NCBI GenBank assembly: GCA_030646995.1
Contig: JAUSKF010000002.1
Coordinates: 76,092 to 140,091 of the forward strand
DNA length: 64,000 bases
From: a bacterium
Lineage (GTDB): Bacteria; Patescibacteriota; Minisyncoccia; UBA6257; WO2-44-18
Direction: 5' to 3'
Part shown: positions 1 to 64,000 of the stretch, in pieces
How positions within the stretch are numbered: position 1 is the stretch's first letter
Layout: every line of letters starts with the position of its first letter
Made by a program: the position numbers and the translations under genes
The notes under the pieces: model-generated
What the model was told of the DNA's origin: nothing
Seen by the model: the letters and a program-made list of their open reading frames with translations, nothing else
Databases searched by the model: none

Positions 1-40
1 AACAACGGTGATCGCGTTGAGCTTAGAACTTACAACTAGC

Positions 41-643
41 ATGAAAACCTCCGTCTACAATTTGAAGGGTGATGTAATCGGCGAAATTGAATTGCCGGAG
101 GATATTTTCGCCCGCGAATGGAATCCTGATCTAGTACATCAGGTTCTATTGTCGCAAGCCGCTAATCGCCGTCTCCCTTGGGCGCACGCCAAGAACCGCG
201 GAGAAGTTCGTGGTGGCGGCAAAAAGCCTTGGAAACAGAAGCACACCGGCCGCGCTCGTCATGGCTCTATTCGTTCTCCAATCTGGAAAGGAGGCGGCGC
301 TACTCATGGCCCGGTAAAGACTCGTAATTATTCTCAAAAAGTTAACAAGAAAATGGCCAAGGTGGCTATCTATTCCATTCTTTCCAAGAAATTGGCCGAC
401 GGTCATCTAAAAATAGTGGATACATTAGAATTGGAAACCGCCAAAACTAAAACATTATTCGCTTCCGTAAAAAAGTTCTTGCCTGCTTTGCTGATTGCCG
501 CTAAAGAAAACAAGAATATCGCCCGCGCTTCCAATAATATTCCAAGAACCCGTAGCTTGAGTGGAGCCAATTTGAATATCGAAGACGTGACGAAATACAA
601 GAATATCTTGCTGGATAAAAAGGCCGTATCGGAAATACAATAA
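41..643 (+). CDS. rplD: 50S ribosomal protein uL4
   Basis: RGEVRGGGKKPWKQKHTGRARHGSIRSPIWKGGG signature; start placed at ATG 41. Confidence 0.97.
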   Translation: MKTSVYNLKGDVIGEIELPEDIFAREWNPDLVHQVLLSQAANRRLPWAHAKNRGEVRGGGKKPWKQKHTGRARHGSIRSPIWKGGGATHGPVKTRNYSQKVNKKMAKVAIYSILSKKLADGHLKIVDTLELETAKTKTLFASVKKFLPALLIAAKENKNIARASNNIPRTRSLSGANLNIEDVTKYKNILLDKKAVSEIQ

Positions 644-666
644 AAATTTAAATATTTAAAAATCAT

Positions 667-945
667 ATGAACAAGTTTTTAATAAAACATCCGGTAATCA
701 GCGAGAAGGCGACTCAAATGGCTGCTTTGAATAAATACATCTTTGCCGTTGCCGACGAAGCCACCGCCCCGGAAGTAAAAAAGGCCATAGAGGGCATCCA
801 TAAAGTTAAAGTGGCCAAAGTAAATATGATTAACGGAAAAATGAAACCGAAACACTTCGGCCGCTTTTTGAACGAGCAAGCAGGATACCGGAAAGCGATC
901 GTTACTTTGAAAGAAGGTCAGAAACTCGATATTTTACCAAAATAA
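667..945 (+). CDS. rplW: 50S ribosomal protein uL23
   Basis: PVISEKA...YRKAIVTL motifs; S10 operon order. Confidence 0.96.
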   Translation: MNKFLIKHPVISEKATQMAALNKYIFAVADEATAPEVKKAIEGIHKVKVAKVNMINGKMKPKHFGRFLNEQAGYRKAIVTLKEGQKLDILPK

Positions 946-982
946 AATATCGAAAATTTAAATATTTAAAGATTTAAACATT

Positions 983-1816
983 ATGAAAGTTTATAAACCA
1001 ACCTCACCATCACGCAGACACTTAACCGGCATCAAGTACTCGGATATTTTGACTACCAGTAAGCCGCATAAAGCGCTGACCCAGAAACTGCGGACTAATT
1101 CCGGCCGCAATAATCGCGGAGTAATTACGATGCGTCATCAAGGTGGCGGAAATAAAAAAGTTTACAGGATAGTTGATTTCTTGCAAAACAAAATCGGTGT
1201 GCCTGGAAAAGTAGAAACCATCGAATACGACCCGTATCGCAGCGGTTTTATCGCTTTGGTTTCCTATAAAGATGGCGATCGTCGCTATATTTTGGCTCCA
1301 AAAGACCTGAAAGTAGGGGATGTGGTAATCACTGCCGAAAATGCTCCTTTGAAGCCCGGAAATCGATTGCGTATTAAAAATGTGCCGGTCGGCTATTTCG
1401 TTTTCAACGTAGAAATTCGCGCCGGTGGCGGAGCTAAACTAGCTCGCTCAGCGGGTGCCTACGTAGAAGTTTTAGCTCACGAAGGCGGCTTAACGGATCT
1501 TCGCATGGGCTCGAAAGAAGTCCGAAAAGTCTCATCTGAAGGTTGGGCATCAATTGGACAAGTTTCCAATCCTGACTATAATCTAGTGAACATCGGAAAA
1601 GCCGGCCGTTCCCGCTGGTTGGGTATCCGTCCGACTGTCCGTGGCTCAGCTATGAATCCGGTTGACCATCCGTATGGTGGAGGTGAAGGCGCACAGCCTC
1701 GTGGCACCCGCCGTCCGAAAACTATCTGGGGTAAGGTTACCGGTGGACACAAAACTCGGGATAAAAAGAAATGGTCATCCAAGTGGATTATTCAACGTCG
1801 GCCGAAAATTAGATAA
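983..1816 (+). CDS. rplB: 50S ribosomal protein uL2
   Basis: GRNNRG, EYDPYR, RPTVRGSAMNPVDHPYGGGEG. Confidence 0.98.
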   Translation: MKVYKPTSPSRRHLTGIKYSDILTTSKPHKALTQKLRTNSGRNNRGVITMRHQGGGNKKVYRIVDFLQNKIGVPGKVETIEYDPYRSGFIALVSYKDGDRRYILAPKDLKVGDVVITAENAPLKPGNRLRIKNVPVGYFVFNVEIRAGGGAKLARSAGAYVEVLAHEGGLTDLRMGSKEVRKVSSEGWASIGQVSNPDYNLVNIGKAGRSRWLGIRPTVRGSAMNPVDHPYGGGEGAQPRGTRRPKTIWGKVTGGHKTRDKKKWSSKWIIQRRPKIR

Positions 1817-1822
1817 AAAAAT

Positions 1823-2176
1823 ATGTCACGCTCAAGTAAAAAAGGTCCATTCGTGGATCCAAAATTATTGAAGAAGATTGCCAACATTAAACCCGGTCAA
1901 AAGACGGTTGTTAAGACTTGGTCGCGAGCTTCTGAAATTGCCCCGGAAATGGTGGGGCATACTTTTGGCGTGCACAACGGAAAAACTCATATCGAAGTCT
2001 TCGTCAAAGAAGAAATGGTGGGACATCGCTTGGGAGAATTTTCACCAACTAAGAAATTCGTGAAACACGGCGGTAAAATGCAACGAGAATTGGAAGCTTC
2101 TCAGCAAGCCGCTGAAGTTGCTAAAGCCCAAGCCGCTAAAGCAACCGTAGCTCCAGCTGCCGGCGCAAAGAAATAA
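1823..2176 (+). CDS. rpsS: 30S ribosomal protein uS19, with Ala/Lys-rich C-terminal extension
   Basis: [27 protein letters not shown]. Confidence 0.97.
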
Positions 2177-2178
2177 TT

Positions 2179-2670
2179 ATGAATCAGCAAATTGCAAAAC
2201 TTAATTATCTGACGATTGCCCCACGAAAAGTGAGGCTTATTGCCAATACCTTAAAAGGCTTGTCGGTTCAAGAAGCGGAAGCGCAACTTTTACTTCGCGT
2301 TCAGCGTTCCGCCCCTCCTCTATTAAAGCTTCTGCGTTCCGCTATCAGCAATGCGAAAAATAATAAGATGGACGCCTCCAAGCTGGTGATTTCTTCTATC
2401 TTAGTAAACCAAGGCCCGATGTTGAAGCGATTCTTGCCTCGAGCTATGGGCCGAGCTACTCCAATCCACAAAAAAATGAGTCATGTTGTTTTGGTGCTAA
2501 AAGAATCCGACAAAAAGATCGTGAATCGTTTCGTTATTACTCCACCGGCGAAGAAATCCACCGCTCCAAAAAAGGAACGGGTGAAGCCGAAAGCCGAAGG
2601 GGGACAAGCCGAGAAACCCAAGGATCAAAGGGGTTTCTTCAAAAAGATGTTCCAACGGAAATCCGTATAA
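2179..2670 (+). CDS. rplV: 50S ribosomal protein uL22, with C-terminal extension
   Basis: APRKVRL, LKRFLPRAMGRATPIHK. Confidence 0.96.
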   Translation: MNQQIAKLNYLTIAPRKVRLIANTLKGLSVQEAEAQLLLRVQRSAPPLLKLLRSAISNAKNNKMDASKLVISSILVNQGPMLKRFLPRAMGRATPIHKKMSHVVLVLKESDKKIVNRFVITPPAKKSTAPKKERVKPKAEGGQAEKPKDQRGFFKKMFQRKSV

Positions 2671-2718
2671 TGATATTTAAATATTTAAACGTTTAAATAA
2701 AAAAAATAAACAACCATC

Positions 2719-3408
2719 ATGGGTCAGAAAATACAACCATTTAAATACCGCTTAGGCATCATCAAGAACTGGAATTCCCGCTGGATGCCGAAGCACTTAA
2801 ACTTCAAGAATTATCTTGAGGAAGATTTAGTGATCCGCAAAATCATTCATAGCAAAATCGGATTGGCCGGAATCGTTTCAATTGAGATTGAACGCGGCAC
2901 CGATAATTCTTTCCGTGTGTTCGTGAAGGCCGCGAAACCGGGCTTAGTGATTGGCCGGGGAGGTAAAGGTGTTGAAGAGCTCTCCAAAGCCATCGATGAT
3001 AGCTTGAGGAAGTTATTCATTAAAAGGAAAACCGAAAAAGCCAAATTTTCGGTCCGTTTGAATATCGAAGAATTAAAACGTTCGGAGCTTTCCGCTCAGT
3101 TTATCGCCCAATCAATTGCTTGGGATATGGAAAAGCGCCTTCCTTATCGCCGCACTCTGAAAAAATATATTGAGAGCACGATGCAAAGCCGCGACGTACA
3201 GGGTGTAAAAATCAAAGTTTCCGGCCGCTTGGATGGAAATGAAATTGCTCGCCGTGAGTGGTTGGCGAAAGGTAAATTACCTTTGCAAACTTTGCGCGCC
3301 AACATTGATTACGGGGAAGCTGCTTCATACAACAGCTACGGCACCGTAGGTGTGAAGGTCTGGCTATACAAAGGCGATGTATTCAATACCGTAAAACGCG
3401 ATATTTAA
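2719..3408 (+). CDS. rpsC: 30S ribosomal protein uS3
   Basis: MGQK, KPGLVIGRGG, SGRLDGNEIARRE, LPLQTLRANIDY. Confidence 0.98.
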   Translation: MGQKIQPFKYRLGIIKNWNSRWMPKHLNFKNYLEEDLVIRKIIHSKIGLAGIVSIEIERGTDNSFRVFVKAAKPGLVIGRGGKGVEELSKAIDDSLRKLFIKRKTEKAKFSVRLNIEELKRSELSAQFIAQSIAWDMEKRLPYRRTLKKYIESTMQSRDVQGVKIKVSGRLDGNEIARREWLAKGKLPLQTLRANIDYGEAASYNSYGTVGVKVWLYKGDVFNTVKRDI

Positions 3409-3427
3409 ATAATAAAAATATCCTACA

Positions 3428-3841
3428 ATGCTAGTTCCAAAAAAAGTAAAACATAGAAAGTGGCAGAAGGGCCGCTCCAAGACCAGAATGGTGGAAACGC
3501 GTGGTACTACCTTAGCGTTCGGTTCTTTTGGTTTGAAGGCCACAACCGCCGCTTGGATAAATTCCCGCCAAATCGAAGCCGCCCGTCGCACCATCAGCAA
3601 CTTTATGAAACGCGAAGGAAAAGTTTGGATTCGCATCTTTCCGGACAAGCCGATCACTAAATCAAGCGGCGCCACTCTTGGTGGAGGAAAAGGAGCCGTG
3701 GACTACTATGTATTTCCGGTAAGACCCGGCCGCATGTTGTTCGAAATTGACGGAATCACTCCGGCTATCGCCAAAGAGGCTTTGCGTCTGGCCAGCCACA
3801 AACTTCCGGTGAGAACCAGAATGATTACCAAAGCTAAATAA
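3428..3841 (+). CDS. rplP: 50S ribosomal protein uL16
   Basis: RQIEAARR, VWIRIFPDKP, GGGKG. Confidence 0.97.
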   Translation: MLVPKKVKHRKWQKGRSKTRMVETRGTTLAFGSFGLKATTAAWINSRQIEAARRTISNFMKREGKVWIRIFPDKPITKSSGATLGGGKGAVDYYVFPVRPGRMLFEIDGITPAIAKEALRLASHKLPVRTRMITKAK

Positions 3842-3846
3842 CAGCT

Positions 3847-4050
3847 ATGAAAAAGAAAGAAATTCAACAACTGAAAACGAAGCCCGTCGAAGAATTGAAA
3901 AAAATGCTGTCCGAACAGACGGAAAATTTGTGGACTTTAAAGCAGAGCCTATTGAACGGCAAAGTTAAAAATGTTAAAGAGATGCGTGACGTTAAGAAGG
4001 GAATTGCCCGACTTATGACGTTCGTCAAACAAAACAATGGAACAAAATAA
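3847..4050 (+). CDS. rpmC: 50S ribosomal protein uL29
   Basis: 67 aa, KKGIARL motif; position between rplP and rpsQ. Confidence 0.9.
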
Positions 4051-4312
4051 AGCCAAAGCTGAAGTTAAGCACCGTAAACTCCAAGGAGTGGTGGTTTCGG
4101 ATAAAATGCAGAAAACTGCAGTCGTGGCTGTGACGCATGAGCGAAAGCATTCTAAATATTTGAAATACTTTAAGGTCACTACCCGTCTTAAAGCCCACAA
4201 TGAAAATAACGAATACAAGACAGGGGAGGTAGTAGTCATTGAAGAAACCCGCCCGCTCTCTAAAGAGAAGCGCTGGAAAATCATAGAAAGAATTGTTGAG
4301 AAAAAAGCATAA
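4037..4312 (+). CDS. rpsQ: 30S ribosomal protein uS17
   Basis: [22 protein letters not shown]. Confidence 0.97.
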
Positions 4313-4318
4313 AATAAC

Positions 4319-4687
4319 ATGATCCAAGAACGAACAATCTTAAAAGTTGCCGACAATTCAGGAGCGAAAACCGTTCGTTGTTTTCGCGTTCTCGGAGGTA
4401 GTCGCCGCCGCTACGCCGAAGTAGGGGATGTCATCGTGGCTTCTGTACAGGTAGCCGAACCGAGGAAGCCGGTAAAGAAAAAGGATGTTGTGAGAGCGGT
4501 GGTAGTCCGTCAGCACAAAGCCTTGCGTCGCGCCGATGGATCCTATGTGCGCTTTGACGACAACGCGGTCGTTTTAATTGACGACAAACTTGAGCCAAAG
4601 GGCACCCGCATCTTCGGACCAATTGCCCGCGAGGTCAAAGAAAAAGGTTATGAAAGTATTGCTTCATTAGCAGAAGAATTAATTTAA
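4319..4687 (+). CDS. rplN: 50S ribosomal protein uL14
   Basis: [26 protein letters not shown]. Confidence 0.98.
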
Positions 4688-4700
4688 ATACTTAAATACC

Positions 4701-5021
4701 ATGCTTAAGAAAAACGACACAGTAAAAATAATCGTAGGAAAAGATCGCGGTAAAACCGGCAAGGTTTTGCGCGTGGATGTAAAGAATGGAATGGTGCTGG
4801 TAGAAGGCTTAAACACCGTTAAAAAGCATGTCCGTCCGAAAAAACAGGGGGAAAAAGGCCAGACGATTTCCTTGCCGCAGCCTTTATATTTTTCAAAAGT
4901 TATGCTATTTTGCTCTAGTTGCGCCAAAGGCGTAAGAACCAGGGTTAGAATGACCGAAAATAAGACTTCCAGTGTCACCCTAAAAGAGAGGGTGTGCATA
5001 AAATGCCAGAACGTAATCTAG
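4701..5021 (+). CDS. rplX: 50S ribosomal protein uL24 (CxxC/CxxC zinc form)
   Basis: GKDRGKTGKV KOW motif, VEGLN. Confidence 0.96.
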   Translation: MLKKNDTVKIIVGKDRGKTGKVLRVDVKNGMVLVEGLNTVKKHVRPKKQGEKGQTISLPQPLYFSKVMLFCSSCAKGVRTRVRMTENKTSSVTLKERVCIKCQNVI

Positions 5022-5034
5022 CTATATAGCGACC

Positions 5035-5538
5035 ATGAAAATCACACCAATAAAACAAATCGAGAAGATAGTTGTGAATACCGGAATCGGGCGTCTTTCT
5101 TCACAGCCAAATTTCTCAGATAAAGTTCTGCCGGAGATCTCCGCTAATTTCGCCGCCATTACCGGCCAGAAACCCTCGGAACGTTCCGCAAAAAAGTCTA
5201 TTTCCAGCTTCAAACTTCGCGAAGGAACAGTAGTTGGTTTAAAAGCTACCTTGAGAAAAAAGCGGATGGAATTATTTTTAGATAAAGTAATCCGTGTTGT
5301 CTTGCCCCGCGTTCGGGATTTCCAAGGAATTAGTATTAATAATATTGACGGGCATGGAAATTTGAACTTTGGAGTAAAAGATCAGCTCGTTTTTCCGGAA
5401 ATCAACCCGGAAACTTCGAAATCTAATTTCGGTCTTGAAATCACGGTTGTTCCAAGAAAACACAAAACCAAGGATGAGGCGATCGCCTTTTATAAAGAAA
5501 TCGGAATTCCATTTGAAAAAACAATCACTAAAAAATAA
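5035..5538 (+). CDS. rplE: 50S ribosomal protein uL5
   Basis: [24 protein letters not shown]. Confidence 0.97.
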
Positions 5539-5723
5539 TGGCTAAGAAATCAGTGGTAGCGCGGGCCCTAAAACCGCCGAAGTTTTCTACCCGGATTGTC
5601 CGCCGTTGTTTCCGTTGCGGCCGCCGCAGGGGATTTATGCGAACCTTTGGAGTTTGCAGGATCTGTTTCCGAGAATTAGCGGCTAAAGGAGAAATTCCGG
5701 GAGTTAAGAAGTCTTCCTGGTAA
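5538..5723 (+). CDS. rpsZ: 30S ribosomal protein uS14, zinc-binding type Z
   Basis: RCFRCGR...CRICFRE...PGVKKSSW, 61 aa. Confidence 0.96.
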
Positions 5724-5734
5724 AAAATAAAGAC

Positions 5735-6118
5735 ATGTTAAACAATCTTTTAATTACAATTAAAAACGCCCAGAAAGCACGGAAGGAAGCCGTGAAATTA
5801 CCGTACTCCAATTTTGACTTTGCAATCGCGGAAATTTTGGCGAAAAGAGGTTTTGTGGAAAGCGTCGCTAAAAAAGGCCGCATGCCGAAAAGAATAATTG
5901 AAGTAAAGATTAAATATGATGCTAACGGGCTAGGAGCAATCACCGGCATCAAAGTATTGAGCAAGCCATCCCGCCGCTTATATTCCGGCTACGCCGAGTT
6001 AAGAGCCGTTAAGCAGGGCTACGGTGTTTCTATTGTATCCACCTCAAAAGGAGTTATGACTTCCTCTGAAGCCAGAAAACAGAAAGTCGGCGGTCAATTA
6101 CTATTTGAGATCTGGTAG
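5735..6118 (+). CDS. rpsH: 30S ribosomal protein uS8
   Basis: SKPSRRLY, IVSTSKGVMT, VGGQ. Confidence 0.97.
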   Translation: MLNNLLITIKNAQKARKEAVKLPYSNFDFAIAEILAKRGFVESVAKKGRMPKRIIEVKIKYDANGLGAITGIKVLSKPSRRLYSGYAELRAVKQGYGVSIVSTSKGVMTSSEARKQKVGGQLLFEIW

Positions 6119-6137
6119 AGTAATCACGAATAAAAAA

Positions 6138-6689
6138 ATGTCTAAATTAGCTAAAAAACCAATAATCGTTCCGGCAGATGTAGAAGCCAAATTGGCCGAC
6201 GGGTTTTTGCGATTTTCCGGAAAAGAAGGAAAATTATCAGTAAAAGTTCTTCCTTATGTATCTGCTGAATTGAAAGATGGTCAGATAACTTTGAAATTGG
6301 AAAATGCCATCAAGCAGGGCCGCGCCAACATCGGCACGCTGGCGGCTTTGATAAAAAATTCGATTGCCGGTGTCAGCGCCGGATTCGTTAAAATTTTAGA
6401 AATGGAAGGCATCGGCTTTAAGGCCAGCATGGAAGGAACAACCATAGTTCTGACCGTAGGATTCTCTCATCCTGTAAAATATATTCCGCCTGACGGAGTA
6501 AAGGTGGTGGTAGAGAAAAATGTAATCAAAGTTTCCGGAGCCGACCGAGCCTTAGTTGGCTTGGCTGCGTCAAAGATCCGCAAAGTGCACCCACCGGAAC
6601 CTTATAAGGGTAAGGGTATCCACTATAAAGGAGAGGTGGTGCGACGCAAGGCCGGTAAAAAAGTTGCAGGCGCAGGAACGGCGGCCTAG
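6138..6689 (+). CDS. rplF: 50S ribosomal protein uL6
   Basis: GFSHP, PPEPYKGKGI; start placed at ATG 6138. Confidence 0.97.
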   Translation: MSKLAKKPIIVPADVEAKLADGFLRFSGKEGKLSVKVLPYVSAELKDGQITLKLENAIKQGRANIGTLAALIKNSIAGVSAGFVKILEMEGIGFKASMEGTTIVLTVGFSHPVKYIPPDGVKVVVEKNVIKVSGADRALVGLAASKIRKVHPPEPYKGKGIHYKGEVVRRKAGKKVAGAGTAA

Positions 6690-6726
6690 GTAAGATTTCG
6701 AAATATCGATATATCGAAAATTCATT

Positions 6727-7080
6727 ATGAACAAAGCACAACTAAAAAATTTAAACAGGGGATTGAGGCAGAAACGTAACCGAGCGCGTGTTTCCGGCGT
6801 CTCCGAAAAGCCGAGGCTTTCCGTATTCCGGAGCAATAAATACACCTACGCTCAACTCATCGATGATGTTAACGGCCGCACAATCGCCTCTGCCTCCACT
6901 CAAGAGCTAAAAAAGAAAGGCAAAAAAACCGAACTCGCCCAAGAATTAGGGGCTTTGATTGCCGAAAAAGCAAAAAAGGCGGGGGTTACGGAGGCAGTTT
7001 TCAATCGCTCGTTCTATAAATTCCACGGCCGCATTAAAGCAGTCGCCGAAGGAGCTAGACAAGGAGGCCTCAAAATTTAA
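6727..7080 (+). CDS. rplR: 50S ribosomal protein uL18
   Basis: PRLSVFRSNK, YAQLIDD, FHGRIKA. Confidence 0.97.
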   Translation: MNKAQLKNLNRGLRQKRNRARVSGVSEKPRLSVFRSNKYTYAQLIDDVNGRTIASASTQELKKKGKKTELAQELGALIAEKAKKAGVTEAVFNRSFYKFHGRIKAVAEGARQGGLKI

Positions 7081-7117
7081 ATTTTTAAATATTTAAATAA
7101 AAAAATACACAACCAAC

Positions 7118-7690
7118 ATGGAACCAGTAAAACCAACAACTCAAGCAGTAGCGCCGGCAACCGGTAAACCAGGAGCCCCACATATGGGTGCCGCCACTCG
7201 CTTTGGCCAGCATCGTCCGGGTGGACGCCGCCCAGGGCGCCCGAAAGAGCAAAATCCATTCGGAATGAAAGATAAGATGTTGGATTTGCGTCGTGTTACC
7301 CGTGTAGTAGCCGGAGGTAAAAGATTCCGCTTCCGCGCCACAATTATTCTTGGTGATGAAAAAGGAAAAGTAGCTGTTGGTGTTGCTAAGGGATTAGACG
7401 TTCAATCCGCTATCTCTAAAGCTAAGCATGATGCCGCAAAGCATATCATTACCGTTCCGCTCAAAGGACGCACGATTCCTCATGAAGTTGCAGCAAAATT
7501 CAGCGCCGCTGATGTAATTATAAAACCAGCCAAAGAAGGTCACGGCTTGAGAGCGGGAGGCGCCGTACGCGTTGTGCTGTCATTGGCCGGAATCAAAGAT
7601 GCTACCGCCAAATGCCTTGGCCGCACTCCGAATAAATTGACTAATGCCCTCGCTACAATTGAAGCTTTAAAGAAACTGAAAAAGAAATAA
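7118..7690 (+). CDS. rpsE: 30S ribosomal protein uS5
   Basis: RVTRVVAGGKRFRF, AGGAVR. Confidence 0.97.
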   Translation: MEPVKPTTQAVAPATGKPGAPHMGAATRFGQHRPGGRRPGRPKEQNPFGMKDKMLDLRRVTRVVAGGKRFRFRATIILGDEKGKVAVGVAKGLDVQSAISKAKHDAAKHIITVPLKGRTIPHEVAAKFSAADVIIKPAKEGHGLRAGGAVRVVLSLAGIKDATAKCLGRTPNKLTNALATIEALKKLKKK

Positions 7691-7694
7691 AATT

Positions 7695-8177
7695 ATGCAA
7701 TTACACGACTTAAAACCTAACCATCCGCTAAAAGCCAAAAAGCCGCGCGTCGGCAGAGGTGGTAAACGCGGAACTATGTCTGGAAAAGGGCAAAAAGGAC
7801 AAAAGTCCCGCGCTGGCCATCGTATCCGTCCGGCAGAACGCGACTTCATTCAACGCTTGCACAAATTGCGCGGTATTAAGAATAAACCTCACGAAGAAGG
7901 AGCGGCAGTTCTTAACGTTGGAGTTTTAGCTAAAATGGCTAAAGATGGCGTTATCAGCGAAAAAGTTCTTGGGAAAAAGGTGAAGATTTTAGGAGAGGGA
8001 GAAATTAAAGTAGCGCTAACGATAATGGGCTTAGAAATTTCTAAGTCTGCGCAAGCAAAGATTGAGAAAGCCGGTGGCAAAGTAGTGGTAGGAGTAAGAA
8101 TCGTACAGCCAGCGAAGGGGATGGGTAAGACGAGGTTGCCGGGCAGAAGGATAAAAGTAGCGGAGAAGACTAAATAA
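7695..8177 (+). CDS. rplO: 50S ribosomal protein uL15
   Basis: RVGRGGKRG, GKGQKGQKSR, KIEKAGG; follows rpsE after only 4 nt, so no rpmD here. Confidence 0.96.
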   Translation: MQLHDLKPNHPLKAKKPRVGRGGKRGTMSGKGQKGQKSRAGHRIRPAERDFIQRLHKLRGIKNKPHEEGAAVLNVGVLAKMAKDGVISEKVLGKKVKILGEGEIKVALTIMGLEISKSAQAKIEKAGGKVVVGVRIVQPAKGMGKTRLPGRRIKVAEKTK

Positions 8178-8208
8178 GATATATAATTAGTGATCAGTAG
8201 GCTGAATA

Positions 8209-9480
8209 ATGAATAAACTACTTCAAATCTTTAAAATTCCGGACCTAAGAAAGAAAGTTTTTTACGTTCTCTTGGGATTGGTAGCTTTCCGCATCCTTGG
8301 CGCAATCCCGATTCCGGGAATTGATGCCGCAAAGCTTGCCCAATTCTTTAATTCGAACCAAATTTTTGGCTTCTTCAACTTGTTTTCTGGTGGTGGTCTA
8401 ACCAATCTCTCCATCGTAATGTTGGGAGTCGGTCCATATATCACCGCCACAATCATCATGCAGTTGCTCACAATGATTTTCCCAAGCTTGAAAGTGATGT
8501 ACTACGAAGAGGGAGCGGCCGGCCGAGCTAAGTTCAATCGCATCTCCCGCTATCTCACTATTCCTCTAGCGGCTCTACAGGCATATACATTCTTAAAGTT
8601 GCTTGGTAGCCAAGGGATTCTAGGCACCCTAACACCACTAGAAGCCCTTCAAAATGTCCTCATTATTACTGCCGGTAGTATGCTCTTGACTTGGATTGGT
8701 GAATTAATCGGCGAGCAAAAAATCGGAAACGGAATCTCTCTTATTATCTTCGCCGGTATCATTAGCGCTCTTCCGACAGTCATTAAAAATACCGTCATCT
8801 CCTTTGATCCGGCGAATCTTCCTACCTACATCGCCTTCGCGATTCTTTCCGTGATTATTATCGCCGGAGTCGTCTTCGTGAACCAAGGAGAACGCAAAGT
8901 ACCGGTCTCATATTCCCGACGTATCCGAGGGAATAAAGTTTATGGAGGCTCATCCAGCTACTTACCGCTAAAAATTAACCAAGCGGGCGTAATCCCGATT
9001 ATCTTTGCCATTTCAATAATGCTTTTCCCGCAATTCTTTGCCCAAATTATTTCTCTTTTCGCGCCGGAGCCTGCGGCGACATTGCAAAACTTAATTAATC
9101 AATTCTTAAATAACCAATATATCTACAGCGCGGTCTACTTCACTTTGGTTGTCGCCTTCACTTATTTCTACACTTCGATCACTTTTGACCCCAAAGAAAT
9201 TGCAAAGAATCTCCAACAGAGCGGGGGATTCGTGCCGGGAATTCGCCCGGGCGAGCCAACCGGAGAATACATCGGCAATCTTACCAAGCGATTAACTTTG
9301 TTCGGAGCTTTATTCTTAGGCTTGATAGCAGTTTTGCCGAACCTGACCCAAATCCTTACGGGGGTGCAAACTTTAACTATCGGCGGCACCGGCCTATTGA
9401 TCGTGGTTTCGGTAGTATTGGAAACTATAAAGCAATTGGATTCGGAACTAACCCTCCGAGAATACGAGGGGATTCAGTAA
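8209..9480 (+). CDS. secY: preprotein translocase subunit SecY
   Basis: LGVGPYITA, GNGISL, PLKINQAGVIPIIFA, VPGIRPG, IGGTGLLIVV. Confidence 0.98.
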   Translation: MNKLLQIFKIPDLRKKVFYVLLGLVAFRILGAIPIPGIDAAKLAQFFNSNQIFGFFNLFSGGGLTNLSIVMLGVGPYITATIIMQLLTMIFPSLKVMYYEEGAAGRAKFNRISRYLTIPLAALQAYTFLKLLGSQGILGTLTPLEALQNVLIITAGSMLLTWIGELIGEQKIGNGISLIIFAGIISALPTVIKNTVISFDPANLPTYIAFAILSVIIIAGVVFVNQGERKVPVSYSRRIRGNKVYGGSSSYLPLKINQAGVIPIIFAISIMLFPQFFAQIISLFAPEPAATLQNLINQFLNNQYIYSAVYFTLVVAFTYFYTSITFDPKEIAKNLQQSGGFVPGIRPGEPTGEYIGNLTKRLTLFGALFLGLIAVLPNLTQILTGVQTLTIGGTGLLIVVSVVLETIKQLDSELTLREYEGIQ

Positions 9481-9533
9481 GGGCTCCGGGAATAGCCTCC
9501 GGCATGTTCCTCGAAACTATTCCCTGCGCTTTG
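9481..9533 (+). repeat. internally deleted copy of the GGGCTC...CGCTTTG structured repeat
   Basis: Matches both ends of the 21179-21326 copy (GGGCTCCGGGAATAGC and CTCCGGCATGTTCCTCGAAACTATTCCCTGCGCTTTG). Confidence 0.85.
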
Positions 9534-9544
9534 TATAATATTGA

Positions 9545-9569
9545 AAAGCCCCGTTTTAAACGGGGCTTT
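9545..9569. terminator. bidirectional intrinsic terminator
   Basis: AAAGCCCCGTTT-T-AAACGGGGCTTT hairpin between convergent genes. Confidence 0.75.
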
Positions 9570-9577
9570 GATTTTAT

Positions 9578-10153
9578 TTATTCGATCCAGCCGCGGTCAA
9601 TGTAGCGGCCGCGATCAAAGATTGCAGATTCCAAATGCACGCTTCGGACCGGGAGAACTTTCTTAGCAGCAGTGAGTTTCTCGGCAAAGATCATTTCTGC
9701 GATTCGCGGGCTCATCCCATCGCTGATTCTTTGGGTCAGATAATACTTCAGCAGGCCGTCTTCTCTCGGCAAAAGATTTCGGCTCCAAGCCATGTTCAGG
9801 TCATCCGACAACTTCATGAAGGTCTTCACCTGATCCGGCTGCAACCCGAAGATGAAGTGAGTCTCATGGTAGATGGTTTGCGGAAAAAGTGTTGCCATTT
9901 CTCCCAGCCGGCACTCCAGTTTTGTCCTCATAATCGTGAACCCGGCCTTGCGCACATCCTCTTCCAGTTTGGTAATGTAATCTTCCATCTTCACGAAGCC
10001 GCACTGCAGATTTACCGCGCACATCATCTGTATGGGATACTGGCCCTTAGACAACTCAACCAGCACCGGCTTGATTTCGTTAGCCTTGCAGAACTTGGTC
10101 CACTTCTCAATTTCGGTCGGCGGATCAACGGTGATATGAAGCTCAAAATCCAT
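9578..10153 (-). CDS. hypothetical protein with FELHITV and YHETH His motifs
   Basis: ORF with GAGGAGG SD before ATG 10153; lies between secY and adk. Confidence 0.75.
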   Translation of the reverse strand: MDFELHITVDPPTEIEKWTKFCKANEIKPVLVELSKGQYPIQMMCAVNLQCGFVKMEDYITKLEEDVRKAGFTIMRTKLECRLGEMATLFPQTIYHETHFIFGLQPDQVKTFMKLSDDLNMAWSRNLLPREDGLLKYYLTQRISDGMSPRIAEMIFAEKLTAAKKVLPVRSVHLESAIFDRGRYIDRGWIE

Positions 10154-10226
10154 CCTAGCCTCCTCTTCTTCTTTCAATGAACTAGCATACTTTATATTAA
10201 ACGCCGATCGTTGTAAAATGTTTCAT

Positions 10227-10913
10227 ATGGCAAAAGCAGTAGTAATTTATGGACCGCCCGGATCTGGAAAGGGGACACAGGCCAATCTTTTGGCATGGAC
10301 AAAAAACTATATCCACTTTGATACCGGAAAAATTTTGGAGCAATCTTTGAACGACCCGGAAAATTTAAAAGATCCGGAAGTTAAAAAAGAAAAAGAAAAT
10401 TTCGACAGCGGAATTTTGGTGACGCCGTCTTTCGTTTTAAAACTCACTGCGGAGAAAACAAAAGAAATAGGGGAGTCCGGTTTCAATATTGTTTTTAGCG
10501 GTTCACCTCGCACAATGTTTGAAGCCTTCGGCGATGATCAGAATGAGGGTCTGATTTCGGTTTTGGAAAAATCTTACGGGAAAGAGAATGTGAGTTTCTT
10601 GTTTTTGAAGATCGATCCGCAAGTGGCCATCAAGCGCAACGCCAACCGGAAAGTCTGCTCGCTTTGCGCTACGGCCATTCTATACAACGACTCTACCCAC
10701 CATCACACCGAATGCCCGCTCTGCGGCGCTAAACTGCGCACCCGAGCCGTGGATAATTTAGAAGTACTCCAGACCCGCATTAAAGAATACGAAGAACGCA
10801 CTAAGCCGATAGTTGATGAATTAAAGAAGCGCGGTTACAAAATTCTAGAAGTTGACGGAACCCCCGCTCCTTATATAGTCTTTGCGGAGGTCAAAAATAA
10901 CCTGGGACTATAA
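10227..10913 (+). CDS. adk: adenylate kinase (Zn-lid type)
   Basis: GPPGSGKGTQA P-loop, GSPRT, CxxC...CxxC lid. Confidence 0.93.
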   Translation: MAKAVVIYGPPGSGKGTQANLLAWTKNYIHFDTGKILEQSLNDPENLKDPEVKKEKENFDSGILVTPSFVLKLTAEKTKEIGESGFNIVFSGSPRTMFEAFGDDQNEGLISVLEKSYGKENVSFLFLKIDPQVAIKRNANRKVCSLCATAILYNDSTHHHTECPLCGAKLRTRAVDNLEVLQTRIKEYEERTKPIVDELKKRGYKILEVDGTPAPYIVFAEVKNNLGL

Positions 10914-10915
10914 AG

Positions 10916-11674
10916 ATGATTCTTAAAACTAAAGAAGAAATTGAGAAGATCCGGCAGGCCGGAAAAATTTTGGCGCAGGTAGCAAAAACCATTCTCGCGC
11001 AGGTGGAAGTAGGCGTGAATCTTAAATCGCTAGACCGACTTGCCAAGGAGCTGATTACCAAAGCAGGGGGCAGTCCGGCGTTTTTGAATTACCGGCCATA
11101 CGGCGCCGATAAACCATACGCCTTTTCTATCTGCACATCGCTAAATGAAGTCGTAGTGCACGGCACTCCGAAAGACTACAAGCTAAAGAACGGCGACATT
11201 TTAAAACTGGATTTCGGGGTGGACTATCAGGGCTACAAAGCTGACGCCGCTTGGACCATCGGAGTCGGACAAATCAGCGAGCGGGCGCAAAAATTGTTGA
11301 GAGTTACCGAAAAAGCCTTGTTTGATGGAATCAAAGCGGCAAACATCGATAAACATTTAGGTGATATCGGCCACGCAATCTCCGACACCGTTAAACAACA
11401 TGGCTTTTCAGTAGTAGACGGGCTAACCGGTCACGGAGTTGGAAAAGAATTACATGAAGATCCTAGCGTCTTCAATGAAGGGAAGAAGGGGAGTGGCCCG
11501 GTATTAAAAGAAGGTCTAGTGATCGCTATCGAACCGATGGTCAGCATTGGCTCCCCTAGCATCATCCAAACAAAAGACGAGGCCTACGCGACCGCCGACG
11601 GCAGTCTTTCCGCCCACTTTGAGCACACGATTGCGCTGACGGAAAACGGCACAGAAATACTGACTCTGATATAA
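10916..11674 (+). CDS. map: type I methionine aminopeptidase
   Basis: SLNEVVVHG, GHGVG..LHEDP, AIEPM, SAHFEHT. Confidence 0.97.
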   Translation: MILKTKEEIEKIRQAGKILAQVAKTILAQVEVGVNLKSLDRLAKELITKAGGSPAFLNYRPYGADKPYAFSICTSLNEVVVHGTPKDYKLKNGDILKLDFGVDYQGYKADAAWTIGVGQISERAQKLLRVTEKALFDGIKAANIDKHLGDIGHAISDTVKQHGFSVVDGLTGHGVGKELHEDPSVFNEGKKGSGPVLKEGLVIAIEPMVSIGSPSIIQTKDEAYATADGSLSAHFEHTIALTENGTEILTLI

Positions 11675-11704
11675 TAAATAAGTCGTAAAAAAATAAAAAC
11701 TTAA

Positions 11705-12163
11705 ATGCCGGAAAAATCAAAATCTAAAAAAAGGACAGTCATAGCGGTCGTTTTGTTGGCCATGGTCGCAGTAGTGTTATTACTCGGTTATTACTTATGG
11801 CAAAATGGCGGATTGGACTGGAAGCTGCCCACCTTACCACTTTTATCAGAAGCGCCCTACCAAGCGGTATTTTTGACCAATGGGCAGGTATATTTCGGTC
11901 GGGCATCTAATTTAAACGCCAATTACGTCACCTTAAAGGATGTTTATTACCTCCAAGTCAGTCAGGTTTTACAGCCGGTCCAGGGCAAAAAGGCCCCGGA
12001 AACCCAGCAATCCATCAGTTTAGCTAAACTGGGCGTTACCGAACTTCATAAACCAAAAGACGAAATGAAGATTAATCGGGCGCACGTGATATTCATCGAG
12101 GATCTAGATGATGACTCACAGGTGGTCAAAGCGATAGAGGATTACAAAGCAACGTTGAAATAG
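11705..12163 (+). CDS. membrane-anchored conserved hypothetical protein (CPR-type)
   Basis: N-terminal TM helix, YQAVFLTNGQVYFG and INRAHVIFIE motifs. Confidence 0.8.
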   Translation: MPEKSKSKKRTVIAVVLLAMVAVVLLLGYYLWQNGGLDWKLPTLPLLSEAPYQAVFLTNGQVYFGRASNLNANYVTLKDVYYLQVSQVLQPVQGKKAPETQQSISLAKLGVTELHKPKDEMKINRAHVIFIEDLDDDSQVVKAIEDYKATLK

Positions 12164-12355
12164 AATAACGAATCAAGAATCATGAATTATGGAAAGGCGT
12201 CCACCCGGACGTTTTTTCATTCGTCAGGGGAGTGGCTTTCTGATTTATGAGGTACCTGTCGCAAAACCCTTCTTGTGCGACACTACCACTAATTCAAGCT
12301 GGGCGCTCCCCGACCTACTAATGCCGGTTTTTTCCTGTTATTATTTAGATGTTTT

Positions 12356-13666
12356 ATGAAGCAAGAAAAAAGAAACAGAGTTCATTTCATCGGCATCGGC
12401 GGGATTGGTATGAGCGCTTTGGCGCGATATTTTTTATCCGAAAAATGGCAGGTCTCCGGCTCCGACCTCTCCCCTTCATCTATTACCGACGAATTAAGAA
12501 AGGAGGGGGTGAAATTTTTCTCTGGTCATAAGGCTGCGAATATTTCTACAAACATCCAACTCGTCGTCTATAACAATGCGATTCCCGTCAGTAATCAGGA
12601 GTTAAGCTACGCTAAAGAGCTTGGACTCGCCTGCCGCACCTATCCGGAGGTCGTGGGTGAATTAACTAGAACTTACAAAACCATTGCCATCGCCGGCTCA
12701 CACGGGAAAAGCACTACCACCGCAATGACGGCGCTGATTCTTATTGAAGCCGGAATCGATCCGACAGTAATCGTAGGCACAAAATTGAAAGAGTTTGGTC
12801 CGCCATCCGCCCCTTCTGGCGGAGGCGGAAAAAATTTCCGTAAGGGAAAAGGCGGGTATCTGGTGCTCGAGGCCGATGAATGGAAGGCCGCCTTCCACCA
12901 CTACTCCCCTTTTGTGGCGACTATCACCAATATCGATGCCGAGCATTTGGATTTTTATAAGACTTTCGCCAACGTAAAAAAATCTTTTGAGAAATTTAAA
13001 TCACAGTGCCATAAAATCGTGGAGCGTCCGACCGACAAAAAAATTGCGGAAAAGATTCGCCGCGTCTTAAAAATACCCGGAGAGCACAATGTGCAAAACG
13101 CCTTGAATGCCTACGCGGTGGCTAGTTTTTTGGAAATCCCAGAAAAGATAATTTTGTCGGCTCTGGGTAAATACCAAGGCGCTTGGAGGCGAATGGAGTA
13201 TCGCGGAAAACTCGGGAATGCCCTCGTTTATGATGACTATGGCCACCACCCCTCCGAGATTAAGGCTACCCTAGCCGGATTTAGGCAGAAATGGCCTAAA
13301 AATGCCCTAATTTGCGTCTTTCAGCCCCATCAGGCCAAGAGACTAGTTGCGCTCTATGATAGCTTTAAAACGGCGTTTAAGGACGCTAGTCGGGTGGTTA
13401 TTCTACCTACCTATCAGGTAGCGGGCCGGGAAGCGGAAAAAACCAACAACCGACGACTAACAACTAACGACAAAACGGCGGAGGGGCTGGCTAAGGACAT
13501 CGGGGCCACTTACGTTCCCCATCCCGAAATAGACCTGAAAAAAGTCTTACTTTCCCTAGTCGCCCGGTCGTCAGTCGTAGGTCGTCAGTCGCCCCCCGTT
13601 ATCGTAATGATGGGCGCCGGAACTATTAACGAACTAACCCCCAAGCTACTAACTACTAACTACTAA
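12356..13666 (+). CDS. murC: UDP-N-acetylmuramate--L-alanine ligase
   Basis: HFIGIGGIGMSALA, AGSHGKSTTT, EADE, DDYGHHPSE, FQPH. Confidence 0.96.
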   Translation: MKQEKRNRVHFIGIGGIGMSALARYFLSEKWQVSGSDLSPSSITDELRKEGVKFFSGHKAANISTNIQLVVYNNAIPVSNQELSYAKELGLACRTYPEVVGELTRTYKTIAIAGSHGKSTTTAMTALILIEAGIDPTVIVGTKLKEFGPPSAPSGGGGKNFRKGKGGYLVLEADEWKAAFHHYSPFVATITNIDAEHLDFYKTFANVKKSFEKFKSQCHKIVERPTDKKIAEKIRRVLKIPGEHNVQNALNAYAVASFLEIPEKIILSALGKYQGAWRRMEYRGKLGNALVYDDYGHHPSEIKATLAGFRQKWPKNALICVFQPHQAKRLVALYDSFKTAFKDASRVVILPTYQVAGREAEKTNNRRLTTNDKTAEGLAKDIGATYVPHPEIDLKKVLLSLVARSSVVGRQSPPVIVMMGAGTINELTPKLLTTNY

Positions 13667-13678
13667 CTACTATTTTGT

Positions 13679-14452
13679 ATGGATTATTTTACAAACGTTG
13701 AACAATTCAAAGAGCAGTGCGGTTACACGATTGATGGAATTTGGTATCCGCGGGTCACAAAGATTGTTGGTATAAAAAATAAACCTGCCCTACTTTTCTA
13801 TTACGCCGAAGCTCCTAGCTATGCCGCCGCGCTGGCGCAGACGAAGATCTCGGCCGAGGAAGGCACTTTAATCCACCAGACAATGGAAAAAATATTCGTG
13901 GGAGAATCTCCGGAAATTCCGGAAAGTATCGCTCCGGCCATTAAGGCCGCCAAAGAATTAATTGCCCAAAAAGGAATCCAGATAGATGCGGCGAACATTG
14001 AGCGGAGAATATTCGACCATGAGCATCGATACGCCGGCACAATCGACGGCCTCGCTCTTATCGGCGGAAAATTTGGCGTGCTGGATATTAAAACCTCGCA
14101 GGCGATTTATCGGGATTACAATCTGCAAACTTCAGCGTATATGTTCGCCCTCTGCAAAGACCCAATCCTTTCGGGATTAAATACCCGCTGGATCTTCCGT
14201 ATCGATCAGCAAAAACAATGCTACCGATGCGGCGCTTCAATGCGCCCGAAGGGAGGACGGGAAAAAATCCGTGGCGCTAAAAAAGGAATTTGCCCGAATG
14301 ACGACAGCCATGAATGGTCCCCTCTTACCGGTATTGCCGAGCTACAAGAATTTCCGCTCTGGCGCGGGGATTTTGATGCGTTCTTGGGCGCGAAAAAATT
14401 GTGGGAGTGGGAGAATGAAGTATGGCTTCAGAAGACGGGATATTTAAAGTGA
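13679..14452 (+). CDS. PD-(D/E)XK nuclease-family protein (RecB/Cas4-like)
   Basis: GTLIH, YAGTID...LDIKTS, QTSAY motifs, plus a CxxC...C...H insert. Confidence 0.8.
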   Translation: MDYFTNVEQFKEQCGYTIDGIWYPRVTKIVGIKNKPALLFYYAEAPSYAAALAQTKISAEEGTLIHQTMEKIFVGESPEIPESIAPAIKAAKELIAQKGIQIDAANIERRIFDHEHRYAGTIDGLALIGGKFGVLDIKTSQAIYRDYNLQTSAYMFALCKDPILSGLNTRWIFRIDQQKQCYRCGASMRPKGGREKIRGAKKGICPNDDSHEWSPLTGIAELQEFPLWRGDFDAFLGAKKLWEWENEVWLQKTGYLK

Positions 14453-14513
14453 TATAAAAAAAGCCCCGCCACCCGCCAACATCTGCGAAGTTGTGGCGGG
14501 GCGGGGCAGAACT

Positions 14514-14723
14514 TCACTTCCAGCAGTGGATCCGGAACAGCCGGATGCGGGCATCGGACACCTCGCTGACCATCGGATCAAGAATCTGGCGTCCGATTAC
14601 GACATCCTCCCCCTTGGTCTTCGCTTCCGTCAGATCCACGGCCTTGATTGTTTCGGCCGTGGAAACAATGTTTCCCGTGGGGTTGAGAAACTCGTAACTC
14701 ACCAGGTACTCGTTGTGGGGCAT
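14514..14723 (-). CDS. small hypothetical protein
   Basis: AAGGAG SD; upstream TTGACA-17-TAAACT promoter on the minus strand; hairpin downstream. Confidence 0.6.
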   Translation of the reverse strand: MPHNEYLVSYEFLNPTGNIVSTAETIKAVDLTEAKTKGEDVVIGRQILDPMVSEVSDARIRLFRIHCWK

Positions 14724-14898
14724 AGCGCTCTCCTTGTTTGAGATGCGAACTAAAAAGAACTTAACGGCACAGGGGAAGTTTAGCATAAATATCGTGTCTT
14801 GTCAAGCCCGAAAACTTTGACAGCCCGAGCTTAGCCCCTCGAATTAACCATCAAAAAGGTTTATAATCTGGAAAGCGCAACTTGATCGGGGTCCGAAA

Positions 14899-15093
14899 AT
14901 GCTCAAGAAAAAAACCTTCTACAAAAACGGTCCGAATGCCGTCAAAGAGCTGGAAGAGGCGGTGGAAGATTGGCTGGATGAAATGGACGACAAAATTGAG
15001 ATTGAAGATATTCAGGAATTTGAAGACGAAAATGCGCAGGGAAAGATTACCATCACGGTAATTTCTTATAGAGATTTACCGGCCGACGGATAA
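14899..15093 (+). CDS. small acidic hypothetical protein
   Basis: 64-aa ORF; TATAAT upstream and terminator hairpin at ~15094-15118. Confidence 0.6.
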   Translation: MLKKKTFYKNGPNAVKELEEAVEDWLDEMDDKIEIEDIQEFEDENAQGKITITVISYRDLPADG

Positions 15094-15122
15094 AACTGCC
15101 CCACTAGGGCAGTTTTTAATAG

Positions 15123-15941
15123 CTAGGCAGGCCTCCCTGATTTTTCAAATATCTTCAAGAATCTTCCGTAAGCGGCTTTTATATCGGGATTAACCGCAGG
15201 ATGTTTTGAAAAGCTTTCCGCCTGTTCTTTTAACTTTCCAATCAATCTCATCGAAGACTCGACGAGCTCATCAGATTCCACTCCTCCGGCCAAGTCGCGC
15301 ATCATACCCTCTAACTCGTCGCCGTCAAAAGAAATTATAAAATACGGAAGCTTTTGATTAGCTTTTTTTACCGCTTTATATCCGGGAGCCTCTTTTGTTT
15401 CCTCCAACGCATAGCCATATTTTACTTCCGCACCGTTTAATACTTTCTGAATTATTTCTTTTTGATCCTTTAGTTTAGCGGCCTGATTAGTGGTGGCATC
15501 AATAGCGGCCAATGGTTCGCGGGTAATCGTATCAAAAATTAAATTATCTACCTTATTACCGCACATATCATCATATTCAGAAGAGCGGACGGCAATGAAT
15601 CTTCCGCCAAACCAATGACTGTTTACCCCGGAAGTCTTTGTAACTTCCAACGCCTCCCCTACCGCCTTTTCAGCTTTCTTCTCCGGACTCGCGGCTGATT
15701 CTTTTTCAAATTTTGCCTTCAATTTTTTGGTTAGCGTCAGGTCGTCTTTTATCTCTTTTATCGGCACAGGGCCCAAAAACGCCTCCATTTTGACTCGGCA
15801 GTTTTCGTCCACATCAAAACCGAACTTATTCAACTTCTCCGCCTGCATTTTTAACTCCGGAGCCAATTGCTCTAATTTCTCCTGAAAAAACTCTCCCCTG
15901 TCTAATTTCTCGGTTTTAGATTCCGGCCGGCCGAATTTCAT
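15123..15941 (-). CDS. hypothetical protein, possible degenerate PD-(D/E)XK fold
   Basis: SEYDD...VD.LI...AIDAT pattern, recalled from CPR hypotheticals. Confidence 0.7.
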   Translation of the reverse strand: MKFGRPESKTEKLDRGEFFQEKLEQLAPELKMQAEKLNKFGFDVDENCRVKMEAFLGPVPIKEIKDDLTLTKKLKAKFEKESAASPEKKAEKAVGEALEVTKTSGVNSHWFGGRFIAVRSSEYDDMCGNKVDNLIFDTITREPLAAIDATTNQAAKLKDQKEIIQKVLNGAEVKYGYALEETKEAPGYKAVKKANQKLPYFIISFDGDELEGMMRDLAGGVESDELVESSMRLIGKLKEQAESFSKHPAVNPDIKAAYGRFLKIFEKSGRPA

Positions 15942-15981
15942 AGTAATCAAATTATAACAGAACTGCTGGTTCAGCCGCTTA

Positions 15982-16010
15982 TTGACATTTATCTAGTTTT
16001 TTGCTATATT
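15982..16010 (+). promoter_or_regulatory. sigma70-type promoter
   Basis: TTGACA-17 nt-TATATT upstream of ORF 16059. Confidence 0.7.
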
Positions 16011-16058
16011 ACCTGAAGTTGCACATCGACATCCCTCTTCCCCTTAAGGAGTCAGGCC

Positions 16059-16658
16059 ATGAATAACGGACCTACGGTTTTCACGTCGGAACTTCTCTGG
16101 AGGTTGGCAGATATCGGAAAGCATCTCCGCGACTGCACGGAAGACATCGTGAAATTCTCCAACATTTTCGGCGATCAGTTGGTTGCCGCAGGAGAATCCG
16201 AAATCCAGCCGAAAAATTTCGTCCTAAATTGGATCATCGCCCGCCGTAATTTCGCCGGACGCACTTCCCCGGAGCGCGCCGGTGACATAGAGCAGAAAAT
16301 GCCTATGTTTGCCGAAGATCTCTGTGGTAAAGAATTTGCGGCCGAAGTCCAGTTAATTCGTTCGCAAATCTATCCACCTTTCTCTATTGAAAGAGAGCGC
16401 CAGAGGCTTTCTGCTTCTGCCGCCTGCTACCCATTCCTTCCCGAAAAACCAGTAATGGTGACGGAGGCCGAACAAGGTATTCCCCAGAATGACGACGGAT
16501 CGCGGCAGACCGACTGGGCGGGCTTCACGAAGCTCGGCGAACGCCAGCCGGAAACGCCTACGGACGAGGAGGAATTCAAACCGGCAAGCCAATTACCACC
16601 CAATTATCGATTCAAGGAGCAACTCACCGACGAACATTCTTTTGACGGAATCGAATAA
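16059..16658 (+). CDS. hypothetical protein
   Basis: TAAGGAG SD, own promoter and terminator. Confidence 0.7.
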   Translation: MNNGPTVFTSELLWRLADIGKHLRDCTEDIVKFSNIFGDQLVAAGESEIQPKNFVLNWIIARRNFAGRTSPERAGDIEQKMPMFAEDLCGKEFAAEVQLIRSQIYPPFSIERERQRLSASAACYPFLPEKPVMVTEAEQGIPQNDDGSRQTDWAGFTKLGERQPETPTDEEEFKPASQLPPNYRFKEQLTDEHSFDGIE

Positions 16659-16668
16659 CCCACAACCC

Positions 16669-16695
16669 AACCCGCGCACGGTGCGCGGGTTTTTT
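16669..16695 (+). terminator. intrinsic terminator
   Basis: AACCCGCGCAC-G-GTGCGCGGGTT followed by T tract. Confidence 0.75.
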
Positions 16696-16743
16696 GTCTT
16701 GAATTTTTGTCCTTACTACTTACTACTCGCTACTTACTACTTT

Positions 16744-19101
16744 CTACCCCCTAAGCCTCTTCAAAATATCCAACTCCACCATCTGCCGATTGCGGCCGTA
16801 AACTTCCCGGGATAGATTCTTTGCTTTATCAATCATATTCAAATTGCCTTTTGCCGGAGGGAAAATATGGATATTGAAAGGCCTGGCGGTCTGCCCTTTA
16901 ATTAAAAGCTTCGCGAAGGCGTTGAAGTTATCGATATTCAACAAGTCATTTTTCGTAAAGACCGGCTCGAATTGCTTCACCAGAAATTCCGCATCTTCGG
17001 CGCCAACACGGAAGACAATCTGCGAACCGACGTTACCAAAAACCGCGTCGCGGATTTTTTCGGTCAACTGGCCGATAAACTGATGCGCGATTACCAAATT
17101 CAAACGATATTTCCGGGCTTCCGACAAAATCGTGGCGATAGAATCAGTGGTAAAGTTTTGGAACTCATCAATATACAAAGTAAAATCTTTCCTCTCTTCC
17201 TGCGCTGTGTCTACTCTAGAAAGCGCGGCAAGCAGAAGCTTTCCAACCACGACCATACCCAATAATCCGGCGTTAATATCCCCTATCTTACCTTTGGATA
17301 AATTCACCAACAAAATCTTCCCTTCATCCATAATCTTCCGGAAATTCAACGAAGAATTTGGCTGACCGATAATCGGACGTATATAATCATTCGAAGTGAA
17401 ATTATTAAACTTAGAGGTGATGTAGGGCGTCATATTCGCCAGCGAAGCCTCTCCTCCCGCCTTGATGGCTTCCTTTTCCCAAAAATCAATCACCGTCGGG
17501 TTAGTCGCTTTTTGTAAAAGACGCTTCCGATAATCCACGTCGGTAAAAACCCGCGGCACTTCCATAATAGTGGCGTGCTCATTCGGGTCATCCATAAGCA
17601 GTAGCAAGGCGTTCCGCATATACTGCTCAAACATCGGACCCATTGTTTCCGGATTGAAGAGTTTATTAAAAATACTCTGCATCTCATTGACGATAAAAGT
17701 CTTTTCTTCGGGCCGATTCGCATCGTATTCAAGCATATTCAAACCCAAAGGATGCTGGAGATCCCCCGGATCAAAAATCACCACATCTTTAAGGCGTTCT
17801 TCCGGAATTAAACCGAGCATATGCTCAATTAAATCTCCGTGCGGATCCACCACTGCTATCCCCTTTCCCGCCTGAATATCCCCTGTGGCCATATTAAACA
17901 TCGCCGTGGATTTACCGGTACCGGTCTGACCGATAACGTAAACGTGGCGGCGACGGTCTTCATCGGTAATAAACACTGGCCTTGATTCTCCACGGAATAC
18001 ACTTTCTCCTATCAACATTCCTCTATCCGGCAAAACAGACGGCGGTGGCGCGGACTCTTTCGACTTTACCCATTTCAATCTTGGAATTTCCGTCAGAGAA
18101 GTCGGGAGGTGCCAGATGCTCGCAATCTCGTCGGCATTCAAAATCATACTTTGGCTTTCATCGAATTCACGAAAAACAAATTTAAAAACCAAATCTTTCG
18201 GGTTACGCAGTTCGGATACTTTAAATTCGTTTCTCAAAGGAGCGGCAAATTGACTAAACGAGCCGGTTAGGGCGTAGAGCAATTCCTCCGCGCGATAGGC
18301 AGACGGGGCCGAAGAGACCAGCCGCACATTCACTTCAAATAACGGCTTAGAAACCTTCTGATTCAGAAGCTTCACCGCTTCTTCGTCTATCACCACAGGT
18401 TCCGGTTTATCTTCGGGTTTGGGCGGAGCTTTAGGAAGAATTCTACTAAGCAATTTAGTGTGGAAAAGATCACCCAACTTCTCTCCCTTCTTCAAACGAC
18501 CGATATAACTGGAAATACTTTTCCTTGCGGATTCGGGTGCCGGACGCACTAAAACTTGGAGCGCTATGCCTTCACCCGCCAACTCTACTTTGGAAAAATT
18601 ACTCAACATCGGCAAAAAGGTATCAATGTTCGCCTCGGCAAAAGTCCGCACCGGAGTGGCGTAATGTTGTTTTAATTTTAGAAAAGCCGCTTTTACTGCT
18701 CCCTGCGAATTAAAGATTGTGTAATCGTCGCATTTAGTCACCTGCGCGTCGGGCCAAAGCCCTTGAACCTGTTTCGCGGCGAACTCCATTGATTCCTCCG
18801 GCACAGCGACATAGAAATGAATATCCTCGCCTACGTTATGTACCGCCACCTCCAAGGAAAACGGTATCTTCAAGCCGGACAGGAGGCCGAAAAGCTGGCT
18901 GGAAGAATTAATCTCCTGCAGCATATCTTTCTTCTCCCGCTCGTCCATTTTTTGCGCCAAGCGTACGGATAAAAGCCGCAAGCGCAAAGTCTTTAGAAAT
19001 TGCCTACGTCGATTTTTTAGAAAACTCAAAACCGCCAAAACCATTGCCACAATTAGCAATGGAATGCCAAAAGAAACTGCTAACGCAATGTATCGGTCCA
19101 T
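16744..19101 (-). CDS. VirD4/TraD-like (HerA/DUF87) coupling ATPase with N-terminal TM helix
   Basis: RRRHVYVIGQTGTGKS Walker A, DPHGD, LYIDEFQNF Walker B, LSEARKY, AHQF. Confidence 0.9.
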   Translation of the reverse strand: MDRYIALAVSFGIPLLIVAMVLAVLSFLKNRRRQFLKTLRLRLLSVRLAQKMDEREKKDMLQEINSSSQLFGLLSGLKIPFSLEVAVHNVGEDIHFYVAVPEESMEFAAKQVQGLWPDAQVTKCDDYTIFNSQGAVKAAFLKLKQHYATPVRTFAEANIDTFLPMLSNFSKVELAGEGIALQVLVRPAPESARKSISSYIGRLKKGEKLGDLFHTKLLSRILPKAPPKPEDKPEPVVIDEEAVKLLNQKVSKPLFEVNVRLVSSAPSAYRAEELLYALTGSFSQFAAPLRNEFKVSELRNPKDLVFKFVFREFDESQSMILNADEIASIWHLPTSLTEIPRLKWVKSKESAPPPSVLPDRGMLIGESVFRGESRPVFITDEDRRRHVYVIGQTGTGKSTAMFNMATGDIQAGKGIAVVDPHGDLIEHMLGLIPEERLKDVVIFDPGDLQHPLGLNMLEYDANRPEEKTFIVNEMQSIFNKLFNPETMGPMFEQYMRNALLLLMDDPNEHATIMEVPRVFTDVDYRKRLLQKATNPTVIDFWEKEAIKAGGEASLANMTPYITSKFNNFTSNDYIRPIIGQPNSSLNFRKIMDEGKILLVNLSKGKIGDINAGLLGMVVVGKLLLAALSRVDTAQEERKDFTLYIDEFQNFTTDSIATILSEARKYRLNLVIAHQFIGQLTEKIRDAVFGNVGSQIVFRVGAEDAEFLVKQFEPVFTKNDLLNIDNFNAFAKLLIKGQTARPFNIHIFPPAKGNLNMIDKAKNLSREVYGRNRQMVELDILKRLRG

Positions 19102-19102
19102 C

Positions 19103-19369
19103 TCAGTGATGCCTGAATGCCCTCCTTTCCCAATTGAAGGCAGCGACCTTGTGGTGATTTATAGGCGCGCTTGCGAGCGATATAAACATATCGCGAGTAT
19201 GCGTAACACCTAAATCAGCCAAGTGTCGCGCCTCCCGAAGGGTAAGGAAATTTTTATCAACTCCTTCGTTGCTCGGGCTGGAAGTAGAGTCTACATCTGC
19301 GCTCTCGCGCCTTGGAGATTGAGTAAAAATTTCTCTTATCAATTGGGAAAAAGGGTATTCAGGCATCAC
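19103..19369 (-). CDS. hypothetical protein
   Basis: Fills the gap between two co-oriented genes with 1-2 nt spacing; no recognisable motif. Confidence 0.5.
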   Translation of the reverse strand: MMPEYPFSQLIREIFTQSPRRESADVDSTSSPSNEGVDKNFLTLREARHLADLGVTHTRDMFISLASAPINHHKVAAFNWERRAFRHH

Positions 19370-19371
19370 CT

Positions 19372-19782
19372 TCAGTTTAGCAAACCACGCTTCTTGAGCT
19401 CTGGGTACAACTTATCAATTAGCGCATCATGAAAGGCATCTAAGACCAACGGACCCGAAATAGCCGCTTCTTTAGCGGCATGTTGAATGCCTTTATGCCA
19501 AGCAAGGTCGAGTAATTTCTCCACTTTTAGCTTCACGTCTGCCGGCTCCGATTGCATATACTCGGGAAGGGGGCTATTGGCAGATGGCGCTGGAGTCGCA
19601 GGCTGAGGCGCTGTTGGCTGGCCGGCCGCTCCCGATGAAGAAGACATTTTTTCTTTCAGGACTGATTGCAAAGCCTGTCTCCCCTGCTCGGAAAGCCCGC
19701 GTTCTTTTATCTCGCTGGTGAGTTCTTTGATATCCTGCTCGATTATTGAATGCTCTGTTGGTTCTGCAAATTTTTCTGCCAT
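19372..19782 (-). CDS. conserved CPR hypothetical protein
   Basis: KGIQHA...LDAFHDAL motif; operonic with the ATPase. Confidence 0.8.
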   Translation of the reverse strand: MAEKFAEPTEHSIIEQDIKELTSEIKERGLSEQGRQALQSVLKEKMSSSSGAAGQPTAPQPATPAPSANSPLPEYMQSEPADVKLKVEKLLDLAWHKGIQHAAKEAAISGPLVLDAFHDALIDKLYPELKKRGLLN

Positions 19783-19879
19783 ACGCAAATTATAAGTTTT
19801 CTAAAAATTTTAAGCAAAAGAAAATCCCCATAGCATCTTTGATACTATGGGGATTTTACGGCGCCTACGCTGGCGTGTT

Positions 19880-20068
19880 TCATTCGGCCTCCTTTTTGGA
19901 AAAAAAGCACCAACCGACCCAGCAACCGGCGACTCCGCCGATTACCGCTCCGATCACGATCCCCACCCACGGCATCGGGTAGCTGTAGGCCAGCGGCTTT
20001 GCCGCGGCCATCAGCGCTCCGCTCGCCGCGCCGAGCACCGTCAACATCACCTTCAGTTTGCGTCTCAC
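19880..20068 (-). CDS. small two-TM Gly-rich membrane protein
   Basis: GTG start with GGGAGAG SD; upstream TTGACA-17-TATACT promoter at 20155-20183. Confidence 0.6.
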   Translation of the reverse strand: MRRKLKVMLTVLGAASGALMAAAKPLAYSYPMPWVGIVIGAVIGGVAGCWVGWCFFSKKEAE

Positions 20069-20183
20069 ACGAGTCTCTCCCTAGATAAAACTCTGTTTTG
20101 TCGGGCGACCAATCCACAATGGATTGGTTTAGCCTTTCCTAATTACTGTTTGCAAGTATAGCGGAAAATTTCCCCCTTGTCAA

Positions 20184-20392
20184 GGGCTCATCGGCATTTC
20201 TTTCAGGAACCCGGTCCGGCTAGAAAAAATAGATTCGCTCCGGTTGATTTTTGGGATAAATTGAACAGCTCCCGTTCCTCCCTTCGGGATTTTCCGGCCA
20301 TTCAATTTTTTAACCAAAAATCTGTCCTGCGCTCATTATTTTGGGCTAGCCTCCCCTTGTGGTTCCTTACAAAGAAATGCCGATTCGCTTTG
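20184..20392 (+). repeat. rod-like palindromic element with GGGCTC...CGCTTTG termini
   Basis: Nested inverted repeats ATCGGCATTTCTTT/AAAGAAATGCCGAT, AGGAACC/GGTTCCT, GGCTAG/CTAGCC, GATTTTTGG/CCAAAAATC, AAATTGAA/TTCAATTT. Confidence 0.7.
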
Positions 20393-20434
20393 TTCTATAA
20401 ACGACGCCCTAATCGCTAGTGCCTGCCGCAGTTT

Positions 20435-21085
20435 TTATTTGCGCCGCATTACATAAAAATGCACCGAAGCTCCTTGCTGATTGCCACTCTTGTGAACAAT
20501 TCTTTCCAGTATCTCAAAGTAGCTTCCATACAACACCTCCACTTGCTGTGGCGATACGGCAATTTTTTTGATCCACTCCTCCACCCCCGGCATTGGATCA
20601 TCTTCGCTTTCTTTGCCGAACGTTTCAAAAAAGTAGTACCCGCCACTAGCTTGAACCTCCGCCAACTGCTCGATAAAAGAACTTTTCTCGTCGCCAATTA
20701 AAAATTGCGAACTTAAAAGGTCTAAAACAACGTCATATCTACGGGCCGCAATTTCTTTAATTTTTGCGAGGGCTGAAAAGTCTCCAACGAAAAACTCACT
20801 TTTTGCTCCCGCCGACTTAGCTTTTTCTCTTGCTTCAGTAATTGCAACTTCGGAAATATCTATGCCAACTGTTTCAAATCCATTTTTAGCGAAAAAAATT
20901 GATTTATCACCCACGCCACAACCGATATCCAACAATAATCCGCCTGATAATTTATATTTTTTTATCAGTTCTAGAAAAAAATCCGCTCTTTCGCCGCCCC
21001 AAACCGCAACCCCCTTTTTCTGCTTGTAGAAATCATTCCATATCATAACCTTGGTAACGTCCACTTTCGAAACGGCAACCAACAT
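20435..21085 (-). CDS. class I SAM-dependent methyltransferase
   Basis: LLDIGCGVG, GIDIS, VGDF motifs; start uncertain. Confidence 0.88.
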   Translation of the reverse strand: MLVAVSKVDVTKVMIWNDFYKQKKGVAVWGGERADFFLELIKKYKLSGGLLLDIGCGVGDKSIFFAKNGFETVGIDISEVAITEAREKAKSAGAKSEFFVGDFSALAKIKEIAARRYDVVLDLLSSQFLIGDEKSSFIEQLAEVQASGGYYFFETFGKESEDDPMPGVEEWIKKIAVSPQQVEVLYGSYFEILERIVHKSGNQQGASVHFYVMRRK

Positions 21086-21178
21086 GCAACTTCCTTTCAA
21101 AGTTTCTAGCAAGATTATAGCCACGATAAGGAAAAATGACAATGGCTCGGTCTAATTACTTACAAGAACTCGATCCTC

Positions 21179-21326
21179 CAAAGCGCAGGGAATAGTTTCG
21201 AGGAACATGCCGGAGGCGATTTTGCTTGGTTCGTTTGTTAATACAAACGAAAAATCGCCGAGGGAGAGGCAAATTTGCTCGCTGGAAGCAAATTATGCCG
21301 TTTCCGAGGGGCTATTCCCGGAGCCC
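21179..21326 (-). repeat. full-length structured repeat (GGGCTC...CGCTTTG family)
   Basis: Reverse complement is near-identical to 58299-58439 apart from one variable arm and the closing stem. Confidence 0.9.
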
Positions 21327-22346
21327 CTATCCGTGACGGAATTCGGTAACGTCCCCATCCTGAAACACATATTCTTTTCCTTCTAAGCGGAGCCAGCCTT
21401 TTTGCTTGGCAGAGCTCCAAGAACCGGCTTCTAATAGTTTTTGCCAGTTGATGACTTCAGCTCGGATGAATTTCTTTTCAAAATCGGTGTGAATAGCGCC
21501 GGCGGCTTGCGGAGCTTTGCTTCCCTGTCGGATCGTCCAGGCGCGAGATTCATCTGGTCCGGTAGTGAAGAAGCTCATTAGGCCGAGGATTTCATAAGCT
21601 TTTTTCACCAGCTCTGGAATTTCAGCGGCAGAAGAAAGATCAGACACCACATATCCCGCTCCCCTTTCGGCAATCTTTCCCTTCAAATCTTCAGACACAT
21701 CCTCCGGTTTGCCGTTCAATAAATAAACCTGCTTTTTCGCGGTGAGCAAATTTAGAGCGGAAACTTTTTCATTCTCCAAAGCCTCGGCAAATTCCGGAGT
21801 AGCCAAATTTTTCCCGGACTCCAATGCTTCTTTAACTTTTTTAATTGCTTCAAAATCTTTGATTGCCTGCTTTTGCGCGGGCCCGCCGGTTTTCGTGTCG
21901 CCTTCCGCTTTTTTATAAACTTTTTCTATTGAATCCAAATCTTTCAACCCCAGCTCGGCGTTGATAATCTCCATATCCCGAATTGGGTCAACCGAATTTT
22001 CCACGTGAATAATTTCACTACTCTGAAAAACACGAAGCACCATCAAGACCGCGTTGGTTTCGCGGATGTGGGTCAAAAATTTATTTCCCAAACCCTCTCC
22101 AGCACTCGCGCCCTTCACCAAACCGGCAATGTCGTAGAACTCCACTATGGCAGGAATGGTTTTCGCTGACTTACTCATTTCTGTAAGCTTGCTCAAACGC
22201 TCATCAGGAACGGTAACCACGCCTACATTCGGATCAATTGTGCAAAAGGGATAGTTGGCAATATTTACGTCATTTTTCGTGAGTATTTTAAAGAGCGTGG
22301 ACTTCCCCACGTTCGGCATCCCCACGATTCCGATAGATAATTTCAT
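21327..22346 (-). CDS. ychF: redox-regulated ATPase YchF
   Basis: GIVGMPNVGKST, ANYPFCTIDPN, DIAGLVKGAS.GEGLGNKFL, LRLEGKEY. Confidence 0.97.
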   Translation of the reverse strand: MKLSIGIVGMPNVGKSTLFKILTKNDVNIANYPFCTIDPNVGVVTVPDERLSKLTEMSKSAKTIPAIVEFYDIAGLVKGASAGEGLGNKFLTHIRETNAVLMVLRVFQSSEIIHVENSVDPIRDMEIINAELGLKDLDSIEKVYKKAEGDTKTGGPAQKQAIKDFEAIKKVKEALESGKNLATPEFAEALENEKVSALNLLTAKKQVYLLNGKPEDVSEDLKGKIAERGAGYVVSDLSSAAEIPELVKKAYEILGLMSFFTTGPDESRAWTIRQGSKAPQAAGAIHTDFEKKFIRAEVINWQKLLEAGSWSSAKQKGWLRLEGKEYVFQDGDVTEFRHG

Positions 22347-22419
22347 TCGCTTGATTATAGCCGATTTCAGTGGCAAAATAAAGCACGTTCGTTGAAAACT
22401 ACAAAGAACAGGAGGCGGG

Positions 22420-23532
22420 ATGAAACGAATCGTTCTGACTGGCGGACCTTGCGGTGGAAAAACCACAGGGAAAGAATATGTACGGGAAAAGCTGTTGAAT
22501 TATGGCCGCTCCCCTATCTTCGTTCCGGAGGTGGCAACACTAATCATTGGGTGCGGATTGAATCCTGGAGAACTGTCTCCGGAACAATATTTCGAATTCC
22601 AAAAACTTATCTTCAGCACCCAAATGAAATTTGAGGATGATATTTTCCTCAAAGCAGTAGAGATTAAAGCATCAAAAAAACCGATGATTATAATGGATCG
22701 GGGATTGATGGATGCCAAGGCTTATATGACTCCGGAAATGTTTGAGGCAGTGCTGAAAGATCACGGAATGGACGAAGTAGAGGCGCGGGATAAGCGTTAT
22801 GATGGCGTATTTCATTTGTCTACTGTAGCTGATGGCAAGCCAGAACTTTATAGTCAGGCAAATAATCCCTCCCGATTGGAAAAAACCCCGGAAGAAGCGG
22901 TATCTGCCGATCACAAGACGCGCAATGCCTGGCTTGGCCATCCGCATTTGCGAGTCATCGACAATTCCACAGACTTTGATCAGAAGATGAATCGTCTGTT
23001 GAACGAAATTCGGAGGTTGCTGGGAGATCCGGTTGCAATCGAAACCGAACGCAGTTTCGTGGTTCACGGAGGATTTCAGCTTCAGAAAATTCCTATTCCG
23101 TTCAAAAAAATCCACATCGAACAAGTTTATCTGAAGGGGAAAGCGGGAGAAGAAAGCCGGATACGCAGACGCAGTCAGGAAGATGCCGGTTCCGTCTACT
23201 ACGAAACCAGGAAACTGCCGGCCATTTCCGCCGCTTCTCGGCCGGAAAATGAATGGCAAATCTCCGCGAGGGAATACGCCAGCAAGCTTAGCTTGGCGAG
23301 TCCGGACCACGACATTGTCCGGAAAAATCGCTTCTGCTTCTTGTACAAAAATCAGTACTTTGAACTTGATAGGATTTTGGAACCGAAGCGACTATTTGGA
23401 CTCGTGCGCTTGGAAATTGAACTCACCGAAGAGAACGATAAGGTGGAAATTCCCGACTGGCTCGGGAAAGTCGAGGAAGTAACCGGCAATCCGAAGTGGA
23501 GCAACTACGAACTGTCCCGAAGGCCGAAGTAA
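22420..23532 (+). CDS. NadR/TTD14-like AAA_28 P-loop domain fused to a CYTH domain
   Basis: IVLTGGPCGGKTT, PEVAT, MDRG..D; C-terminal ETERSF, IEQVYL, RIRRR, ELD, LEIE, EEVTG. Confidence 0.85.
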   Translation: MKRIVLTGGPCGGKTTGKEYVREKLLNYGRSPIFVPEVATLIIGCGLNPGELSPEQYFEFQKLIFSTQMKFEDDIFLKAVEIKASKKPMIIMDRGLMDAKAYMTPEMFEAVLKDHGMDEVEARDKRYDGVFHLSTVADGKPELYSQANNPSRLEKTPEEAVSADHKTRNAWLGHPHLRVIDNSTDFDQKMNRLLNEIRRLLGDPVAIETERSFVVHGGFQLQKIPIPFKKIHIEQVYLKGKAGEESRIRRRSQEDAGSVYYETRKLPAISAASRPENEWQISAREYASKLSLASPDHDIVRKNRFCFLYKNQYFELDRILEPKRLFGLVRLEIELTEENDKVEIPDWLGKVEEVTGNPKWSNYELSRRPK

Positions 23533-23629
23533 AAAAACAACCCCCTCATTGAGGGGGTTTTTGTTGCCAAAGCTATTTTTTTCTGGTAAAATAACTCCGG
23601 TTACTTTTACAAGAAAAGAGGAGGCTAGA

Positions 23630-24910
23630 ATGAACCGCGCAGTAATCGTGGACGGAGTACGAACTCCTTTTATGAAGGCGGGCTCGCTGACGAGTCTGCG
23701 GGCAACTACTCTGGGATGCGACGTAATCGAACATTTGCATCTGAATCTTCATGGGTTCCGGCTCGAGGACATTGATTTGGTAATTGGCGCCAACGTCGGC
23801 AACCAAGTTCTCCCCCCCGACGGTTCTAATCTGACCCGCCTGATTGCCTTAAAAGCAGGGATTCCAATAAAAGTTCCGGCTTTTACGGTAAATATCAATT
23901 GCGCTAGCGGCCTTCATGCCATTTTGACAGCGGTGAAAGAGGTGGAGCTGGGTCTGGCGAATTGCGTATTGGTGGTAGCGGTAGAAGTAATGTCGGATTA
24001 CACCGCCGCCTACAGCCGTAAACAGCGGCAGAAATTCGCTAATCTCCTGACAGCATCGAGAAGTAAATCGCTTTTGAAAAAGCTTTCATCCACCGCTTCA
24101 GCGCTTGTGAAAGTAAAGATTATGAAGCATGACCCGCAGTGGATGATTAAACTCGGTTTGACCGATCCGTCCTGTAATTTGAGTATGGATAAGGTTTCCG
24201 ACAAGATTGCCGAGAAATACAAAATTTCCCGAGAAGAGCTGGATCTCTATGCTCTGGAGTCTCACCGAAGAGCAAATAATGCATCAGATCGTTTGCGCGG
24301 AGAAATGTGTTCATTCACCCTGAATGGAAAAAAAGAGCTGCCGTGGTTCTATGATGACGGCGTTCGGCCAAATCAGACTTTGGCGGCACTCGCGAAATTG
24401 AAACCGCTGAATGAAGGCGGGGTCACGACCGCAGGAAATTCCTCCCAGATCACTGACGGCGCCGTGGCATTCCTAATCGCCAACAAAGAATGGGCAGCAG
24501 CAAGAAAGCTTCCTGTGCTAGCCGCGATGAGTTCTAAAAATTCTGCGGCCTGCGGCTGTGAACCCTCGATGATGGGTCTCGGGCCGGTCGGCGCTATCTC
24601 TAAGTTGAGGGCGCAGGGTTGGACCAAGATGAGTGATTTCTCTGTTGTGGAGACCAATGAAGCTTTCGCTTCTGTGGTGCTCGCTCAGTCGAAGATGCTC
24701 AAAGAGATTGGAATGGGTCCGCTTGATTGGGATCGCACCAACGTAAATGGCGGCGCGATCGCTATCGGCCATCCGATCTCCGCAAGTGGTGCCAGACTGG
24801 TGTTGACCTGCGCGAAAGAACTTCAGCGACGCAATCAGCAATATGGCCTCGTGACACTTTGTGTCGGTGGCGGCCAGGGTGTCGCGGCAGTGATTGAAAA
24901 CAATGAGTAG
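23630..24910 (+). CDS. fadA: acetyl-CoA acyltransferase (3-ketoacyl-CoA thiolase)
   Basis: RTPF, NCASG, TAGNSSQITDGA, NEAFA, GGAIAIGHP, CVGGGQG. Confidence 0.93.
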   Translation: MNRAVIVDGVRTPFMKAGSLTSLRATTLGCDVIEHLHLNLHGFRLEDIDLVIGANVGNQVLPPDGSNLTRLIALKAGIPIKVPAFTVNINCASGLHAILTAVKEVELGLANCVLVVAVEVMSDYTAAYSRKQRQKFANLLTASRSKSLLKKLSSTASALVKVKIMKHDPQWMIKLGLTDPSCNLSMDKVSDKIAEKYKISREELDLYALESHRRANNASDRLRGEMCSFTLNGKKELPWFYDDGVRPNQTLAALAKLKPLNEGGVTTAGNSSQITDGAVAFLIANKEWAAARKLPVLAAMSSKNSAACGCEPSMMGLGPVGAISKLRAQGWTKMSDFSVVETNEAFASVVLAQSKMLKEIGMGPLDWDRTNVNGGAIAIGHPISASGARLVLTCAKELQRRNQQYGLVTLCVGGGQGVAAVIENNE

Positions 24911-24914
24911 CCCC

Positions 24915-24951
24915 ATCCCCGTGTTCAACGCGTTGAACACGGGGATTTTTT
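24915..24951 (+). terminator. intrinsic terminator
   Basis: ATCCCCGTGTTCAACGCGTTGAACACGGGGAT perfect palindrome followed by T tract. Confidence 0.75.
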
Positions 24952-25064
24952 ATATAACACTTATGTCCTGGTCAGGATATAAGTGTTATATTTTCATTCT
25001 TGATTTTTCGTTGAGTTCCTGTTATTTTAAGTTCGGTTCGTTCACAAACGAAAGGGAGAAAATA

Positions 25065-27080
25065 ATGAGTAAGTTCTGGAAATGTTCGACCGACGAAGAA
25101 GGAAATATGGTTGCCGAGCTTGATCTCGGACCGGATGAAAAGCAAAACCTTTTGCGGGCGGAAGTTCTGAAGGAATTGAACGTCATTTTGTCTACGAACA
25201 ACCCGAAGTGTCTGATTATCACGACTGCCAAGCCGCACAGTTTCTGCGCGGGCGCGGATGTCGGAGAAATCAACGCTTTGGCGAACGGGAAACAGGAACA
25301 TCTGGTAGCAGCTCTCGAGAGTATGCATGCGCTTCTGCTGAAGATTCGCAATTCCTCTTATCCAATCGTGGCCGCGACTTCCGGAGAATGTCTGGGGGGC
25401 GGAACCGAACTAGTACTCGCCTGCCACAAGCGCATTGCCGCAAGACACCCTAAGACGCGCTTCGGCTTGCCTGAAGTGATGCTGGGAGTGATTCCCGGTT
25501 TCGGTGGAACACAGCTGTTGCCAAAGTTGGTCGGAGTCCGGAAAGCAATGGAAGTGATTGTTGGCCAGAGGAAGCTCTCGGCTGATGATGCTCTCAAATG
25601 CGGATTAGTGGACAAAGTTGTGATTCCGGAACTGCTAATCGTGGAGGCAAAAAAAATTGCGTTTGAAGAAACGGAACGTAAGAAACTTTCGTGGGTAGAC
25701 AGAATCGGCGCCGTTCGTGATTTCGTGATGAGAATGGCAAAAAAGCAGACTCTGAAAGCCACGAAAGGTGTCTACCCTGCTCCGATGAAAGCCATCGAAG
25801 CAATCGATTTCAGCGACGCCAATCTGGAAGACGGTTTGGCCCGTGAAGGCCAACTCTTCCTCGAATGCGCCGCGACGATGGAGTCCGCCAGCTTGCGGGA
25901 TATTTTTCTGAAACAGCGCGAGGCAAAATCCAAAGATTGGATTGGTGTCAATCCGCCATCCGCCCATTCTGGCGGAGGCGGAACTCCTCCGGAAAAAGTA
26001 CTTATGCTCGGTGCCGGCGTAATGGGACGCGCAATCGCTTACGCCGTTCTGGCGGGAGGCGTGAGGGTGAACCTGCACGATATGAGTTCAAAAGCGATTC
26101 ACGAAGCGGTATTGTTCATCGAAGGACAGCTCGCTAAAGAAGTCAAAAAGAGCAAGCTCTCGCTTGAGAAAGCGCAGGGCATGCGCGATCGGCTGATTGT
26201 CAGCTACGGCGATGAGCCGACGATCGATGGCGTGGATTTCGTGATTGAGGCGATCGTGGAAGATCTGACCATCAAGCCGCGGGTTCTAGCCGAGCTGGAA
26301 AAGAAACTTCCGGAGAATGCGGTCATCGCCACCAACACTTCTTCGCTCCTGCCGAGCGATATTGCCGCTCCCCTGACTCGCAAAGACAAGTTCTGCGCGA
26401 TGCACTTCTTCAACCCGGCCCACAAAATGGACCTGGTAGAGATCGTTGGCACGGCGGAAACTTCCAAAGAAACTCTGGCAAAAACGCTGGCGCTCATCAA
26501 AGCGATGGGTAAGACCCCGATCCTTTTGGATAAGGAATGCGCCGGCTTGCTGGTGAATCGAGTACTGGTGCGTGGAATGGCTAAGGCGCTTGATTGTCTA
26601 TTGTCGGGAGAAGATCCTTGGGAAATAGACATGGCGCTCGAAGGGGCCGGAATGGTTATGGGTCCGTTCAAAACCATCGACCTCGTCGGCTTCGACATTG
26701 CCTACCACGTGATGAAGATGATGGGCCACTACTATCCGGAGATTTACGGGAAAACAGAAGTCGGCAATCTGGAGCTGCACAAGTTTAAGGACATACTCGG
26801 TCAGAAAACCGGTAAAGGTTTCTATGTCTGGGAGAACAACAAAGCCGTAAAGCCCAACAAGGAAATTTTGAAGAAGTTCGGCTGGGAGTTGTTCCCACAT
26901 GACAAAGAAATCGGAGCATTGGACTGCTGTCATTTGATCCGCAAAGAAATGAACGAAGAAGCGATGGCGCTCGTTAGCGAACGCATCTGCTCCGATCCGA
27001 ATATGATTGACCTCTCGCTGGTACTGGGTGCCGGACTCTTCCCGAACCGGCGCGGACTGCTGAAAAATCCGATCATCTAA
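25065..27080 (+). CDS. fadB: multifunctional enoyl-CoA hydratase / 3-hydroxyacyl-CoA dehydrogenase (FadB/FadJ type)
   Basis: FCAGAD, CLGGGTE, GLPEV.LG..PG.GGT; GAGVMG, EAIVE, TNTSSL, MHFFNP, MGPF..ID. Confidence 0.92.
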   Translation: MSKFWKCSTDEEGNMVAELDLGPDEKQNLLRAEVLKELNVILSTNNPKCLIITTAKPHSFCAGADVGEINALANGKQEHLVAALESMHALLLKIRNSSYPIVAATSGECLGGGTELVLACHKRIAARHPKTRFGLPEVMLGVIPGFGGTQLLPKLVGVRKAMEVIVGQRKLSADDALKCGLVDKVVIPELLIVEAKKIAFEETERKKLSWVDRIGAVRDFVMRMAKKQTLKATKGVYPAPMKAIEAIDFSDANLEDGLAREGQLFLECAATMESASLRDIFLKQREAKSKDWIGVNPPSAHSGGGGTPPEKVLMLGAGVMGRAIAYAVLAGGVRVNLHDMSSKAIHEAVLFIEGQLAKEVKKSKLSLEKAQGMRDRLIVSYGDEPTIDGVDFVIEAIVEDLTIKPRVLAELEKKLPENAVIATNTSSLLPSDIAAPLTRKDKFCAMHFFNPAHKMDLVEIVGTAETSKETLAKTLALIKAMGKTPILLDKECAGLLVNRVLVRGMAKALDCLLSGEDPWEIDMALEGAGMVMGPFKTIDLVGFDIAYHVMKMMGHYYPEIYGKTEVGNLELHKFKDILGQKTGKGFYVWENNKAVKPNKEILKKFGWELFPHDKEIGALDCCHLIRKEMNEEAMALVSERICSDPNMIDLSLVLGAGLFPNRRGLLKNPII

Positions 27081-27153
27081 TAACCTCAAGCCCCCTTTTC
27101 AAAGGGGGTTTTTTGTTTTAAAATAGCTTCGGTTCCTTAATAAGGAGAAAGAC

Positions 27154-29139
27154 ATGGACGTTGCCAAGTCTTTGGGAGCGGGAGTGGCGATTGCAGAAGC
27201 AAGTCGCGACAAAGAAAAGCTGGCCAGTCTGATGCCGGATATTTTCCGGGGAAAGTTGGATGTCAGTTATTTCGAAGATCTTCCGAAAGACACTTTGTGC
27301 GATTTGAAGTTCCAGGCGAACTATCGAAAACTCGAGGAATTTTTGAAAACGGAAGTCGATCCGAATGAGATCGAGAAAACCAATGAAGTTCCGAAAGGGG
27401 TCTTGGATTGGCTTTGTGAAAATGGCTACTTCGCTCTGAAGTTGCCGGAAAAGTATGGCGGTATGAATCTGTTGCAGTCCCAGTATATGGCGCTGCTTCA
27501 GCTGACTGCCACGCGTTGCGGAGCGCTCGTTGCTTTGCTTTCTGCCTCCAACACCATCGGTGTCGGTTGGCCGATCATGGCTTTCGGCTCTCCGGAACAG
27601 CAGGATACCTGGCTTCCATTGGTTGCTAAGTCCCCTTCCGGATTCGCCTTCACTGAAGAAAAGGCCGGTTCCGATCCTTCCAGTATGGAAACCCATGCTG
27701 TGCGGGTTCGCGAAAACGGTAAGGTGGCCGGTTACCAGATTAGCGGTCGCAAGTGGTGGACCACTAACGGCCCGGCCAGCGACAATTCCTATCTTTCCAA
27801 GGTGATCATTGTGATCGCCAAGATCGTGGATTATCCGGATCAGCTTTCCGATTTGGAATACAAAAAGAATCCCGTTTTCGGAGCTTTTATTGTTCCGACT
27901 GGTTCTCCGGGAGTAAAGGTTGTTCAGAGATGTGAGTTCCTCGGTTTGAGGGGCATCTACAACGGCATCACGGACTTCGAAAAAGTCTACATTCCGCTCG
28001 AACAGCTGATCGGGAAGAAGACCGATTCCAGCGGAAAAACCGAATACTATCAGGAAGGTTCCGGTTTCCGGATCGCTTTGCAGGCGCTCAACAGCGGCCG
28101 AATCACGGTCTCCGGTTGTTGCTCTGCAACTGCCAAGATCGCTCTGCAAGTCGAGCGTTGGTGGGGTCTTACCCGCCATCAGTGGGGAAAGCAGATCGGC
28201 CAGCATGAACTTGTTGGCACCGGAAAGCTTGCCGAAGGCGTCGCGAAAGCTTTTACGATGGAAGCGATGACCTGGTTTGCCGCCGGTCGCGCTGATAAGC
28301 ATCTGGATTGCCGGATGGAGGCCGCGACTGCCAAAGTCTTCAATTCCGAACAACTCTGGCAGATCGTTGATGATCTGGCGCAGATCCGTGGTGGACGAGC
28401 CTACGAAACTCCGGAATCTCTGAAGAAGCGAGGCGAAGCGCCGATCCCAGTTGAAAGAATGATCCGCGATGCTCGGCCGAATCGAATCTTCGAAGGCGAA
28501 TCCTCGATCCTTGGACTGTTCGTAGTTCGTGAAGGAGTTGAGGAATACAAGGCGCAGGGTGAAATCTTCTTTGAAAAAGGCCGGTACGGAAAGAAAATGA
28601 AGGCCGCTGTTGGCTTCGCGAAAGAACTCGCTAAGCTTTCTATCCCGAACTTTAAAATGCGTTCACAAATCAAAAAGTTCTCGAAGGATTGGCCTCAGCT
28701 TGCGAAGCACCTACTTCACGCAGATAAGTGCGCGCGGAAGCTGGCAAAAGCGATCATTATCATTTCCGGTAAGTACCAGGCCAAGCTGATGCATAAGCAG
28801 CTGACCCTTACCCGGTTCTTCAATATCGCCACCGAGATCTACGCGATGGCCGCTGTTTGCGGATACGTGATCAAGGAGTGGCCGGTCCACGCAAAGGCTG
28901 ATCTGGCTGACTTCTATTGCCAGGGAGCCCGCCGTAGGATCGAAAAAGAATTCGCCGCCTTGTCGGACAACAGTGATGCGCTCGGTCGCAAAATTGCCAA
29001 TCTCACTCTAATGAATGGCTACGAAGATTTCCTTACGGACGGCACCATTCCGATGGTTGAGATGCTGGATCTGAAAGATCCCCAGCCTCCGAACCTCATG
29101 CCGCTGCCGCACTCACGCCGTGTTGATCGTAAAGCCTAA
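27154..29139 (+). CDS. fadE: acyl-CoA dehydrogenase (long, VLCAD/ACAD9-like)
   Basis: PEKYGG, FAFTE..AGSD, GRKWWTTNG, LNSGR, GGRAYE, RD.R..RIFEG. Confidence 0.9.
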   Translation: MDVAKSLGAGVAIAEASRDKEKLASLMPDIFRGKLDVSYFEDLPKDTLCDLKFQANYRKLEEFLKTEVDPNEIEKTNEVPKGVLDWLCENGYFALKLPEKYGGMNLLQSQYMALLQLTATRCGALVALLSASNTIGVGWPIMAFGSPEQQDTWLPLVAKSPSGFAFTEEKAGSDPSSMETHAVRVRENGKVAGYQISGRKWWTTNGPASDNSYLSKVIIVIAKIVDYPDQLSDLEYKKNPVFGAFIVPTGSPGVKVVQRCEFLGLRGIYNGITDFEKVYIPLEQLIGKKTDSSGKTEYYQEGSGFRIALQALNSGRITVSGCCSATAKIALQVERWWGLTRHQWGKQIGQHELVGTGKLAEGVAKAFTMEAMTWFAAGRADKHLDCRMEAATAKVFNSEQLWQIVDDLAQIRGGRAYETPESLKKRGEAPIPVERMIRDARPNRIFEGESSILGLFVVREGVEEYKAQGEIFFEKGRYGKKMKAAVGFAKELAKLSIPNFKMRSQIKKFSKDWPQLAKHLLHADKCARKLAKAIIIISGKYQAKLMHKQLTLTRFFNIATEIYAMAAVCGYVIKEWPVHAKADLADFYCQGARRRIEKEFAALSDNSDALGRKIANLTLMNGYEDFLTDGTIPMVEMLDLKDPQPPNLMPLPHSRRVDRKA

Positions 29140-29167
29140 AAGCTCACCGCCCAGAAATGGGCGGTTT

Positions 29168-29551
29168 TTATTTATCTTTAGCAAACCAAGCCTCTTTAAT
29201 CTCGGCCATCAATTCATCCGAAATAGGCAATCGCTTTCCGGGCTGACTTTTGCCGGGGTAACGCCAAGTAGAAATCATCACTCTTGTTGAACTTTTTACT
29301 TTCAACTTTTCACTATTCAACTCCCCCGAGCCAATTGCATACATCAGCCAAATCTCCTGCTTCCGCTTTGGTGTATCATTCCGCATCATCACCGCCAAAG
29401 TTCCTTCGGCGACCCCCTCTTCCTTGCGGGCGGGGTTTTTCAAAATAGTTTTAATTTTTTGCTCGGAAATGCCGTAAAAAAGCATCTTATCTTTTATATG
29501 CTGGGTCCACCGGAAATTCTTGTCGTTTTTAGGAAACTTCACGAAAGACAT
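29168..29551 (-). CDS. DUF4258-like hypothetical protein
   Basis: WTQH..KM..YGISE..I...NP, ISTWRYPG. Confidence 0.7.
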   Translation of the reverse strand: MSFVKFPKNDKNFRWTQHIKDKMLFYGISEQKIKTILKNPARKEEGVAEGTLAVMMRNDTPKRKQEIWLMYAIGSGELNSEKLKVKSSTRVMISTWRYPGKSQPGKRLPISDELMAEIKEAWFAKDK

Positions 29552-29592
29552 AGAAGCGCCGTTAAGGCGTAGTTGTTATATACTAAAGGTAA

Positions 29593-31416
29593 ATGAGGTA
29601 CTTATCTACTCTGGTCCGGATCATCCTACTCTCCTTCATAGTTTTCTTAGCCGGAGTCTTAATGGTCAAAAGCTCCCTTGGAGACTCTCCTATTAGCCAA
29701 GAACCCGCCAATTTAGCCGCCGGCTATGGCTATATAAGACTTCTGGACTATCGACTTGGTGTGGAGCAACCGCCACTCGGCAAGGCTTTATCTGCGGTGC
29801 CACTTTTATTTCAAAAATTAACCTTCCCAATCGCCAGCTTGAACTGGCAACGAGATATTAATAGCTCGCAAGCCGTCGGCCGGCAATTTCTGTACGAATC
29901 AGGAAATAGCCCGAGTCAGATGATTAACGCCAGAAGAATCGTGCCGATTATTTTTACTTTATTATTAATCCTCGCAATTTATTGGACATCTAAAGAATTA
30001 ATCGGAAAATGGTGGGCGCTTTTGCCCGCTTTTCTTTTTGCCTTTTTCCCAACCGCGCTGGCCTACGGGCACTATGCCACCACTTCAGCCGCCTCCACTC
30101 TAGCAATCTTTGGAGCGGTAATAAGTTTTCTGTGGTTCCTCAATCAACCCTCCAAGCGAAAAATGCTCTGGGCGGCCGTCGCTTTCGGATTAGCTCAACT
30201 AACCACCTTCGCGGCTTTAATTCTTATTCCCTATTTTCTGATAATTTTGACAATTTTCTATCTGGCAAGCGTAACACGAGATTACCGGATGACTGACCCG
30301 CGCGAGCGCTTGCGACGCTTTGGCTTGCGGGCCTTTCGTTATTTTCGGTCACTGATGGTTATTTTCACAATTGGTTTCTTGTTGGTTTTTAGCATTTATT
30401 TGCTTTTCACTTTGAGCTACCCGCTTGAGAAACAGCAATCCGACACCACTTTCATCCTCGATCAATTCCAACCGCAATGGCTGGGCGACTTCGTAACACA
30501 AATTTCCGGCACGCCCGTCTTGCGGGCTGCCGCGCATTATCTTTTGGGAATTACATTGAATTGGCCGGTAGAATCCAACTCTGCAGAAGGGTCGCTCTTG
30601 ATAAGCGCGGGCCTCAAAACCCCAATCGCTTTGCTATTGCTGATACTCATCTCCTTAGTATTTTCTCTGATGAACATTGGCAAAGCCCTTTGGAGCATGC
30701 TCCGCCGCCGCACAAAGAACTTTTCTGATTATTTAAATACCGACTTCACTGAATTCGCGATGTTAATTTTCACTGGAACCTACTGGGCCGGTAGCCTAGC
30801 ACTGGGCGCGACAGGGTTAGAAAAAATACTACCCACACTCCCCTTCTTGTTCATCTTAATCAGCAACGGAATCAGAAAGTGGTCTGCCGGCACAGAGCTC
30901 GCCAATGCCCGCAATTTGGTAATCAAAATATTTCTAGTATACGAAGAATTTCTCCAACTTTCTTTAAAATCCGCAGCTTTGATAATTCTGGTAGTCGCCT
31001 ATTTCATAACTCCTCTGATTACCTATCCTCATTTTCTATCATTCTCTAATTTGCTGGCCGGCGGCACAAAAAACGGCCATCGACACCTCACCGATTCAGA
31101 TTATGACCTCGGCCAAGATTTAATCCGCCTTAAAACTTGGACTGTGGCTAACCTACCCGAATTTGATAAAATTGCCGTGGACTATTCCGGCGGCGGGGAT
31201 ATAAAAATCATAGCGCTAGCCGAAGAGTGGGAGTCCGCAAAAGGCGACCCGATTAATGATGGAATCCGCTGGCTTGCAATCTCCGCAACTACGCTCGCCA
31301 ACGCAAAAAAATCTGCCAATGCCGAAGATCAATATATCTGGCTAACCGCGTCCGCCAGCTGGCGGATTTACGCCCGCGCCGGAACTTCGATATTTATTTA
31401 TAAACTGGTGGAGTAA
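29593..31416 (+). CDS. GT-C fold (ArnT/PMT-like) membrane glycosyltransferase
   Basis: Multi-TM; EQPPLGK, DSDYDLGQDL. Confidence 0.8.
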   Translation: MRYLSTLVRIILLSFIVFLAGVLMVKSSLGDSPISQEPANLAAGYGYIRLLDYRLGVEQPPLGKALSAVPLLFQKLTFPIASLNWQRDINSSQAVGRQFLYESGNSPSQMINARRIVPIIFTLLLILAIYWTSKELIGKWWALLPAFLFAFFPTALAYGHYATTSAASTLAIFGAVISFLWFLNQPSKRKMLWAAVAFGLAQLTTFAALILIPYFLIILTIFYLASVTRDYRMTDPRERLRRFGLRAFRYFRSLMVIFTIGFLLVFSIYLLFTLSYPLEKQQSDTTFILDQFQPQWLGDFVTQISGTPVLRAAAHYLLGITLNWPVESNSAEGSLLISAGLKTPIALLLLILISLVFSLMNIGKALWSMLRRRTKNFSDYLNTDFTEFAMLIFTGTYWAGSLALGATGLEKILPTLPFLFILISNGIRKWSAGTELANARNLVIKIFLVYEEFLQLSLKSAALIILVVAYFITPLITYPHFLSFSNLLAGGTKNGHRHLTDSDYDLGQDLIRLKTWTVANLPEFDKIAVDYSGGGDIKIIALAEEWESAKGDPINDGIRWLAISATTLANAKKSANAEDQYIWLTASASWRIYARAGTSIFIYKLVE

Positions 31417-31518
31417 TCACGAATAATGCAAATTAATTAACTAAATAATGCGAATGGTAATCCGCACTTCTTATTCGCAATATTACCTCCCCCAATTCGT
31501 ATTATTAGCGATTACTCC

Positions 31519-32256
31519 TTACCTGCTTTTAAGGTAAATCCGGTTTTCTACAGTAAAGTCTACGTATTCAGAAGTCCGCAGTTTGCCGGACAACATCAAA
31601 TCCTGAAGATAAGAAAATATTTTTAGAGAAGGTAAAAATCGGACGCTAAAAATTAACTTTTCCCCGCGCACGCCAAAAGCAGTCAGTTCCTGTAGACGCG
31701 CGTCAAAACGATATTCGCTGACTCCCAACACCAACCCATTCAATCCGGCCATAATCCTTTGCACGTTCTCAAAGGCATCAACCGCCATCACAGAATCTCC
31801 AATTCTGACAATTTTGCCGGCCGCATCCACAATCTTAGGAATGGCCGAACCCTCGGTGTCGGGGGCTTTCTCTATTAACTGCCCGCCTCGGCTAATCCAA
31901 TAGCAATCATTACTGCACCAGATTGCAAACCTATCAGCCGCTCTGGCCACTATTCGCAAAGTGCCGGTCAAGAAGTCCTTCTCTACCTTAAATCCTGAAA
32001 CCGTGGACGGCCAAGAAAGGAAGTTTCCGAAACCTAAAAATCTGGCTAAGTCGCCATTCAAAAGCTCCCCGCGAATCTCCTCGAAGTCCGCAGAGCCGGA
32101 AACATCAAATTTCTTAATCCGAAAAAAATCAAAATTTAAAAGAGTGTACAAAATGCCTAATCCTAGAAAAGTCAGCAGGCCTGCGTAGCAATAAAGTTTT
32201 AATCTAAGTCTGCGGTAGTATTTTCGCTTTTGAATTTTAGAAAGAGGTAGAGCCAT
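31519..32256 (-). CDS. FtsQ/DivIB-like cell division protein
   Basis: Basic N-terminus, TM helix, FFRIKKFDVSG POTRA start, C-terminal EYVDFTVENRIY. Confidence 0.7.
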   Translation of the reverse strand: MALPLSKIQKRKYYRRLRLKLYCYAGLLTFLGLGILYTLLNFDFFRIKKFDVSGSADFEEIRGELLNGDLARFLGFGNFLSWPSTVSGFKVEKDFLTGTLRIVARAADRFAIWCSNDCYWISRGGQLIEKAPDTEGSAIPKIVDAAGKIVRIGDSVMAVDAFENVQRIMAGLNGLVLGVSEYRFDARLQELTAFGVRGEKLIFSVRFLPSLKIFSYLQDLMLSGKLRTSEYVDFTVENRIYLKSR

Positions 32257-32267
32257 CCGGTCATTAT

Positions 32268-33383
32268 TTACTTAATAATGCGTTCAATTAAAGGATTAAT
32301 CCGAGTTAAAACTTCATAATAACTCGCTCCACCGGCGCGACGGGCAACTTCGTAAGCGCTCATTTCTTCAGTTTTCTGCCTGCCTATCAACGTAACGGAA
32401 TCCCCTCTTTTTACAGAAATTCCTGTCACATCCACCACTATCATATCCATAGAAACGCGGCCCAAAATTCTAGCTCGCTTGCCTCCCACTAATACTTCAC
32501 CAACACCGGAGAGTGAGCGCGGATATCCATGCCAATAACCAATCGGAATTACGGCAATTTTAGATTTTTTGGAAACCCGCTCGGTTAGGTCGTAGCCCAC
32601 AAAATCACCGGCCTCCACTTCTTTCACCTCGCTGATCAACGCGCGCCACGATAGAACCGGTTCCAGTTTAATTTTTTCCATCTGAATGCCAAGCTCGGTA
32701 GAAGGCCATAAACCATAAAGCCCGATACCAATGCGGACCGCATCCAAATGGTATTTTTTATTCACTAAAGTGCCGCCGGTTGCCGCCGCGTGACGTAAAA
32801 GATTCTTCAGGCCGGCTTTTTCCAGAACCTCAACAGCTTTCTGAAATTCCGCGAATTGCTGATCAGTAAAGGTCGGGTAATTAATGTCTTTGGCGGAAGC
32901 GAAGTGCGTATAAACACCGGTGCAATCGGCTTTCATTGCATCATTCATTAGTTTCAAAGCGCCCGGTAAATCTTTTGTATAGAAACCTTGGCGATGCATT
33001 CCGGTATCAATCTTCAAATGAAACTCGGGATGATATTTTGAAGTCTTTAATTCTTTCAATGCCTCTAAGCTGGAGATAGTTATAGTAATTTCATTTTCCG
33101 CAGCCGCTTTTAGAAGATTCGTGAAGGTCGGGCCAAGTACCAAGATTGGCTTAGTGATCCCTTCTTCACGTAAGCGAACTCCTTCTACTACGCTATCCAC
33201 ACAAAAACCATCAACCCCCAAAGAATCGGCTATTTTAGAAAAGGTTACGAGACCATGGCCGTAGGCGTTGGATTTCACAACCGCAAAAAGCTTGGTCTTG
33301 GAACCAACCAAATTGCGGAAGATTTTCAGATTGCGCTGAACCGCCTTTCGGCTTATTTCTATCCAAGTCTTGTAAGTATTCAT
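32268..33383 (-). CDS. alr: alanine racemase
   Basis: AVVKSNAYGHG, HLKIDTGMHRQG, GRVSMD. Confidence 0.97.
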   Translation of the reverse strand: MNTYKTWIEISRKAVQRNLKIFRNLVGSKTKLFAVVKSNAYGHGLVTFSKIADSLGVDGFCVDSVVEGVRLREEGITKPILVLGPTFTNLLKAAAENEITITISSLEALKELKTSKYHPEFHLKIDTGMHRQGFYTKDLPGALKLMNDAMKADCTGVYTHFASAKDINYPTFTDQQFAEFQKAVEVLEKAGLKNLLRHAAATGGTLVNKKYHLDAVRIGIGLYGLWPSTELGIQMEKIKLEPVLSWRALISEVKEVEAGDFVGYDLTERVSKKSKIAVIPIGYWHGYPRSLSGVGEVLVGGKRARILGRVSMDMIVVDVTGISVKRGDSVTLIGRQKTEEMSAYEVARRAGGASYYEVLTRINPLIERIIK

Positions 33384-33470
33384 CAATGAGCTTAATTTAT
33401 CACAAAAATTGCGTTTTGCATAGGTTCGTTGTAAAATAATTCTAGTTTTGTTGATAGATGAGGAGGCTGG

Positions 33471-33995
33471 ATGGCACGCTTTAAAGTTTGGCGGCCATTC
33501 AAAGAGTGGCCTCCGGTAATGAAAGCGGCGGCGTTTATGCTTCCGGCCACGCTGACCGTCATTCTGCATCAGTGGCTAATGCCCATATCACCCGACACTC
33601 GGGAAATATTGGCGCGCTACTATCGTAGCGAGCTGCAGTCTTGGATGAATATCGTGGACTTCATCATCTTTATTCCCTTTAAAGAAGAAGCCCTCTATCG
33701 CTGGCCATCGCTAATGCTCCTGCTTTGCTTGTTCGGTCAGATTCATAGGCGAGACCCAGCCAACAGGAGAAGCTGGGTGATAACGGCCTACGTTCTATCC
33801 ATCTCCACCCTGGTCGCGATGACGGCTTATTGGGCAAGCTTCCATGATTACCCGCTTACGGTTTTCTGCTACGGGCTAGTCTGGGGCTGGCTGATATTCA
33901 AAACCAGAAACCCTTTCTATTCCTGGCTCTTCCACTCCCTAAGCAACGCCTTCTCAATTCTCTTCATCGTTTTGGGCTATCACCTGATCTACTAA
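33471..33995 (+). CDS. CPBP (CAAX/Abi) family intramembrane metalloprotease
   Basis: EEALYR, ASFH, HSLSN motifs in TM helices; GAGGAGG SD. Confidence 0.8.
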   Translation: MARFKVWRPFKEWPPVMKAAAFMLPATLTVILHQWLMPISPDTREILARYYRSELQSWMNIVDFIIFIPFKEEALYRWPSLMLLLCLFGQIHRRDPANRRSWVITAYVLSISTLVAMTAYWASFHDYPLTVFCYGLVWGWLIFKTRNPFYSWLFHSLSNAFSILFIVLGYHLIY

Positions 33996-34075
33996 TGACT
34001 AACAACAACTTACGACGAACGACAAAGCCTCCGAGAAATCGGGGGCTTTTTTATTCGCGATTACTCCACCTGTCC

Positions 34076-34175
34076 GTCATTGCGAGGATTCACCAGAATC
34101 CGTGGCAATCTTACTATAGTGCGATTTATAAATAGCTTTTCTGCTAGATTGCCGCGGGATTACCCTCGCAATGAC
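34076..34175. repeat. GTCATTGCGAG-type REP-like palindromic element
   Basis: GTCATTGCGAGG...CGTGGCAATCT and AGATTGCCGCG...CCTCGCAATGAC inverted ends. Confidence 0.8.
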
Positions 34176-34184
34176 AGCCGGGAC

Positions 34185-35498
34185 TTATTCGCGATTACTC
34201 CTGATTTCTTTCTTGCCAACCAATTTTCTCAAAACTTTCGGTACCATCACCGTCCCCTCTTTAGTCTGATAATTTTCCAGAATCGCGATAATGATACGCC
34301 CGATGGCGAAAGCAGTAGCGTCGTTCATATGCACGAACTCGGTCTTCCCATCTTTCCGGCGGACCTTCGTCGATAATCGACGAGACTGGTAATCGGTCAT
34401 CAAATCAGAAGTATGGGTCTCGCGATATTTATTCTGACCGGGAAGCCAAGCCTCAATATCAATCTGCCGATAATCTGGACCGCCCATATCGCCGGTGCAA
34501 ACCGAAACCACCTGATATGGAATCTCCAGCTGCTGCATCAGATACTCCTGAATACCCACGATAAAATCTTGCTCCTTACGGGAATTTTCGGGAGTCGTGA
34601 AAGACTCCATTTCCAACTTATCGAACTGATGCATCCGCAAGATTCCCTTTACGTCTTTTCCGTGGGAACCGGCCTCACGGCGGAAGCTAGTGGAATAGCC
34701 GATATATCGTAAAGGAAACTTATCCTCCTGAATCGTAGAATCCATATGAATCGGACCGAGTGTATGCTCGGCGCTTCCAACAAGATAGATGTCGTCTGTC
34801 TGCAAATGATAACGCTCTTCTTCTTGGCCGGGATCTAATCGAGCCATTCTCTTAAATACTTCCGGCTTAATCATTACAGGAGGAAGGACCGGCACAAAAG
34901 GCTTCGCCGAATATCCTTTTTCAACTTGGTTAGCAATCTTTTTTAAAACTTTTTCATTTCCCAGCGTATCAAATACGAATTTGATGATTGCCATCTGCAA
35001 TAAAGCCGCATCCCCTTTCAGGTAAGCAAAACGGCTGCCGGAAACTTTTCCGGCGGTTTCAGTATCAATGATTCCTAGCGCTTCGCCGAGAGTCAGATGA
35101 TCTTTCGGTTCGAAATTAAATTTAGTCGGAGCGCCTTCACCCGCCTGGGCGGGCCACTGGCGGATTGGTTTATTCCCCGATTCATCAGGCCCCACCGGCA
35201 CATCGTCAGCTGGTAGGTTTGGGATTTTTACCCAAGCCAAATGCCTTTCTTTCTCCAATTCCGGCAGTCCCACTTCAGCCGCTTTCATTTCTTCTTTCAC
35301 TTTTTTCGCCTCTTCGATATTCCGCTCTTTACTGAACTGATTCAGTTTCGCGCGTAAATCCTCAATTTTCTTTACCGCCTCACGCCATTTGGTATCTTTT
35401 TCTAATAATAAATCCACGGCAGCAGCCGGCACATTCTTTTTGGCAACGCCATCTTTAACTAAATCTGGATTTTTGCGAATGAGTTCGATATCCAACAT
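34185..35498 (-). CDS. serS: serine--tRNA ligase
   Basis: MLDI, IPNLP, FRREAGSHG, RMHQFDKLE, DIEAWLP, ILENYQ. Confidence 0.97.
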   Translation of the reverse strand: MLDIELIRKNPDLVKDGVAKKNVPAAAVDLLLEKDTKWREAVKKIEDLRAKLNQFSKERNIEEAKKVKEEMKAAEVGLPELEKERHLAWVKIPNLPADDVPVGPDESGNKPIRQWPAQAGEGAPTKFNFEPKDHLTLGEALGIIDTETAGKVSGSRFAYLKGDAALLQMAIIKFVFDTLGNEKVLKKIANQVEKGYSAKPFVPVLPPVMIKPEVFKRMARLDPGQEEERYHLQTDDIYLVGSAEHTLGPIHMDSTIQEDKFPLRYIGYSTSFRREAGSHGKDVKGILRMHQFDKLEMESFTTPENSRKEQDFIVGIQEYLMQQLEIPYQVVSVCTGDMGGPDYRQIDIEAWLPGQNKYRETHTSDLMTDYQSRRLSTKVRRKDGKTEFVHMNDATAFAIGRIIIAILENYQTKEGTVMVPKVLRKLVGKKEIRSNRE

Positions 35499-35504
35499 AC
35501 AAAT

Positions 35505-35545
<41 letters not shown>

Positions 35546-35632
35546 TCGGAACAAAAATCCATATGTCCAACGCGTTAGACATATGAAAAATAAAAATCCC
35601 CATGTCCAACGCGTTGGACATGGGGATTCTAG

Positions 35633-35884
35633 TTAACAGCCGTTTTCCGGAGACCACTTCTTGTCGGCCGAAGTCTCTTCTGCTGTCTTTATCAGCCTCC
35701 TGGTTTCGGCATGAGAGTCAATTGGCTTTGGGGATTCCACTTTCGGAGTGAAGGGATAAGAGACCTCATTGAGCATTTCTACTGACCCTTCGCTGGTTTC
35801 CAGCAAAAGGTATCTTCCGCAGTCTTTGACCTTTACCCCATGACTCTGAAACAGGGCCGCGAGCTGTGCGACATCAATTTCCAT
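35633..35884 (-). CDS. small hypothetical protein
   Basis: GAGGAGG SD before ATG 35884; hairpin immediately downstream. Confidence 0.6.
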   Translation of the reverse strand: MEIDVAQLAALFQSHGVKVKDCGRYLLLETSEGSVEMLNEVSYPFTPKVESPKPIDSHAETRRLIKTAEETSADKKWSPENGC

Positions 35885-36059
35885 GGCTTTCCTCCTCAAT
35901 AGTGCTGTGGGCTATTTTAGCACAACCGGCCCCAAAAGCAACCCCCCAACTTAAACATCTTACGACCGCAAGATGTTTAAGTTGAGGTGCGCAAATAGAA
36001 ATAAAATTTTTTGCAATCAAATTTAGCCCGTAATTCTACTATTGGCTTTTGGCTAAACC

Positions 36060-37400
36060 CTACCCCTTAGGCCTTAAAGTCGGAAACAAAATAATCTCCT
36101 TCACCGCGTGCGCTTTAGTGGCGATAGCTACTAAGCGATCAATCCCAATACCCAAACCAGCGGCGGGAGGCATACCGTATTCAAGGGCCTCCAAGAAATC
36201 CTCGTCTTTGCGGGAAGCTTCCTCGTCCCCTGCTCTGAATGCCTTCTCTTGCCGCTCCATCTGCTCACGCTGAAAAACCGGATCATTCAGTTCGGAAAAT
36301 CCTTTAACCACTTCCGCTCCGTTTACAATCAACTGGAAGCTTTCGGTCAGGGTTTTGTCTTTCTCATGCAATTTCGCCAAGGGCATTAATGACTCCGGAT
36401 AATCAGTCACAAAGGTAGGCTCCACAATCTTCGGACGTACAGAGCGCTTAAACGCCTCATCCAACTCTTTCGCCGGAATAGTCTTATAATCCTTGCCGGA
36501 GTGCTGTTTGAAAATTTCTGCAAAAGTAACTGTCTTCCATTTTCCGGGTATAAGTTTTTTCAATAATTTCTGAGTGAATTTCATCAAACCCTGATAATCC
36601 TGATAAGCCCAATAGAGCTCAAGCTCGGTGAATTCCGGATTGTGGTCGCGATCCATTCCTTCGTTGCGGAAAACTTTGCCCAGCTCAAAAACTTTCTCCA
36701 TTCCGCCGATCAACAATCGTTTCAGGTAAAGCTCCGGGGCGATACGCAGGAAAAAATCCACATCCAAGGCGTTGTGGTGAGTTTTAAATGGCCGAGCTTT
36801 GGCTCCGCCGGGAATCGGCTGAAGAGTTGGGGTTTCTACTTCCAAAAATCCTTCCTCGGCCAAAAAGTCTCGGATGTATTCAATTATCTGCGAACGCTCA
36901 ACCAACTGCTGGCGGACTTCGGCATTCAGCATTAAATCCAGGTAGCGTTTACGAAAACGTTCTTCGGTGTCGCTTAGGCCATGCCAGACGGATGGCAAAG
37001 GACGCAAAGTCTTCGTTATCACCCTCATCGATTTTGCCTCTACGCTCTTCTCCCCTCTTTTCGTCTTAAATAGCGGGCCGGCAACTTCCACAAAATCACC
37101 GATATCTAAATTATCTTTGAGGGCCTGAAAATTACCCAAATTAGTTTTGCTGAAAACAATCTGGATTTTTTCTCTCGAGCCATCAGTAAGATCGGCAAAA
37201 GCCACGCCACCCTGCACGCGAAGGCCAAGCAAACGGCCGGTCAACCAAACTTTAGTTTTCTTTTTAGATAACGCAGCGAAATCCTTTACCACATGAGCCA
37301 CCAGATGGGTGCGCTTAACTTGCGATGGATAAACGTTTACGCCCAGCTTCTCCAGCTCGGCCTTCTTTTTAAGGCGCTCTTTAATAAGGTCTTCCAACAT
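36060..37400 (-). CDS. lysS: lysine--tRNA ligase (class II)
   Basis: GGAKARPF.THHNAL, LRIAPELYLKRL, FRNEG, YGMPP..G.GIGIDRL. Confidence 0.97.
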   Translation of the reverse strand: MLEDLIKERLKKKAELEKLGVNVYPSQVKRTHLVAHVVKDFAALSKKKTKVWLTGRLLGLRVQGGVAFADLTDGSREKIQIVFSKTNLGNFQALKDNLDIGDFVEVAGPLFKTKRGEKSVEAKSMRVITKTLRPLPSVWHGLSDTEERFRKRYLDLMLNAEVRQQLVERSQIIEYIRDFLAEEGFLEVETPTLQPIPGGAKARPFKTHHNALDVDFFLRIAPELYLKRLLIGGMEKVFELGKVFRNEGMDRDHNPEFTELELYWAYQDYQGLMKFTQKLLKKLIPGKWKTVTFAEIFKQHSGKDYKTIPAKELDEAFKRSVRPKIVEPTFVTDYPESLMPLAKLHEKDKTLTESFQLIVNGAEVVKGFSELNDPVFQREQMERQEKAFRAGDEEASRKDEDFLEALEYGMPPAAGLGIGIDRLVAIATKAHAVKEIILFPTLRPKG

Positions 37401-37416
37401 TTATATATAAAGAATA

Positions 37417-37869
37417 CTACTTAACAGACACAATCTTGTAAGTCATTTCGCCAGCCGGAGTTTTTACCTTAACGGAATCTCCTTTAGATTTATGCATAAA
37501 AGCGGAACCCATAGGCGATTCATTGGAAATCTTGCCACCAGCTGGATCGGTTTCATTATGGCCAACGATTTTGAGTGCTAATTTTTTACCGTCTTTTTCG
37601 ACTTCAATCTCGGAACCAATCTGCACCTTGTCTCCCTTAACTTGAGTAATCAAAATAGCGTTCTTAATCATGTCTTCCAGCTCAAAGATGCGGGTCTCAA
37701 CTTGCACCTGCTCATCGCGGGCCTCCATATATTCGGCGTTCTCGGAAAGATCGCCCAACTCTTTGGCGCGCTTCAAGCGCTCGGCAACCTCTGCGCGTTT
37801 CTGAGTTTTTAATATTTCCAATTCTTTCTTCAATTCCTCAAGCTTCTCGGATGATAGATGATATTCCAT
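37417..37869 (-). CDS. greA: transcription elongation factor GreA
   Basis: GDLSENAEY, ISNESPMG. Confidence 0.97.
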   Translation of the reverse strand: MEYHLSSEKLEELKKELEILKTQKRAEVAERLKRAKELGDLSENAEYMEARDEQVQVETRIFELEDMIKNAILITQVKGDKVQIGSEIEVEKDGKKLALKIVGHNETDPAGGKISNESPMGSAFMHKSKGDSVKVKTPAGEMTYKIVSVK

Positions 37870-37930
37870 TGTTGTATATTCTAACTATTTAAACATTTAA
37901 ATATTTAAATATCAAGCAAAAATTTAAATA

Positions 37931-38665
37931 TCAAGAATTTAAATCATAAGACTTCCTCCAGAGCCACCAGCGAACTTTCACCGCCTCAAAAAGCACCTGG
38001 AAATACGAGTACCATCGGACATGGGAGCGGGCGTCATTCACCCAATGCACCGGCATTTCACGAATCTGATAGCCAAGTGACCGAGCTAAAGCCAGAGCCT
38101 CCACGTCGGACCCCCAGCGATTCAGCCGGGCCAAAGAAAAAATCTTCTTACTCGCCTCTTCAGAAAAACATTTAAACCCACACTGACTGTCCCAAATACC
38201 CCGCAACAACAAAATCTGCACAAATAAATTACCCAACTTACCGGCGAGTTGCTTTAAAATATTCTGCGGCGGATTGAGCTTCGAGCCCTTCACTGCGCGC
38301 GAACCGATTACTACTTCATAGCCCTCATCAAGAGATGGAATCATTTTATTGAACTCGACGATTGAGGTGGAATTGTCGGCGTCCATAAATACCCGCCAGT
38401 TGCCTTTTGCAGCCAACATCCCCTCCCGTACCGCCGCTCCTTTCCCTTTATTTTCTTTCAGCCTGATTATTTTTAAATTTTCTATCAACGGCTTAAACCG
38501 CTCCGTAATCTCTGCGGTGGCATCAGTGGAGCCATCGTCAATCACCAGAATTTCATAGGAATACTCCTGCTCAGAAAGATGCCGGTCAACGTCAATCAAC
38601 GTCAAAGGAAGCCTTTTGGCTTCGTTGTAAGCGGGAATAATAACGGACAGATATGGTTTTGCCAC
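37931..38665 (-). CDS. GT2 dolichyl-phosphate glucosyltransferase-like protein
   Basis: IIPAYNE, DDGSTD, GKG.AV, DAD, DSQCGFK. Confidence 0.9.
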   Translation of the reverse strand: MAKPYLSVIIPAYNEAKRLPLTLIDVDRHLSEQEYSYEILVIDDGSTDATAEITERFKPLIENLKIIRLKENKGKGAAVREGMLAAKGNWRVFMDADNSTSIVEFNKMIPSLDEGYEVVIGSRAVKGSKLNPPQNILKQLAGKLGNLFVQILLLRGIWDSQCGFKCFSEEASKKIFSLARLNRWGSDVEALALARSLGYQIREMPVHWVNDARSHVRWYSYFQVLFEAVKVRWWLWRKSYDLNS

Positions 38666-38694
38666 TACTCTTAGTATATCAAAGCAACGAGATG

Positions 38695-39027
38695 CTAATT
38701 AAAAAAATCTAAGCCTATTTTATTCAGCACAAAATAGAATACTGAAGAAATTATGCCGAGCATCCAGTCAAAAATTTTAGCAAAAAATCTAACCACTATC
38801 ATCACTATCTTCCAAACCCCTGCCAAAAATCCCTTAGCCTGCTCTTCTGTGGGCAGTGCCTTATTAATCTCTTGCGCTACCGGAGCGATGTTAATCTTTT
38901 TTTGAATCTCCTGATTAACGGTTTTAGCGGCATCTAAAGCTTTATCAAAATTTACTTCGGCCAAGACGGGCGTGGCAGAAAGTAGTAAGTAGAAAATAGA
39001 TAGTAGAATAATTCGAAAAGGTATCAT
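38695..39027 (-). CDS. hypothetical exported/membrane protein
   Basis: Signal peptide ending PVLA and a C-terminal amphipathic helix; overlaps the upstream stop codon. Confidence 0.7.
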   Translation of the reverse strand: MIPFRIILLSIFYLLLSATPVLAEVNFDKALDAAKTVNQEIQKKINIAPVAQEINKALPTEEQAKGFLAGVWKIVMIVVRFFAKIFDWMLGIISSVFYFVLNKIGLDFFN

Positions 39028-40283
39028 AGGTAATTTCTAGGATTTAAATCTCCACCAAAGGGCATTGACCCGCAGACGCGACTCGCTCCCATATAGAAGG
39101 TCTGCGCGGCGTAAACTGTGAAATGAAGGTGTGGGCCGGTAGCGTAACCAGTGCGCCCCACATAGCCGATGAGTTGACCTCTCTTAACTATATCCCCTTT
39201 CTTGATTAGTTGTCCGTCCACACTTCCGAACCTGGAAAGATGCGCGTAAAGAGTGGTGAGGTTATTATCGTGCTGAACTACGATGAATTTTCCGTAAGCT
39301 CCCCGATAACAAAGCTGGTCCTGGTCTCCTATCGCCACTACCGTGCCATCTTCAGCAGACCAGACCTCCGAACCAATCGGCGCCCCAATATCTACTCCAT
39401 TGTGAAATTGCCCTTTGTACCCATATTTTGCGAAAGCAGTCGCGCCGTAATCCTGCGTCATCACTCCGGCGGCAGGCATCGCCAGCACTCCCGGCCTAGG
39501 GATTGGCAGCAACGAGGGATCAATACTTGCTCGCAATTCTTTTTCAATTTTTTCTATTTCCGCGGAAATATCCGCCTGTTTTTTAGATAAATCATCTAAA
39601 ACCAGCGCGTAAACCTTTTCCTGACTTTTTGTCTGAGTCAAAAGCTGCTGCCGCTCGGTTTTTTGATCGGCAACGATATTCTTGCGATTTTTTAGAGTGC
39701 TATTTTCTACTTCTATTTTTTTCTTTTTAGAACTAGTGGTTTGAAACTTACCATCCAGCTGCTGGCCCAATTCTTTCAAATTCGTAACTTCGGTGGAAAT
39801 TCCGTTGTTTAAGCTGGCGATACTTTCATTCTCCAACACACTCTCCGCCAAACTGCGGTTCTTCAATAACATCATCAGCGACCCCTCGCCGTCCTTTTCA
39901 TACAACTCACGCATTAATATAATCAGAGCAAGTTTTTTAGTGCCTACTGAGGCATTGATTTGGTTGATATCCAACTGAACTTCCTGTAATTCCAATCCCA
40001 ATTTTTCAATATTTATCTGACTAGACTTAATCCCCAAATTTAACTGATTAATGCCGTAATCTATGGTCTTGATCTCCTTACTCAAACTCTTTTGCTGACT
40101 CTGTGTCTGCTCTATTTGTTTCTGCGTAGCCTGAATCTGATTATTGATTTCCAATAATCCTTTGGCCTTCTCTTCAATGGCCTTACGTAAATCATCGGCG
40201 GCTGAAGCGCCCGCTGGCGCGGCAGAAAGTAGTAAGTAGAAAGTAGTAAGTAGAAAAACTGTAGCTAAAATAGAGCGTTTCAT
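39024..40283 (-). CDS. M23 family peptidoglycan endopeptidase with coiled coil
   Basis: Signal peptide, long coiled coil, HNGVD, YAHL, TGPHLHF. Confidence 0.92.
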   Translation of the reverse strand: MKRSILATVFLLTTFYLLLSAAPAGASAADDLRKAIEEKAKGLLEINNQIQATQKQIEQTQSQQKSLSKEIKTIDYGINQLNLGIKSSQINIEKLGLELQEVQLDINQINASVGTKKLALIILMRELYEKDGEGSLMMLLKNRSLAESVLENESIASLNNGISTEVTNLKELGQQLDGKFQTTSSKKKKIEVENSTLKNRKNIVADQKTERQQLLTQTKSQEKVYALVLDDLSKKQADISAEIEKIEKELRASIDPSLLPIPRPGVLAMPAAGVMTQDYGATAFAKYGYKGQFHNGVDIGAPIGSEVWSAEDGTVVAIGDQDQLCYRGAYGKFIVVQHDNNLTTLYAHLSRFGSVDGQLIKKGDIVKRGQLIGYVGRTGYATGPHLHFTVYAAQTFYMGASRVCGSMPFGGDLNPRNYL

Positions 40284-40301
40284 ATCCTCTTTAATAATAG
40301 C

Positions 40302-41750
40302 TTACTTACCGAGCAATTTAATGGCTTCCGCAACCCGCACTAAAGTCTCTTTTTTTCCTATAACTTCCATAATTTCAAATGGGCCGGGAGATTTTTCCAA
40401 GCCGGACAAAGCGATTCTGATAGGCCACAAGAAATCCCCCTTCCCTCGCGCTTCCGCAATCGGCATTAAAACCTTATCCAATTTATTTTTCGCGAAATCA
40501 TCACTGATAATCGCGGAAATAATCTGCTCCGCCTCTTTGAGATTAGCCAGGGTCTTTTCTTTAGTGGAAGTTTTCCAAATTAAAAGCGCCGGATTATATT
40601 CGGCCACCTCCACAAAAAATCCCGCCATCTCCTGAAAATCAGAGAGTTTCTTTAGCCGCTCTTTCGTGGCTTCCACGATGCGCAAATTCTGTTCGGTATC
40701 TTTCACTTTCAAAAGCTTGGCCAAGTCTTTCGAGTCCATCTTCTTTATATACTGGGCGTTCAGCCAATCTAATTTATCCACGTTGAAAATCGCACCCGCT
40801 TTTTGGATGCGATTGATATCAAATTCTTTAACCAATTCTTCGGCGGTAAAAATTTCCTTCTCAACAACAGCGGACTTGCCCCGTGCCTCAACCGAAGGTT
40901 GTGGTGCGGGGTGCCAGCCAAGCAAAGCCATAAAATTCACCATCGTTTCCGGCAGATAGCCTTTTTCGCGATATTCGTTGATTGAAGTCGCCGAGAAGCG
41001 CTTGGACATCTTGCTTCGGTCGGCGTTCAAAATAAGCGGGATGTGGCCGTATTCGGGAGAGCCGAAACCTAATGCTTTCTGAATCAAAATTTGCTTAGGG
41101 GTGTTGGCAATATGATCTTCTCCGCGGATTACATGAGAAATCGCCATCTCCTCGTCGTCTACCACCACCGCAAAATTATATAAAGGCACCCGAGGGTCTT
41201 TAGCGATTGCTATATCCCCCATTAGGGCGGCATCAAAGGTAATGTCGCCACGGATGATATCGGTAAAAGTAATCTTGGTTTCCGGAACCTTCAAACGAAT
41301 AACATGACTGGCTGTGGATTTTAAATTTTCTTTTACCTGCTCGGCGGTTAAAAGCCGGCATCGCCCGCTATATTTTGAGCCGAACCCCTGCGCCAACATC
41401 GCCTGCCGCTCTTCTTCCAGCTGTTCTTTACTGCAGAAACAATAATAAACCGAGCCTTCGGCCAATAACTGATTAAGATATTTTTCATAAACCTCCAGCC
41501 GGTCAGTCTGCTTGATTGGACCTTCGTCCCAATCCAAACCAAGCCATTTTAAACTTTCAATAATATCTTTCTCATACTTTTCTTCCGAGCGTTCAAGGTC
41601 GGTGTCCTCAATACGTAAAACAAACACGCCATTGTTTTGCTTAGCAAAAAGCCAGTTAAAAAGCGCCGTGCGGGCAGTGCCGATATGCAAGTAGCCGGTC
41701 GGCGAAGGGGCGATTCGAACCCGAACCTGTTTTTTATTCGTTGGACTCAT
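40302..41750 (-). CDS. gltX: glutamate--tRNA ligase
   Basis: APSPTGYLHIG, LRIEDTD, HVIRGEDH, KMSKR. Confidence 0.97.
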   Translation of the reverse strand: MSPTNKKQVRVRIAPSPTGYLHIGTARTALFNWLFAKQNNGVFVLRIEDTDLERSEEKYEKDIIESLKWLGLDWDEGPIKQTDRLEVYEKYLNQLLAEGSVYYCFCSKEQLEEERQAMLAQGFGSKYSGRCRLLTAEQVKENLKSTASHVIRLKVPETKITFTDIIRGDITFDAALMGDIAIAKDPRVPLYNFAVVVDDEEMAISHVIRGEDHIANTPKQILIQKALGFGSPEYGHIPLILNADRSKMSKRFSATSINEYREKGYLPETMVNFMALLGWHPAPQPSVEARGKSAVVEKEIFTAEELVKEFDINRIQKAGAIFNVDKLDWLNAQYIKKMDSKDLAKLLKVKDTEQNLRIVEATKERLKKLSDFQEMAGFFVEVAEYNPALLIWKTSTKEKTLANLKEAEQIISAIISDDFAKNKLDKVLMPIAEARGKGDFLWPIRIALSGLEKSPGPFEIMEVIGKKETLVRVAEAIKLLGK

Positions 41751-41759
41751 AAACAAAAA

Positions 41760-42899
41760 CTAAGATATAAACTCAAGAATATCAACCGCAATGCGGTCGG
41801 CGGCATCGGCTTGGTAGAACGCGGTGGCGGCGGAAGACATTTTTGCTTTCACTTCCGGATCCAAGACGATTTTCTCAACTTGGTCTAAAAATATACTGGG
41901 CAATAGATTGTCCTGCTCAATCACTACCGCCGCCCCTGAAGAAGCATAGGCATAGCCATTTTCTTTTTGATGATCAGCGGACGCTTCGGGAAACGGCACA
42001 ATAATCGCCGGTTTCCCTTTCGCGGCTATTTCAAATATCGCTCCGGCTCCGCCCCGCGCCATAATCAAGTCGGCGGCATCCATTGCTTTACTCATTTCAA
42101 CCCCGAGATAATCAGAAAATTTATAGCTGGCGAGCAGAATCGGGGAAAAATTCTTAGTCAAAAAATCATATTGATTCTTATAATCTTGGAACTTTTCCCG
42201 GCCAATCACATGCATCACCTGAAATTTCAATAAAATTGCTTCAAGATTGCCGAGGATAAAATCGTTCATCCGATTGGAGCCCTGCGAGCCGCCAAAAATC
42301 AAAATCAGCGGTTTAGCGGGATCAAAACCTAACGCTACCTTGGCCTGCTCCGGAGAGGTTTTAATCAATAATTCAGAGCGGACCGGATTTCCCACTACAT
42401 CCAATTTCGCCGTAGTTCTCGGAAAACGCTTTGCGGCCGAACCGAAAGCTAAACCGATAACTCTGGCGAATCTGCTCGCCAGACGATTCGCTAATCCGGG
42501 AACTGAATCCGATTCATGGATAACTATAGGGGTAGCGTAGAGAAAGCTAACTAAAACCACCGGCAAAGAGCCCGGTCCGCCCTTAGAAAAAACTACATCC
42601 GGCATAAACCAATATATTTTCCATAAACACTGCAGTACGGAAAAACCGAATTTAAAAATATCCAGAAAGTTCAGCAAAGAAAAATAACGACGCCACTTAC
42701 TTTCCGCAACCCGAGAAATTCGAATAGCGTTAGCGGATAAAGCCTCCCGAAAAGCGCCGGGGTTTCCAAAATATCGGAAATCGGCCTGCACGCCGTTTTT
42801 TTCCGTCCAAGCCCGCAGTTTTTCTGAAACGGCGATAATCGGATAGATATGTCCGCCCGTTCCCCCTCCAGTAAAGATAATCCGAAGCTTTTTAGCCAT
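41760..42899 (-). CDS. murG: MurG N-acetylglucosaminyl transferase
   Basis: GGGTGGHIYP, HESDSVPG.AN, GNPVR, GGSQG. Confidence 0.96.
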   Translation of the reverse strand: MAKKLRIIFTGGGTGGHIYPIIAVSEKLRAWTEKNGVQADFRYFGNPGAFREALSANAIRISRVAESKWRRYFSLLNFLDIFKFGFSVLQCLWKIYWFMPDVVFSKGGPGSLPVVLVSFLYATPIVIHESDSVPGLANRLASRFARVIGLAFGSAAKRFPRTTAKLDVVGNPVRSELLIKTSPEQAKVALGFDPAKPLILIFGGSQGSNRMNDFILGNLEAILLKFQVMHVIGREKFQDYKNQYDFLTKNFSPILLASYKFSDYLGVEMSKAMDAADLIMARGGAGAIFEIAAKGKPAIIVPFPEASADHQKENGYAYASSGAAVVIEQDNLLPSIFLDQVEKIVLDPEVKAKMSSAATAFYQADAADRIAVDILEFIS

Positions 42900-43041
42900 T
42901 AATGAAATTATATCAGAATTACTAAAGTAAGCTCTAAATTCTAAACCCTAAATCCTAAACAATGTCTTAATTAGAAAATTTCAAAATTTTGGTATTTGAA
43001 TTTATTTAGAGTTTAGAAATTAAGATTTAGAATTTTTAGAC

Positions 43042-44130
43042 TCAAGAGTGTTTGCTTATATTCGCCACAATCCCGCCCATTGTCATAAATACCGCAAGGG
43101 CGGTGCCGCCATAGCTAATAAACGGCAAAGGAACCCCAGTGAGCGGCAAAAGGCCAGAAATAGCGCCGATATTGATAAAAACCTGCAGACTAATCAGCGT
43201 ACCGAAGCCCACCAGTACTAATTTTCCGAACTTATCCTTAACGGATCTAGCCAAAAGTAGGATTCGCAAAACCAACAATAAAAACACTGATACCAAGCCG
43301 ACCGAACCAACAAACCCCAACTCTTCCGCCACTACGGCAAAAATTGAATCCCCGATTGGCTCCGGTAAATAACTTATTTTTGTAGTTGATTGCCCATAGC
43401 CAACACCAAAAATTTCTCCGGCTCCAATAGCCATTTGCGCCTGATTGATATGATAGCCTCCACCCAAAGGGCTGGCATCCGGATTTAAAAAATTAGCAAT
43501 ACGTTGAAAGCGATAAGGGGTCATGGCAACGGCAACAGCCAAAGCCAGAACTCCGATTACGGCCACGCCTCCTACATAAGAAAGTTTCGCCCCGCTCACA
43601 AAATAAAGCACCAGCGCCGAAACGGAAATAATCACTACGGTAGTGGTAGTCGGCTGCTTGAGCAGAAGACCGGCGACCGCCCCCAACACAATAAAAAACG
43701 GAAAAAAGCCCTTCCAAAAACTTCGGCTACGCTCACTCTGGCCGGCCAACCAAGCCGCGAAATAAATAATGACCGTCAATTTCAAAAATTCCGCCGGTTG
43801 GAAGGTAATCGGCCCAATCTGCAGCCATCGCTCCGCCCCGCCGGCTTTCAGTCCAAGCGGAGTGAATACTAGGGCAGTCAGCACTATACTCGCCAGCAGT
43901 AAAATCAGGGCAAATTTCTGATAGCGCCGATAATAGATATTATAAGCTAAGAAAAATCCTGCCAGTCCCACGATTAACCCGGTGAAGACCTGATGCTTCA
44001 GATAATAGAAGCTGTCGTTGAATTTTGCCTGCCCGAGATTGGAAGAAGCGCTCGCCAACGCCAGTAATCCGAAAATTACTAAGAAGAGCAGGCAGAGAAG
44101 AATTATATAATCCGGCCGATGACTTCTCAT
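43042..44130 (-). CDS. ftsW: SEDS peptidoglycan polymerase FtsW
   Basis: QPAEFLK, YLPEP..DSIFAV..EELG, TGVPLPFISYGG. Confidence 0.93.
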   Translation of the reverse strand: MRSHRPDYIILLCLLFLVIFGLLALASASSNLGQAKFNDSFYYLKHQVFTGLIVGLAGFFLAYNIYYRRYQKFALILLLASIVLTALVFTPLGLKAGGAERWLQIGPITFQPAEFLKLTVIIYFAAWLAGQSERSRSFWKGFFPFFIVLGAVAGLLLKQPTTTTVVIISVSALVLYFVSGAKLSYVGGVAVIGVLALAVAVAMTPYRFQRIANFLNPDASPLGGGYHINQAQMAIGAGEIFGVGYGQSTTKISYLPEPIGDSIFAVVAEELGFVGSVGLVSVFLLLVLRILLLARSVKDKFGKLVLVGFGTLISLQVFINIGAISGLLPLTGVPLPFISYGGTALAVFMTMGGIVANISKHS

Positions 44131-44135
44131 CGCAA

Positions 44136-45641
44136 TTATATCTTCCTCAAAATTTCGCCCGATAAAATATTCTGGTACTGCCTATCCTTGACCGCCAACT
44201 GCCCATTAACAATGACATGTTCAACCTTAACTCCATGCCGAGTGGAGAACAACACCAAATCCGCAACCGCTCCTTCGGCAATCAAGCCGCGATTCTTCAA
44301 GCCGAACTTTTGCGCCGGTTCGGACGTAATCTTACTGATGGCCTGCGCCAAAGAAAGCATTTTTCTCTGGGTAACCACCTCGATAAATCTTGGGAAGGTA
44401 TTGGTGAATCGCTCATGCTTCAGCGAACGAGTATCATCCGGCAAGCTGGCGCCGTTGGAGGCGATTAATGCCTGCTCGCGCTCCAAATTCTGCAAAGCGA
44501 GATCCAAATTGATGTTGCGATAAAATACCAAAGCTCGTAATCCGGTTAAGCTCATCAGCTTCATCAAAGCTTCCGCCATATTCAATTCCTGATTTTCCGC
44601 AAAATCCTGCAAAGTTTTTCCAACCAGATAATCTTGGCCGGCTGCTTGCGCTATCCGAATATCTTTCCCTTTGATACCGGCAAAGTCTTTCAGAAGACGA
44701 GCCGCCAAGTCGGGATTTTTTAAATATGAAAGCATTATTTCCAAATTTCCAACCTGCGCCCAAGCCGGTAGTAGTGTGTATATCGGAATAATTGTTTCGC
44801 CAAAAGGATAGCTATCAAAATGAATATCCAGCGAAGCGGCGGAGCTATGGATTAACTCCACGGCTTTTTTATAATCTTGCTCGAATCCGATAATCGGCTT
44901 GAAATGGCTGATTAAAGTTTTAGCTTTAGTTTCTTCGGCAATTTTAATTGTTTCTTCCACCGCCGCCAGCACGCCCTCTTTATCGTCGCGCAAATGAGTT
45001 GCATAGACTCCCCCTTTTTCTGCCACTACCTTCACCAGCTCTTTAATCTCTGAATAAGGAACGCGGCGGGAATGCGCGTAACCCAAACCCGTAGATAACC
45101 CGAAGGCGCCTTCTTTAATGGCGTCTCTGACTATTTTTTTCAAAGCCTCCAACTCCGGCAGAGTAAGATCGCGGGCGTCTTCCTGCACTAAACCACGGCG
45201 AATCGTGGAGTGCCCGACCAAAGTTCCGAAATTAACTCCCAATCCCCTTCTTCCCAAAACTTTCAAAAACTCGGCGACGGTATGCCAATCAATATTTACC
45301 TGCTTGGTATCAGTCCACTTACGGATAGAATCCAAGCTTCCCGAAAACAACGGGGCAAGAGAGGCGCCGCAAACTCCGCCGAAGATAGTCGTGACTCCCT
45401 GAAGCAAAAAATCCTGCTGTTGCGGGTTAGTGAAAAGCGAAAGATGGTGGTCGGAGTCGGTGTCTACATCTATAAATCCGGGAGCAAGATAAAGGCCGAG
45501 GGCTTCTATTGTAAGCTGGGATTTCTTGGTCGGAAATTTGCCGATAGCGGCTATTTTATTACCCTTCAACAAAACATCGGCGGTAAAAACCGGCCGCTTC
45601 CCGGAACCATCCAGAATTTTCGCGCCTTTTATTAGAATCAT
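44136..45641 (-). CDS. N-acyl-D-amino-acid deacylase-like amidohydrolase
   Basis: LAPGFID, QGVTT, GAFGLSTGL, THLR, RGLIAEG..ADLV; the usual HxH metal site reads DTDSDH. Confidence 0.85.
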   Translation of the reverse strand: MILIKGAKILDGSGKRPVFTADVLLKGNKIAAIGKFPTKKSQLTIEALGLYLAPGFIDVDTDSDHHLSLFTNPQQQDFLLQGVTTIFGGVCGASLAPLFSGSLDSIRKWTDTKQVNIDWHTVAEFLKVLGRRGLGVNFGTLVGHSTIRRGLVQEDARDLTLPELEALKKIVRDAIKEGAFGLSTGLGYAHSRRVPYSEIKELVKVVAEKGGVYATHLRDDKEGVLAAVEETIKIAEETKAKTLISHFKPIIGFEQDYKKAVELIHSSAASLDIHFDSYPFGETIIPIYTLLPAWAQVGNLEIMLSYLKNPDLAARLLKDFAGIKGKDIRIAQAAGQDYLVGKTLQDFAENQELNMAEALMKLMSLTGLRALVFYRNINLDLALQNLEREQALIASNGASLPDDTRSLKHERFTNTFPRFIEVVTQRKMLSLAQAISKITSEPAQKFGLKNRGLIAEGAVADLVLFSTRHGVKVEHVIVNGQLAVKDRQYQNILSGEILRKI

Positions 45642-45675
45642 TTGACTTACCCTAAAATTATAGCATTTTGCTAAT

Positions 45676-45824
45676 TAGTGCTGCCGAATAGCTTTCTCGG
45701 ACACAGCGTTGCTGGCCTCCGGCGGGCCAGCCCGCTTCTCTCTCGACAAGTTGTTTCGGCTAATCGCCGAAAACCAATCCAACTTGCCTCCGAGATGTTC
45801 CTTAAAAGCCATTCGGCAGCACTA
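45676..45824 (+). repeat. divergent member of the structured repeat family
   Basis: Terminal IR TAGTGCTGCCGAAT/ATTCGGCAGCACTA; retains CTCGGA, TCCGGCG loop, TCTCTCTCG, ACCAATC and CTCCG..ATGTTCCT. Confidence 0.75.
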
Positions 45825-45872
45825 GCGAATCAAACAAAAAACCTCCCTTGCGGGAGGTTAGTCTTGTTGCTG

Positions 45873-46265
45873 TTACTTCTTACATGCCACCCAGTAGTAG
45901 GTGGTGACGCCCGTATTGCCCTTCTGGTTGGCGGGCGCGGACGAAACAGAAACCATGCAATCAGCGTGATCCTTGCAGAACTTCACCAGCGCGGCTTCAT
46001 AGTCTTCGCGAGAGTCAGCGGAAGTCTTCACCTCTACCCGATAAACACCGCCTCCGAGGTCCTTCATTTCCACGTCACTCTTATCTACCGGATCAGCCAG
46101 GAGCTCCGGCTTCACATCGTCCGTCATGGGCCTTTCATCGGCTGGAAGGACAGGCGCAGGAGGATCGGCATAGAGACTCTGCGGAGAGAACCAAGCGAGG
46201 CAGAGCAATGTCAGCGCGGCGAGACAACAAACGGCGGCAAGAGCGTTACCGAGGAAATTCTTCAC
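45873..46265 (-). CDS. hypothetical secreted protein
   Basis: GTG start with AAGGGAG SD; N-terminal signal peptide. Confidence 0.7.
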   Translation of the reverse strand: MKNFLGNALAAVCCLAALTLLCLAWFSPQSLYADPPAPVLPADERPMTDDVKPELLADPVDKSDVEMKDLGGGVYRVEVKTSADSREDYEAALVKFCKDHADCMVSVSSAPANQKGNTGVTTYYWVACKK

Positions 46266-46342
46266 TGGAATACTCCCTTCATGAAATGAACGTACTAAAG
46301 GGTATTATAACAAAAAAAGCCCCCCAAAACAAGGGGGCTAAT

Positions 46343-47905
46343 CTATGCCGACACTACCAGATGATCATATGCCGCGAGCGTAAGGAACTCGGGGAACTTT
46401 TCGGAAAATACCATCTCCCGGAAAATCTTTTCGGCGAGGTTAAACTTCCCGCCCGCCCAGGCGGGCAAGCCCCGCAAATCCTGCATCACTTCCTTAATCA
46501 CTTCATCCAAAGCCTTAGCCGAACACATTTCCACGTTGTGCTTCCGCCACTGCCAAATCTGTGCGCGAGAAATCTCTGCCGTCGCCGCATCTTCCATTAG
46601 GTTGTTCAAAGTGACACAACCGACGCCCCGCAGCCAAGCCTCCAGATACTGGATGCCGATACTGACATTACTGTATACGCCATCGCCGCTAATTGCCCCC
46701 TTCGGAACGCGGAGCAAATCTTCCGCGGTGACATGGACATCTTCACGCAAAACATCCAGCTGATTCGGCCCGGGCATTCCCAGATCGAAAATTTCTTTCA
46801 CATCCGGAACATACGCCGGATGAGAAACCCATTTACCATCAAAGCCCAACCCTATCTCACGCGCAGAATCAGCTTTAACTTTCAGGCTATTTGCGATGTT
46901 AACTTTCTCATCCTTGCTGGGACTCTGCGCCGCCATTCCGCCCATCGCGAGAGCTCCCCGCTTATGACAGGTCTCCACCAGAAGATCAGCATACGGAGCG
47001 AGAAAACCTCCGTCCATTTTCAAAGTGGAGCGGTCCGGCAAAACAAAACGCGGATGAGCAGAAAGCTTCTTGATGTAGCTGAAAATGTAGTCCCAGCGGC
47101 CGCAATTCAGGCCAGCCGAATGCTCGCGAAGAGCATAGAGAATTTCTTCCATCTGGAACGCCGCCGGCAAAGTCTCAATCAGCACGGTCGCGCGGATAAT
47201 TCCCCGCGGCAAACCAAACTGGTCTTCAGACCACCGGAAGATTGCATCCCAAAGCATCGCTTCGACAGAGCTCTCCATTTTAGGAAGGTAGAGATAAACT
47301 CCCGTACCTTTATCTACGAGTGCCTGAGCGTTATGGAAAAAATACATTCCGAAGTCGAACAAACTCGCCGACATCGGCTTGCCGTCCACCAGCACGTGCT
47401 TCTCCGGCAAATGCCAGCCGCGAGGACGGAAAAACTGCACAGCTGTTTTTTCTTTCAGCGCATACTTTTTCCTGCCGGTCTCAAAATCAATCTGCCTTCT
47501 TACAGCGTCAAAAAGATTAATCTGCCCGTTGACGATATTCGCCCAAGTCGGAGCATCGGAATCTTCCGAGTCCGCCATGTAGCAATTCGCCCCGGAGTTC
47601 AAAGCATTAATTACCATCTTCCGGCTTGATGCCGGCCCGGTAATCTCCACTCGCCTATCTTCCAGATCTTTCGGAGCCGGAACAACTTTCCATTCGGAAG
47701 TACGAATAACCGTATTGCCGAAAGAAAGGCTACGGAAATCGCCGGTGTCTAGCCTGCGCTGGAAAACATCTCGCCACTCCAAATTTTTCCTGCGAATATC
47801 TCCGAACTCTTTATTAAGTTCGCCAACGAAGCGCAGGGCTTCAGGCGTCAGAATTTTCTCGTCCCCTTCTACCTTCGGACCTCTGACTCGGACGTCAGTA
47901 TTCAC
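46343..47905 (-). CDS. aceB: malate synthase A
   Basis: DRRVEITGP, RPRGWHL, YLYLPKME, VLIETLPAAF, LNCGRWDYIFS, LMEDAATAEISRAQ; GTG start after AAGGAG. Confidence 0.95.
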   Translation of the reverse strand: MNTDVRVRGPKVEGDEKILTPEALRFVGELNKEFGDIRRKNLEWRDVFQRRLDTGDFRSLSFGNTVIRTSEWKVVPAPKDLEDRRVEITGPASSRKMVINALNSGANCYMADSEDSDAPTWANIVNGQINLFDAVRRQIDFETGRKKYALKEKTAVQFFRPRGWHLPEKHVLVDGKPMSASLFDFGMYFFHNAQALVDKGTGVYLYLPKMESSVEAMLWDAIFRWSEDQFGLPRGIIRATVLIETLPAAFQMEEILYALREHSAGLNCGRWDYIFSYIKKLSAHPRFVLPDRSTLKMDGGFLAPYADLLVETCHKRGALAMGGMAAQSPSKDEKVNIANSLKVKADSAREIGLGFDGKWVSHPAYVPDVKEIFDLGMPGPNQLDVLREDVHVTAEDLLRVPKGAISGDGVYSNVSIGIQYLEAWLRGVGCVTLNNLMEDAATAEISRAQIWQWRKHNVEMCSAKALDEVIKEVMQDLRGLPAWAGGKFNLAEKIFREMVFSEKFPEFLTLAAYDHLVVSA

Positions 47906-47980
47906 AAACCTCTCCTTTTCAATGGACCGAGAAGAGCATATCAAAAAACCTTAGATTTAAAAAGCCACCCTCATGGGTGG

Positions 47981-50290
47981 CTAAATTTCACAAACTCCTC
48001 CGGCACAAGCTGCTTCCTTCGCGCCCTTGGTTTCATCATCCTGCTCATAAAGCACGATATCAGCGAAGTTAATTTCCGGAAGCTTGGCCTTCAACTCCCG
48101 ATATTTTTCTTCAGCGGTTTTTACTACCACCATTTCTCCGGTTTTTTCATTCACGGCTACATCATCCATAATTTCCTCATAAGGAGATTGCACGTAAACG
48201 TTCTGCTCGGAGAAGAAAGCCAGACCACCCACCATATCCCAATTTTTCCTCACCCAATGCACTGCCTCAATCCACTCTTCGGGCTTGATGTAAATCGAAG
48301 CCGAGGGATTGTGCTCGGTATAATTCTCTTTAAGAATTTTCCAATAATCCAGCTGCTGCACGACATTTTTATCGCGGCGGGTAATTGCTCCCTCTGGAGC
48401 TTTGACCACGAAAGTAATCACATAATTCGCCAGAGCACCCGTGCTCTGATAAGCATCAGCTTCATACGGGTATTTCTGCTCTTTAAGCATCTCAAAAATC
48501 GGATCGGTCGCGGACAAACGAGTGCGGCGAAGGTAGTACTTAGCATAGCGGGTATGCAGGCCGGATGCCGAATTGACCAATTGGGAAACAGTTCCGGACG
48601 GCTTCACACAAGTGATTGCCGTCGACTGATTGATGCCAAATCGCTTGGCATATTCCTTATTAACCTCAACGGCCCTTTCCTTAAGCTTTCGCAAGGTCTC
48701 AGGATTACGCACGGCAGGGCAATCCCACTGACCGGTTAGAGAAACGCCAAGAAGGCGCTCTTCGTCACAATTCTCCTTCCACTCTTTGGACAGATATGGA
48801 AAATTAGTAAGGGTCGCCTGATAGGTGCCCATAATGGTCGCCAAGCGTACCTTTTCCAGCAAAGTTTCCTCGGTATCTTCCGCCCGACAAATAACCTCCG
48901 TAAGGTTACAAAACTGTTTGGACTTCAACACAATTTCACCACAAGGATTAGTGCCGCTAGTGGCGGCATCCTTCTCAAAAATTTTCCAGCGCCGAGGAGG
49001 CAGCTGATCTTTCAGGCCCGCCCGATTAAATATGCCCCGTTCACCGGTTCCGCCTTCAGCCAATTGCTGCCATTCTTTCATCAAAACGACGTCAGTCGGC
49101 TTAGAAGCGTAGGCAACCGAGTTGTTGGCCATATGCCGCTGTTTTTCATCTCTCTCCCAAAAACGCTTATCTTTAGCAACGCGCATTTCCAAATCATCAA
49201 GATTGGACAAAGAAAGCATCGCGCTACGACGCACACCTCCCATTTCTACAATCTCTCCGACCTTACAGGCAATATCATGCACATCAATCGGCTTCAATCG
49301 CCTGTCCTGCCGCTCCAAAACTTTGTCGCGGGCAAACTCCATCAATGCCTTCAATGGTCCGGGGCCGGAACTTCTTCCGCCCATGGTATGCAATCTCGCT
49401 CCCATCGGGCGCAGTTCAGAATAATCAACTTCCACGTCCTTACCGTCATACCAATGTCGCATGCACTTCACAAACGCATCCGCCCATCCTTCTTTGCTGT
49501 CTTCTACGACAATTTTTACCTTAGGCTTCCCGGTCTGACGCTTAATCTGCGGAAGTTTTTCAATACTCTGATACTCCACAGAAAAACCGACTCCGGTACC
49601 GCACATCGAGAGATACATGATTTCACCGAAATCCTGAAGCTCCGAAATGGCGATAAACGAACAATTGTATCCGGAAACGTTGGTGGATTCAGCTGCCCCG
49701 CCGGCGCTCCAGAAAAGCCGCATAGACGGCATAACTCGCATATTGAGAACCGCCTCTTTCAAATCACCATATTCTTGGTCGATCATCTTGTTGCCAAGAT
49801 TTTTAAACATGAAATCGAAGTAGCGTTGAACGCTTTCAATCCAAGTTTCACGCCTTCCTTCCGATTCTATCCATCTGGAATACCGGCTAAAAAAAATGTA
49901 CTCGCTAAAATCATCAGAAAAGAATTTTTTACTGTCAGCTACGAGCTGTTTAACTTTCTCGGGCACTTCTTTTTTCTTTTCCCGGACTTCGGCTCGTTTT
50001 TCCCGATAAAGAATGTAGGCCTTGGCGGTCTTGGTATAGTCCAAAAGCATCAAAGTGCGCTCAACGTAATTTTGAATCGTTTCGATATCCAAAATCTCCT
50101 TCGCGGAATGCTCTTTTTTAAGCGCTTTCAGCACCTTGTCGGAAACACGAGCAGCTTCCTCCTCGCCACCTTCTCCTGTGGCATTTAGCGCCTTAAAAAT
50201 AGCGCTGGTAATGCGGCTCTGCTCGAAATCGAGGATTGATCCGTCCCGCTTACGAACTTTGGTAAACATCGTAGTTTCTTTTTTCATCAC
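47981..50290 (-). CDS. nrdJ: class II (B12-dependent, monomeric RTPR-type) ribonucleotide reductase with ATP cone
   Basis: N-terminal ATP cone VRKRDG; GGVRRSA, TNPCGEI, TCVKPSGTVS; C-terminal CAGGVCE. Confidence 0.9.
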   Translation of the reverse strand: MMKKETTMFTKVRKRDGSILDFEQSRITSAIFKALNATGEGGEEEAARVSDKVLKALKKEHSAKEILDIETIQNYVERTLMLLDYTKTAKAYILYREKRAEVREKKKEVPEKVKQLVADSKKFFSDDFSEYIFFSRYSRWIESEGRRETWIESVQRYFDFMFKNLGNKMIDQEYGDLKEAVLNMRVMPSMRLFWSAGGAAESTNVSGYNCSFIAISELQDFGEIMYLSMCGTGVGFSVEYQSIEKLPQIKRQTGKPKVKIVVEDSKEGWADAFVKCMRHWYDGKDVEVDYSELRPMGARLHTMGGRSSGPGPLKALMEFARDKVLERQDRRLKPIDVHDIACKVGEIVEMGGVRRSAMLSLSNLDDLEMRVAKDKRFWERDEKQRHMANNSVAYASKPTDVVLMKEWQQLAEGGTGERGIFNRAGLKDQLPPRRWKIFEKDAATSGTNPCGEIVLKSKQFCNLTEVICRAEDTEETLLEKVRLATIMGTYQATLTNFPYLSKEWKENCDEERLLGVSLTGQWDCPAVRNPETLRKLKERAVEVNKEYAKRFGINQSTAITCVKPSGTVSQLVNSASGLHTRYAKYYLRRTRLSATDPIFEMLKEQKYPYEADAYQSTGALANYVITFVVKAPEGAITRRDKNVVQQLDYWKILKENYTEHNPSASIYIKPEEWIEAVHWVRKNWDMVGGLAFFSEQNVYVQSPYEEIMDDVAVNEKTGEMVVVKTAEEKYRELKAKLPEINFADIVLYEQDDETKGAKEAACAGGVCEI

Positions 50291-50532
50291 TGCTCCTTTG
50301 CTGGATTCGAATTATTAAACTGCTAAACGGAATTATACAGTTTGGGAACGAATTGGGCAACGAGTGATATCTAAATTTTTATATCTTCAGTCTACTCCCG
50401 CTTTTCAAGATTATAGAAGTGCATAAGTACTTTGTCGGTTGTTTTATCCCGCTACGCGGGATCCCGCCTTATTTATATTTAAAAATAGTGCGGCGGGACA
50501 AAATTCGGATTTCATGGTATCATCCAGGCAAT

Positions 50533-51240
50533 ATGGACAATGAAATTTTCCCGATGCGTCTCAATAAATATCTCGCTTGGAAAAAACTGGCTAGCCGCCG
50601 TGAAGCGGACAGGTTGATTTCAGACAAAAAAGTACTCATCAATGACAGGGTGGCGGTTTTGGGTGATAAAGTTTCAGAAAAAGACGTTGTAAAAATCATC
50701 GAAAGAAAGGGTAAAGAAGAACTTCCAAAATTAACCGTCGCACTAAACAAGCCACGCGGTTTGATTTCGGCCATTAATGAGAAGGGCGGCGAAACAATCT
50801 TTGATTATCTACCTCAATACAAACACCTCAACGCCGTCGGCCGGCTAGATAAAGAAAGCGAGGGTTTAATTCTGCTTTCCAACGATGGAGTTCTCACCGC
50901 CGTCGTTACCAGCGAAAAACATCTAATTGAAAAGGAATACGAGGTTCAGGTTTGGGAAAAAATTCAACCGTTGAGTCTTAGGCGCTTAGCGGAAGGCGTT
51001 CTACTGGATGGCAAAATGACTCTGCCGGCCGTAGTAGAGCAGCTAAATGACATGTCTTTTTCGATAGTTTTAAAAGAAGGACGCAAACATCAGATTCGCC
51101 GGATGGCCGCCGAGACACATCTGACAATTAAAAATTTGAAAAGAATTCGTATAGGGAAAATAACACTCAAAGAAATTGAAAAACCCGGCGAATATCGGGA
51201 ACTGAAGCCGGAAGAAGTAAATAAACTAAAAAACGCCTAA
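50533..51240 (+). CDS. RsuA/RluB/RluF-family pseudouridine synthase with S4 domain
   Basis: RLNKYLA...SRREAD, LNKPRG, GRLDKESEGL, EGRKHQIRRM. Confidence 0.93.
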   Translation: MDNEIFPMRLNKYLAWKKLASRREADRLISDKKVLINDRVAVLGDKVSEKDVVKIIERKGKEELPKLTVALNKPRGLISAINEKGGETIFDYLPQYKHLNAVGRLDKESEGLILLSNDGVLTAVVTSEKHLIEKEYEVQVWEKIQPLSLRRLAEGVLLDGKMTLPAVVEQLNDMSFSIVLKEGRKHQIRRMAAETHLTIKNLKRIRIGKITLKEIEKPGEYRELKPEEVNKLKNA

Positions 51241-51255
51241 GGCGGTTTTTAGTTT
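51223..51255. terminator. bidirectional terminator
   Basis: AAACTAAAAAACGCC-TAA-GGCGGTTTTTAGTTT. Confidence 0.65.
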
Positions 51256-51276
51256 TGGTGCCGCGGGAGGGAATCG
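51256..51276 (-). repeat. displaced duplicate of the tRNA-Phe 3' end carrying CCA (att-like)
   Basis: Minus strand CGATTCCCTCCCGCGGCACCA; 51258-51274 is identical to 51455-51471. Confidence 0.9.
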
Positions 51277-51413
51277 CCTACAACTCTCGCCTCGCCGTCG
51301 CTCGGTTCGGTCGCAGGCCGCCCCTCGCGACCCCGCAAGCTTGCGGGGTATCGCTGCGTTCTTCAATATCCCTACGCGAGCCAAACAATTGGCTCGCTCC
51401 CGCCGCTACAAAC

Positions 51414-51450
51414 AAAAAATAAAGCGCCTTTTCGTGGCGCTTTATTTTTC
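51414..51450 (-). terminator. terminator after tRNA-Phe
   Basis: AAAAATAAAGCGCC-TTTTCGT-GGCGCTTTATTTTT. Confidence 0.7.
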
Positions 51451-51455
51451 TGTTG

Positions 51456-51761
51456 TGCCGCGGGAGGGAATTGAACCCCCGACGCCAGCCTCTTCCAAAG
51501 GCTAGTTGGACTATCTCATTCCCGTTCTTAAAAACTTAAGAGTGCGGGATCGGGCGCTATTGCAGGATTATTGTTGGGACTCACCTGCTAGTCTCTACAC
51601 CTTCCAGAAAACTTAAACCCTTTCTGGCTCGGCTCGGGATTGTCGTATGCATATTTTACTATACATCCGGTTTTCCCCGAATTCACCCAATTTTTCGATC
51701 CGCATTACTACGGAAGGCCCCAAAGATCTAGGGCTGCGCTCTACCACTGAGCTACCGCGGC
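51456..51761 (-). tRNA. trnF: tRNA-Phe(GAA), intron-containing; exons 51761-51730 and 51495-51456
   Basis: Joined exons fold as a cloverleaf: GCCGCGG TA GCTC AGTGGTA GAGC G CAGCC CT GAA GA GGCTG GCGTC GGGGG TTCAATT CCCTC CCGCGGC A. Confidence 0.93.
51496..51729 (-). ncRNA. group I self-splicing intron (234 nt) at tRNA position 33/34
   Basis: Follows U33 and ends in G; P AATTCGGGGAA, Q AATCCCGAGC, R GTAGAGACTA, S ATGAGATAGTCC; P1 GCCCU/GGGGC, P3 TTGGGTG/CGCCCGA, P7 GACTA/TAGTC. Confidence 0.92.
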
Positions 51762-51764
51762 ATA

Positions 51765-52469
51765 CTAACTAAAATTGTGGTTCTTAACGCCATCTATCCA
51801 GCCAATTATGCGATGGAATAGCTTGGTATCACTTATTCTAACCTGCAAAACCCCATAAGGCAAGCGATTAAATGGCCTCTTTCCCATACTGGATTTACTA
51901 ATTCCAAGATAGGTTTTATTAAAGTTCTCCCTGGGAATACCGGTTGTCTTAACCCAATACTTCAGGGTCGCCTCAGCATTCATATGTTGAAAAATTCTTA
52001 AATTGGCTTTTATTTTCTCGACCGGTACTTTACAAATCTTTTTAATAAACGCCAAGAAGACATTGATTAAAACCGGATCAGCATTAGTAAGACTAATGGG
52101 GTGATATGTGACTTCCCTTCCACCTCTCACAATCGGCCGCTTATACCCCTCCGCCCAGTACAACGCCAAACCGATAAAAAATAGATTCTGAATAGAGATA
52201 TTTGCAATCTCGCCGTGCGCTAATTTCTGGATTTCTTCTTTTCTTTGCAGAGCCAAATGAGTTTGATTTTTATTTCTTTTCAAAAGGCCTTCCAACGATT
52301 TTTGTTTGGACCGATTCTCAATTTTTTCCCTTGCACTCGCGGATAAAACTATGTTTTTCAACCATAGCGACAAAGTAGACTTAGAAATACCAGGCAAGGT
52401 TTTCTGGATTTCGCTATAACTCTTGCCCTGCAACCGTAGCTTAATGGCCGAGAATTTATCATTACGCAT
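51765..52469 (-). CDS. HTH plus LAGLIDADG-like homing-endonuclease-fold protein
   Basis: N-terminal HTH (GKSYSEI...ISKSTLSLW); IGLALYWAEG helix followed by ISLTNADP..I. Confidence 0.75.
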   Translation of the reverse strand: MRNDKFSAIKLRLQGKSYSEIQKTLPGISKSTLSLWLKNIVLSASAREKIENRSKQKSLEGLLKRNKNQTHLALQRKEEIQKLAHGEIANISIQNLFFIGLALYWAEGYKRPIVRGGREVTYHPISLTNADPVLINVFLAFIKKICKVPVEKIKANLRIFQHMNAEATLKYWVKTTGIPRENFNKTYLGISKSSMGKRPFNRLPYGVLQVRISDTKLFHRIIGWIDGVKNHNFS

Positions 52470-52597
52470 TATATATATCATAGCGCCGTCGTTCGATTAT
52501 ATCAACCCTCCCGCGACACAAAAATCAATAAATAAAAATCCCCGCCACTATGCCATAGCATAGTGGCGGATATAAAAAACAGGCCCTAGGGCCTGTT

Positions 52598-52870
52598 TTA
52601 TTTTTCCCGATACAAAATGAATTTTTGAGTACAAATGATACCAATCATCACCAAAGCAAAAACGTTGACCCAAATCAAATGAGGATTGTCGAGAACCAAA
52701 CCATAAGCGCACCAGAGGATATGACTGACTAGTGGCCAAGCGGCATAGAAAGCCGTCAGACCAACCTTCTTTTCCCGATAGTGCTTAATAATTTGCGTCG
52801 GCGAAGCCACTGAAAAGAAAATGAAAGTGGCCACCGAAGCCGACCATCCGAGCATATCGGCGAGGGTCAT
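52598..52870 (-). CDS. SemiSWEET/PQ-loop family 3-TM transporter-like protein
   Basis: 90 aa, three TM helices, P.QIIK.Y, LW..YG, N motifs. Confidence 0.7.
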   Translation of the reverse strand: MTLADMLGWSASVATFIFFSVASPTQIIKHYREKKVGLTAFYAAWPLVSHILWCAYGLVLDNPHLIWVNVFALVMIGIICTQKFILYREK

Positions 52871-52917
52871 CCGGACTCCTTTTTATAACCAAAGGGTTCT
52901 GCTCGTATTTTAGCTAT

Positions 52918-54093
52918 TTACCGCTCTTTGGCAATCTTCTCGCGGATTTCTTTCAAAAGTTTTTCCATAAAAGAAAGATTGTGGATAGTGGTCAGAATCG
53001 GGCCAAGCATTTCCTTGGCGTTAAAAAGATGGCTAATGTAAGCGCGGGAATAATTGGCGCAAGTATAACAACCGCAATCTTTATCAATCGGATTCTTATC
53101 TTTTCCATAGCGGCCGGATTTTATATTCAAGCGTTCGCCGCGCAGTAAAGCTCCTCCATTCCTTCCTAAGCGAGTCGGCGCTACGCAATCGAAGGTATCT
53201 ATCCCCCGCTTCACCGCTTCCCAAATATCTTCCTCCGAGCCGATTCCCAACAAATGCCGCGGTTTATTTTCCGGCAATAATGGAATCGTCCAATCCAAAA
53301 TCTTATACATATCTTTTTTAGACTTACCCAAGGAACCACCGATGCCAAAGCCATCAAATCCCATTCCGCCAATTAGTTTCGCGCTTTTCAAACGTAAATC
53401 CTTATAAGCTCCACCCTGCACGATACCGAAAAGAGCCTGACTTTGGACTAACGACTTTGGACTAACGACTTTGGACTTGAATGCCGCTAAGCAACGCTTA
53501 GCCCAATTATGTGTGCGCTCCAAAGATTTTTTAGTATATGCGTAGTCATGTAAAGGGGAAGTGCATTCATCAAAGGCAAAAATCAAATCAGCGCCTAGAT
53601 TCTCCTGAATTTTTATAGATTTTTCAGGAGTGAAGAAATGCTTTGAGCCGTCTAAATGCGAACGAAATTCAACTCCGTCATCGGTGATAGTGGTCAAACT
53701 CTGTCCGCGCGGAGAATTTTGCTTGTGCGCAAGCTCGGCTTCCGACGGGAAGATATTCGCAATCTTGCTCACGCCATGTTCAATTGCCGCCCCTAAGCTA
53801 AAGGCCTGAAAGCCGCCGCTGTCTGTCCAGATCGGCCGATCCCAGTTCATAAACTTATGAAGCTTACCAATTCTTTTCACCGTCAAATCTCCCGGCCTCA
53901 AGTAAAGGTGGTAGGTGTTACAAAGCAAAGATTCAGAGCCGATGGCTTTTAATTGATCGGTGGTTAAGCCCTTAATCGCCGCCTGCGTCGCTACGGGAAT
54001 AAAAGCCGGAGTATTAATCACGCCGTGCTTTGTGTGAATTTCTCCAAGTCTTGCGCGGGACTTTTTTGATTTCTTTAAAATCTTAAATTCCAT
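52918..54093 (-). CDS. tgt: tRNA-guanine transglycosylase
   Basis: NTYHL.LRPG, TDSGGFQ, GIVQGG, PRHLLG, FDCV.PTR, CxCxxC, HNL. Confidence 0.97.
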   Translation of the reverse strand: MEFKILKKSKKSRARLGEIHTKHGVINTPAFIPVATQAAIKGLTTDQLKAIGSESLLCNTYHLYLRPGDLTVKRIGKLHKFMNWDRPIWTDSGGFQAFSLGAAIEHGVSKIANIFPSEAELAHKQNSPRGQSLTTITDDGVEFRSHLDGSKHFFTPEKSIKIQENLGADLIFAFDECTSPLHDYAYTKKSLERTHNWAKRCLAAFKSKVVSPKSLVQSQALFGIVQGGAYKDLRLKSAKLIGGMGFDGFGIGGSLGKSKKDMYKILDWTIPLLPENKPRHLLGIGSEEDIWEAVKRGIDTFDCVAPTRLGRNGGALLRGERLNIKSGRYGKDKNPIDKDCGCYTCANYSRAYISHLFNAKEMLGPILTTIHNLSFMEKLLKEIREKIAKER

Positions 54094-54140
54094 AGAATAC
54101 TTAATACTAGCTACTTTCTACTAACTACTAAAATTGTGCG

Positions 54141-54704
54141 CTAGGCGCGCACGATTTTATAAGGCTTCTTTGTCAAGTCTACTATCTTAGAGCCTTTTGT
54201 CTTTTTATTGATACCTGCATGGATAACCGCATCGATCATTTCCGCCGTTTTCTTGAACATTTCCTTATATTGGGAAGGGTCCCTCAACGGATCTTTTCCC
54301 GCAACGTTAGCGCTGGTCGCTATGATTGGCCTATCGAAGTAACGAAACAATTCCTTGGTCCAACGATGTTTGGCCAAACGAAAAGCGCCGGTGTGCTTCA
54401 TCGCCGCCAACGGAGAAAGATTTTTAGCTTTTAAAATGAAAGTGGTCGGCTTCTTAGACTTAGTCATCGCTTTTTTCTGGTCGGGACTAAAAGAAGCGTA
54501 CTCCGCCAACATATTAAAATCTTTAACCAGAATCGGAAAAGCCTTACCAATCTGGCGGCCTTTTATCTGATAGATCTTCAACAGCGCCTGCGGATTAGTG
54601 GCATCACAGCCGAGTCCATACAGAGTTTCAGTCGGAAAAATCATCACGCCGCCGGCATTAAGGATTTGAGTGACTTCTTGAGGTTTTAAGCTTATTTTAG
54701 GCAT
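54141..54704 (-). CDS. tsaC: threonylcarbamoyl-AMP synthase (YrdC/Sua5 family)
   Basis: PTETLYGL, KGR, TSAN, SKIVD. Confidence 0.92.
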   Translation of the reverse strand: MPKISLKPQEVTQILNAGGVMIFPTETLYGLGCDATNPQALLKIYQIKGRQIGKAFPILVKDFNMLAEYASFSPDQKKAMTKSKKPTTFILKAKNLSPLAAMKHTGAFRLAKHRWTKELFRYFDRPIIATSANVAGKDPLRDPSQYKEMFKKTAEMIDAVIHAGINKKTKGSKIVDLTKKPYKIVRA

Positions 54705-54772
54705 AAGTTAAGTTAACAATGGAAATTATAGCAAAAATCCGCTTAGGTGTCAACCCTAAGCGGATTTGGTGA

Positions 54773-55333
54773 TTACCAGCAAAAAGCGATGAGTCTGATA
54801 ATGAAAATATTGTATAGGAAGTGGCTGAACGATACGGCCGCCAAGGCCTTGAACTGAAACTGGCTCTTGGCGTCCACGCACTTAACAAACAAAAGGCCCC
54901 AAACGAGAAAGAGCACTCCTTGCAAAGCCGCCGCGCAAACAATTGCCATGTTGCGCCCGGCAAAATCACGAAAAAGTTCGTAATGGGCCATTCCAAAATA
55001 AAGACTAGCGGGCAGAGCAACCATCAGCAAAATCCCTACCCTTTTCCGTCCGCAAAGAATTACGGTCAAAGCGATAAGCCACCACTGCGCAATAGCGGTC
55101 TCGCCCAACACGCCCATCATCTGCCCCACCAAATGCATCGCCGACGGAAGATTCCAGTTGATCTCTGGGGGCTCCAAAGAGTAACTCCGAATAATAATTC
55201 CGGTAACCATCAGACCCCAAAGCAAGGAAAAAATCGTAACTGCAAAGCCGATCTTCAACCAAGAGCGCATATCGCTCGGGGGACTCTCTAGACAACTCAT
55301 CGCTTCCGACCAACAACTCTTCAACTTGCACAT
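54773..55333 (-). CDS. membrane protein, degenerate CPBP-like
   Basis: Multiple TM helices; FGMAH and SHFLYN motifs; GAGGTGA SD. Confidence 0.6.
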   Translation of the reverse strand: MCKLKSCWSEAMSCLESPPSDMRSWLKIGFAVTIFSLLWGLMVTGIIIRSYSLEPPEINWNLPSAMHLVGQMMGVLGETAIAQWWLIALTVILCGRKRVGILLMVALPASLYFGMAHYELFRDFAGRNMAIVCAAALQGVLFLVWGLLFVKCVDAKSQFQFKALAAVSFSHFLYNIFIIRLIAFCW

Positions 55334-55411
55334 AACTCACCTCATTTTTAATGAACAAATCCAGTATAGTCAGTTGCTCGTTAATAGCAAATATTGTATC
55401 GTTTCCTCATT

Positions 55412-55484
55412 GGTCTCATCGTCTAGTTGGTCAGGACATACGGTTCTCATCCGTAAAACATGGGTTCGAATCCCATTGGGACCA
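55412..55484 (+). tRNA. trnE: tRNA-Glu(CTC), no encoded CCA
   Basis: Acceptor GGTCTCA/TGGGACC, anticodon arm TACGG-TTCTCAT-CCGTA, T arm ATGGG-TTCGAAT-CCCAT. Confidence 0.95.
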
Positions 55485-55630
55485 CAAAACTCAAAATAAA
55501 TCTGGGATTCGAACCCAGCAGCACACCGTGTTGGAAGGCGCTCGGAAACCAGAAGGTGTCCGAGACGGGGGTCGGGGTGCTGCGATAGTGGTTCGGCAAA
55601 CATTAGGCGGCAGCCTCAATGCGCAGCGAA

Positions 55631-55649
55631 AATCCCATTGGGACCACCA
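55631..55649 (+). repeat. displaced duplicate of the tRNA-Glu 3' end carrying CCA (att-like)
   Basis: AATCCCATTGGGACCACCA; 55631-55647 is identical to 55469-55485. Confidence 0.9.
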
Positions 55650-55652
55650 AAA

Positions 55653-56615
55653 TTACGAGATCAACTTCTTCAACTCTTCCACCATCGGAACATTTTCCGG
55701 GTCAGCTCCGTATGCTTCAGCTAGGTAAAAAGCGGTCCAATCCGCCAAAAGAGTGCTGGAGAATATTTTCTCCCAAACATTACCGCCGGTCATTTCAATT
55801 TCTTCAACACCAAATCCCCTGTCCCGATAAAGCTTAGCGGTCACTGCCATCCGCTTTCCGATGCGCGGATGATCTTCTGAATCGCGCAGGAAAATAAAAT
55901 GGAAATTTTCCGCGATTGGTTTTGCTTTTGGCGCGCAATCAAAGCCGGTCATTTCGTTGTGATTCAATTCCGGAAACCGGTTGGCGAACGCCGGAATTTT
56001 CGCCGTTTCGTTAAATTTTATTTTCCAATTATAAGCGACGGGCATATTCACCCGCGAAGTATAAATAACCGGAACTTTTCCCACCAACTTCTCCGCCAGC
56101 TTCTTTCCGGCAACTTCGGACGGCTTGGTATTCAATTTCGCCACGGCGGCGATCTCTTTCAACGCCTCATCCATCCCCAATAGCGCCAAAATCGCCTTTA
56201 TGCTGAAGCCCGTAGCCATTCTGGGCTGGATACCGTCCGCCGGCAATTCAACGTAAGGCAAACCTAACTCCTTCGCTTTCGCCAGCAACTTCCCTCCCGC
56301 GGCCACCACTGCAACCGCCAAGCCAAATTCTGTCGCCGTCTCCATAGCGCTCAAAGTTTCTTCAGTATTTCCGGAGTAAGAACTGGCGATCACCAAAGTG
56401 CGGCTCAAATCGGCTTCAGCAATTTCCGGCAGGCCATAATCGCGATGGATCACCAGGTCCAGCAATGGATTCCAAACTTTCAAAAGATCCGCTCCCAAAC
56501 TGGAACCGCCCATTCCGGCAACTACAAATTTGCTGTATTGATGCAGTAAATCTTCGTTCTCTATTTTCGGCGCCCAAGCAAACTGCTTGGGGAAATTTTG
56601 GATCGCTTCTTTCAT
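55653..56615 (-). CDS. bifunctional phosphoglucose/phosphomannose isomerase
   Basis: GMGGS, SSYSGNTEET, QPR, FNETAK, PELNHNE. Confidence 0.92.
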   Translation of the reverse strand: MKEAIQNFPKQFAWAPKIENEDLLHQYSKFVVAGMGGSSLGADLLKVWNPLLDLVIHRDYGLPEIAEADLSRTLVIASSYSGNTEETLSAMETATEFGLAVAVVAAGGKLLAKAKELGLPYVELPADGIQPRMATGFSIKAILALLGMDEALKEIAAVAKLNTKPSEVAGKKLAEKLVGKVPVIYTSRVNMPVAYNWKIKFNETAKIPAFANRFPELNHNEMTGFDCAPKAKPIAENFHFIFLRDSEDHPRIGKRMAVTAKLYRDRGFGVEEIEMTGGNVWEKIFSSTLLADWTAFYLAEAYGADPENVPMVEELKKLIS

Positions 56616-56663
56616 TGCCTAATTATAACAAAAAGCCTCCCTCTTGCGAGGGAGGCGCTAAAG

Positions 56664-58187
56664 TTACTTCGGATTCTGATCGTCCTTCTTTTCCTGTTTT
56701 TGGTTCTTCACCATCCACTTCATCAGGTTGCCCATCATTCCTTCGTTATCGCCGCTCCCACCCCAGAAAGTGCCCTCGTTGGAAGGCATCCAGACGAAGG
56801 TGGTATTAGCCGCGATGGCCTTCGCGAACTCATAGCGAGCCAGCGATTCACCGCCTCCGAAAGCCTCGGTCATCACCTTGGTGCCGTCAGCGTCCGCCTT
56901 CTTCTTGAGGAAGATGACGTCCGCTTCAGCCGTGCCTCGGGCAACCGTGTTTTCGGCTTCCTTCTTGGCGGTCTGAAGATCAATTTCCGCCACCGCCAGC
57001 TTTTGCTTCGCCTGCGTCTCGGCAACCATCTTTGCCGTCTCGGCCTCGATCTGCTTCTTACGCTGATCGATCTTGGTCTCCTCTTCCATCCGCGCCGCGT
57101 CCGCTTTCGCCTTCTCCATCTGCTCCTTCGAGCGGAGGGTTTCCTGACGAGCGACCTCGGCTTCCCGGACCGGCTTGCGTAGTTCTTCCGGAACCTCGAT
57201 TTTCCGCACAAGGCAACGCAGAATTTCAATACCCTTCTCCACGCACACCCTCTTCATCTCTGCCAGGAAGGCGTGTTCAAACTTCTCACGACCGATGCCC
57301 TGGATGAATTCCTTGGCGCCATACTTCGATCCCTCGACTCGAGAGATCGAGCGGGTGTTCTGCACGATCACCTTACGATCCAGCGCCGCGATGTCGCCCT
57401 GATCCTGAAAAACCTTGGCGATCAGATGCTCGTTCACCTGCCACTCGACGGCCACGTCGAATTCGATCGTGAATCCGTCGTTGGAGGGGAACTCGATTGC
57501 ATCGTTAGCAGGGCCGGTCCCGTCGCTGTGAAACTCGGTCACCTGCGTCTGGGTACTCATTTGTGTGACCTGATACATGTAGGGGTTCATGAAGTAGGTG
57601 CCCGAACCGAGCACTTTTCCCTGAACACCTTTCTGTCCCTCGGTGGCCAGCTCCTGATCTTCTGGCGTTTTCTCACCAGACTTGGCAGTCACCACGCCCA
57701 CGAAGCCGGCGGGAATCTTGATCGAGTCCACCTTCTCCAGCTTGTACATCGTCGGATGGACACGATACCTGCCGGGGCCAAGCACCTGGGCCAACGGGCC
57801 CTGATAGTCGCTTTCCGGCAGACCGAATTCATTGGCCTTCTTTACCGGGGCCACGACCATTCCATTGGGCATCGTAGCTCCGAAACGCTGGTGCAAGACG
57901 CCGATCTGTCCTTCCGAGATCTCTTCCATCTTCACCGCTTCGGCTCTCCGACCCCAACGGAAGTAAAGAGTAAAGCCCTGTGAATGGATCTCTTGGGTCG
58001 GGCCGCGCTGGCCCGCCTGAGCCAGGTTCTGGCCCGCCGGCAAGCTCTCTCCGAACCGATTTACGAAGTAGTAGAACTCATCCTGATCGGGAAGGAGCCA
58101 GCCGACCGGACTCGCGACCACGAGGATCAGGAGCAGGCCAAGCAGGGTTCCACCGAAAACAGCAAGCTTCTTCTGCAATGAGGTCAC
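56664..58187 (-). CDS. SPFH/flotillin-domain membrane protein
   Basis: N-terminal TM helix, repeated LGPGRY / LGSGTY modules, SPFH domain and Ala/Glu-rich coiled coil; GTG start after AAGGAG. Confidence 0.85.
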   Translation of the reverse strand: MTSLQKKLAVFGGTLLGLLLILVVASPVGWLLPDQDEFYYFVNRFGESLPAGQNLAQAGQRGPTQEIHSQGFTLYFRWGRRAEAVKMEEISEGQIGVLHQRFGATMPNGMVVAPVKKANEFGLPESDYQGPLAQVLGPGRYRVHPTMYKLEKVDSIKIPAGFVGVVTAKSGEKTPEDQELATEGQKGVQGKVLGSGTYFMNPYMYQVTQMSTQTQVTEFHSDGTGPANDAIEFPSNDGFTIEFDVAVEWQVNEHLIAKVFQDQGDIAALDRKVIVQNTRSISRVEGSKYGAKEFIQGIGREKFEHAFLAEMKRVCVEKGIEILRCLVRKIEVPEELRKPVREAEVARQETLRSKEQMEKAKADAARMEEETKIDQRKKQIEAETAKMVAETQAKQKLAVAEIDLQTAKKEAENTVARGTAEADVIFLKKKADADGTKVMTEAFGGGESLARYEFAKAIAANTTFVWMPSNEGTFWGGSGDNEGMMGNLMKWMVKNQKQEKKDDQNPK

Positions 58188-58269
58188 TGCAATCTCCTTG
58201 AAAAGAACGGCTTCTGCGCGATTAACCCATCGCGCCATCGGGTTGTCCCGCAAACGGGACAATGGCAAT

Positions 58270-58298
58270 AAAGTAGCAAGAAATCTTATTAAAGTCAA
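58270..58298 (-). promoter_or_regulatory. sigma70-type promoter for the SPFH gene
   Basis: TTGACT-17 nt-TACTTT, abutting the repeat at 58299. Confidence 0.6.
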
Positions 58299-58439
58299 GG
58301 GCTCCGGCCAATAGCCCCTCGGAAACGGCATAATTTGCTTCCAGCGAGCAAATTTGCCTCTCCCTCGCTTCGCCACTTTAGATAAGACCAAGCTGGCGAA
58401 GCTCCGGCATGTTCCTCGAAGCTATTGGCCTGCGCTTTG
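58299..58439 (+). repeat. full-length structured repeat (GGGCTC...CGCTTTG family)
   Basis: Shares a ~57-nt identical block and the CTCCGGCATGTTCCTCGAA block with the 21179-21326 copy. Confidence 0.9.
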
Positions 58440-58458
58440 TTATAATTAAGCGATACCG

Positions 58459-59994
58459 ATGAAAAAAATTAGCGCCGCTTTGTTAATTTTAGGAGCTTTA
58501 GCGGTTTTTTGGCATTTTGTATCGCCGAACATACCCGATCTGGATAGTTTTTTTTATCTCGGAAAGGCCTTATTGATGCGAGAGCAGGGTTTGGCGGAAG
58601 CAACCTTCCCATGGGCCCAGCTGTCGGTCATTAAAGAAACTTCATCTTCCTTATGGTTCGGCTTCAGCTTATTGATGCTCCCCTTTTCTTTTTTGCCGTC
58701 ACCCTCTCTGGCGATTAAAATATTCGGAATCTTGGTCACCCTTTTCGCCTTGGGGTCGTGCTATTTCGTGGCGCGGCGGCATCAATTCCACTGGCCGATC
58801 TTTTGGCCGCTCCTGATGTTTTTTTCCGCGCCTAATGTCACGGCGCAGCTCCTGATGGTCCGCCCGCAAACTCTGACAGTCGGCCTCGGTTTGCTTTTGC
58901 TGTCGTTTCTGATCCGTGGCGGCTGGATGCCGGTCTTTATAGTTTCCTTTTTCATCTCTTGGATTCATTTAAATTTTTCCTGGATAGCCATCGCTATTTT
59001 GGGCATAGTAATAGTTGGCCGAATAATTATTGATAGAAAAGTAGAATGGCTGAAAATCATCGCGGTACCCGCGGCTTTATTGCTTGGCTGGGTAGCCCGC
59101 CCGAATCCGATCGGCGCCGCAAAACTTTTTTATATCCAGGTAGTCCAACAAATATTAGAGAAGCAAAGTGGGCTTCCCCTTCTTTTTGGCACCGAAAACC
59201 TTCCCCTTGGTTCAGCGACGCTCTTCCGTAACTTTTCGCCATTCCTGGCCATCTGGATATTCGCCGGTCTAATGCTCGCTTGGTGGATAATCAAAAAACA
59301 GCTAGTGGATAAACAAAAAATTCTGATTGCCTCGTCGTCAGTCTTCTTGTCATTGGTGTTTTTCTCGTTAAGCATCCTGATAGCGCGCCGGAGTTATAAT
59401 TTCTGGATTGCATTTGGAGTTCTGGCCATCGCCCTAGCCTTCAGTTGGATATTAGATTTAGCCAGGCAACGTTATGATTTAAAACCCCTAAAAGACTGGG
59501 CAGCCGGAATTGCTGTCTTCTCTTTAATATTTCTGACCTTCTTCTCCGGGTTAAAAACTCTGAATAGTCTGGCGAAAAGCTACCCGCCGGACCTAATGAA
59601 AGAATCTGCGGAATGGCTGGCAAAAAATTCCCAACCCGGAGATTTAGTGTTCAATCTGCATTGGAGCCATTTTTCTCCTTTATTTCTCTGGAATCGCTCT
59701 AATTATTACATCGGGGGGCTGGATCCAATTTTCCAATACCGCTACAACCCCGAACTTTACTGGCTTTTCCACTATCCGTCAGCCGGCATAAGCACCTCCG
59801 TGACCTGCCGATACCTAGAATGCACCAATGACTCAGTAGAAAGCACCTATTCTGCTCTGAAAAACGACTTTCGCGCGAAATATATTCTGGTCAGCAAGCC
59901 GCACAATCCAAACTTCAATAAATTCGCGGCCTCCGACCCAAGATTTGAAAAGGTGTTTGAGGCTGTCAATGAAGTCGTTTATCTAATAAAATGA
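58459..59994 (+). CDS. multi-TM GT-C-like membrane protein
   Basis: D.DSFF, FPW, RP motifs; C-terminal VFN.HW...GLDPIF. Confidence 0.75.
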   Translation: MKKISAALLILGALAVFWHFVSPNIPDLDSFFYLGKALLMREQGLAEATFPWAQLSVIKETSSSLWFGFSLLMLPFSFLPSPSLAIKIFGILVTLFALGSCYFVARRHQFHWPIFWPLLMFFSAPNVTAQLLMVRPQTLTVGLGLLLLSFLIRGGWMPVFIVSFFISWIHLNFSWIAIAILGIVIVGRIIIDRKVEWLKIIAVPAALLLGWVARPNPIGAAKLFYIQVVQQILEKQSGLPLLFGTENLPLGSATLFRNFSPFLAIWIFAGLMLAWWIIKKQLVDKQKILIASSSVFLSLVFFSLSILIARRSYNFWIAFGVLAIALAFSWILDLARQRYDLKPLKDWAAGIAVFSLIFLTFFSGLKTLNSLAKSYPPDLMKESAEWLAKNSQPGDLVFNLHWSHFSPLFLWNRSNYYIGGLDPIFQYRYNPELYWLFHYPSAGISTSVTCRYLECTNDSVESTYSALKNDFRAKYILVSKPHNPNFNKFAASDPRFEKVFEAVNEVVYLIK

Positions 59995-60013
59995 GAGCAT
60001 AGACACCGCTGAT

Positions 60014-61579
60014 ATGTCGCCCGAATTCAAAAAAATAATTTATTGGCTCTTGCCCCTGGTCTTAATAGTCAGCTTCGCTTTTTTTATTCACGGAAGACTG
60101 GTTAATTTCTCCGATGCGGACAGTTTTTATCACATCCGTCATTCCTGGGTCTACCGCACGACGGGACTGTTTAATACTTCTTTTCCCTGGGTGCAATATT
60201 CGGTAATCAATCAGTACGCCGCGGATATTTGGTACGGCTTCCATATGCTGATTCTACCCTTCACTTATTTCCAAAATCTGACGGATGGAATCAACTGGGG
60301 AGCTTTGTTTGTGACCACGATTGCCGCCTCGCTTTTCTTTTTATCGCTTCTTAAGCTAAAAATACGCTGGCCCCTGCTCTGGCTGGGTGTATTTTTATTT
60401 GCCTCTGCGGATCTTCTGTATCGGATAACTATGCTCCGTCCCCATCCCCTCTCCCTTGGATTAAGTATGCTGCTGTTTGCCTATCTCTCCACAAAAGAAA
60501 CCAGCCGGTCCCGCTGGGTGATTTTCTTTCTTGCCGCCGGCCTATCTTGGCTCCATCTTTCTTTGAGCTGGATGGGCCTGCTGATAGTCGGAGTAGTTTC
60601 TATGATTGAATTCATACAACAACGAAAAATATCCATCTGGAAATATCTTACCGTGATTCTGGGACTACTGACTGGTCTGATTCTGCGACCAAATCCGATA
60701 GGTGCCACCAAGCTGGCCTATATTCAGGTGGTAAAATTGCTCTTTGAAAAACAAGGCGATGCACCTCTCCGATTTGGACGCGAGCTTACTCCGTTTGTAT
60801 GGGAAAATTTTGCCGACCAGCTTGTGCCCATCGCTATCCTAATCTTGATCGCCGTCGGATTCGTTATTTGGCTAATCGCGACTAAAAAATGGCGGGCTGT
60901 CCCTATTGATTTCCGCTCCCCGATCATCTCCAGCCTCGCGTTGGAAATAATTTTTTTCCTGCTGACTTTCGGGGTGGCTCGCCGCTCCAATGAAATTTTC
61001 ATCGGTTTCGCGGTTTTGTTTGTGGGATTGACCTTCTCGCAAGTAAAAATTTGGATATCAAAATATGAATGGCAGCACTACGCGCTCGGCATCGCGATTT
61101 TTATCGCCCTGATCTATATGCCATTTAAAACAATGTACCGCTTTGACACTTACATGGCCGGCACTTTCCCAGTTGACCGCTTCAAAGAAGTGACGGACTG
61201 GCTGAAAGCAAACACGCAGCCGGAAGAAATAGTTTTCAACATCCACTGGGACCGCTTTGCTCAACTGTTCTATCACGACCAGCATAATTATTTCATTAAT
61301 GGCATGGATCCGATTTTTGAATATGCGTATGACCCGAGTTTATATTGGAAAACGCATTTCCTTGCGATTGATGCCGCTACTTCACATACTTGTGGCAAGG
61401 TGCGTTGCACAGCGGAAGAAGTGGAACCGATCGCTCAAGTCTTGAAAAAAGACTTCAAAGCGTCGTATATTCTAGTAGAAAAGCAACGTAGCCCAAAATT
61501 ATCCGCATATCTGAACAGCGCTCCGGAATTTAATAAGGTTCTGGACACCGACCAAGACGCCCTCTATAAAATATTGTGA
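60014..61579 (+). CDS. multi-TM GT-C-like membrane protein, tandem paralog
   Basis: DADSFYH, FPW, RPNPIGA.KL.YIQVV, VFNIHW, GMDPIF shared with the upstream gene. Confidence 0.75.
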   Translation: MSPEFKKIIYWLLPLVLIVSFAFFIHGRLVNFSDADSFYHIRHSWVYRTTGLFNTSFPWVQYSVINQYAADIWYGFHMLILPFTYFQNLTDGINWGALFVTTIAASLFFLSLLKLKIRWPLLWLGVFLFASADLLYRITMLRPHPLSLGLSMLLFAYLSTKETSRSRWVIFFLAAGLSWLHLSLSWMGLLIVGVVSMIEFIQQRKISIWKYLTVILGLLTGLILRPNPIGATKLAYIQVVKLLFEKQGDAPLRFGRELTPFVWENFADQLVPIAILILIAVGFVIWLIATKKWRAVPIDFRSPIISSLALEIIFFLLTFGVARRSNEIFIGFAVLFVGLTFSQVKIWISKYEWQHYALGIAIFIALIYMPFKTMYRFDTYMAGTFPVDRFKEVTDWLKANTQPEEIVFNIHWDRFAQLFYHDQHNYFINGMDPIFEYAYDPSLYWKTHFLAIDAATSHTCGKVRCTAEEVEPIAQVLKKDFKASYILVEKQRSPKLSAYLNSAPEFNKVLDTDQDALYKIL

Positions 61580-62280
61580 ATAAAGAAATGAAATTTTCCG
61601 TAATCATCCCCGCCTACAACGAAAAGGACACGCTTCCGGTTATTTTAGAGCGCGTCCAGAAGCAGAAACCAACTGAAATAATTATTGTTGATGATGCCTC
61701 CACCGATGGCACGGAGGAATTCCTGAAGACTTATCAGGCTAAAAACGTAAAAATTATCCGCCATCAACAAAACTCCGGCAAAGGAGCGGCGGTACACACG
61801 GGCATCAAAAATGCCACACAGGAAGTAATTTTGATACAGGATGCTGATTTGGAATACGACCCGGAAGAATACGAGAAATTACTCAACCCGATTGAAAGCG
61901 GGCTGGCAGATGTAGTTTATGGCTCACGCTTCATCGGCTCTTCTCCGCACCGCGTAATGCTTTTCTGGCATTTCACCGGAAATAGATTCTTAACCCTACT
62001 CTGCAATATCGCCGCCAACTTGAATCTCACCGATATGGAAACGGGCTTTAAAGCTTTCCGAAAAAAAGCTCTGGACTCCATAACTCTTGAAGAAACTGAT
62101 TTCGGATTTGAGCCGGAAGTCACGATTAAACTGGCGAAAAGGGGCTGGAAATTCTATGAAGTAGGAATTTCCTATCACGGCCGGGATTACGATCAAGGGA
62201 AAAAGATCCGTTGGACTGATGGCCTAAAGGCGATTGGTATCATTTTAAAACACTGGCTCAATCCCAGCGCTCAAAAATAA
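61576..62280 (+). CDS. GT2 polyprenol-phosphate glycosyltransferase (DPM1-like)
   Basis: IIPAYNE, DDASTDG, QDADLEYDP, YGSRF, TDMETG. Confidence 0.92.
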   Translation: MNKEMKFSVIIPAYNEKDTLPVILERVQKQKPTEIIIVDDASTDGTEEFLKTYQAKNVKIIRHQQNSGKGAAVHTGIKNATQEVILIQDADLEYDPEEYEKLLNPIESGLADVVYGSRFIGSSPHRVMLFWHFTGNRFLTLLCNIAANLNLTDMETGFKAFRKKALDSITLEETDFGFEPEVTIKLAKRGWKFYEVGISYHGRDYDQGKKIRWTDGLKAIGIILKHWLNPSAQK

Positions 62281-62285
62281 CAAAC

Positions 62286-62316
62286 AAAAATCCCGCGACA
62301 CAAACGCGGGATTTTT
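62286..62316. terminator. bidirectional terminator
   Basis: AAAAATCCCGCG-ACACAAA-CGCGGGATTTTT between convergent genes. Confidence 0.75.
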
Positions 62317-62335
62317 GATTGCTATCGCTACCGAA

Positions 62336-62794
62336 CTAGCGGGAAACGGAAAGTGAAGTGGAGGCTTGTCCGGAAATTGTTTCTCCGTATTTTCCTTCCA
62401 CAGTAACTCGCCCAGCGTTATTCGCGATATCGTAATTAGTATCGTAATCGGTGCCACTAGTGAATGAACCGGCCGAAGGATCAAATGGCAAGCTGGTCAT
62501 ATAGGTAGGCACGAGACACTCATAGATGTCATATCCGCCGGTAGACTGCATCGTAGTAGTCGCAGTCGGAAGCGCAGCGCAATCGCCGGAGGTCTCCCAA
62601 ACACCGCGGTTATCAGCCAAGCGCTGGCCAACCGCGTTCAAGATGGCGTTGATGTTGGCGGAGCGTTGAGTGTTCCGAGCCTGGGCAAATTGCCGAGCCG
62701 GGTTCAAAGCTACGATAACTACTCCAGCCAAGATCGCGATAATGCCGATAACAACCAACAATTCGATCAAAGTAAAACCTTTTTTGTTTTTCAT
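62336..62794 (-). CDS. type IV pilin (major-pilin-like)
   Basis: KKG/FTLIELLVVIGII class III signal; ARNTQR; Cys pair. Confidence 0.93.
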   Translation of the reverse strand: MKNKKGFTLIELLVVIGIIAILAGVVIVALNPARQFAQARNTQRSANINAILNAVGQRLADNRGVWETSGDCAALPTATTTMQSTGGYDIYECLVPTYMTSLPFDPSAGSFTSGTDYDTNYDIANNAGRVTVEGKYGETISGQASTSLSVSR

Positions 62795-62851
62795 AGTAAA
62801 TAATGTAATTTTCACGACCTTTCTTGATACACAATCACTTCAATTATTATA

Positions 62852-63247
62852 TCAAAGAGTAGGTAATTCTTCGAGGGAGACTGTGGATAAGCTAGTAGAA
62901 TTGACGGTTAGCTTCAAATTCGTAGTTGCTCCGTTGATGATAGCCTTGGCTTGAATTATTTTATTAGGCGCCGAAGTGGTAATTGCAGACAGCGTGCAGG
63001 CCCTGGAAGAGATCATCAAAGTTTCATTTCCGGTATAAGAAGATGAATCTGCCAACTTTAATAGCGCTTCGTTAAGGCAGGATCGGGCAATAAAATAACT
63101 CAACTGCTTATTGCCGAAATCAGCAACATTGAGCCGTGTAAATAGACTGGAAGACCCGAGTGATATTGCCACTACCATAAGCACCAGGGAAAGAACGATT
63201 GAGGACATTATTGCGATATACCCACCTCTGGGATTTTTTCTATTCAT
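62852..63247 (-). CDS. PilX-like minor pilin
   Basis: RGG/YIAIMS hydrophobic N-terminus without E5; ARSCLNEAL. Confidence 0.7.
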   Translation of the reverse strand: MNRKNPRGGYIAIMSSIVLSLVLMVVAISLGSSSLFTRLNVADFGNKQLSYFIARSCLNEALLKLADSSSYTGNETLMISSRACTLSAITTSAPNKIIQAKAIINGATTNLKLTVNSTSLSTVSLEELPTL

Positions 63248-63249
63248 AA

Positions 63250-63771
63250 TCATTTAGTGAGTATTACCGTGTTTAAATCAATTGAAGTGGAAGCAAAGGC
63301 GTTATACATCGTCCCGCTAATCTGGATTGCCGGGCGACCCGAGAAATCATAATTATGGAACTCCAGATTCTGAACCACAACATATTCATTAGTGATTGGA
63401 TTGGCTGCGTTACTTCCCAATTTTAATGTGACAACTCCATTGTTCACTGCCACTATCACCGGATTATTGACGTAGCTAAGTTTATTTACCGACAAGCTGG
63501 TGGTTGTAGCCCCGGTGGATGGGGAATTAATCGCGGACAAGTTCTGAAGAACCCAGTAGATTTTCTGTTCAAAAAATTTTTTATTCTCCGCCACCTCTTT
63601 GTGATGTCGTATTGTATCGGCAGAATCAATTAACTGATAGGAAGCGAAAATCGAAAAAGTAATCATGCCCGTTACGATAGCGGCATAAATTAAAATTTCT
63701 ATTAGCGTGAAAGCTTGCTCGCCTATGGAGAGCCGCTTATTGCCCCGCTGTGATAATTCTAAGCGCATCAT
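63250..63771 (-). CDS. PilW-like minor pilin
   Basis: QA/FTLIEILIYAAIV N-methylation motif; start uncertain. Confidence 0.8.
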   Translation of the reverse strand: MMRLELSQRGNKRLSIGEQAFTLIEILIYAAIVTGMITFSIFASYQLIDSADTIRHHKEVAENKKFFEQKIYWVLQNLSAINSPSTGATTTSLSVNKLSYVNNPVIVAVNNGVVTLKLGSNAANPITNEYVVVQNLEFHNYDFSGRPAIQISGTMYNAFASTSIDLNTVILTK

Positions 63772-64000
63772 TGCTTCGCACAGACATAAATACCATATTA
63801 TCAGCATAATCGATTCCCGTGCCGACCTGCGGGAAATTCAAAGAGGCATATTCGGTCATGGCGTCGGGGTTAGCCACGTTAACCACAAGAAATTCTTTGC
63901 CGGTGTTCGTAGTAGATAGAAAAGCCAAATCTCCAGTCGCACACACGATATCATTCACCTCTCCGCCAACGTTTAACCGGTCGCGGACATACATCTGAGT
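63737..64000 (-). CDS. C-terminal fragment of an LVIVD-like beta-propeller protein, truncated by the window end
   Basis: FLVVNVANP, GIDYADNMVFM repeats; located in the pilin locus. Confidence 0.65.
   Translation of the reverse strand, partial: TQMYVRDRLNVGGEVNDIVCATGDLAFLSTTNTGKEFLVVNVANPDAMTEYASLNFPQVGTGIDYADNMVFMSVRSNDALRIITAGQ

Follow-up and report, generated by a model that had tools for sequence, protein, structure and literature searches.

A probable free-standing LAGLIDADG endonuclease beside an intron-bearing tRNA-Phe gene in Patescibacteria: a candidate for chromosomal collaborative homing

In the window, which is the whole stretch of 64,000 nucleotides of patescibacterial DNA that was analysed, the open reading frame P0001 adjoins a tRNA-Phe gene (trnF) interrupted by a group I intron. 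The modelled fold of its product and its linkage to this intron make P0001 a probable free-standing LAGLIDADG endonuclease that would cut DNA. There are three separate things at the locus: the endonuclease gene together with the intron, an inverted scar of a tRNA 3' end, and an unrelated small insert. For the gene and the intron, sequence comparison and predicted models point, with slightly better than even confidence, to collaborative homing on a bacterial chromosome.

P0001 (51765..52481, reverse strand) encodes 238 amino acids, with the conserved start probably at Met5, and, as the initial annotation had stated, the frame (52481..51765) stops 3 nt before the 5' end of trnF on the same strand. 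Residues 9-43 form a helix-turn-helix (HTH) according to Pfam; in the predicted model the HTH is followed by a helix of 44 residues and an alpha/beta domain, which reaches a pLDDT of 90.5 when modelled alone. The Pfam scan of P0001 gave no LAGLIDADG profile, and LAGLIDADG_3 matches 3 of 118 family members weakly (best E 0.013), P0001 not among them. The NCBIfam scan returned no meaningful match, PDB sequence searches with the full-length or the domain profile of the family returned nothing, and Foldseek with the model returned no match at E<=0.001. The LAGLIDADG fold proposed initially was recovered by structure comparison. When the domain alone was compared with 48,161 chains in VIA-align, as the search with the full-length model was dominated by the long helix, the best match was I-DmoI (Z 7.5, rmsd 3.3, 90 aligned), followed by E-DreI (Z 7.2), the TliVMA intein endonuclease (Z 7.0) and WhiA (Z 6.4). 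LAGLIDADG proteins make up eight of the top 11 rows and the top three are nucleases (Z 7.0-7.5), all Z values being moderate and below 8. WhiA is a LAGLIDADG protein that is not known to cut DNA; the fold alone is no proof of cleavage.

The motif LYWAEG contains Glu111-Gly112, two residues that close the motif helix and do not vary in alignments of 116 and 118 rows; Glu111 is the acidic residue at the catalytic position, as expected of a LAGLIDADG enzyme. Two copies of P0001 gave a predicted dimer score of 0.62, whereas the best control scored 0.01. Of 30 known pairs 20 attained this mark, as did 1 of 23 single chains; resemblance to solved dimers may lie behind the score. The dimer runs have at least 92% of their contacts in common (pLDDT >=79), and the predicted interface is the motif helix, where Glu111 contacts Glu111. 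P0001 is predicted to be a homodimer that combines an HTH with the LAGLIDADG fold. It shares with I-DmoI, I-CreI and I-CeuI the fold (VIA-align), a single motif helix ending in Glu-Gly and a dimer, here predicted, through that helix; unlike them it is not intron-encoded, has an extra HTH and the 44-residue helix, and has no Pfam LAGLIDADG match. The homologues named come from Patescibacteria, the genome-contig search with the single P0001 protein yielded one locus, and viral contigs hold eight distant relatives, the closest with 36% identity along most of its length, and no member of the core clade.

The whole trnF(GAA) spans 51761..51455 on the reverse strand. ARAGORN places the 5' exon, ending at U33, at 51730..51761 and the 3' exon, with CCA not encoded, at 51455..51495; between positions 33 and 34 lies an ORF-less intron of 234 nt (51496..51729), and a terminator-like hairpin follows the gene at 51408..51456 on the same strand. 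The intron scores 41.4 bits (E 1e-7) against Rfam RF00028 (Intron_gpI), below the gathering score of 50. Its group I character is visible in the core structure, in the P1 U.G pair at the 5' splice site and the terminal G, both read from the sequence, and in the restored host RNA, since removal in silico gives a normal 73-nt tRNA-Phe(GAA). This is the sole trnF that ARAGORN detects in the genome (97.8% complete), and trnF(GAA) is expected to be essential. One junction is common to 52 of the 54 introns compared. The intron of G010, a genome from the same family as the window genome, groups with that of G174 from another family and not with the window's, which indicates that the intron moves. Introns without the endonuclease gene are scattered across the intron tree, and the correlation between the distances of introns and those of proteins is only slight (rho 0.15, 65 of 2000 permutations). 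Group I introns in Patescibacteria tRNA genes are reportedly the subject, by its title, of a 2025 study by Nakagawa et al. Within the titles and abstract openings covered, neither the gene family nor the trnF 33/34 intron is described.

How closely the gene is tied to tRNAs was seen at two levels. In the window genome each of the four paralogues stops 3-17 nt short of a tRNA (Phe, Ser, Gly, Lys). Of 124 distinct family loci, a detector found 94 arranged in this way, and several of the other 30 are intron-bearing or distant cases. Adjacency to tRNAs, initially claimed for this locus, is therefore a trait of the family. The core clade of P0001 (331-393 bits; next best 224) occurs in 13 of 301 genomes of the class, from 11 families, and in all 13 an intron-bearing trnF lies within about 600 nt of the clade gene. 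Four further carriers (G035, G038, G377 and G619, two from other classes) also have an intron-bearing trnF, so that in all of these a free-standing gene adjoins an ORF-less intron, which is a trait of collaborative homing. Among class genomes the clade gene stands beside trnF in 13 of 28 intron-bearing genomes and in none of 89 intronless ones, counts that include kin genomes and are not independent, so the Fisher value is overstated. The state of trnF was assigned by two patterns (90 intronless, 28 intron-bearing, the remaining class genomes left unclassified), and the 28 resulted from checking 39 pattern-positive genomes, dropping 13 false matches and adding two carriers that the patterns had missed. 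One carrier, G272, has an extra intronless trnF on another contig with flanks like those of the G013 locus, and this copy is probably contamination. The trnF flanks are alike in L230 (G272:C29) and L209 (G013:C16), which belong to different families, and bin contamination is probable there.

The initial annotation had proposed that the enzyme homes into the tRNA or helps to splice it. The first half is compatible with the strong link to intron-bearing trnF. An obligatory maturase, on the other hand, should be present wherever the intron is, and it is unlikely because 14 of the 28 intron-bearing genomes, which are 85-100% complete, have no clade gene at E<=1e-45; inspection of these 14 loci found none beside trnF, several loci ending near the tRNA. 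The position of the gene leads in the same direction. Among 75 distinct clade proteins, 32 genes precede an intron-bearing trnF, 10 follow one, 11 are divergent and 12 lie by an intronless trnF; the other 10 comprise four intron-bearing loci, four intronless loci and two at a contig end. As the gene can stand before, after or divergent from trnF, it follows trnF and has no fixed insertion point. Such freedom fits collaborative homing better than a maturase, and it is to be expected if the intron, and not the position of the gene, protects the target. At L004/L018 (G038:C4:6699-7408), where the intron-bearing trnF is divergent, the clade member is broken up over two frames, possibly by decay after homing.

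Carriers with an intact target require attention: none of the 89 intronless class genomes has the clade, yet 16 of the 75 clade loci adjoin an intronless trnF. All 16 are on metagenome contigs, their motif is intact, and in a quick protein tree they fall mostly into one subclade nested among intron-linked rows, with genes adjoining trnF at -23 to +23 nt. The exact intron-target sequence is kept at four of nine junctions recovered from these loci, and no residue cleanly separates the subclade from the rest (7 against 66 rows). The proteins of the intronless subclade must be inactive, retargeted or silent, or have their target elsewhere. Intronless tRNAs also neighbour the other paralogues of the window genome, and distant homologues lie directly behind an intronless trnF at 4 of 30 intronless loci fetched and in G292.

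Comparison shows the fold, the linkage, the reversed orientation and the scar; cutting, a target site, immunity and a repair route are our inferences. P0001 would cut the DNA of an intronless trnF at the anticodon or close to it, and the intron, by interrupting the cut site, would protect its carrier. Repair from the donor allele would usually move the intron alone and sometimes the whole block of promoter, gene and trnF. In the window the block would have taken the place of the resident trnF in the opposite orientation, and the inverted copy would be what remains of the former 3' end and terminator; the direct copy would come from an independent small insert, and the gene could regulate itself through a YGAAC box. 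A known intron-encoded endonuclease is aimed, as P0001 would be, at an anticodon region interrupted by a group I intron, whereas the window gene lies outside the intron.

Collaborative homing has been described from phages. In cyanophage S-PM2, F-CphI is encoded beside an ORF-less psbA group I intron, according to PMC6083498 and PMC3984707. The pattern of the clade, in which the intron occurs without the gene and the position of the gene is free, fits collaborative homing as defined in PMC3984707 and PMC6083498. Compared with F-CphI as described there, the window differs in being a bacterial chromosome with a tRNA gene instead of a phage with psbA, in having a LAGLIDADG fold and an HTH, with putative cutting and immunity, instead of an Endo VII motif, and in the variable gene position and reversed landings of its clade.

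The promoter of the gene (TTGATA-17-TATGAT, 52477..52505, reverse strand) scores 10 of 12 and contains a YGAAC box (52495-52491) 8 nt before the -10 box. Within 60 nt ahead of the start, GAAC is present at 42 of 65 core loci, as against a mean of 12 and a maximum of 22 in shuffled sequence, and it is present in 3 of 46 gene-less trnF promoters; YGAAC stands 7-10 nt before the -10 box at 33 of 67 core loci as against 5 of 597 genome ORFs. In more distant family members an inverted repeat extends across the -10, and the box makes up one of its arms. The box is a likely operator for the HTH of P0001, and co-transcription of the gene with trnF is likely from the 3-nt gap. GTTCGATT at 52491, initially read as T-loop-like, was ruled out as a T-loop relic, being this clade-conserved promoter box on the other strand; chance may or may not account for how the box resembles the T-loop consensus.

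A different kind of homing would be directed at leaders. In this alternative, which we regard as unlikely, the endonuclease cuts the promoter or 5' end of tRNA genes, its own position at that site gives it protection, and the intron is a passenger in the copied tract. The family loci that end at a tRNA 5' end (94 of 124) do so mostly at intronless tRNAs, the four window-genome paralogues occupy such ends, and the intronless subclade keeps within -23 to +23 nt of trnF, all of which agrees with a leader target. At 21 of 65 resolved loci, however, the gene lies behind or divergent from the intron-bearing trnF and the trnF leader is empty, some of these loci (L116, L121) have no tRNA directly downstream, and the clade is missing from all 89 intronless class genomes.

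Still less probable is a protein that does not cut and is retained next to the intron-bearing tRNA, acting either as a facultative maturase or, like WhiA, as a regulator of tRNA promoters. Against such a helper, half of the intron genomes (14 of 28) show no such gene although trnF(GAA) is expected to be essential; G253 without the gene and G272 with it have sister introns and common flanks, presence is patchy within genera, and the glutamate at the catalytic position is invariant. The likely co-transcription with trnF, the HTH domain, the conserved promoter box, the presence of WhiA among the fold matches and the persistence of the gene beside intronless trnF in one subclade would all suit a helper.

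The left flank of the locus is a gene with an S4 domain and a pseudouridine synthase (50557..51240, forward strand) and the right flank consists of an MtN3/SWEET-like gene and tgt (52598..54093, reverse strand); both are common to the congener G003, where an intronless trnF lies between the same flanks without an endonuclease gene. The trnF exons are identical in G003 and the window. The comparison of these orthologous loci revealed that the orientation of trnF is opposite: in G003 it points towards MtN3 and is followed by an insert, a duplicate of the 3' end and a terminator that aligns with window 52564-52660, and in G001 and G002 it points towards tgt as well. The inverted sequence at 52506..52521 (forward strand) matches the trnF 3' end at 15 of 16 positions, as initially reported, and occupies the site of the G003 3' end or its duplicate, in G003 orientation. 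Two hairpins follow at 52541..52599 (forward strand), the second aligning with the terminator behind the G003 trnF locus. It appears reasonably well supported by these alignments that the block is reversed relative to congeners and that the old trnF 3' end was left as a scar; the block may either have arrived reversed or have flipped after arrival.

A chance match with the hairpin at 62286, raised at first as a caveat, was rejected. The window contains five matches of the 3'-end pattern where 0.55 are expected, that hairpin is only a 14-nt partial match, and only three places in the genome differ from the 16-mer by one position at most, all of them at the trnF locus, so the 62286 hairpin does not explain the inverted copy. 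Public contigs from the probable source run, which may underlie the assembly, match 50300-51482 and 51735-53400 exactly, and a 170-nt contig from another study is identical over 52413-52582; no strand-changing joint was present among the public contigs, which drop rare variants and may thus miss an inversion.

The same scar architecture is found in G044 and G310 when compared with their closest gene-less congener, G235, the left junction being the promoter with an acceptor-stem repeat and the right junction the native T-loop. It is present also at L040 and at L035, where the scar derives from tRNA-Gly. Altogether inverted scars occur at 5 of 70 gene loci, from four lineages, against 0 of 56 gene-less trnF loci, an enrichment that is weak alone (Fisher p 0.056; 4/48 vs 0/49); no direct 5'-end scar was found upstream of the gene at the 70 loci. 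In the congener G004 an inverted trnF scar lies at the promoter of a different LAGLIDADG gene with two motifs, and it resembles the T-stem of congeners more than that of the resident tRNA. As trnF is flipped also in genomes without the endonuclease gene (G005, G013, G016, G193, G292), the enzyme is only a putative cause of the flip.

Two-motif LAGLIDADG genes (L247:843-1517 in G004; L232/L154 in G115) match Pfam LAGLIDADG_3 (E 8e-8) and overlap the 5' end of an intronless trnF. They occupy 2 of 48 loci, both reversed relative to most congeners, and would represent a second endonuclease family in the same trnF niche.

The direct copy has a different origin. At 51256..51274 (reverse strand) the 3' end of trnF is repeated, beginning in the T-loop and with CCA, and this copy forms the right end of a hairpin-rich small insert behind trnF (51275..51407, reverse strand); the copy had been reported initially, and 51258-51274 is identical to 51455-51471 at 17 of 17 positions. 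An exact 14-mer copy of the 3' end lies 122-198 nt downstream at 8 of 46 tRNAs of the window genome. At trnF loci direct copies occur at similar rates with the gene (3 of 46) and without it (5 of 58), and the small insert is therefore independent of the endonuclease gene. Inserts at tRNAs belong to at least three sequence families; that of the window is 70-73% alike to homologues at L036, with the endonuclease gene, and L164, without it, and the insert at the G003 trnF is 81% alike to that at tRNA-Arg(GCG) of the window genome. Integrative elements that target tRNAs leave att duplicates of the tRNA 3' end. The window insert is similar in that its direct copy starts in the T-loop and restores the 3' end, and differs in being about 150 nt long, having no integrase and not enclosing the gene. 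One insert family in G000, behind tRNA-Glu, Thr, Arg, Lys and Leu, opens with a reverse T-loop copy, GAATCGAA, and has GTTCG near its far end, resembling the operator arms of the endonuclease promoters. At six loci (L212, L214, L219, L221, L225, L033) hairpin-rich leader inserts of 100-170 nt duplicate the trnF 5' end, as a mirror image of the 3'-duplicating inserts.

A transposable or invertible cassette with tRNA-derived repeats as its ends, as the initial annotation had pictured, is very improbable: although the block lies between 51246-51271 and 52506-52531, which are an inverted pair with 81% identity, and the orientation differs from congeners, the inverted copy is a leftover 3' end conserved at only 5 of 70 gene loci, the direct copies lie behind the tRNA and are not linked to the gene, G044 and G310 have the scar and no direct duplicate, and no recombinase was found among the neighbouring ORFs scanned.

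A wider picture can be drawn as a speculation, which we think doubtful as a whole. The patescibacterial trnF would be a hot spot for at least two families of free-standing LAGLIDADG genes, which would move by homing as blocks of promoter, gene and tRNA, replace the essential resident, and land reversed by means of the acceptor-stem inverted repeat of the tRNA on one side and a break in the T-loop on the other. The HTH would recognise a GTTC box resembling the T-loop, in its own promoter as well as in tRNA genes, and the clade would be the chromosomal collaborative-homing partner of the tRNA intron, one step before a mobile intron. If true, the reading of the GTTC box would explain why the family is aimed at tRNA genes.

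Chromosomal collaborative homing at an essential tRNA, if true, would explain the spread of ORF-less tRNA introns in Patescibacteria. The loci would offer a natural before-and-after series for studying how mobile introns originate, with the empty site, the intron only, the intron with the gene, and the gene without the intron. The reversed landings would demonstrate horizontal replacement of tRNA genes in these reduced genomes, with scars that can be read, and the putative cut target is predictable.

Several further features lie around the locus and elsewhere in the genome. Over window 50557-54704, trnF lies amid RNA-modification genes (pseudouridine synthase, tgt, Sua5/YrdC), and tgt adjoins trnF in 10 family genomes besides the window genome. 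A REP-like palindrome with an A-rich lead, present in at least three genome copies, lies at window 52527-52570, G000:C4:119678-119710 and C2:153411-153455. A second tRNA group I intron is located at G000:C1:7779-8103 (minus strand); ARAGORN calls the tRNA Thr, but its exons look like those of a tRNA-Asn(GTT) that is interrupted within the anticodon (35/36). Into the 5' end of this tRNA runs a short ORF that is GIY-YIG-like by eye.

Follow-up and report, generated by a model that had tools for sequence, protein, structure and literature searches.

A tRNA-linked repeat unit with host-matched ends behind an intron-bearing tRNA-Phe gene of a Patescibacteriota genome

The window analyzed here is a stretch of 64,000 nucleotides from a genome of the Patescibacteriota (G000; 751 kb, 97.8% complete, 47 tRNA calls). 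On its minus strand, a tRNA-Phe(GAA) gene is split by a group I intron and followed by a gene-less insert of 197 bases. Behind the gene come, in this order, a hairpin resembling a terminator, the acceptor 3' strand in inverted copy, a hairpin called H1, an inverted T arm, a G+C-rich core, and the tRNA end in direct copy. In this copy, positions 58-74 are followed by CA; a second hairpin comes next. The features, in window coordinates, are as follows.

51761-51455, minus strand: whole tRNA-Phe(GAA) gene
51730-51761, minus strand: 5' exon, up to U33
51496-51729, minus strand: group I intron, 234 nt, ORF-less, after U33 (ARAGORN i(33,234); Rfam Intron_gpI)
51455-51495, minus strand: 3' exon, without an encoded CCA
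51455-51471, minus strand: first copy of the 17-bp repeat (tRNA positions 58-74), within the 3' exon
51414-51449, minus strand: first terminator-like hairpin, the tip of a longer fold-back reaching into the tRNA end
51398-51406, minus strand: inverted copy of the acceptor 3' strand (about positions 72-64), with one mismatch
51376-51397, minus strand: H1, a palindromic 22-nt GCGAGCC hairpin that bulges out between the two pieces of the inverted copy
51362-51373, minus strand: inverted T stem and loop (positions 64-54), with one inserted T, following the host A57
51277-51361, minus strand: family C core, a three-way junction
51330-51349, minus strand: variable arm H2 of the core, a palindrome
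51284-51310, minus strand: variable arm H3 of the core
51311-51317 with 51277-51283, minus strand: conserved closing helix of the core
51256-51276, minus strand: direct copy of the tRNA end, with C56, G57 (A in the host), identical positions 58-74, and then CA, giving CCA
51258-51274, minus strand: second copy of the 17-bp repeat
51224-51254, minus strand: second terminator-like hairpin, overlapping the end of a convergent pseudouridine synthase gene

The downstream tRNA-end fragment had the same orientation as the gene. It read CCA at 51258-51256, where the tRNA-Phe gene itself reads CAA. The insert region had a folding z score of -8.0 against 200 shuffles. An independently assembled contig of run X1, a run that may be the source data, covered 50000-51482 with zero differences. 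The direct repeat, the CCA, the palindromes, the inverted T arm, and both hairpins described by the original prediction were all located. The inverted T loop that it had placed in the spacer was present with a 1-nt insertion, but it was longer than claimed, going on as the anti-acceptor piece at 51398-51406. The two hairpins exist as well, but neither was called a terminator by a consensus terminator scan, so that the label rests on their look, a G+C stem and a T run. An Rfam search of the spacer gave only weak, terminator-driven matches (sraL and STnc420).

The intron was absent from the original prediction. Its match to the Rfam Intron_gpI model scored 41.4 bits (E 3.6e-8) and so fell short of the gathering score, 50. 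Because it splits the gene, ARAGORN run without introns misses tRNA-Phe. A group I intron after U33 of tRNA-Phe(GAA), noted also for L018, L021, L024, L026, L040, and L108, was found in some relatives and was absent in others. Another intron-containing call, the ARAGORN "tRNA-Thr(tgt)" at G000:C1:7779-8103 (-), is likely the otherwise-missing tRNA-Asn(GTT), split inside the anticodon after GT. The LYWAEG gene (51765-52481, minus strand) ends 3 bases before the intron-bearing tRNA-Phe. Its protein has a helix-turn-helix and a domain weakly like LAGLIDADG homing endonucleases. The top rows of VIA-align were two homing-endonuclease entries with Z scores of 6.4 and 6.3, below the tool's trust level, and Foldseek gave no match to the fold at E <= 0.001. 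At 26 of 33 family loci, a same-strand tRNA started within about 115 bases downstream of the gene. The six closest homologues (55-62%) all preceded an intron-bearing tRNA, called Phe in five cases. LYWAEG is likely a free-standing homing nuclease that travels with the group I intron and has no tie to the 3' insert.

Within the genome, the layout was present at 11 of the 47 tRNAs, with nine exact downstream copies of at least 14 nt and two interrupted copies. Among 2,060 non-cognate control pairs, only seven reached 14 nt, and all seven were neighbouring real tRNA genes. The downstream copies are thus not due to chance. Nine tRNAs and the tmRNA shared a common core, family A, to which the sister insert behind tRNA-Glu(CTC) in the window belongs:

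55412-55485, plus strand: tRNA-Glu(CTC) gene
55486-55649, plus strand: insert behind tRNA-Glu(CTC), with a family A core
55503-55517, plus strand: inverted T arm of this insert
55631-55647, plus strand: direct copy of the tRNA end, followed by CA

The family C core of the Phe insert occurred once in the genome and was unrelated to the family A core. The spacers of the Phe and Glu inserts were indeed unrelated, as first proposed (local score, 16; shuffled mean, 16.4). A third sequence, family B, was found behind Arg(gcg) and Arg(tct) and also behind one protein-coding gene. The family B repeat has inverted ends of its own, and one copy directly follows a protein-coding stop codon (G000:C1:173282-173438 (-); C3:46347; C6:52110). 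Several other arrangements were seen. At tRNA-Trp (G000:C4:166618-166825 (+)) there was a longer, imperfect tandem copy, comprising positions 50-76 and about 27 flanking bases, with no recognisable core, and Leu(taa) had an inverted T arm with neither core nor direct copy. One 14-base palindrome had 20 copies in the genome. Short palindromic hairpins were inserted in direct copies or arms, often after positions 60-62 (L012, L034, L038, L052, L059, and L130).

We then examined family C in relatives. Of the 64 parts of genome_contigs, 48 contained matches to an 18-base pattern of the core, in 118 stretches altogether. A core end was found for 78 of 119 matches, and 63 of these had an ARAGORN gene upstream; the remaining matches were mostly either longer-armed cores or chance hits in G+C-rich genomes. 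With a covariance model made from 32 elements, 34 of 150 relatives were positive (0 to 12 copies overall, 1 to 12 in positive genomes), and three of four congeners had no copy. All 17 fetched loci outside the training alignment shared the layout; in 15 of them a called tRNA stood immediately upstream, and in the other 2 another unit did. Seventy-nine unique elements had both anchors, and 70 with a host T arm and full flank were retained; the Phe element of the window, which differs from the anchor pattern at a single base, is outside this set. The hosts of the 70 elements were tRNAs of 29 anticodon types for 15 amino acids, 2 tmRNAs, and 4 uncalled genes. The core was 73-179 nt long, and the unit measured 117-199 nt in 60 of the 70. 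No long, ORF-carrying version was found among them. Family C cores or core matches also turned up in records titled Elusimicrobia and in one titled Nanoarchaeota (L075, L077, L169, and L131), where transfer or a binning error is possible.

To our knowledge, sequence-specific integrases would not allow one element at 29 tRNA types. This host range of a single core, the small size of the unit, and the host-matched inverted copy (see below), which would be left unexplained, make it most improbable that the insert is what remains of a genomic island of a tyrosine integrase, cut down to its attachment arms. The sole tyrosine recombinase of the genome is Xer-like (303 aa) and lies on another contig. 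In favor of such a relic, a tRNA gene with a displaced 3' fragment is the signature of an island, T-loop and junction sites are common (PMC4383910), and the downstream copy resembles the original gene end.

Occupancy of the sites was patchy. In 11 genomes of the same family, the tRNA-Phe site was empty in nine, held a family C insert in G005, and held a B-type insert in G003. The tRNA-Glu(CTC) site was empty in G003, the sole one of five genomes where the gene was found. In G005, the cores behind Gly, Ile, and Met were nearly identical over the last 50-odd bases. The patchiness could also stem from losses, with the direct repeats recombining, instead of from gains. An exact search of viral contigs with a single pattern, the core 18-mer, gave no match. 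Neither a circle nor an empty joint between repeats was seen in three contig runs, in which rare forms are dropped, so that absence cannot be read from them.

The ends of the units followed the host gene. Over the 70 elements, the direct copy matched its own host at positions 57, 59, and 64 in 93, 96, and 81% of cases, against 62, 34, and 26% with shuffled hosts. The corresponding values for the inverted copy were 86, 99, and 71% against 55, 36, and 27%. Position 55 on the direct side was never host-like and always core-derived, whereas later positions were host-matched. Therefore, the junction of family C lies at 55/56. Where the host had A57, the direct copy had A in 15 of 18 cases and the inverted copy in 17 of 18. 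The Phe locus is one of the three exceptions in the direct copy (G57), and for this reason its repeat appears to begin at position 58. In family A (n = 47), copies started at position 57 (4), 58 (17), 59 (12), or 62 (2), or could not be placed (12). The right end varied too: of 51 non-tandem elements, 15, a few of which may be tandem remnants, had a repeat reaching at least 8 nt beyond position 73, against 2 of 2,550 control pairs. A common layout at T loops, with shared spacer families and boundaries that were neither random nor absent, was thus borne out, but an identical 58-74 interval as a fixed rule was not, since family C joins at 55/56 and other copies start at 57-59. Given the variable ends on both sides, the equal intervals at Phe and Glu are a coincidence of two loci.

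Constant hairpins stood within these host-matched ends. A clear H1 was found in 33 of the 70 family C elements, and in 27 of these it was 10-11 nt away from anti-56. The 7 nt before H1 paired with the acceptor strand of the same host at a mean of 5.1 of 7 positions, against 3.9 for shuffled hosts (maximum, 4.4 in 1,000 shuffles; 33 elements). In family A, a constant hairpin separates an internal GTTC-N motif from the direct copy; the N was A in 5 of 5 A57 hosts (about three of them independent) and G in 41 of 42 G57 hosts. Because host-matched letters flank constant hairpins, one copying pass is insufficient; either correction or selection must act on the pairing between the inverted arm and the direct one. 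Host matching across constant hairpins would also follow from long-term selection on an RNA structure. The direct copies were often broken by small insertions.

CCA was encoded in 13 of 125 genes with a copy, in 31 of the 125 copies, and in 37 of 220 copy-less genes. Among discordant pairs, 20 had CCA in the copy and not in the gene, and 2 had the reverse. In the 38 cases where the repeat breaks at position 75, CCA was found in 19 copies. A null based on flank composition gave 3.8 expected; a null based on real gene ends, as if the copy were an ordinary gene end, gave 15.8. CCA was therefore dropped as proof of a mature-tRNA template. In one case, C74-C75 of the downstream copy was also present in the empty Glu allele of the congener G003. 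These data are most simply read as follows: the original gene end survives as the downstream copy, and the working end was made anew. The CCA excess in the copies may instead stem from a mature-tRNA template or from selection on the RNA end.

A more specific version of the former is reverse transcription of a mature tRNA end (18 nt up to m1A58, with CCA) beside the core, like a retroviral primer-binding site. The 20-to-2 gain of CCA, the many family A copies that begin at positions 58-59, and the two reverse transcriptase genes in the genome would fit this process. We consider it very improbable, since the CCA excess is equally accounted for by an original gene end, family C copies begin at positions 56-57 and often run into the genomic flank, and reverse transcriptase genes did not co-occur with the elements (see below). 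A retro-element with a tRNA primer-binding copy was likewise rejected: copies confined to positions 59-76 with CCA, together with a linked reverse transcriptase, were not found. The two reverse transcriptases (G000:C1:54375-55616 (-) and C4:102857-103867 (+)) are closely related to each other, and from their motifs we take them to be DGR-like.

The core has a conserved structure. In the 32-row alignment, two-sided changes occurred in 21 of 35 named pairs, and 88% of cells were paired, against 35-44% when the structure was slid. RNAalifold, on its own structure, gave 15 of 27 pairs with a two-sided change. Conserved G-U pairs were also seen in this alignment. The tRNA-sense strand folded better than the other strand in 70 of 70 elements. 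Since this was the case with RNA and DNA parameters alike, the preference cannot choose between RNA and DNA. Among 150 arm loops on the sense strand, 50 were of the types GNA (16), GNYA (20), or GNRA (14), compared with 0 of 149 on the other strand, and none was UUCG. Of the 50, 36 were GNA or GNYA, fitting DNA mini-hairpins. GCGNAGC and GCGNNAGC are described as unusually stable as DNA, while the RNA counterpart tested melts much lower (PMC13037366). The loop types thus favour DNA, with the reservation that these loops come from a few recurring arm types and that the arms at the Phe locus have neither a GNA nor a GNNA loop. In a predicted fold, the unit between the repeats would form a single rod when circular.

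These structures bear on the proposal that the insert is a functional RNA trailer, in which read-through would give a tRNA-like RNA with its inverted arm paired to the direct copy and an NCCA end, cut out by tRNA-processing enzymes to serve as a small RNA or a decoy like E. coli RrA/B/F, its cores spreading by gene conversion. Folding of the transcribed strand in 70 of 70 elements and the conserved G-U pairs speak for it. So do CCA ends, commoner in copies than in copy-less genes (31/125 versus 37/220; p 0.015), and the E. coli tRNA-linked repeats (TLRs) associated with 5S genes, which are transcribed, processed, and bound by Hfq and CsrA (PMC8144298). We nevertheless regard an RNA trailer as unlikely: most tRNA-Phe sites in the family are empty, cores are interchangeable, UUCG is absent from the arms, GNA and GNYA loops outnumber GNRA, 94 of 125 copies lack a CCA end, and small insertions often break the direct copies.

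We also looked for a partner enzyme in 150 genomes, comparing the 50 that have family A or C with the other 100. G115 was dropped from one count, its match being limited to the palindrome. Reverse transcriptases were found in 27 of 50 element-bearing and 45 of 100 other genomes, Y1 transposases in 17 of 50 and 26 of 100, and LYWAEG in 22 of 50 and 43 of 100. The HUH (Y1) and LYWAEG partners suggested at the outset were thus no commoner in element-bearing genomes, and the same held for reverse transcriptases. These tests are blunt because kin are not independent and because family B and weak cores were not counted as elements. The genome of the window has no Y1 transposase (PF01797); it has four LYWAEG genes and five small GIY-YIG genes. 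Small GIY-YIG nucleases were rejected as informative partners: they are near-universal (48/50 versus 86/100, p 0.09), and none was found at E <= 1e-9 in G125 or G043, which have 12 and 5 cores, respectively. Small GIY-YIG genes do adjoin tRNAs, at G000:C2:97319-97531 (+), between a hairpin-interrupted partial tRNA-Glu and an intact tRNA-Glu(TTC), at C6:8080-8289 (-), and directly upstream of the putative tRNA-Asn(GTT).

Taken together, one core stands behind many tRNAs, its ends match each host, sites are filled or empty, and the structure covaries and is strand specific. The explanation we prefer, with roughly even confidence, is that the insert, a tRNA-linked repeat unit, is a non-autonomous mobile element that acts as folded single-stranded DNA at the T loop, its ends being copied from each new host. 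Against mobility stand the lack of association with reverse transcriptase, Y1 transposase, or LYWAEG, of any ORF-carrying version, and of a match in viral contigs. The chemistry of insertion that we infer for such an element would run in four steps. First, the tRNA-sense strand would be cut in the T loop (at 55/56 for family C), and the 3' end of the core would be joined to the original gene end, which would become the downstream copy. Second, the upstream gene end would be re-made by copying. Third, synthesis would fold back at the next hairpin, either the terminator or one right after ACCA, and copy the gene end backwards; this backward copy would be the inverted arm and would meet the 5' end of the core. 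Fourth, pairing of the inverted and direct arms in the folded rod would overwrite the few old positions that lie past the bulged hairpins, which are constant. This step is needed because the host-matched letters on both sides of these hairpins exceed one copying round. A putative nicking enzyme would have to recognise structure rather than sequence.

A mobile element would not be required if a replication template switch between the terminator hairpin and the T arm made a tiny direct-inverted-direct triplication, in which hairpin repeats lodged, and if gene conversion spread the cores among units already present. Such a switch would account for the order of copy, inverted copy, and copy centred on natural hairpins, for the lack of a co-occurring enzyme, and for the inverted T arm of Leu(taa), and template-switch models for inverted triplications have been outlined (PMC4689423). 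A simple fold-back, however, would leave a single T loop where the strand turns, whereas each of the two arms flanking the core has positions 56-60; moreover, the junctions are base-precise and family specific, and the length and register of H1 are fixed. Template switching without dedicated mobility is thus distinctly unlikely.

A broader extension of the mobile-element reading is possible, but we hold it only tentatively: the units would make up a class of self-retargeting single-stranded DNA elements without genes. An enzyme specific for structure, either of the host or an orphan, would join the folded core into any T loop, copy-back would write a host-specific guide arm, and the same process would have made the E. 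coli TLRs. If the inserts are mobile, they represent an unknown insertion chemistry at tRNA genes; if the self-retargeting class exists, it would amount to a programmable, sequence-independent DNA insertion at RNA-gene ends. In practice, such repeats, like the intron, conceal tRNA genes from calling programs or mislead them.

TLRs have been known since 1978, and the accessible part of PMC8144298 assigns them neither function nor origin. It describes them in E. coli as carrying an 18-19-bp copy of the 3' end of the upstream gene. The E. coli TLRs (the 178-bp tyrT/tyrV units, rttR, RF00391; rrA/B/F) resemble the Phe insert in that a short non-coding unit lies directly behind the tRNA gene and ends in a copy of the gene 3' end. 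TLRs lie directly downstream of a tRNA or rRNA gene. So does the Phe insert, and its copy has 17 identical bp, one short of the stated length, or 18 of 19 over positions 58-76. In K-12 tyrT, all four units had an inverted copy of the T-arm 3' strand, a feature shared with window positions 51362-51406, a direct copy from A58, and GNA triloops. Tandem arrays are a further shared trait, but the E. coli core is not detectably related to family C. The RF00391 model gave 0 matches at E <= 1 in the genome, with a positive E. coli control, the family C model gave no match at E. coli tyrT, and blastn against 5,426 E. coli genomes gave only a hairpin-level match (E 3). The junction at 55/56, the bulged H1, the several exchangeable core families, and the patchy occupancy set the Phe-type inserts apart. 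A literature search found no description of these inserts or of the inverted arm; Rudd 1999, Egan and Landy 1978, and Williams 2002 are known to us from citations only, so that the inverted arm may already be in print. The Patescibacteriota-type genomes studied add what is missing in E. coli: several families of cores, host genes by the dozen, and alleles both empty and filled. They also make several constraints testable: a junction set by the core (55/56), ends rewritten per host across constant hairpins, a downstream copy that looks original, and DNA-type loops on one strand.

Other known systems share single features with the Phe insert. REP/REPIN sequences with their RAYT (Y1 HUH) are, like it, short hairpin DNA with strand-specific folding and no coding capacity. 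The Phe insert differs in that no PF01797 gene is present in its genome, no co-occurrence was seen, and the family C core is single-copy and tied to a gene end. CTXphi attP and integron attC are folded single-strand attachment sites with a fixed target and a known recombinase. The inverted and direct copies of the Phe-type unit may, as the predicted fold and covariation suggest, pair into a bulged, double-stranded mimic of the target, but its target part varies at every tRNA, with 29 different tRNA ends in place of one fixed target. Islands made by tRNA-targeted integrases (Islander) also combine a regenerated gene with a displaced 3' fragment (PMC4383910). In contrast, the Phe insert has neither an integrase nor any gene, measures about 0.2 kb (Islander rejects <2 kb), places one core at many tRNA types, and carries an inverted, host-matched copy. 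The Phe insert is thus not an RtT, an integrase island, or a REP-RAYT element; by its architecture, whose layout was already known from E. coli, it is a TLR with a different core.

Follow-up and report, generated by a model that had tools for sequence, protein, structure and literature searches.

The sole tRNA-Phe gene found in a Patescibacteria genome is split by a group I intron that lacks P9 and may hold its 3′ splice site by pairing with the tRNA

Group I introns are usually described with helix P9 among their standard, even essential, parts, and P9 is present in the IC3 introns of Azoarcus tRNA-Ile and Anabaena tRNA-Leu. The locus described here raises the question of how an intron that encodes no P9 could hold its 3′ splice site. 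It lies in a window of 64,000 nucleotides, the whole stretch of DNA that was analysed, from a Patescibacteria genome (G000; 751 kb in 6 contigs, 97.8% complete). A sequence-only reading of this window had placed a 234-nt insert between U33 and G34 of tRNA-Phe(GAA), had taken it for a minimal ribozyme in which pairing between the intron tail and the 3′ exon stands in for P9, and had suspected that standard tRNA finders miss the gene. The parts of the gene, all on the minus strand, are:

51730..51761 (-): tRNA-Phe 5′ exon (positions 1-33, ending in U33), identical to the intron-free alleles in L010 and L011
51496..51729 (-): group I intron of 234 nt, IA1-type, with no ORF and no P9
51456..51495 (-): tRNA-Phe 3′ exon (G34 to the discriminator; CCA is not encoded)

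The suspicion about tRNA finders holds for ARAGORN in its default setting, which did not call the tRNA-Phe(GAA) gene, but not for the same program with introns allowed, which called it and placed a 234-nt intron behind U33. Once joined, the exons give 72 nt that equal the intron-free alleles of L011, from the same genus, and L010, from the same order, and because of this identity both splice sites are fixed where the sequence-only reading had put them. The features of the intron class at tRNA-Phe 33/34, namely insertion after U33, U(-1) and a terminal G, are all present. ARAGORN made 45 uninterrupted tRNA calls in the genome, of which none was for Phe and none for Asn; the split gene is the sole Phe tRNA found in this 97.8%-complete assembly, where the sequence-only reading had proposed looking for another copy. 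Among DNA contigs from 4 of the 7 runs listed, those of the probable source run contain the whole stretch in four overlapping pieces with 0 differences, which is not independent support. The tRNA-Phe intron is real and sits in a gene that is apparently essential. Across 30 loci from 61 genomes, a complete intron-bearing Phe gene was found in 9 genomes (G000 included) and an intact gene in 18.

The genome carries two group I introns, one in tRNA-Phe and the other in tRNA-Asn. The latter interrupts tRNA-Asn(GUU) at 35/36 (L001 1455-1779, minus strand, corresponding to G000:C1:7779-8103), has a normal P9, and lies in the only Asn tRNA found in G000. ARAGORN labeled its host gene 'tRNA-Thr', a label in the wrong register that we rejected, and the gene reads as tRNA-Asn.

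Is the ribozyme core intact, and what occupies the place of P9? The intron matched the Rfam model RF00028 with an E value of 2e-8, although its 41.4 bits do not reach the gathering score of 50, and Rfam models other than RF00028 gave no match. In this alignment P9 could be filled only by extending into the 3′ exon, that is, with the tail plus the 3′ exon. An unconstrained fold of the pre-tRNA, for which the MFE and centroid structures are the same (z -3.8; 0/100 shuffles as stable), contained P1 with an extension, P2, P3, P4, P5, P6, the P7 extension (P7ext), P8 and a 9-bp helix between the tail and the 3′ exon, and left the acceptor, D and T arms intact. The elements of the intron, again on the minus strand, are:

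51717..51734 (-): P1/P10 region, from the fold and from the homolog P1 and P10 counts
51700..51713 (-): P2 with a GNRA loop (GUAA), from the fold
51549..51691 (-): P3, pairing 51691-51684 with 51556-51549, from the fold and from compensatory pair types across homologs
51633..51681 (-): P4 (51681-51676 with 51638-51633) and P5/P5a (51670-51643); the P5 base is without a CC:GG receptor
51604..51627 (-): P6a, whose loop GGG (51620-51618) is one strand of P11
51562..51588 (-): P7 extension (P7.1), whose loop CCC (51578-51576) supplies the second strand of P11
51508..51595 (-): P7, the guanosine-binding helix, pairing 51595-51589 with 51513-51508
51521..51548 (-): P8 with CC:GG pairs (predicted L2 receptor), from the fold
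51496..51507 (-): 12-nt tail in the place of P9, ending in the terminal G
51485..51505 (-): predicted hybrid hairpin, pairing tail 51505-51497 with 3′ exon 51493-51485 (A36/G37-G44), with the splice junction in its loop

The core elements P3, P4, P6 and P7, the joining segments and the G-binding pair are all present, and together with the RF00028 match they bear out the call of a group I intron. The terminal G, whose boundary is set by the intron-free alleles, is accompanied by a P10 of 5 bp, as had been proposed. No P9 hairpin lies within the intron, since only 12 hairpin-free nucleotides follow P7. The tail had been counted as 13 nt, but under the standard core model the first C of that count belongs to P7, as its final base. 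With no P9 domain in the intron there is neither a P9.1 nor a P7ext-P9.1 contact, and the P5 receptor for an L9 GNRA contact was not found in this intron. The hybrid hairpin is predicted with pair probabilities of 0.93-1.0 for 8 of its 9 pairs and would be worth about -12 kcal/mol in this pre-tRNA.

Two features mark the intron as IA1-type, in agreement with the IA-like type first proposed: the extension between P7 and P3, and a P11 pseudoknot between the P7ext loop and P6a, of a kind known from an IA1 intron (excerpt of PMC12088405). Among the matches listed, the P11 triplets are complementary in 72/72 IA1-like homologs (66 CCC, 3 UCC, 3 CUC), the guide G is kept in 110/111 homologs with a full intron, P1 has 4-7 bp in 50/50 unique short-tail combinations, and P10 reaches at least 5 bp in 83/88 short-tailed and 20/22 long-tailed introns. 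The 17-nt P7ext loop (51583-51567) is nearly invariant over 72 otherwise divergent introns, and P11 explains only 3 of these nucleotides. The description as a minimal ribozyme does not stand: P2, P5, P6a, P7ext, P11 and P8 are all present, and 234 nt is long beside the 205 nt of the Azoarcus intron (PMC3895272, in excerpt) and the shortest short-tailed homologs, which have 195 nt among the matches listed.

To place the missing P9 in context, we searched for homologs with a pattern of the intron 3′ end joined to the Phe 3′ exon, which excluded tails longer than 35 nt. At least 119 loci (about 200 estimated) and 9 earlier loci gave 128 rows, from which 3 duplicates and 1 row that was not tRNA-like were removed, leaving 124. 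These 124 introns, among the matches listed, come nearly all from Patescibacteria, and their tail lengths are bimodal, with 98/124 short (5-17 nt) and 26/124 long (27-35 nt). Also among the matches listed, 97/98 short tails are without an internal hairpin, while each of the 26 long tails holds one (P9), capped by a GNRA loop in 23; L012 and L013 are examples of P9-bearing introns. A control pattern with an equal length window, directed at introns whose 3′ exon begins with UAA (from several phyla, in Asn and probably Leu tRNAs), returned a P9 hairpin in 119/119 cases (119 of about 2200 matches). Four other short-tailed homologs pass the RF00028 threshold at 61-72 bits (among the matches listed). 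An exact pattern from the tail of this intron found 0 matches in the genome-contig database. P9.0 is not universal, both of its pairs being possible in 38/98 short tails among the matches listed.

The loss of P9 seems to have recurred. Both peripheral types include short tails (61 IA1-like and 27 two-stem, among the matches listed). On the intron tree these are scattered, with 14 changes, at least 7 of them forced by starred branches, so that a single origin is not supported; the tree has 210 columns, 33/107 of its inner branches are open, and recombination would give a like pattern. A rule that P11 makes up for P9 likewise found no support, with IA1-like architecture in 61/88 short against 11/21 long introns (p 0.2, among the matches listed). 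Loss goes with exon sequence: among the matches listed, exons with G39-G40 accompany 72 short and 4 long tails, and those with G39-C40 accompany 26 and 22. In 20/26 P9-bearing introns (among the matches listed), the opening 9 nt of the tail can already form a duplex with the Phe exon start at -2 kcal/mol or lower; tails from the control site reach this value against a Phe-type start in 108/119 and against their own exon in 40/119 (119 of about 2200 matches). Deleting the P9 loop and 3′ strand would leave a hybrid helix immediately, which could explain why P9 was lost again and again at Phe.

Several homologs deserve mention in their own right. In L110, and likewise in L204 and L213, the terminal G is immediately preceded by a miniature P9 hairpin of 4-5 bp, which may represent an intermediate of P9 reduction. 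L006, L120, L142 and others have tails of 5-8 nt, some without predicted exon pairing, and may represent the smallest 3′ ends or decaying introns. Recurrent palindromic inserts, resembling small repeat elements, occupy the P5, P6 or P8 loops of L008, L070, L134, L146, L083 and L105.

Whether short tails are matched to the exon across the splice junction can be read from related introns. Over 72 unique tail-exon combinations among the matches listed, 271 positions are paired; permuting the exons gives 206.6±7.2, with 232 as the highest value in 2000 permutations. The mean cross-junction energy of short tails, again among the matches listed, is -6.7 kcal/mol, against -4.5±0.2 permuted (0/1000 as low) and -2.0 shuffled; for long tails it is -2.6 against -2.0 (14/1000), and permutation tests on these introns overstate the effect, as related sequences are not independent. 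Mutual information in one fixed register was reached by 0/5000 permutations at position 41 and 96/5000 at position 42, and was not significant at positions 40 and 43 (271/5000 and 422/5000). Phylogenetically independent pairs on the intron tree are few, none is significant, and the choice of register is partly circular; those pointing in the direction of pairing number 4/4 at position 40, about 4/6 at 41 and about 5/10 at 42, and 0 point the other way. Exon stems that differ in sequence come with correspondingly matched tails, and they do so in distinct regions of the tree.

The base choices in the tail are informative as to what it is fitted to. In 50 combinations among the matches listed, chosen for a known 5′ exon and at least 3 tail-exon pairs, the tail has U opposite A38 in 44/50 and never the C of the 5′ exon. 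Opposite position 39 it departs from the 5′ exon in 17 cases, making G.U in 17, and opposite position 43 in 28, making G.U in 22; at position 42 it mismatches the exon in 8/50. By these choices opposite 38, 39 and 43, the tail is fitted to the 3′ exon and is more than a copy of the 5′ exon. An earlier description of the tail as a mimic of the anticodon stem is right in that it matches the 3′ strand, but falls short in that the tail also pairs opposite positions 37 and 38, which the 5′ exon cannot. The comparison of related introns supports a tail-3′ exon match kept by compensating changes, and the proposed pairing gains from this covariation. Some tails stand apart, 12 of the 72 unique short ones among the matches listed pairing by less than 3 kcal/mol and some not at all, so that either P9 can be lost without pairing or such introns are decaying.

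These unpaired tails would suit a reading in which P9 is dispensable and the match has no role in splicing, being a relic of P9 loss (a copied piece of the 5′ exon or a remnant P9 strand) or guide pairing. The complementarity that P9 5′ strands already have to the Phe exon start (the 20/26, and 108/119 at the control site, among the matches listed) fits such an origin, and matching tails are mostly equal to the 5′ exon at positions 39-42. We nevertheless consider this account unlikely. Nearly every departure of a tail from the 5′ exon makes a G.U or Watson-Crick pair with the 3′ exon, the fit to position 38 being improved in the 44/50 noted above; the match reaches positions 42-44, beyond most P1 helices; and different exon stems have tails that match them in distinct regions of the tree.

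On balance we think it probable that this P9-less IA1-type intron in the sole Phe tRNA gene found self-splices by way of the predicted helix between its tail and the 3′ exon, set at the place of P9. In the first step, the 5-bp P1 would take G29-U33 and thereby open the anticodon stem. The freed 3′ strand (G37-G44) would then pair with the tail directly behind P7, tying the 3′ splice site to the core, while the terminal G would be held in the loop and the G site left to free GTP. After the first splicing step, the guide would take G34-A38 as P10, opening the loop-proximal pairs, so that the terminal G and a 2-bp P9.0 could enter the core, and pairs with 39-44 may keep the exon tethered. Following ligation, the anticodon stem would re-form and displace the tail. 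The roles of P9.0 and P10 have been reviewed (excerpt of PMC6155759), and the terminal G is described as competing with free G in step 1 (PMC2588497, in excerpt); looping it out until P10 forms would, given this competition, put the two steps in order. Splicing persists in an engineered construct derived from Tetrahymena that retains just P9.0 and the terminal G, and the yield rises with arms that hold the ends together (PMC11417360, in excerpt); reduced 3′ ends can thus work.

The opening of the anticodon stem admits a different use of the tail, as a decoy that captures the 3′ strand of that stem and leaves the 5′ strand free for the long P1. The 4-7 bp of P1 overlap the anticodon stem in every case, the tail matches the 3′ strand of that stem, and P9 loss accompanies G39-G40 exons in the 72/4 against 26/22 split given above (among the matches listed). 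We judge such a role improbable. In nearest-neighbour models, in which tRNA tertiary structure has no part, P1 is favoured even when the tail is left out (-85.0 against -81.3 kcal/mol). When the tail is replaced by A, P1 remains above 0.5 in 83/88 short introns among the matches listed, and long-tailed introns share the long P1, mostly without such a helix. Since P1 opens the anticodon stem in these energy models whether the tail is present or not, there is no need to invoke a role as decoy alone.

A closer substitution has also to be weighed, in which the G-G-A-A loop of the hybrid hairpin is a GNRA tetraloop that docks on P5 as L9 does. The hairpin begins 2-5 nt after P7, as P9 does, has the length of P9 (7-9 bp), is aligned as P9 by Rfam, and is closed by the terminal G plus G-A-A in 56/98 introns among the matches listed. 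GNRA loops of P9 normally dock on P5 (PMC2813881, in excerpt). A P5 receptor pattern occurs in 16/88 short against 17/21 long introns and, in its strict form, in 0/88 against 10/21, all among the matches listed; it is slightly commoner with a G-G-A-A loop (12/52 against 4/36, among the matches listed). This intron has no receptor, its loop has one extra U, and the GNRA look may be accidental, because the anticodon fixes three of the four loop bases. Full mimicry of P9 is on these grounds quite improbable. Because the receptor has decayed in the short-tailed class, the L9-P5 tertiary contact of P9 appears to have been lost rather than replaced, and the idea of pairing in place of P9 stands for position and helix but not for this contact. 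For the tail-exon helix, the simplest reading is that it would serve to tie the 3′ exon to the core.

A wider proposal, which we put forward tentatively and with some doubt, would treat most Patescibacteria tRNA-Phe introns as a natural class of ribozymes in which intron and tRNA each contribute a strand to a P9 that spans the 3′ splice site. This hairpin, capped by the terminal G and the anticodon (G-G-A-A), would act as a switch, hiding the terminal G during step 1 and releasing it on P10 formation, and P9 would have been lost repeatedly since the Phe exon start offers a ready partner for the P9 5′ strand.

The surroundings of the gene contain further elements, one of which could in principle supply a protein for splicing:

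51765..52481 (-): ORF of 238 aa that ends 3 nt upstream of the tRNA, with an HTH at its N terminus and a domain that is weakly LAGLIDADG-like
51450-51414 (-): terminator-like hairpin, preceding a structured module
51256..51276 (-): second copy of the tRNA 3′ end, 21 nt, with CCA, behind the structured module of about 140 nt

The ORF is a candidate free-standing homing nuclease with a weak fold assignment. It has a conserved GxALYWAEG helix; Pfam and PHROGs matched the HTH only, and a PDB sequence search and Foldseek returned nothing at E 0.001. VIA-align gave Z 6.3 to 7qsu (rmsd 3.7, 79 residues) and Z 5.9 to 1mow (rmsd 4.6, 94 residues), each tied with unrelated rows. A related-locus search with the ORF led to 1 distant locus, close homologs (at least 48% identity) occur in 4/61 genomes, all four with the intron, and the genome itself holds three more distant paralogs. 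Among the matches listed, homologs lie within about 1.5 kb of 34/72 intron-bearing and 0/16 intron-free tRNA-Phe loci with enough flank, the intron-free loci being of one order only, and they stand upstream or downstream in either orientation.

This proximity is what would speak for a protein that makes up for P9, such as the product of this adjacent gene acting as a maturase. No such gene is near 30/56 short-tailed loci, and one is present at 8/16 P9-bearing loci (among the matches listed), so that the gene follows the intron and not P9 loss, and we regard a maturase as very unlikely. Homing would explain the link better, and from gene positions collaborative homing fits the association better than a maturase role. 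As in the collaborative homing described in an excerpt of PMC3984707, an ORF-less intron stands beside a free-standing nuclease-like gene; that account concerns phages, whereas here the nuclease is a candidate only. LAGLIDADG genes inside CPR rRNA introns are known (excerpt of PMC11270868).

The structured module within 51256-51450 (-) folds strongly (z -8), and related modules lie behind tRNA-Phe in L034, L135, L148, L095 and L096 and in the intron-free L024. RNA-modification genes flank the locus at 52918-54704 (-) and 50419-51240 (+), comprising a queuine tRNA-ribosyltransferase, a Sua5/YrdC protein and an S4-domain pseudouridine synthase. That the intron is dead, or that its 3′ splice site lies further downstream and the hairpin is an ordinary intronic P9, could draw on the sub-threshold Rfam score and the second tRNA 3′ end downstream, but is scarcely credible given that the assembly has no other tRNA-Phe, the core motifs are intact, the second tRNA 3′ end lacks an anticodon arm, the 72-nt allele of the relatives results from the proposed cut alone, and the four short-tailed homologs at 61-72 bits (among the matches listed) exceed the threshold.

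About 100 natural introns without P9 occur in genes that appear essential, and sister introns that keep P9 at this very site serve as internal controls. What P9 is for, and how a 3′ splice site is held in its absence, can thereby be tested directly, using a 306-nt transcript and mutations made in pairs. An intron structure that co-evolves with the sequence of its host tRNA would restrict transfer between hosts, and the compact design may be of use for splicing or circularising ribozymes. The finding also explains why such tRNA-Phe genes score under the Rfam threshold and go unannotated.

Patescibacteria tRNA introns studied by Nakagawa, Amikura, Omae and Suzuki in 2025 reportedly belong mostly to subgroup IA, lie at 35/36 in tRNA-Asn and tRNA-Asp, and self-splice in vitro. 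They share phylum and gene type with our intron, and the tRNA-Asn intron of G000 (L001) is of their kind, whereas the Phe intron interrupts tRNA-Phe at 33/34 and is without P9. A P9-less class with conserved tail-exon pairing has no account in the accessible literature, a coverage that stops short of the Nakagawa 2025 text and the Williams alignment, both of which may bear on novelty. Bacterial anticodon-loop tRNA introns were catalogued in 21 site classes by Williams 2020 (bioRxiv 10.1101/2020.01.27.920355), and ours resembles them in U(-1) and terminal G, in its place in the anticodon loop, and in the route of detection by ARAGORN and covariance models; the main text of that source is silent on P9, tail length and tail-exon pairing.

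An intron without P9 was called very unusual in the case of the trans-spliced rnl intron of Prasinoderma, a single fragmented organellar example for which a missing third piece or helper factors were proposed and, in the excerpt of PMC3873408, no exon pairing. The IA1 intron of the Candida albicans mtLSU shares with ours the P7 extension and a P11 pseudoknot to an extended P6, but has a P9 domain and a P7ext-P9.1 contact (PMC12088405, in excerpt), whereas the Phe intron is without any P9 element. The Azoarcus tRNA-Ile and Anabaena tRNA-Leu introns are likewise compact and dependent for splicing on exon structure beside the splice sites; in them the two exons keep their anticodon stem, which supports a P1 that is very short (excerpt of PMC3895272). 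The Phe intron would be the reverse of this arrangement, its long P1 being predicted to open the anticodon stem and its tail to take up the 3′ exon strand.

Follow-up and report, generated by a model that had tools for sequence, protein, structure and literature searches.

An uncatalogued dispersed repeat family whose three-way-junction core is common to CPR bacteria, Aminicenantes and Omnitrophota

Copies of the element in the window

The window, by which we mean the whole stretch of 64,000 nucleotides analyzed here, carries three full copies of a repeat of about 150 bases and the remnant of another (Table 1). A first-pass annotation had listed these four, and all of them, with every stem and motif quoted for them, were found where it had placed them. 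The copy at 58296..58445 folds on the minus strand into a three-way junction, with a closing helix (P1) and two arms: P3, which has a 7-nt bulge and an inner hairpin, and P2, which ends in a 7-nt loop. The CGGAG/CGAG motif that closes P3 is predicted to form tandem sheared G·A pairs.

The ychF-type gene (ORF 21327-22466, minus strand) is named from a relative in locus L078, and the fold of the adjacent copy is antisense to its mRNA. The name of the secY-like gene rests on its protein sequence and ribosomal-operon context, with no library match; the remnant at its stop codon has retained the foot and P1 and has lost both arms by a deletion between short repeats. The sister element, which was absent from the earlier list, has four related loci in the genome.

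When compared with shuffled sequences, the three full copies folded far better on both strands, with z of -3.5 to -9.8 as RNA and -3.4 to -9.6 as DNA, while the 53-nt remnant at 9481 did no better than chance (z of -1.1 and -0.1). The divergent copy, listed earlier at 45676, lies within an 8550-nt contig of run X1, possibly the source sample, with 0 differences, and as far as could be tested it is not an assembly artefact.

Table 1. Copies of the element in the window, their parts and adjoining features
Feature	Position in window	Strand	Evidence or remark
Full copy (58299-58439 in the first-pass annotation)	58296..58445	-	139.7 bits; alignment, folding
P2 apical loop, conserved, CGCWGGA on folding strand	58340..58346	-	C, G, C, G, G each conserved in at least 90% of 76 diverse copies
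P3 one-sided bulge, conserved, GCWTGGT on folding strand	58387..58393	-	covariation/conservation analysis
P3 arm, closed by near-invariant CGGAG/CGAG	58364..58406	-	alignment and covariation
TTGAC (-35-like) hexamer start abutting element end	58294..58298	-	sequence
Full copy abutting stop codon of ychF-type GTPase gene	21172..21330	+	149.9 bits
Divergent full copy, perfected terminal inverted repeat, no terminal foot	45674..45831	-	130.8 bits
Remnant at stop codon of secY-like gene (ORF 8209-9480)	9478..9540	-	profile search, neighbor comparison
Sister element	20184..20392		same foot (CAA|GGGCTC ... TCGCTTTG) and P1, other rod-like interior

Covariation and the selected strand

To assess the fold, we used a sequence-only MAFFT alignment of 48 copies. 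Under the three-way-junction model 91.2% of 2227 cells pair, as opposed to 64.9% in shuffled and 35-51% in slid controls. The stems were said to change sequence while keeping their pairing, and this holds: both partners vary in 40 of 47 pairs, and none of 500 shuffles reached any of these measures (the counts ignore relatedness). Among 76 diverse copies, in an alignment fitted to the model, every one of the 36 pairs with the highest mutual information belongs to the model; the clear additional signals are a longer closing helix and one junction pair. A K-turn register and a pseudoknot between bulge and junction were considered and find no support in the covariation, which instead favors pair 39-102 and adds a single junction pair. 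Covariation between the loops was not detected in the 76 copies, whose loops may be too invariant to show any.

The invariant part of the element is a three-way-junction core of about 100 nt, fixed in CGGAG opposite CGAG, the one-sided bulge GCWTGGT, the apical loop CGCWGG and a small number of purines at the junction. The stems are free to vary with compensation, while the two loops and the junction stay constant across a class and into two other phyla. CTCGGA and ATGTTCCT, at first taken for conserved linkers, are in fact opposite sides of the closing helix and covary in distant copies.

The strand that had been folded at first proved to be the less favored one. Its reverse complement folds at lower energy in all 24 copies compared as RNA and in 23 of the 24 as DNA, and the stems of that folding strand contain 110 G·T cells versus 27 A·C (39 versus 19 when distinct column types are counted, p 0.012). 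The Aminicenantes form described below has a similar bias by cells (64 versus 27), but hardly any by distinct types (14 versus 12). Copies show no bias between leading and lagging strand (12 versus 16). C-GNA-G triloops are stable as DNA; the 87 inner hairpins of the folding strand include six of them, two GNRA loops and no UNCG, while 57 of the 87 inner loops are long and thus uninformative on DNA versus RNA. Covariation, the strand-specific excess of G·T and the fixed loops and junction all back the original suggestion that selection acts on a single-stranded fold.

Copy number and distribution

The host genome (751 kb, 98% complete) contains 25 full-length copies and three fragments in a search with a profile built from 24 of the full copies. 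A broader profile added three more divergent copies and weak matches to a fourth group, with none in a reversed-genome control, and a covariance model gave 29 matches. The element is therefore a dispersed repeat family of about 150 bases with about 30 copies in its host. Nearly all copies are intergenic; they nest in one another, composite copies occur too, and one CPR copy sits inside the read-through 3' end of an RT ORF.

Several other features came to light in these genomes. Two diversity-generating retroelements (DGRs; L005:2379-4100 on G000:C1, and G000:C4:101500-103900) have an accessory gene opposite in direction to the RT. At L005:2379-4100 the RT reading frame continues through an element copy, and the same place in G001 holds a different element copy. 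About ten further dispersed repeat families in G000 have 3-16 copies each, several of them with long branched folds, and one adjoins a GIY-YIG gene. A 20-bp palindrome (CCTGCCTGCCGG core) is inserted in the stems of many copies and also in coding sequence (L106, L107, L112, L114, L116, L293, L331).

The proposed search of CPR genomes with a covariance model found relatives in the class and beyond. Of 30 relatives of the host, 18 were positive with 1-34 matches each and 12 had no copy. The core is present in at least 42 of 150 other genomes of the class and at least 9 of 150 of the phylum, which are lower bounds because the large searches scored few candidates per genome. A pattern scan of a genome collection returned at least 120 loci matching the core pattern, and 53 of the 80 tested score with the model, with E-values that are inflated by the pattern selection. 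The records behind these 53 include 9 under the title Aminicenantes, 8 under Eubacteriales and 2 under Omnitrophota. Full complementary stems, and a CPR-titled locus (L374) with nearly the same P3 arm, support the view that the distant loci are homologous to the CPR core. The 'Eubacteriales' records (L335, L342, L354, L364, L381, L389, L395, L414) carry the Aminicenantes subfamily almost unchanged; their titles may be wrong, or this MITE may recently have crossed between phyla.

In a viral collection, none of the 80 loci tested out of at least 119 pattern loci matched the model, and the core pattern had no match; the phage and plasmid collections gave none either. Rfam 15 returned no family at the gathering threshold and only chance-level matches in E-value mode, so the suggested check against described RNA families turned up none. 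No description of the family was found in the accessible literature, ISfinder not included, although large surveys of MITEs or ncRNAs (e.g. PMC11602168) might list it unnamed. The family, first reported as unrecognized and MITE-like, is a real and uncatalogued one with a core common to CPR, Aminicenantes and Omnitrophota, and in Aminicenantes it has MITE anatomy.

Docking sites and ends of the CPR copies

Next to CPR copies, the two ends of the element behave differently. In 38 of 110 copies a long ORF ends with its stop codon directly at the 3' end of the folding strand, as against 9 of 113 for the other end (p 1e-6); the same 3' end borders GTCAA, which is the TTGAC box in reverse complement, in 14 of 115, as against none (p 8e-5). 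Because docking is by one end, the folding strand is usually antisense to the neighboring mRNA (at 38 stop codons, versus 9 where it is the mRNA strand), and the promoter points away. The flank is a variable C/T-A-A/G. At the secY-like stop codon, four of the five genus genomes carry different members of the superfamily and one carries none, and a genome of another family also has a copy after the same gene; the ends of rpoD, clpP and rplK are recurrent sites likewise. CPR copies thus dock by one end, and one copy takes another's place at a given site. Beyond the secY-like and ychF stop codons, species differ in the genes that follow.

At L078:1764-1840 the last ten ychF codons occur a second time, 70 bases downstream and immediately in front of a copy, which looks as though recombination had replaced the end of the gene.

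Target duplications are rare in CPR. Terminal repeats together with a duplication occur in 2 of 181 copies (null 0.4%), both of them low-complexity or internal, and all four window copies lack this signature. Direct repeats of 9 bp or more flank 5 of 153 copies, compared with a null of 2.1%, and the only convincing case is a tRNA duplication: a divergent subfamily follows tRNA-Arg genes, and two of its three copies are associated with a duplication of 18-19 bp of the tRNA 3' end. Terminal repeats of at least 12 bp, perfected or extended, are found in 7 of 153 copies (null 0.04%). Among the matches listed for four runs, whose contigs drop rare variants, there were no empty alleles or excision joints at the four window copies; since no clean pair of empty and filled alleles was found, the boundaries of CPR copies given here are those that we infer.

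Other structured repeats also adjoin tRNA genes in the window. At 55412-55650 a tRNA-Glu gene is followed by a structured repeat that opens with an antisense copy of the T arm of this very tRNA and closes with about 20 bp duplicated from the tRNA 3' end; the family of this repeat follows at least four other tRNAs of the genome, with arm and duplication matching each tRNA's own sequence. The stretch at 51255-51763 (minus strand) includes a tRNA gene missed by ARAGORN. A group I intron-like sequence (RF00028, 41 bits, less than the gathering score) splits this gene, and after the gene come another structured element and about 17 bp duplicated from the tRNA 3' end.

The core inside MITEs outside CPR

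In four Aminicenantes-type genomes, which have 29-56 BLAST matches each to the subfamily, the core is part of a 200-bp unit with terminal repeats that start G(T/G)AAGCATC. A 9-bp target duplication (at least 8 of 9 bases matching) flanks 13 of 29 copies, with a null of 0, and 9 of 31 copies have a -35-like box at a distance of 16 bases from one end. The same terminal repeats also enclose other interiors. An Omnitrophota copy (L352) has different terminal repeats, of 13 bp, and an exact 9-bp duplication. Overall, the signature of terminal repeat plus duplication was detected in 4 of 17 copies outside CPR, versus the 2 of 181 within it.

Mobility of the core is thus directly shown in Aminicenantes. 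Since the same core sits in MITEs with differing ends, it is mobile outside CPR and independent of the type of end. Three end modules were seen: the duplication-free foot of CPR, the tRNA 3'-end duplication of the divergent subfamily, and terminal inverted repeats with a 9-bp duplication. The Aminicenantes ends point to a DDE transposase acting on double-stranded DNA, which would not need the interior fold. The GTAA end of this form, which we took as a hint of IS66, led to no mobilizer: the IS66 transposase is present in 1 of 17 genomes and its ends do not match. In 26 regions around unpaired Aminicenantes ends, judged by eye, there was no transposase-like ORF.

Search for a mobilizing enzyme

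Genes beside the copies were examined by Pfam scans of 125 and of 117 neighboring ORFs (the latter being 117 out of 166 listed), which revealed housekeeping genes and no recurring mobile gene; clustering of 1171 neighboring ORFs of 164 matches likewise showed none that recurs. The exceptions, each near a single copy, are one DGR RT, one small GIY-YIG gene and one tyrosine recombinase. All the genomes are incomplete to some extent, with 85-98% completeness for those searched for Y1 and TnpB. A scan of the host genome's ORFs for the HUH motif found no transposase-like protein. Y1/RAYT genes are absent from all five genus genomes and from three others with 14-20 copies (G005, G007, G018), and a Y1 HUH transposase is present in 9 of 31 genomes, three of which lack the element. 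In five copy-rich genomes neither an IS110 recombinase nor a TnpB domain was found. A Y2 transposase (IS91/ISCR) was detected in none of five genomes, but the control genomes were silent too. HNH genes occur in three of five genomes, none beside a copy.

RTs fare no better. None was found in four genomes with 11-18 copies (G007, G013, G014, G028), all three family members without copies have one, and the element adjoins a DGR RT in only two genomes. We therefore rejected an RNA associated with an RT (of a DGR, retron or group II intron), as the element shows no consistent linkage to RTs or co-occurrence with them. A guide RNA, one of the roles first suggested, finds no backing here, in that among TnpA/RAYT, TnpB, IS110, HNH and RT genes there is none that is repeatedly adjacent to copies or follows their distribution over genomes. 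An integron-like array was suspected in G059 and dismissed, since its clustered copies lie between housekeeping genes.

Small GIY-YIG genes occur in 31 of 31 genomes, and because they are everywhere their presence is uninformative. The host genome has five of them together with ComEC. None of the five is flanked by the element; the nearest copy is 525 bp off, and the gene there adjoins a different repeat. As a separate observation, two small GIY-YIG genes (G000:C1:8136-8339 and G000:C2:97319-97531) lie between a duplicated 5' part of a tRNA and the intact tRNA gene.

Interpretation

We favor, with moderate confidence, a non-autonomous mobile module that is recognized as folded single-stranded DNA by a trans-acting protein encoded elsewhere. 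This view starts from the fold and its strand, the polarity of docking, the turnover at recurrent sites and the interchangeable ends, all of which were observed. The element would spread as non-coding mobile DNA whose working form is ssDNA rather than RNA, a preference that draws on the antisense placement and, weakly, on the triloop counts. New copies would arise by cutting and joining in trans at C/T-A-A/G sites, and the insertions that survive would be those at the borders of genes and promoters. Natural transformation, with conserved gene ends as anchors, may carry copies between relatives and so aid the spread; we suggest this step because ComEC is present and the ychF end is duplicated in L078. 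A substrate for ssDNA transposition had been among the initial suggestions, and it is the one that we retain as probable, although the search yielded no gene to mobilize it. Against it stand this failure to find a candidate enzyme, the DDE-type ends outside CPR and the lack of a replication-strand bias, which a mechanism using ssDNA at the replication fork would predict.

The G·T bias and the tandem G·A pairs fit RNA equally well, and the core could instead be a functional RNA on the folding strand (a ribozyme, processing signal or antisense regulator) that is carried by various mobile ends. Its deeply conserved unpaired loops, its tight and purine-rich junction and the G·U-type bias would all suit such a role. 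So would its retention in MITEs: because the same terminal repeats carry other interiors, the core is not needed for MITE transposition, and yet it is kept there. There is also a precedent in bcr1, which PMC3184786 describes as a transcribed mobile repeat with compensatory changes. We nevertheless regard this reading as possible but doubtful, given that the folding strand is so seldom the mRNA strand at stop codons and that adjacent -35 boxes face away from the element. The Rfam search, the missing UNCG loops and the lack of detectable covariation between the loops (perhaps too invariant for it) also speak against it. The hammerhead core is CUGANGA...GAAA, and it occurs in 0 of 158 copies on either strand, which rejects that ribozyme; with no Rfam match and a mostly antisense placement, the ribozyme proposed at the outset gained no positive support.

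Template switching yields perfected palindromes, and the element might be no more than an ordinary, worn MITE in which such correction produced the paired changes and from which the ends have been lost in CPR. The classical anatomy in Aminicenantes and L352 and the perfected or extended terminal repeats of several CPR copies (the 7 of 153 above) agree with this. However, template switching would erase mismatches, and yet bulges and G·A motifs have survived in different phyla; nor would it favor one strand, whereas G·T outnumbers A·C four to one. Near-identical CPR copies lack duplications as well, and the combined signature is far rarer in CPR (2 of 181) than outside it (4 of 17); we consider a worn MITE unlikely. 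Also unlikely, in our estimate, is a host signal for recombination or transformation, like the NTS/Ssn system of Neisseria, that marks gene ends with swapped cargo. The five small GIY-YIG genes and ComEC, the differences between species in what follows the secY-like and ychF stops, and the duplicated ychF C-terminus before a copy in L078 would accord with it, as would the cutting of ssDNA at hairpin repeats by Ssn (PMC11893778). Yet no GIY-YIG gene in the host genome is flanked by the element, compared with a motif in 71% of Ssn regions according to the same text, the CGTC tag is near an end in very few copies, and 12 of 30 relatives manage without any copy.

A bolder reading, which we think improbable, makes the core an autonomous device. 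It would be either a natural catalyst made of ssDNA or RNA or a fold on which a host recombination protein universally docks; it would plug into hairpin tips, borrow whatever ends are at hand and in this way have spread to at least three phyla. In small bacterial repeats it is usually the ends that are conserved, being what a transposase reads; in this family the interior fold stays the same from phylum to phylum, and what varies is the ends and, apparently, the chemistry of insertion. If the core is catalytic or binds a host protein, it would represent a novel type of mobile module; otherwise the family still counts as an unannotated repeat carried by more than a quarter of the class genomes sampled. 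The family also offers a handle on the old question of what mobilizes structured repeats such as RPE, bcr1 and ERIC where the genome has no cognate transposase: the young Aminicenantes form gives exact boundaries, and the CPR form gives hundreds of diverged sequences for structure work.

Comparison with known systems

The attC sites of integrons lie in cassette arrays and have the ends RYYYAAC/GTTRRRY, which 0 of 158 copies have, and the neighbors of the element are housekeeping genes. An IS110 bridge RNA was rejected as well, since the loops of the element are invariant and not matched to targets.

Comparisons with other repeats are by description, as given in the papers cited. The bcr1 repeat of the Bacillus cereus group is about 155 bp long and mobile, with positions not conserved between strains; it has a branched fold in which two stem-loops are kept by compensatory changes, carries 5-bp direct repeats and is reported to be transcribed and confined to one species group (PMC3184786). 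Our element resembles it in length, mobility and a branched fold with compensatory changes, and differs in its duplication (none in CPR, 9 bp elsewhere), in a fold antisense to mRNA and in its occurrence in three phyla. REP/REPIN sequences, mobilized with RAYT (Y1 HUH), are intergenic, polar hairpin repeats without duplication, with a TAG stop codon often falling at their termini (PMC3733652, PMC3184786). CPR copies are likewise intergenic, polar, free of duplications and found at stop codons, but the element is five times longer and branched, the copy-richest genomes have no Y1, and a fixed GTAG tag at the hairpin foot is present in only 15 of 158 copies.

The Ssn nucleases, of the GIY-YIG type, act at the NTS hairpin repeats of Neisseria, and the SRMs are 20-50 nt long, CGTC-led and flank the nuclease gene (PMC11893778). 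The two are alike in having oriented hairpin repeats and a genome that encodes ComEC along with several single-domain GIY-YIG proteins; the element differs in being neither CGTC-led (the tag is close to an end in no more than 5 of 158 copies) nor placed beside a GIY-YIG gene. Rickettsia palindromic elements (RPEs) are palindromic repeats of 100-150 bp in small host-dependent genomes, often in frame inside genes, and the accessible text of PMC10969869 names no mobilizer for them. They are comparable in being palindromic, of this scale and in a small genome, whereas copies of our element are nearly all intergenic. Finally, classical prokaryotic MITEs have terminal repeats of 10-15 bp or more and target duplications of 2-10 bp (PMC11602168, PMC10969869). 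The 200-bp Aminicenantes form and the Omnitrophota copy L352 fit this definition; CPR copies lack the signature and conserve the interior fold rather than the ends. In its way of working the family resembles the bcr1, REP/REPIN, RPE and MITE repeats, and only its forms outside CPR qualify as classical MITEs.
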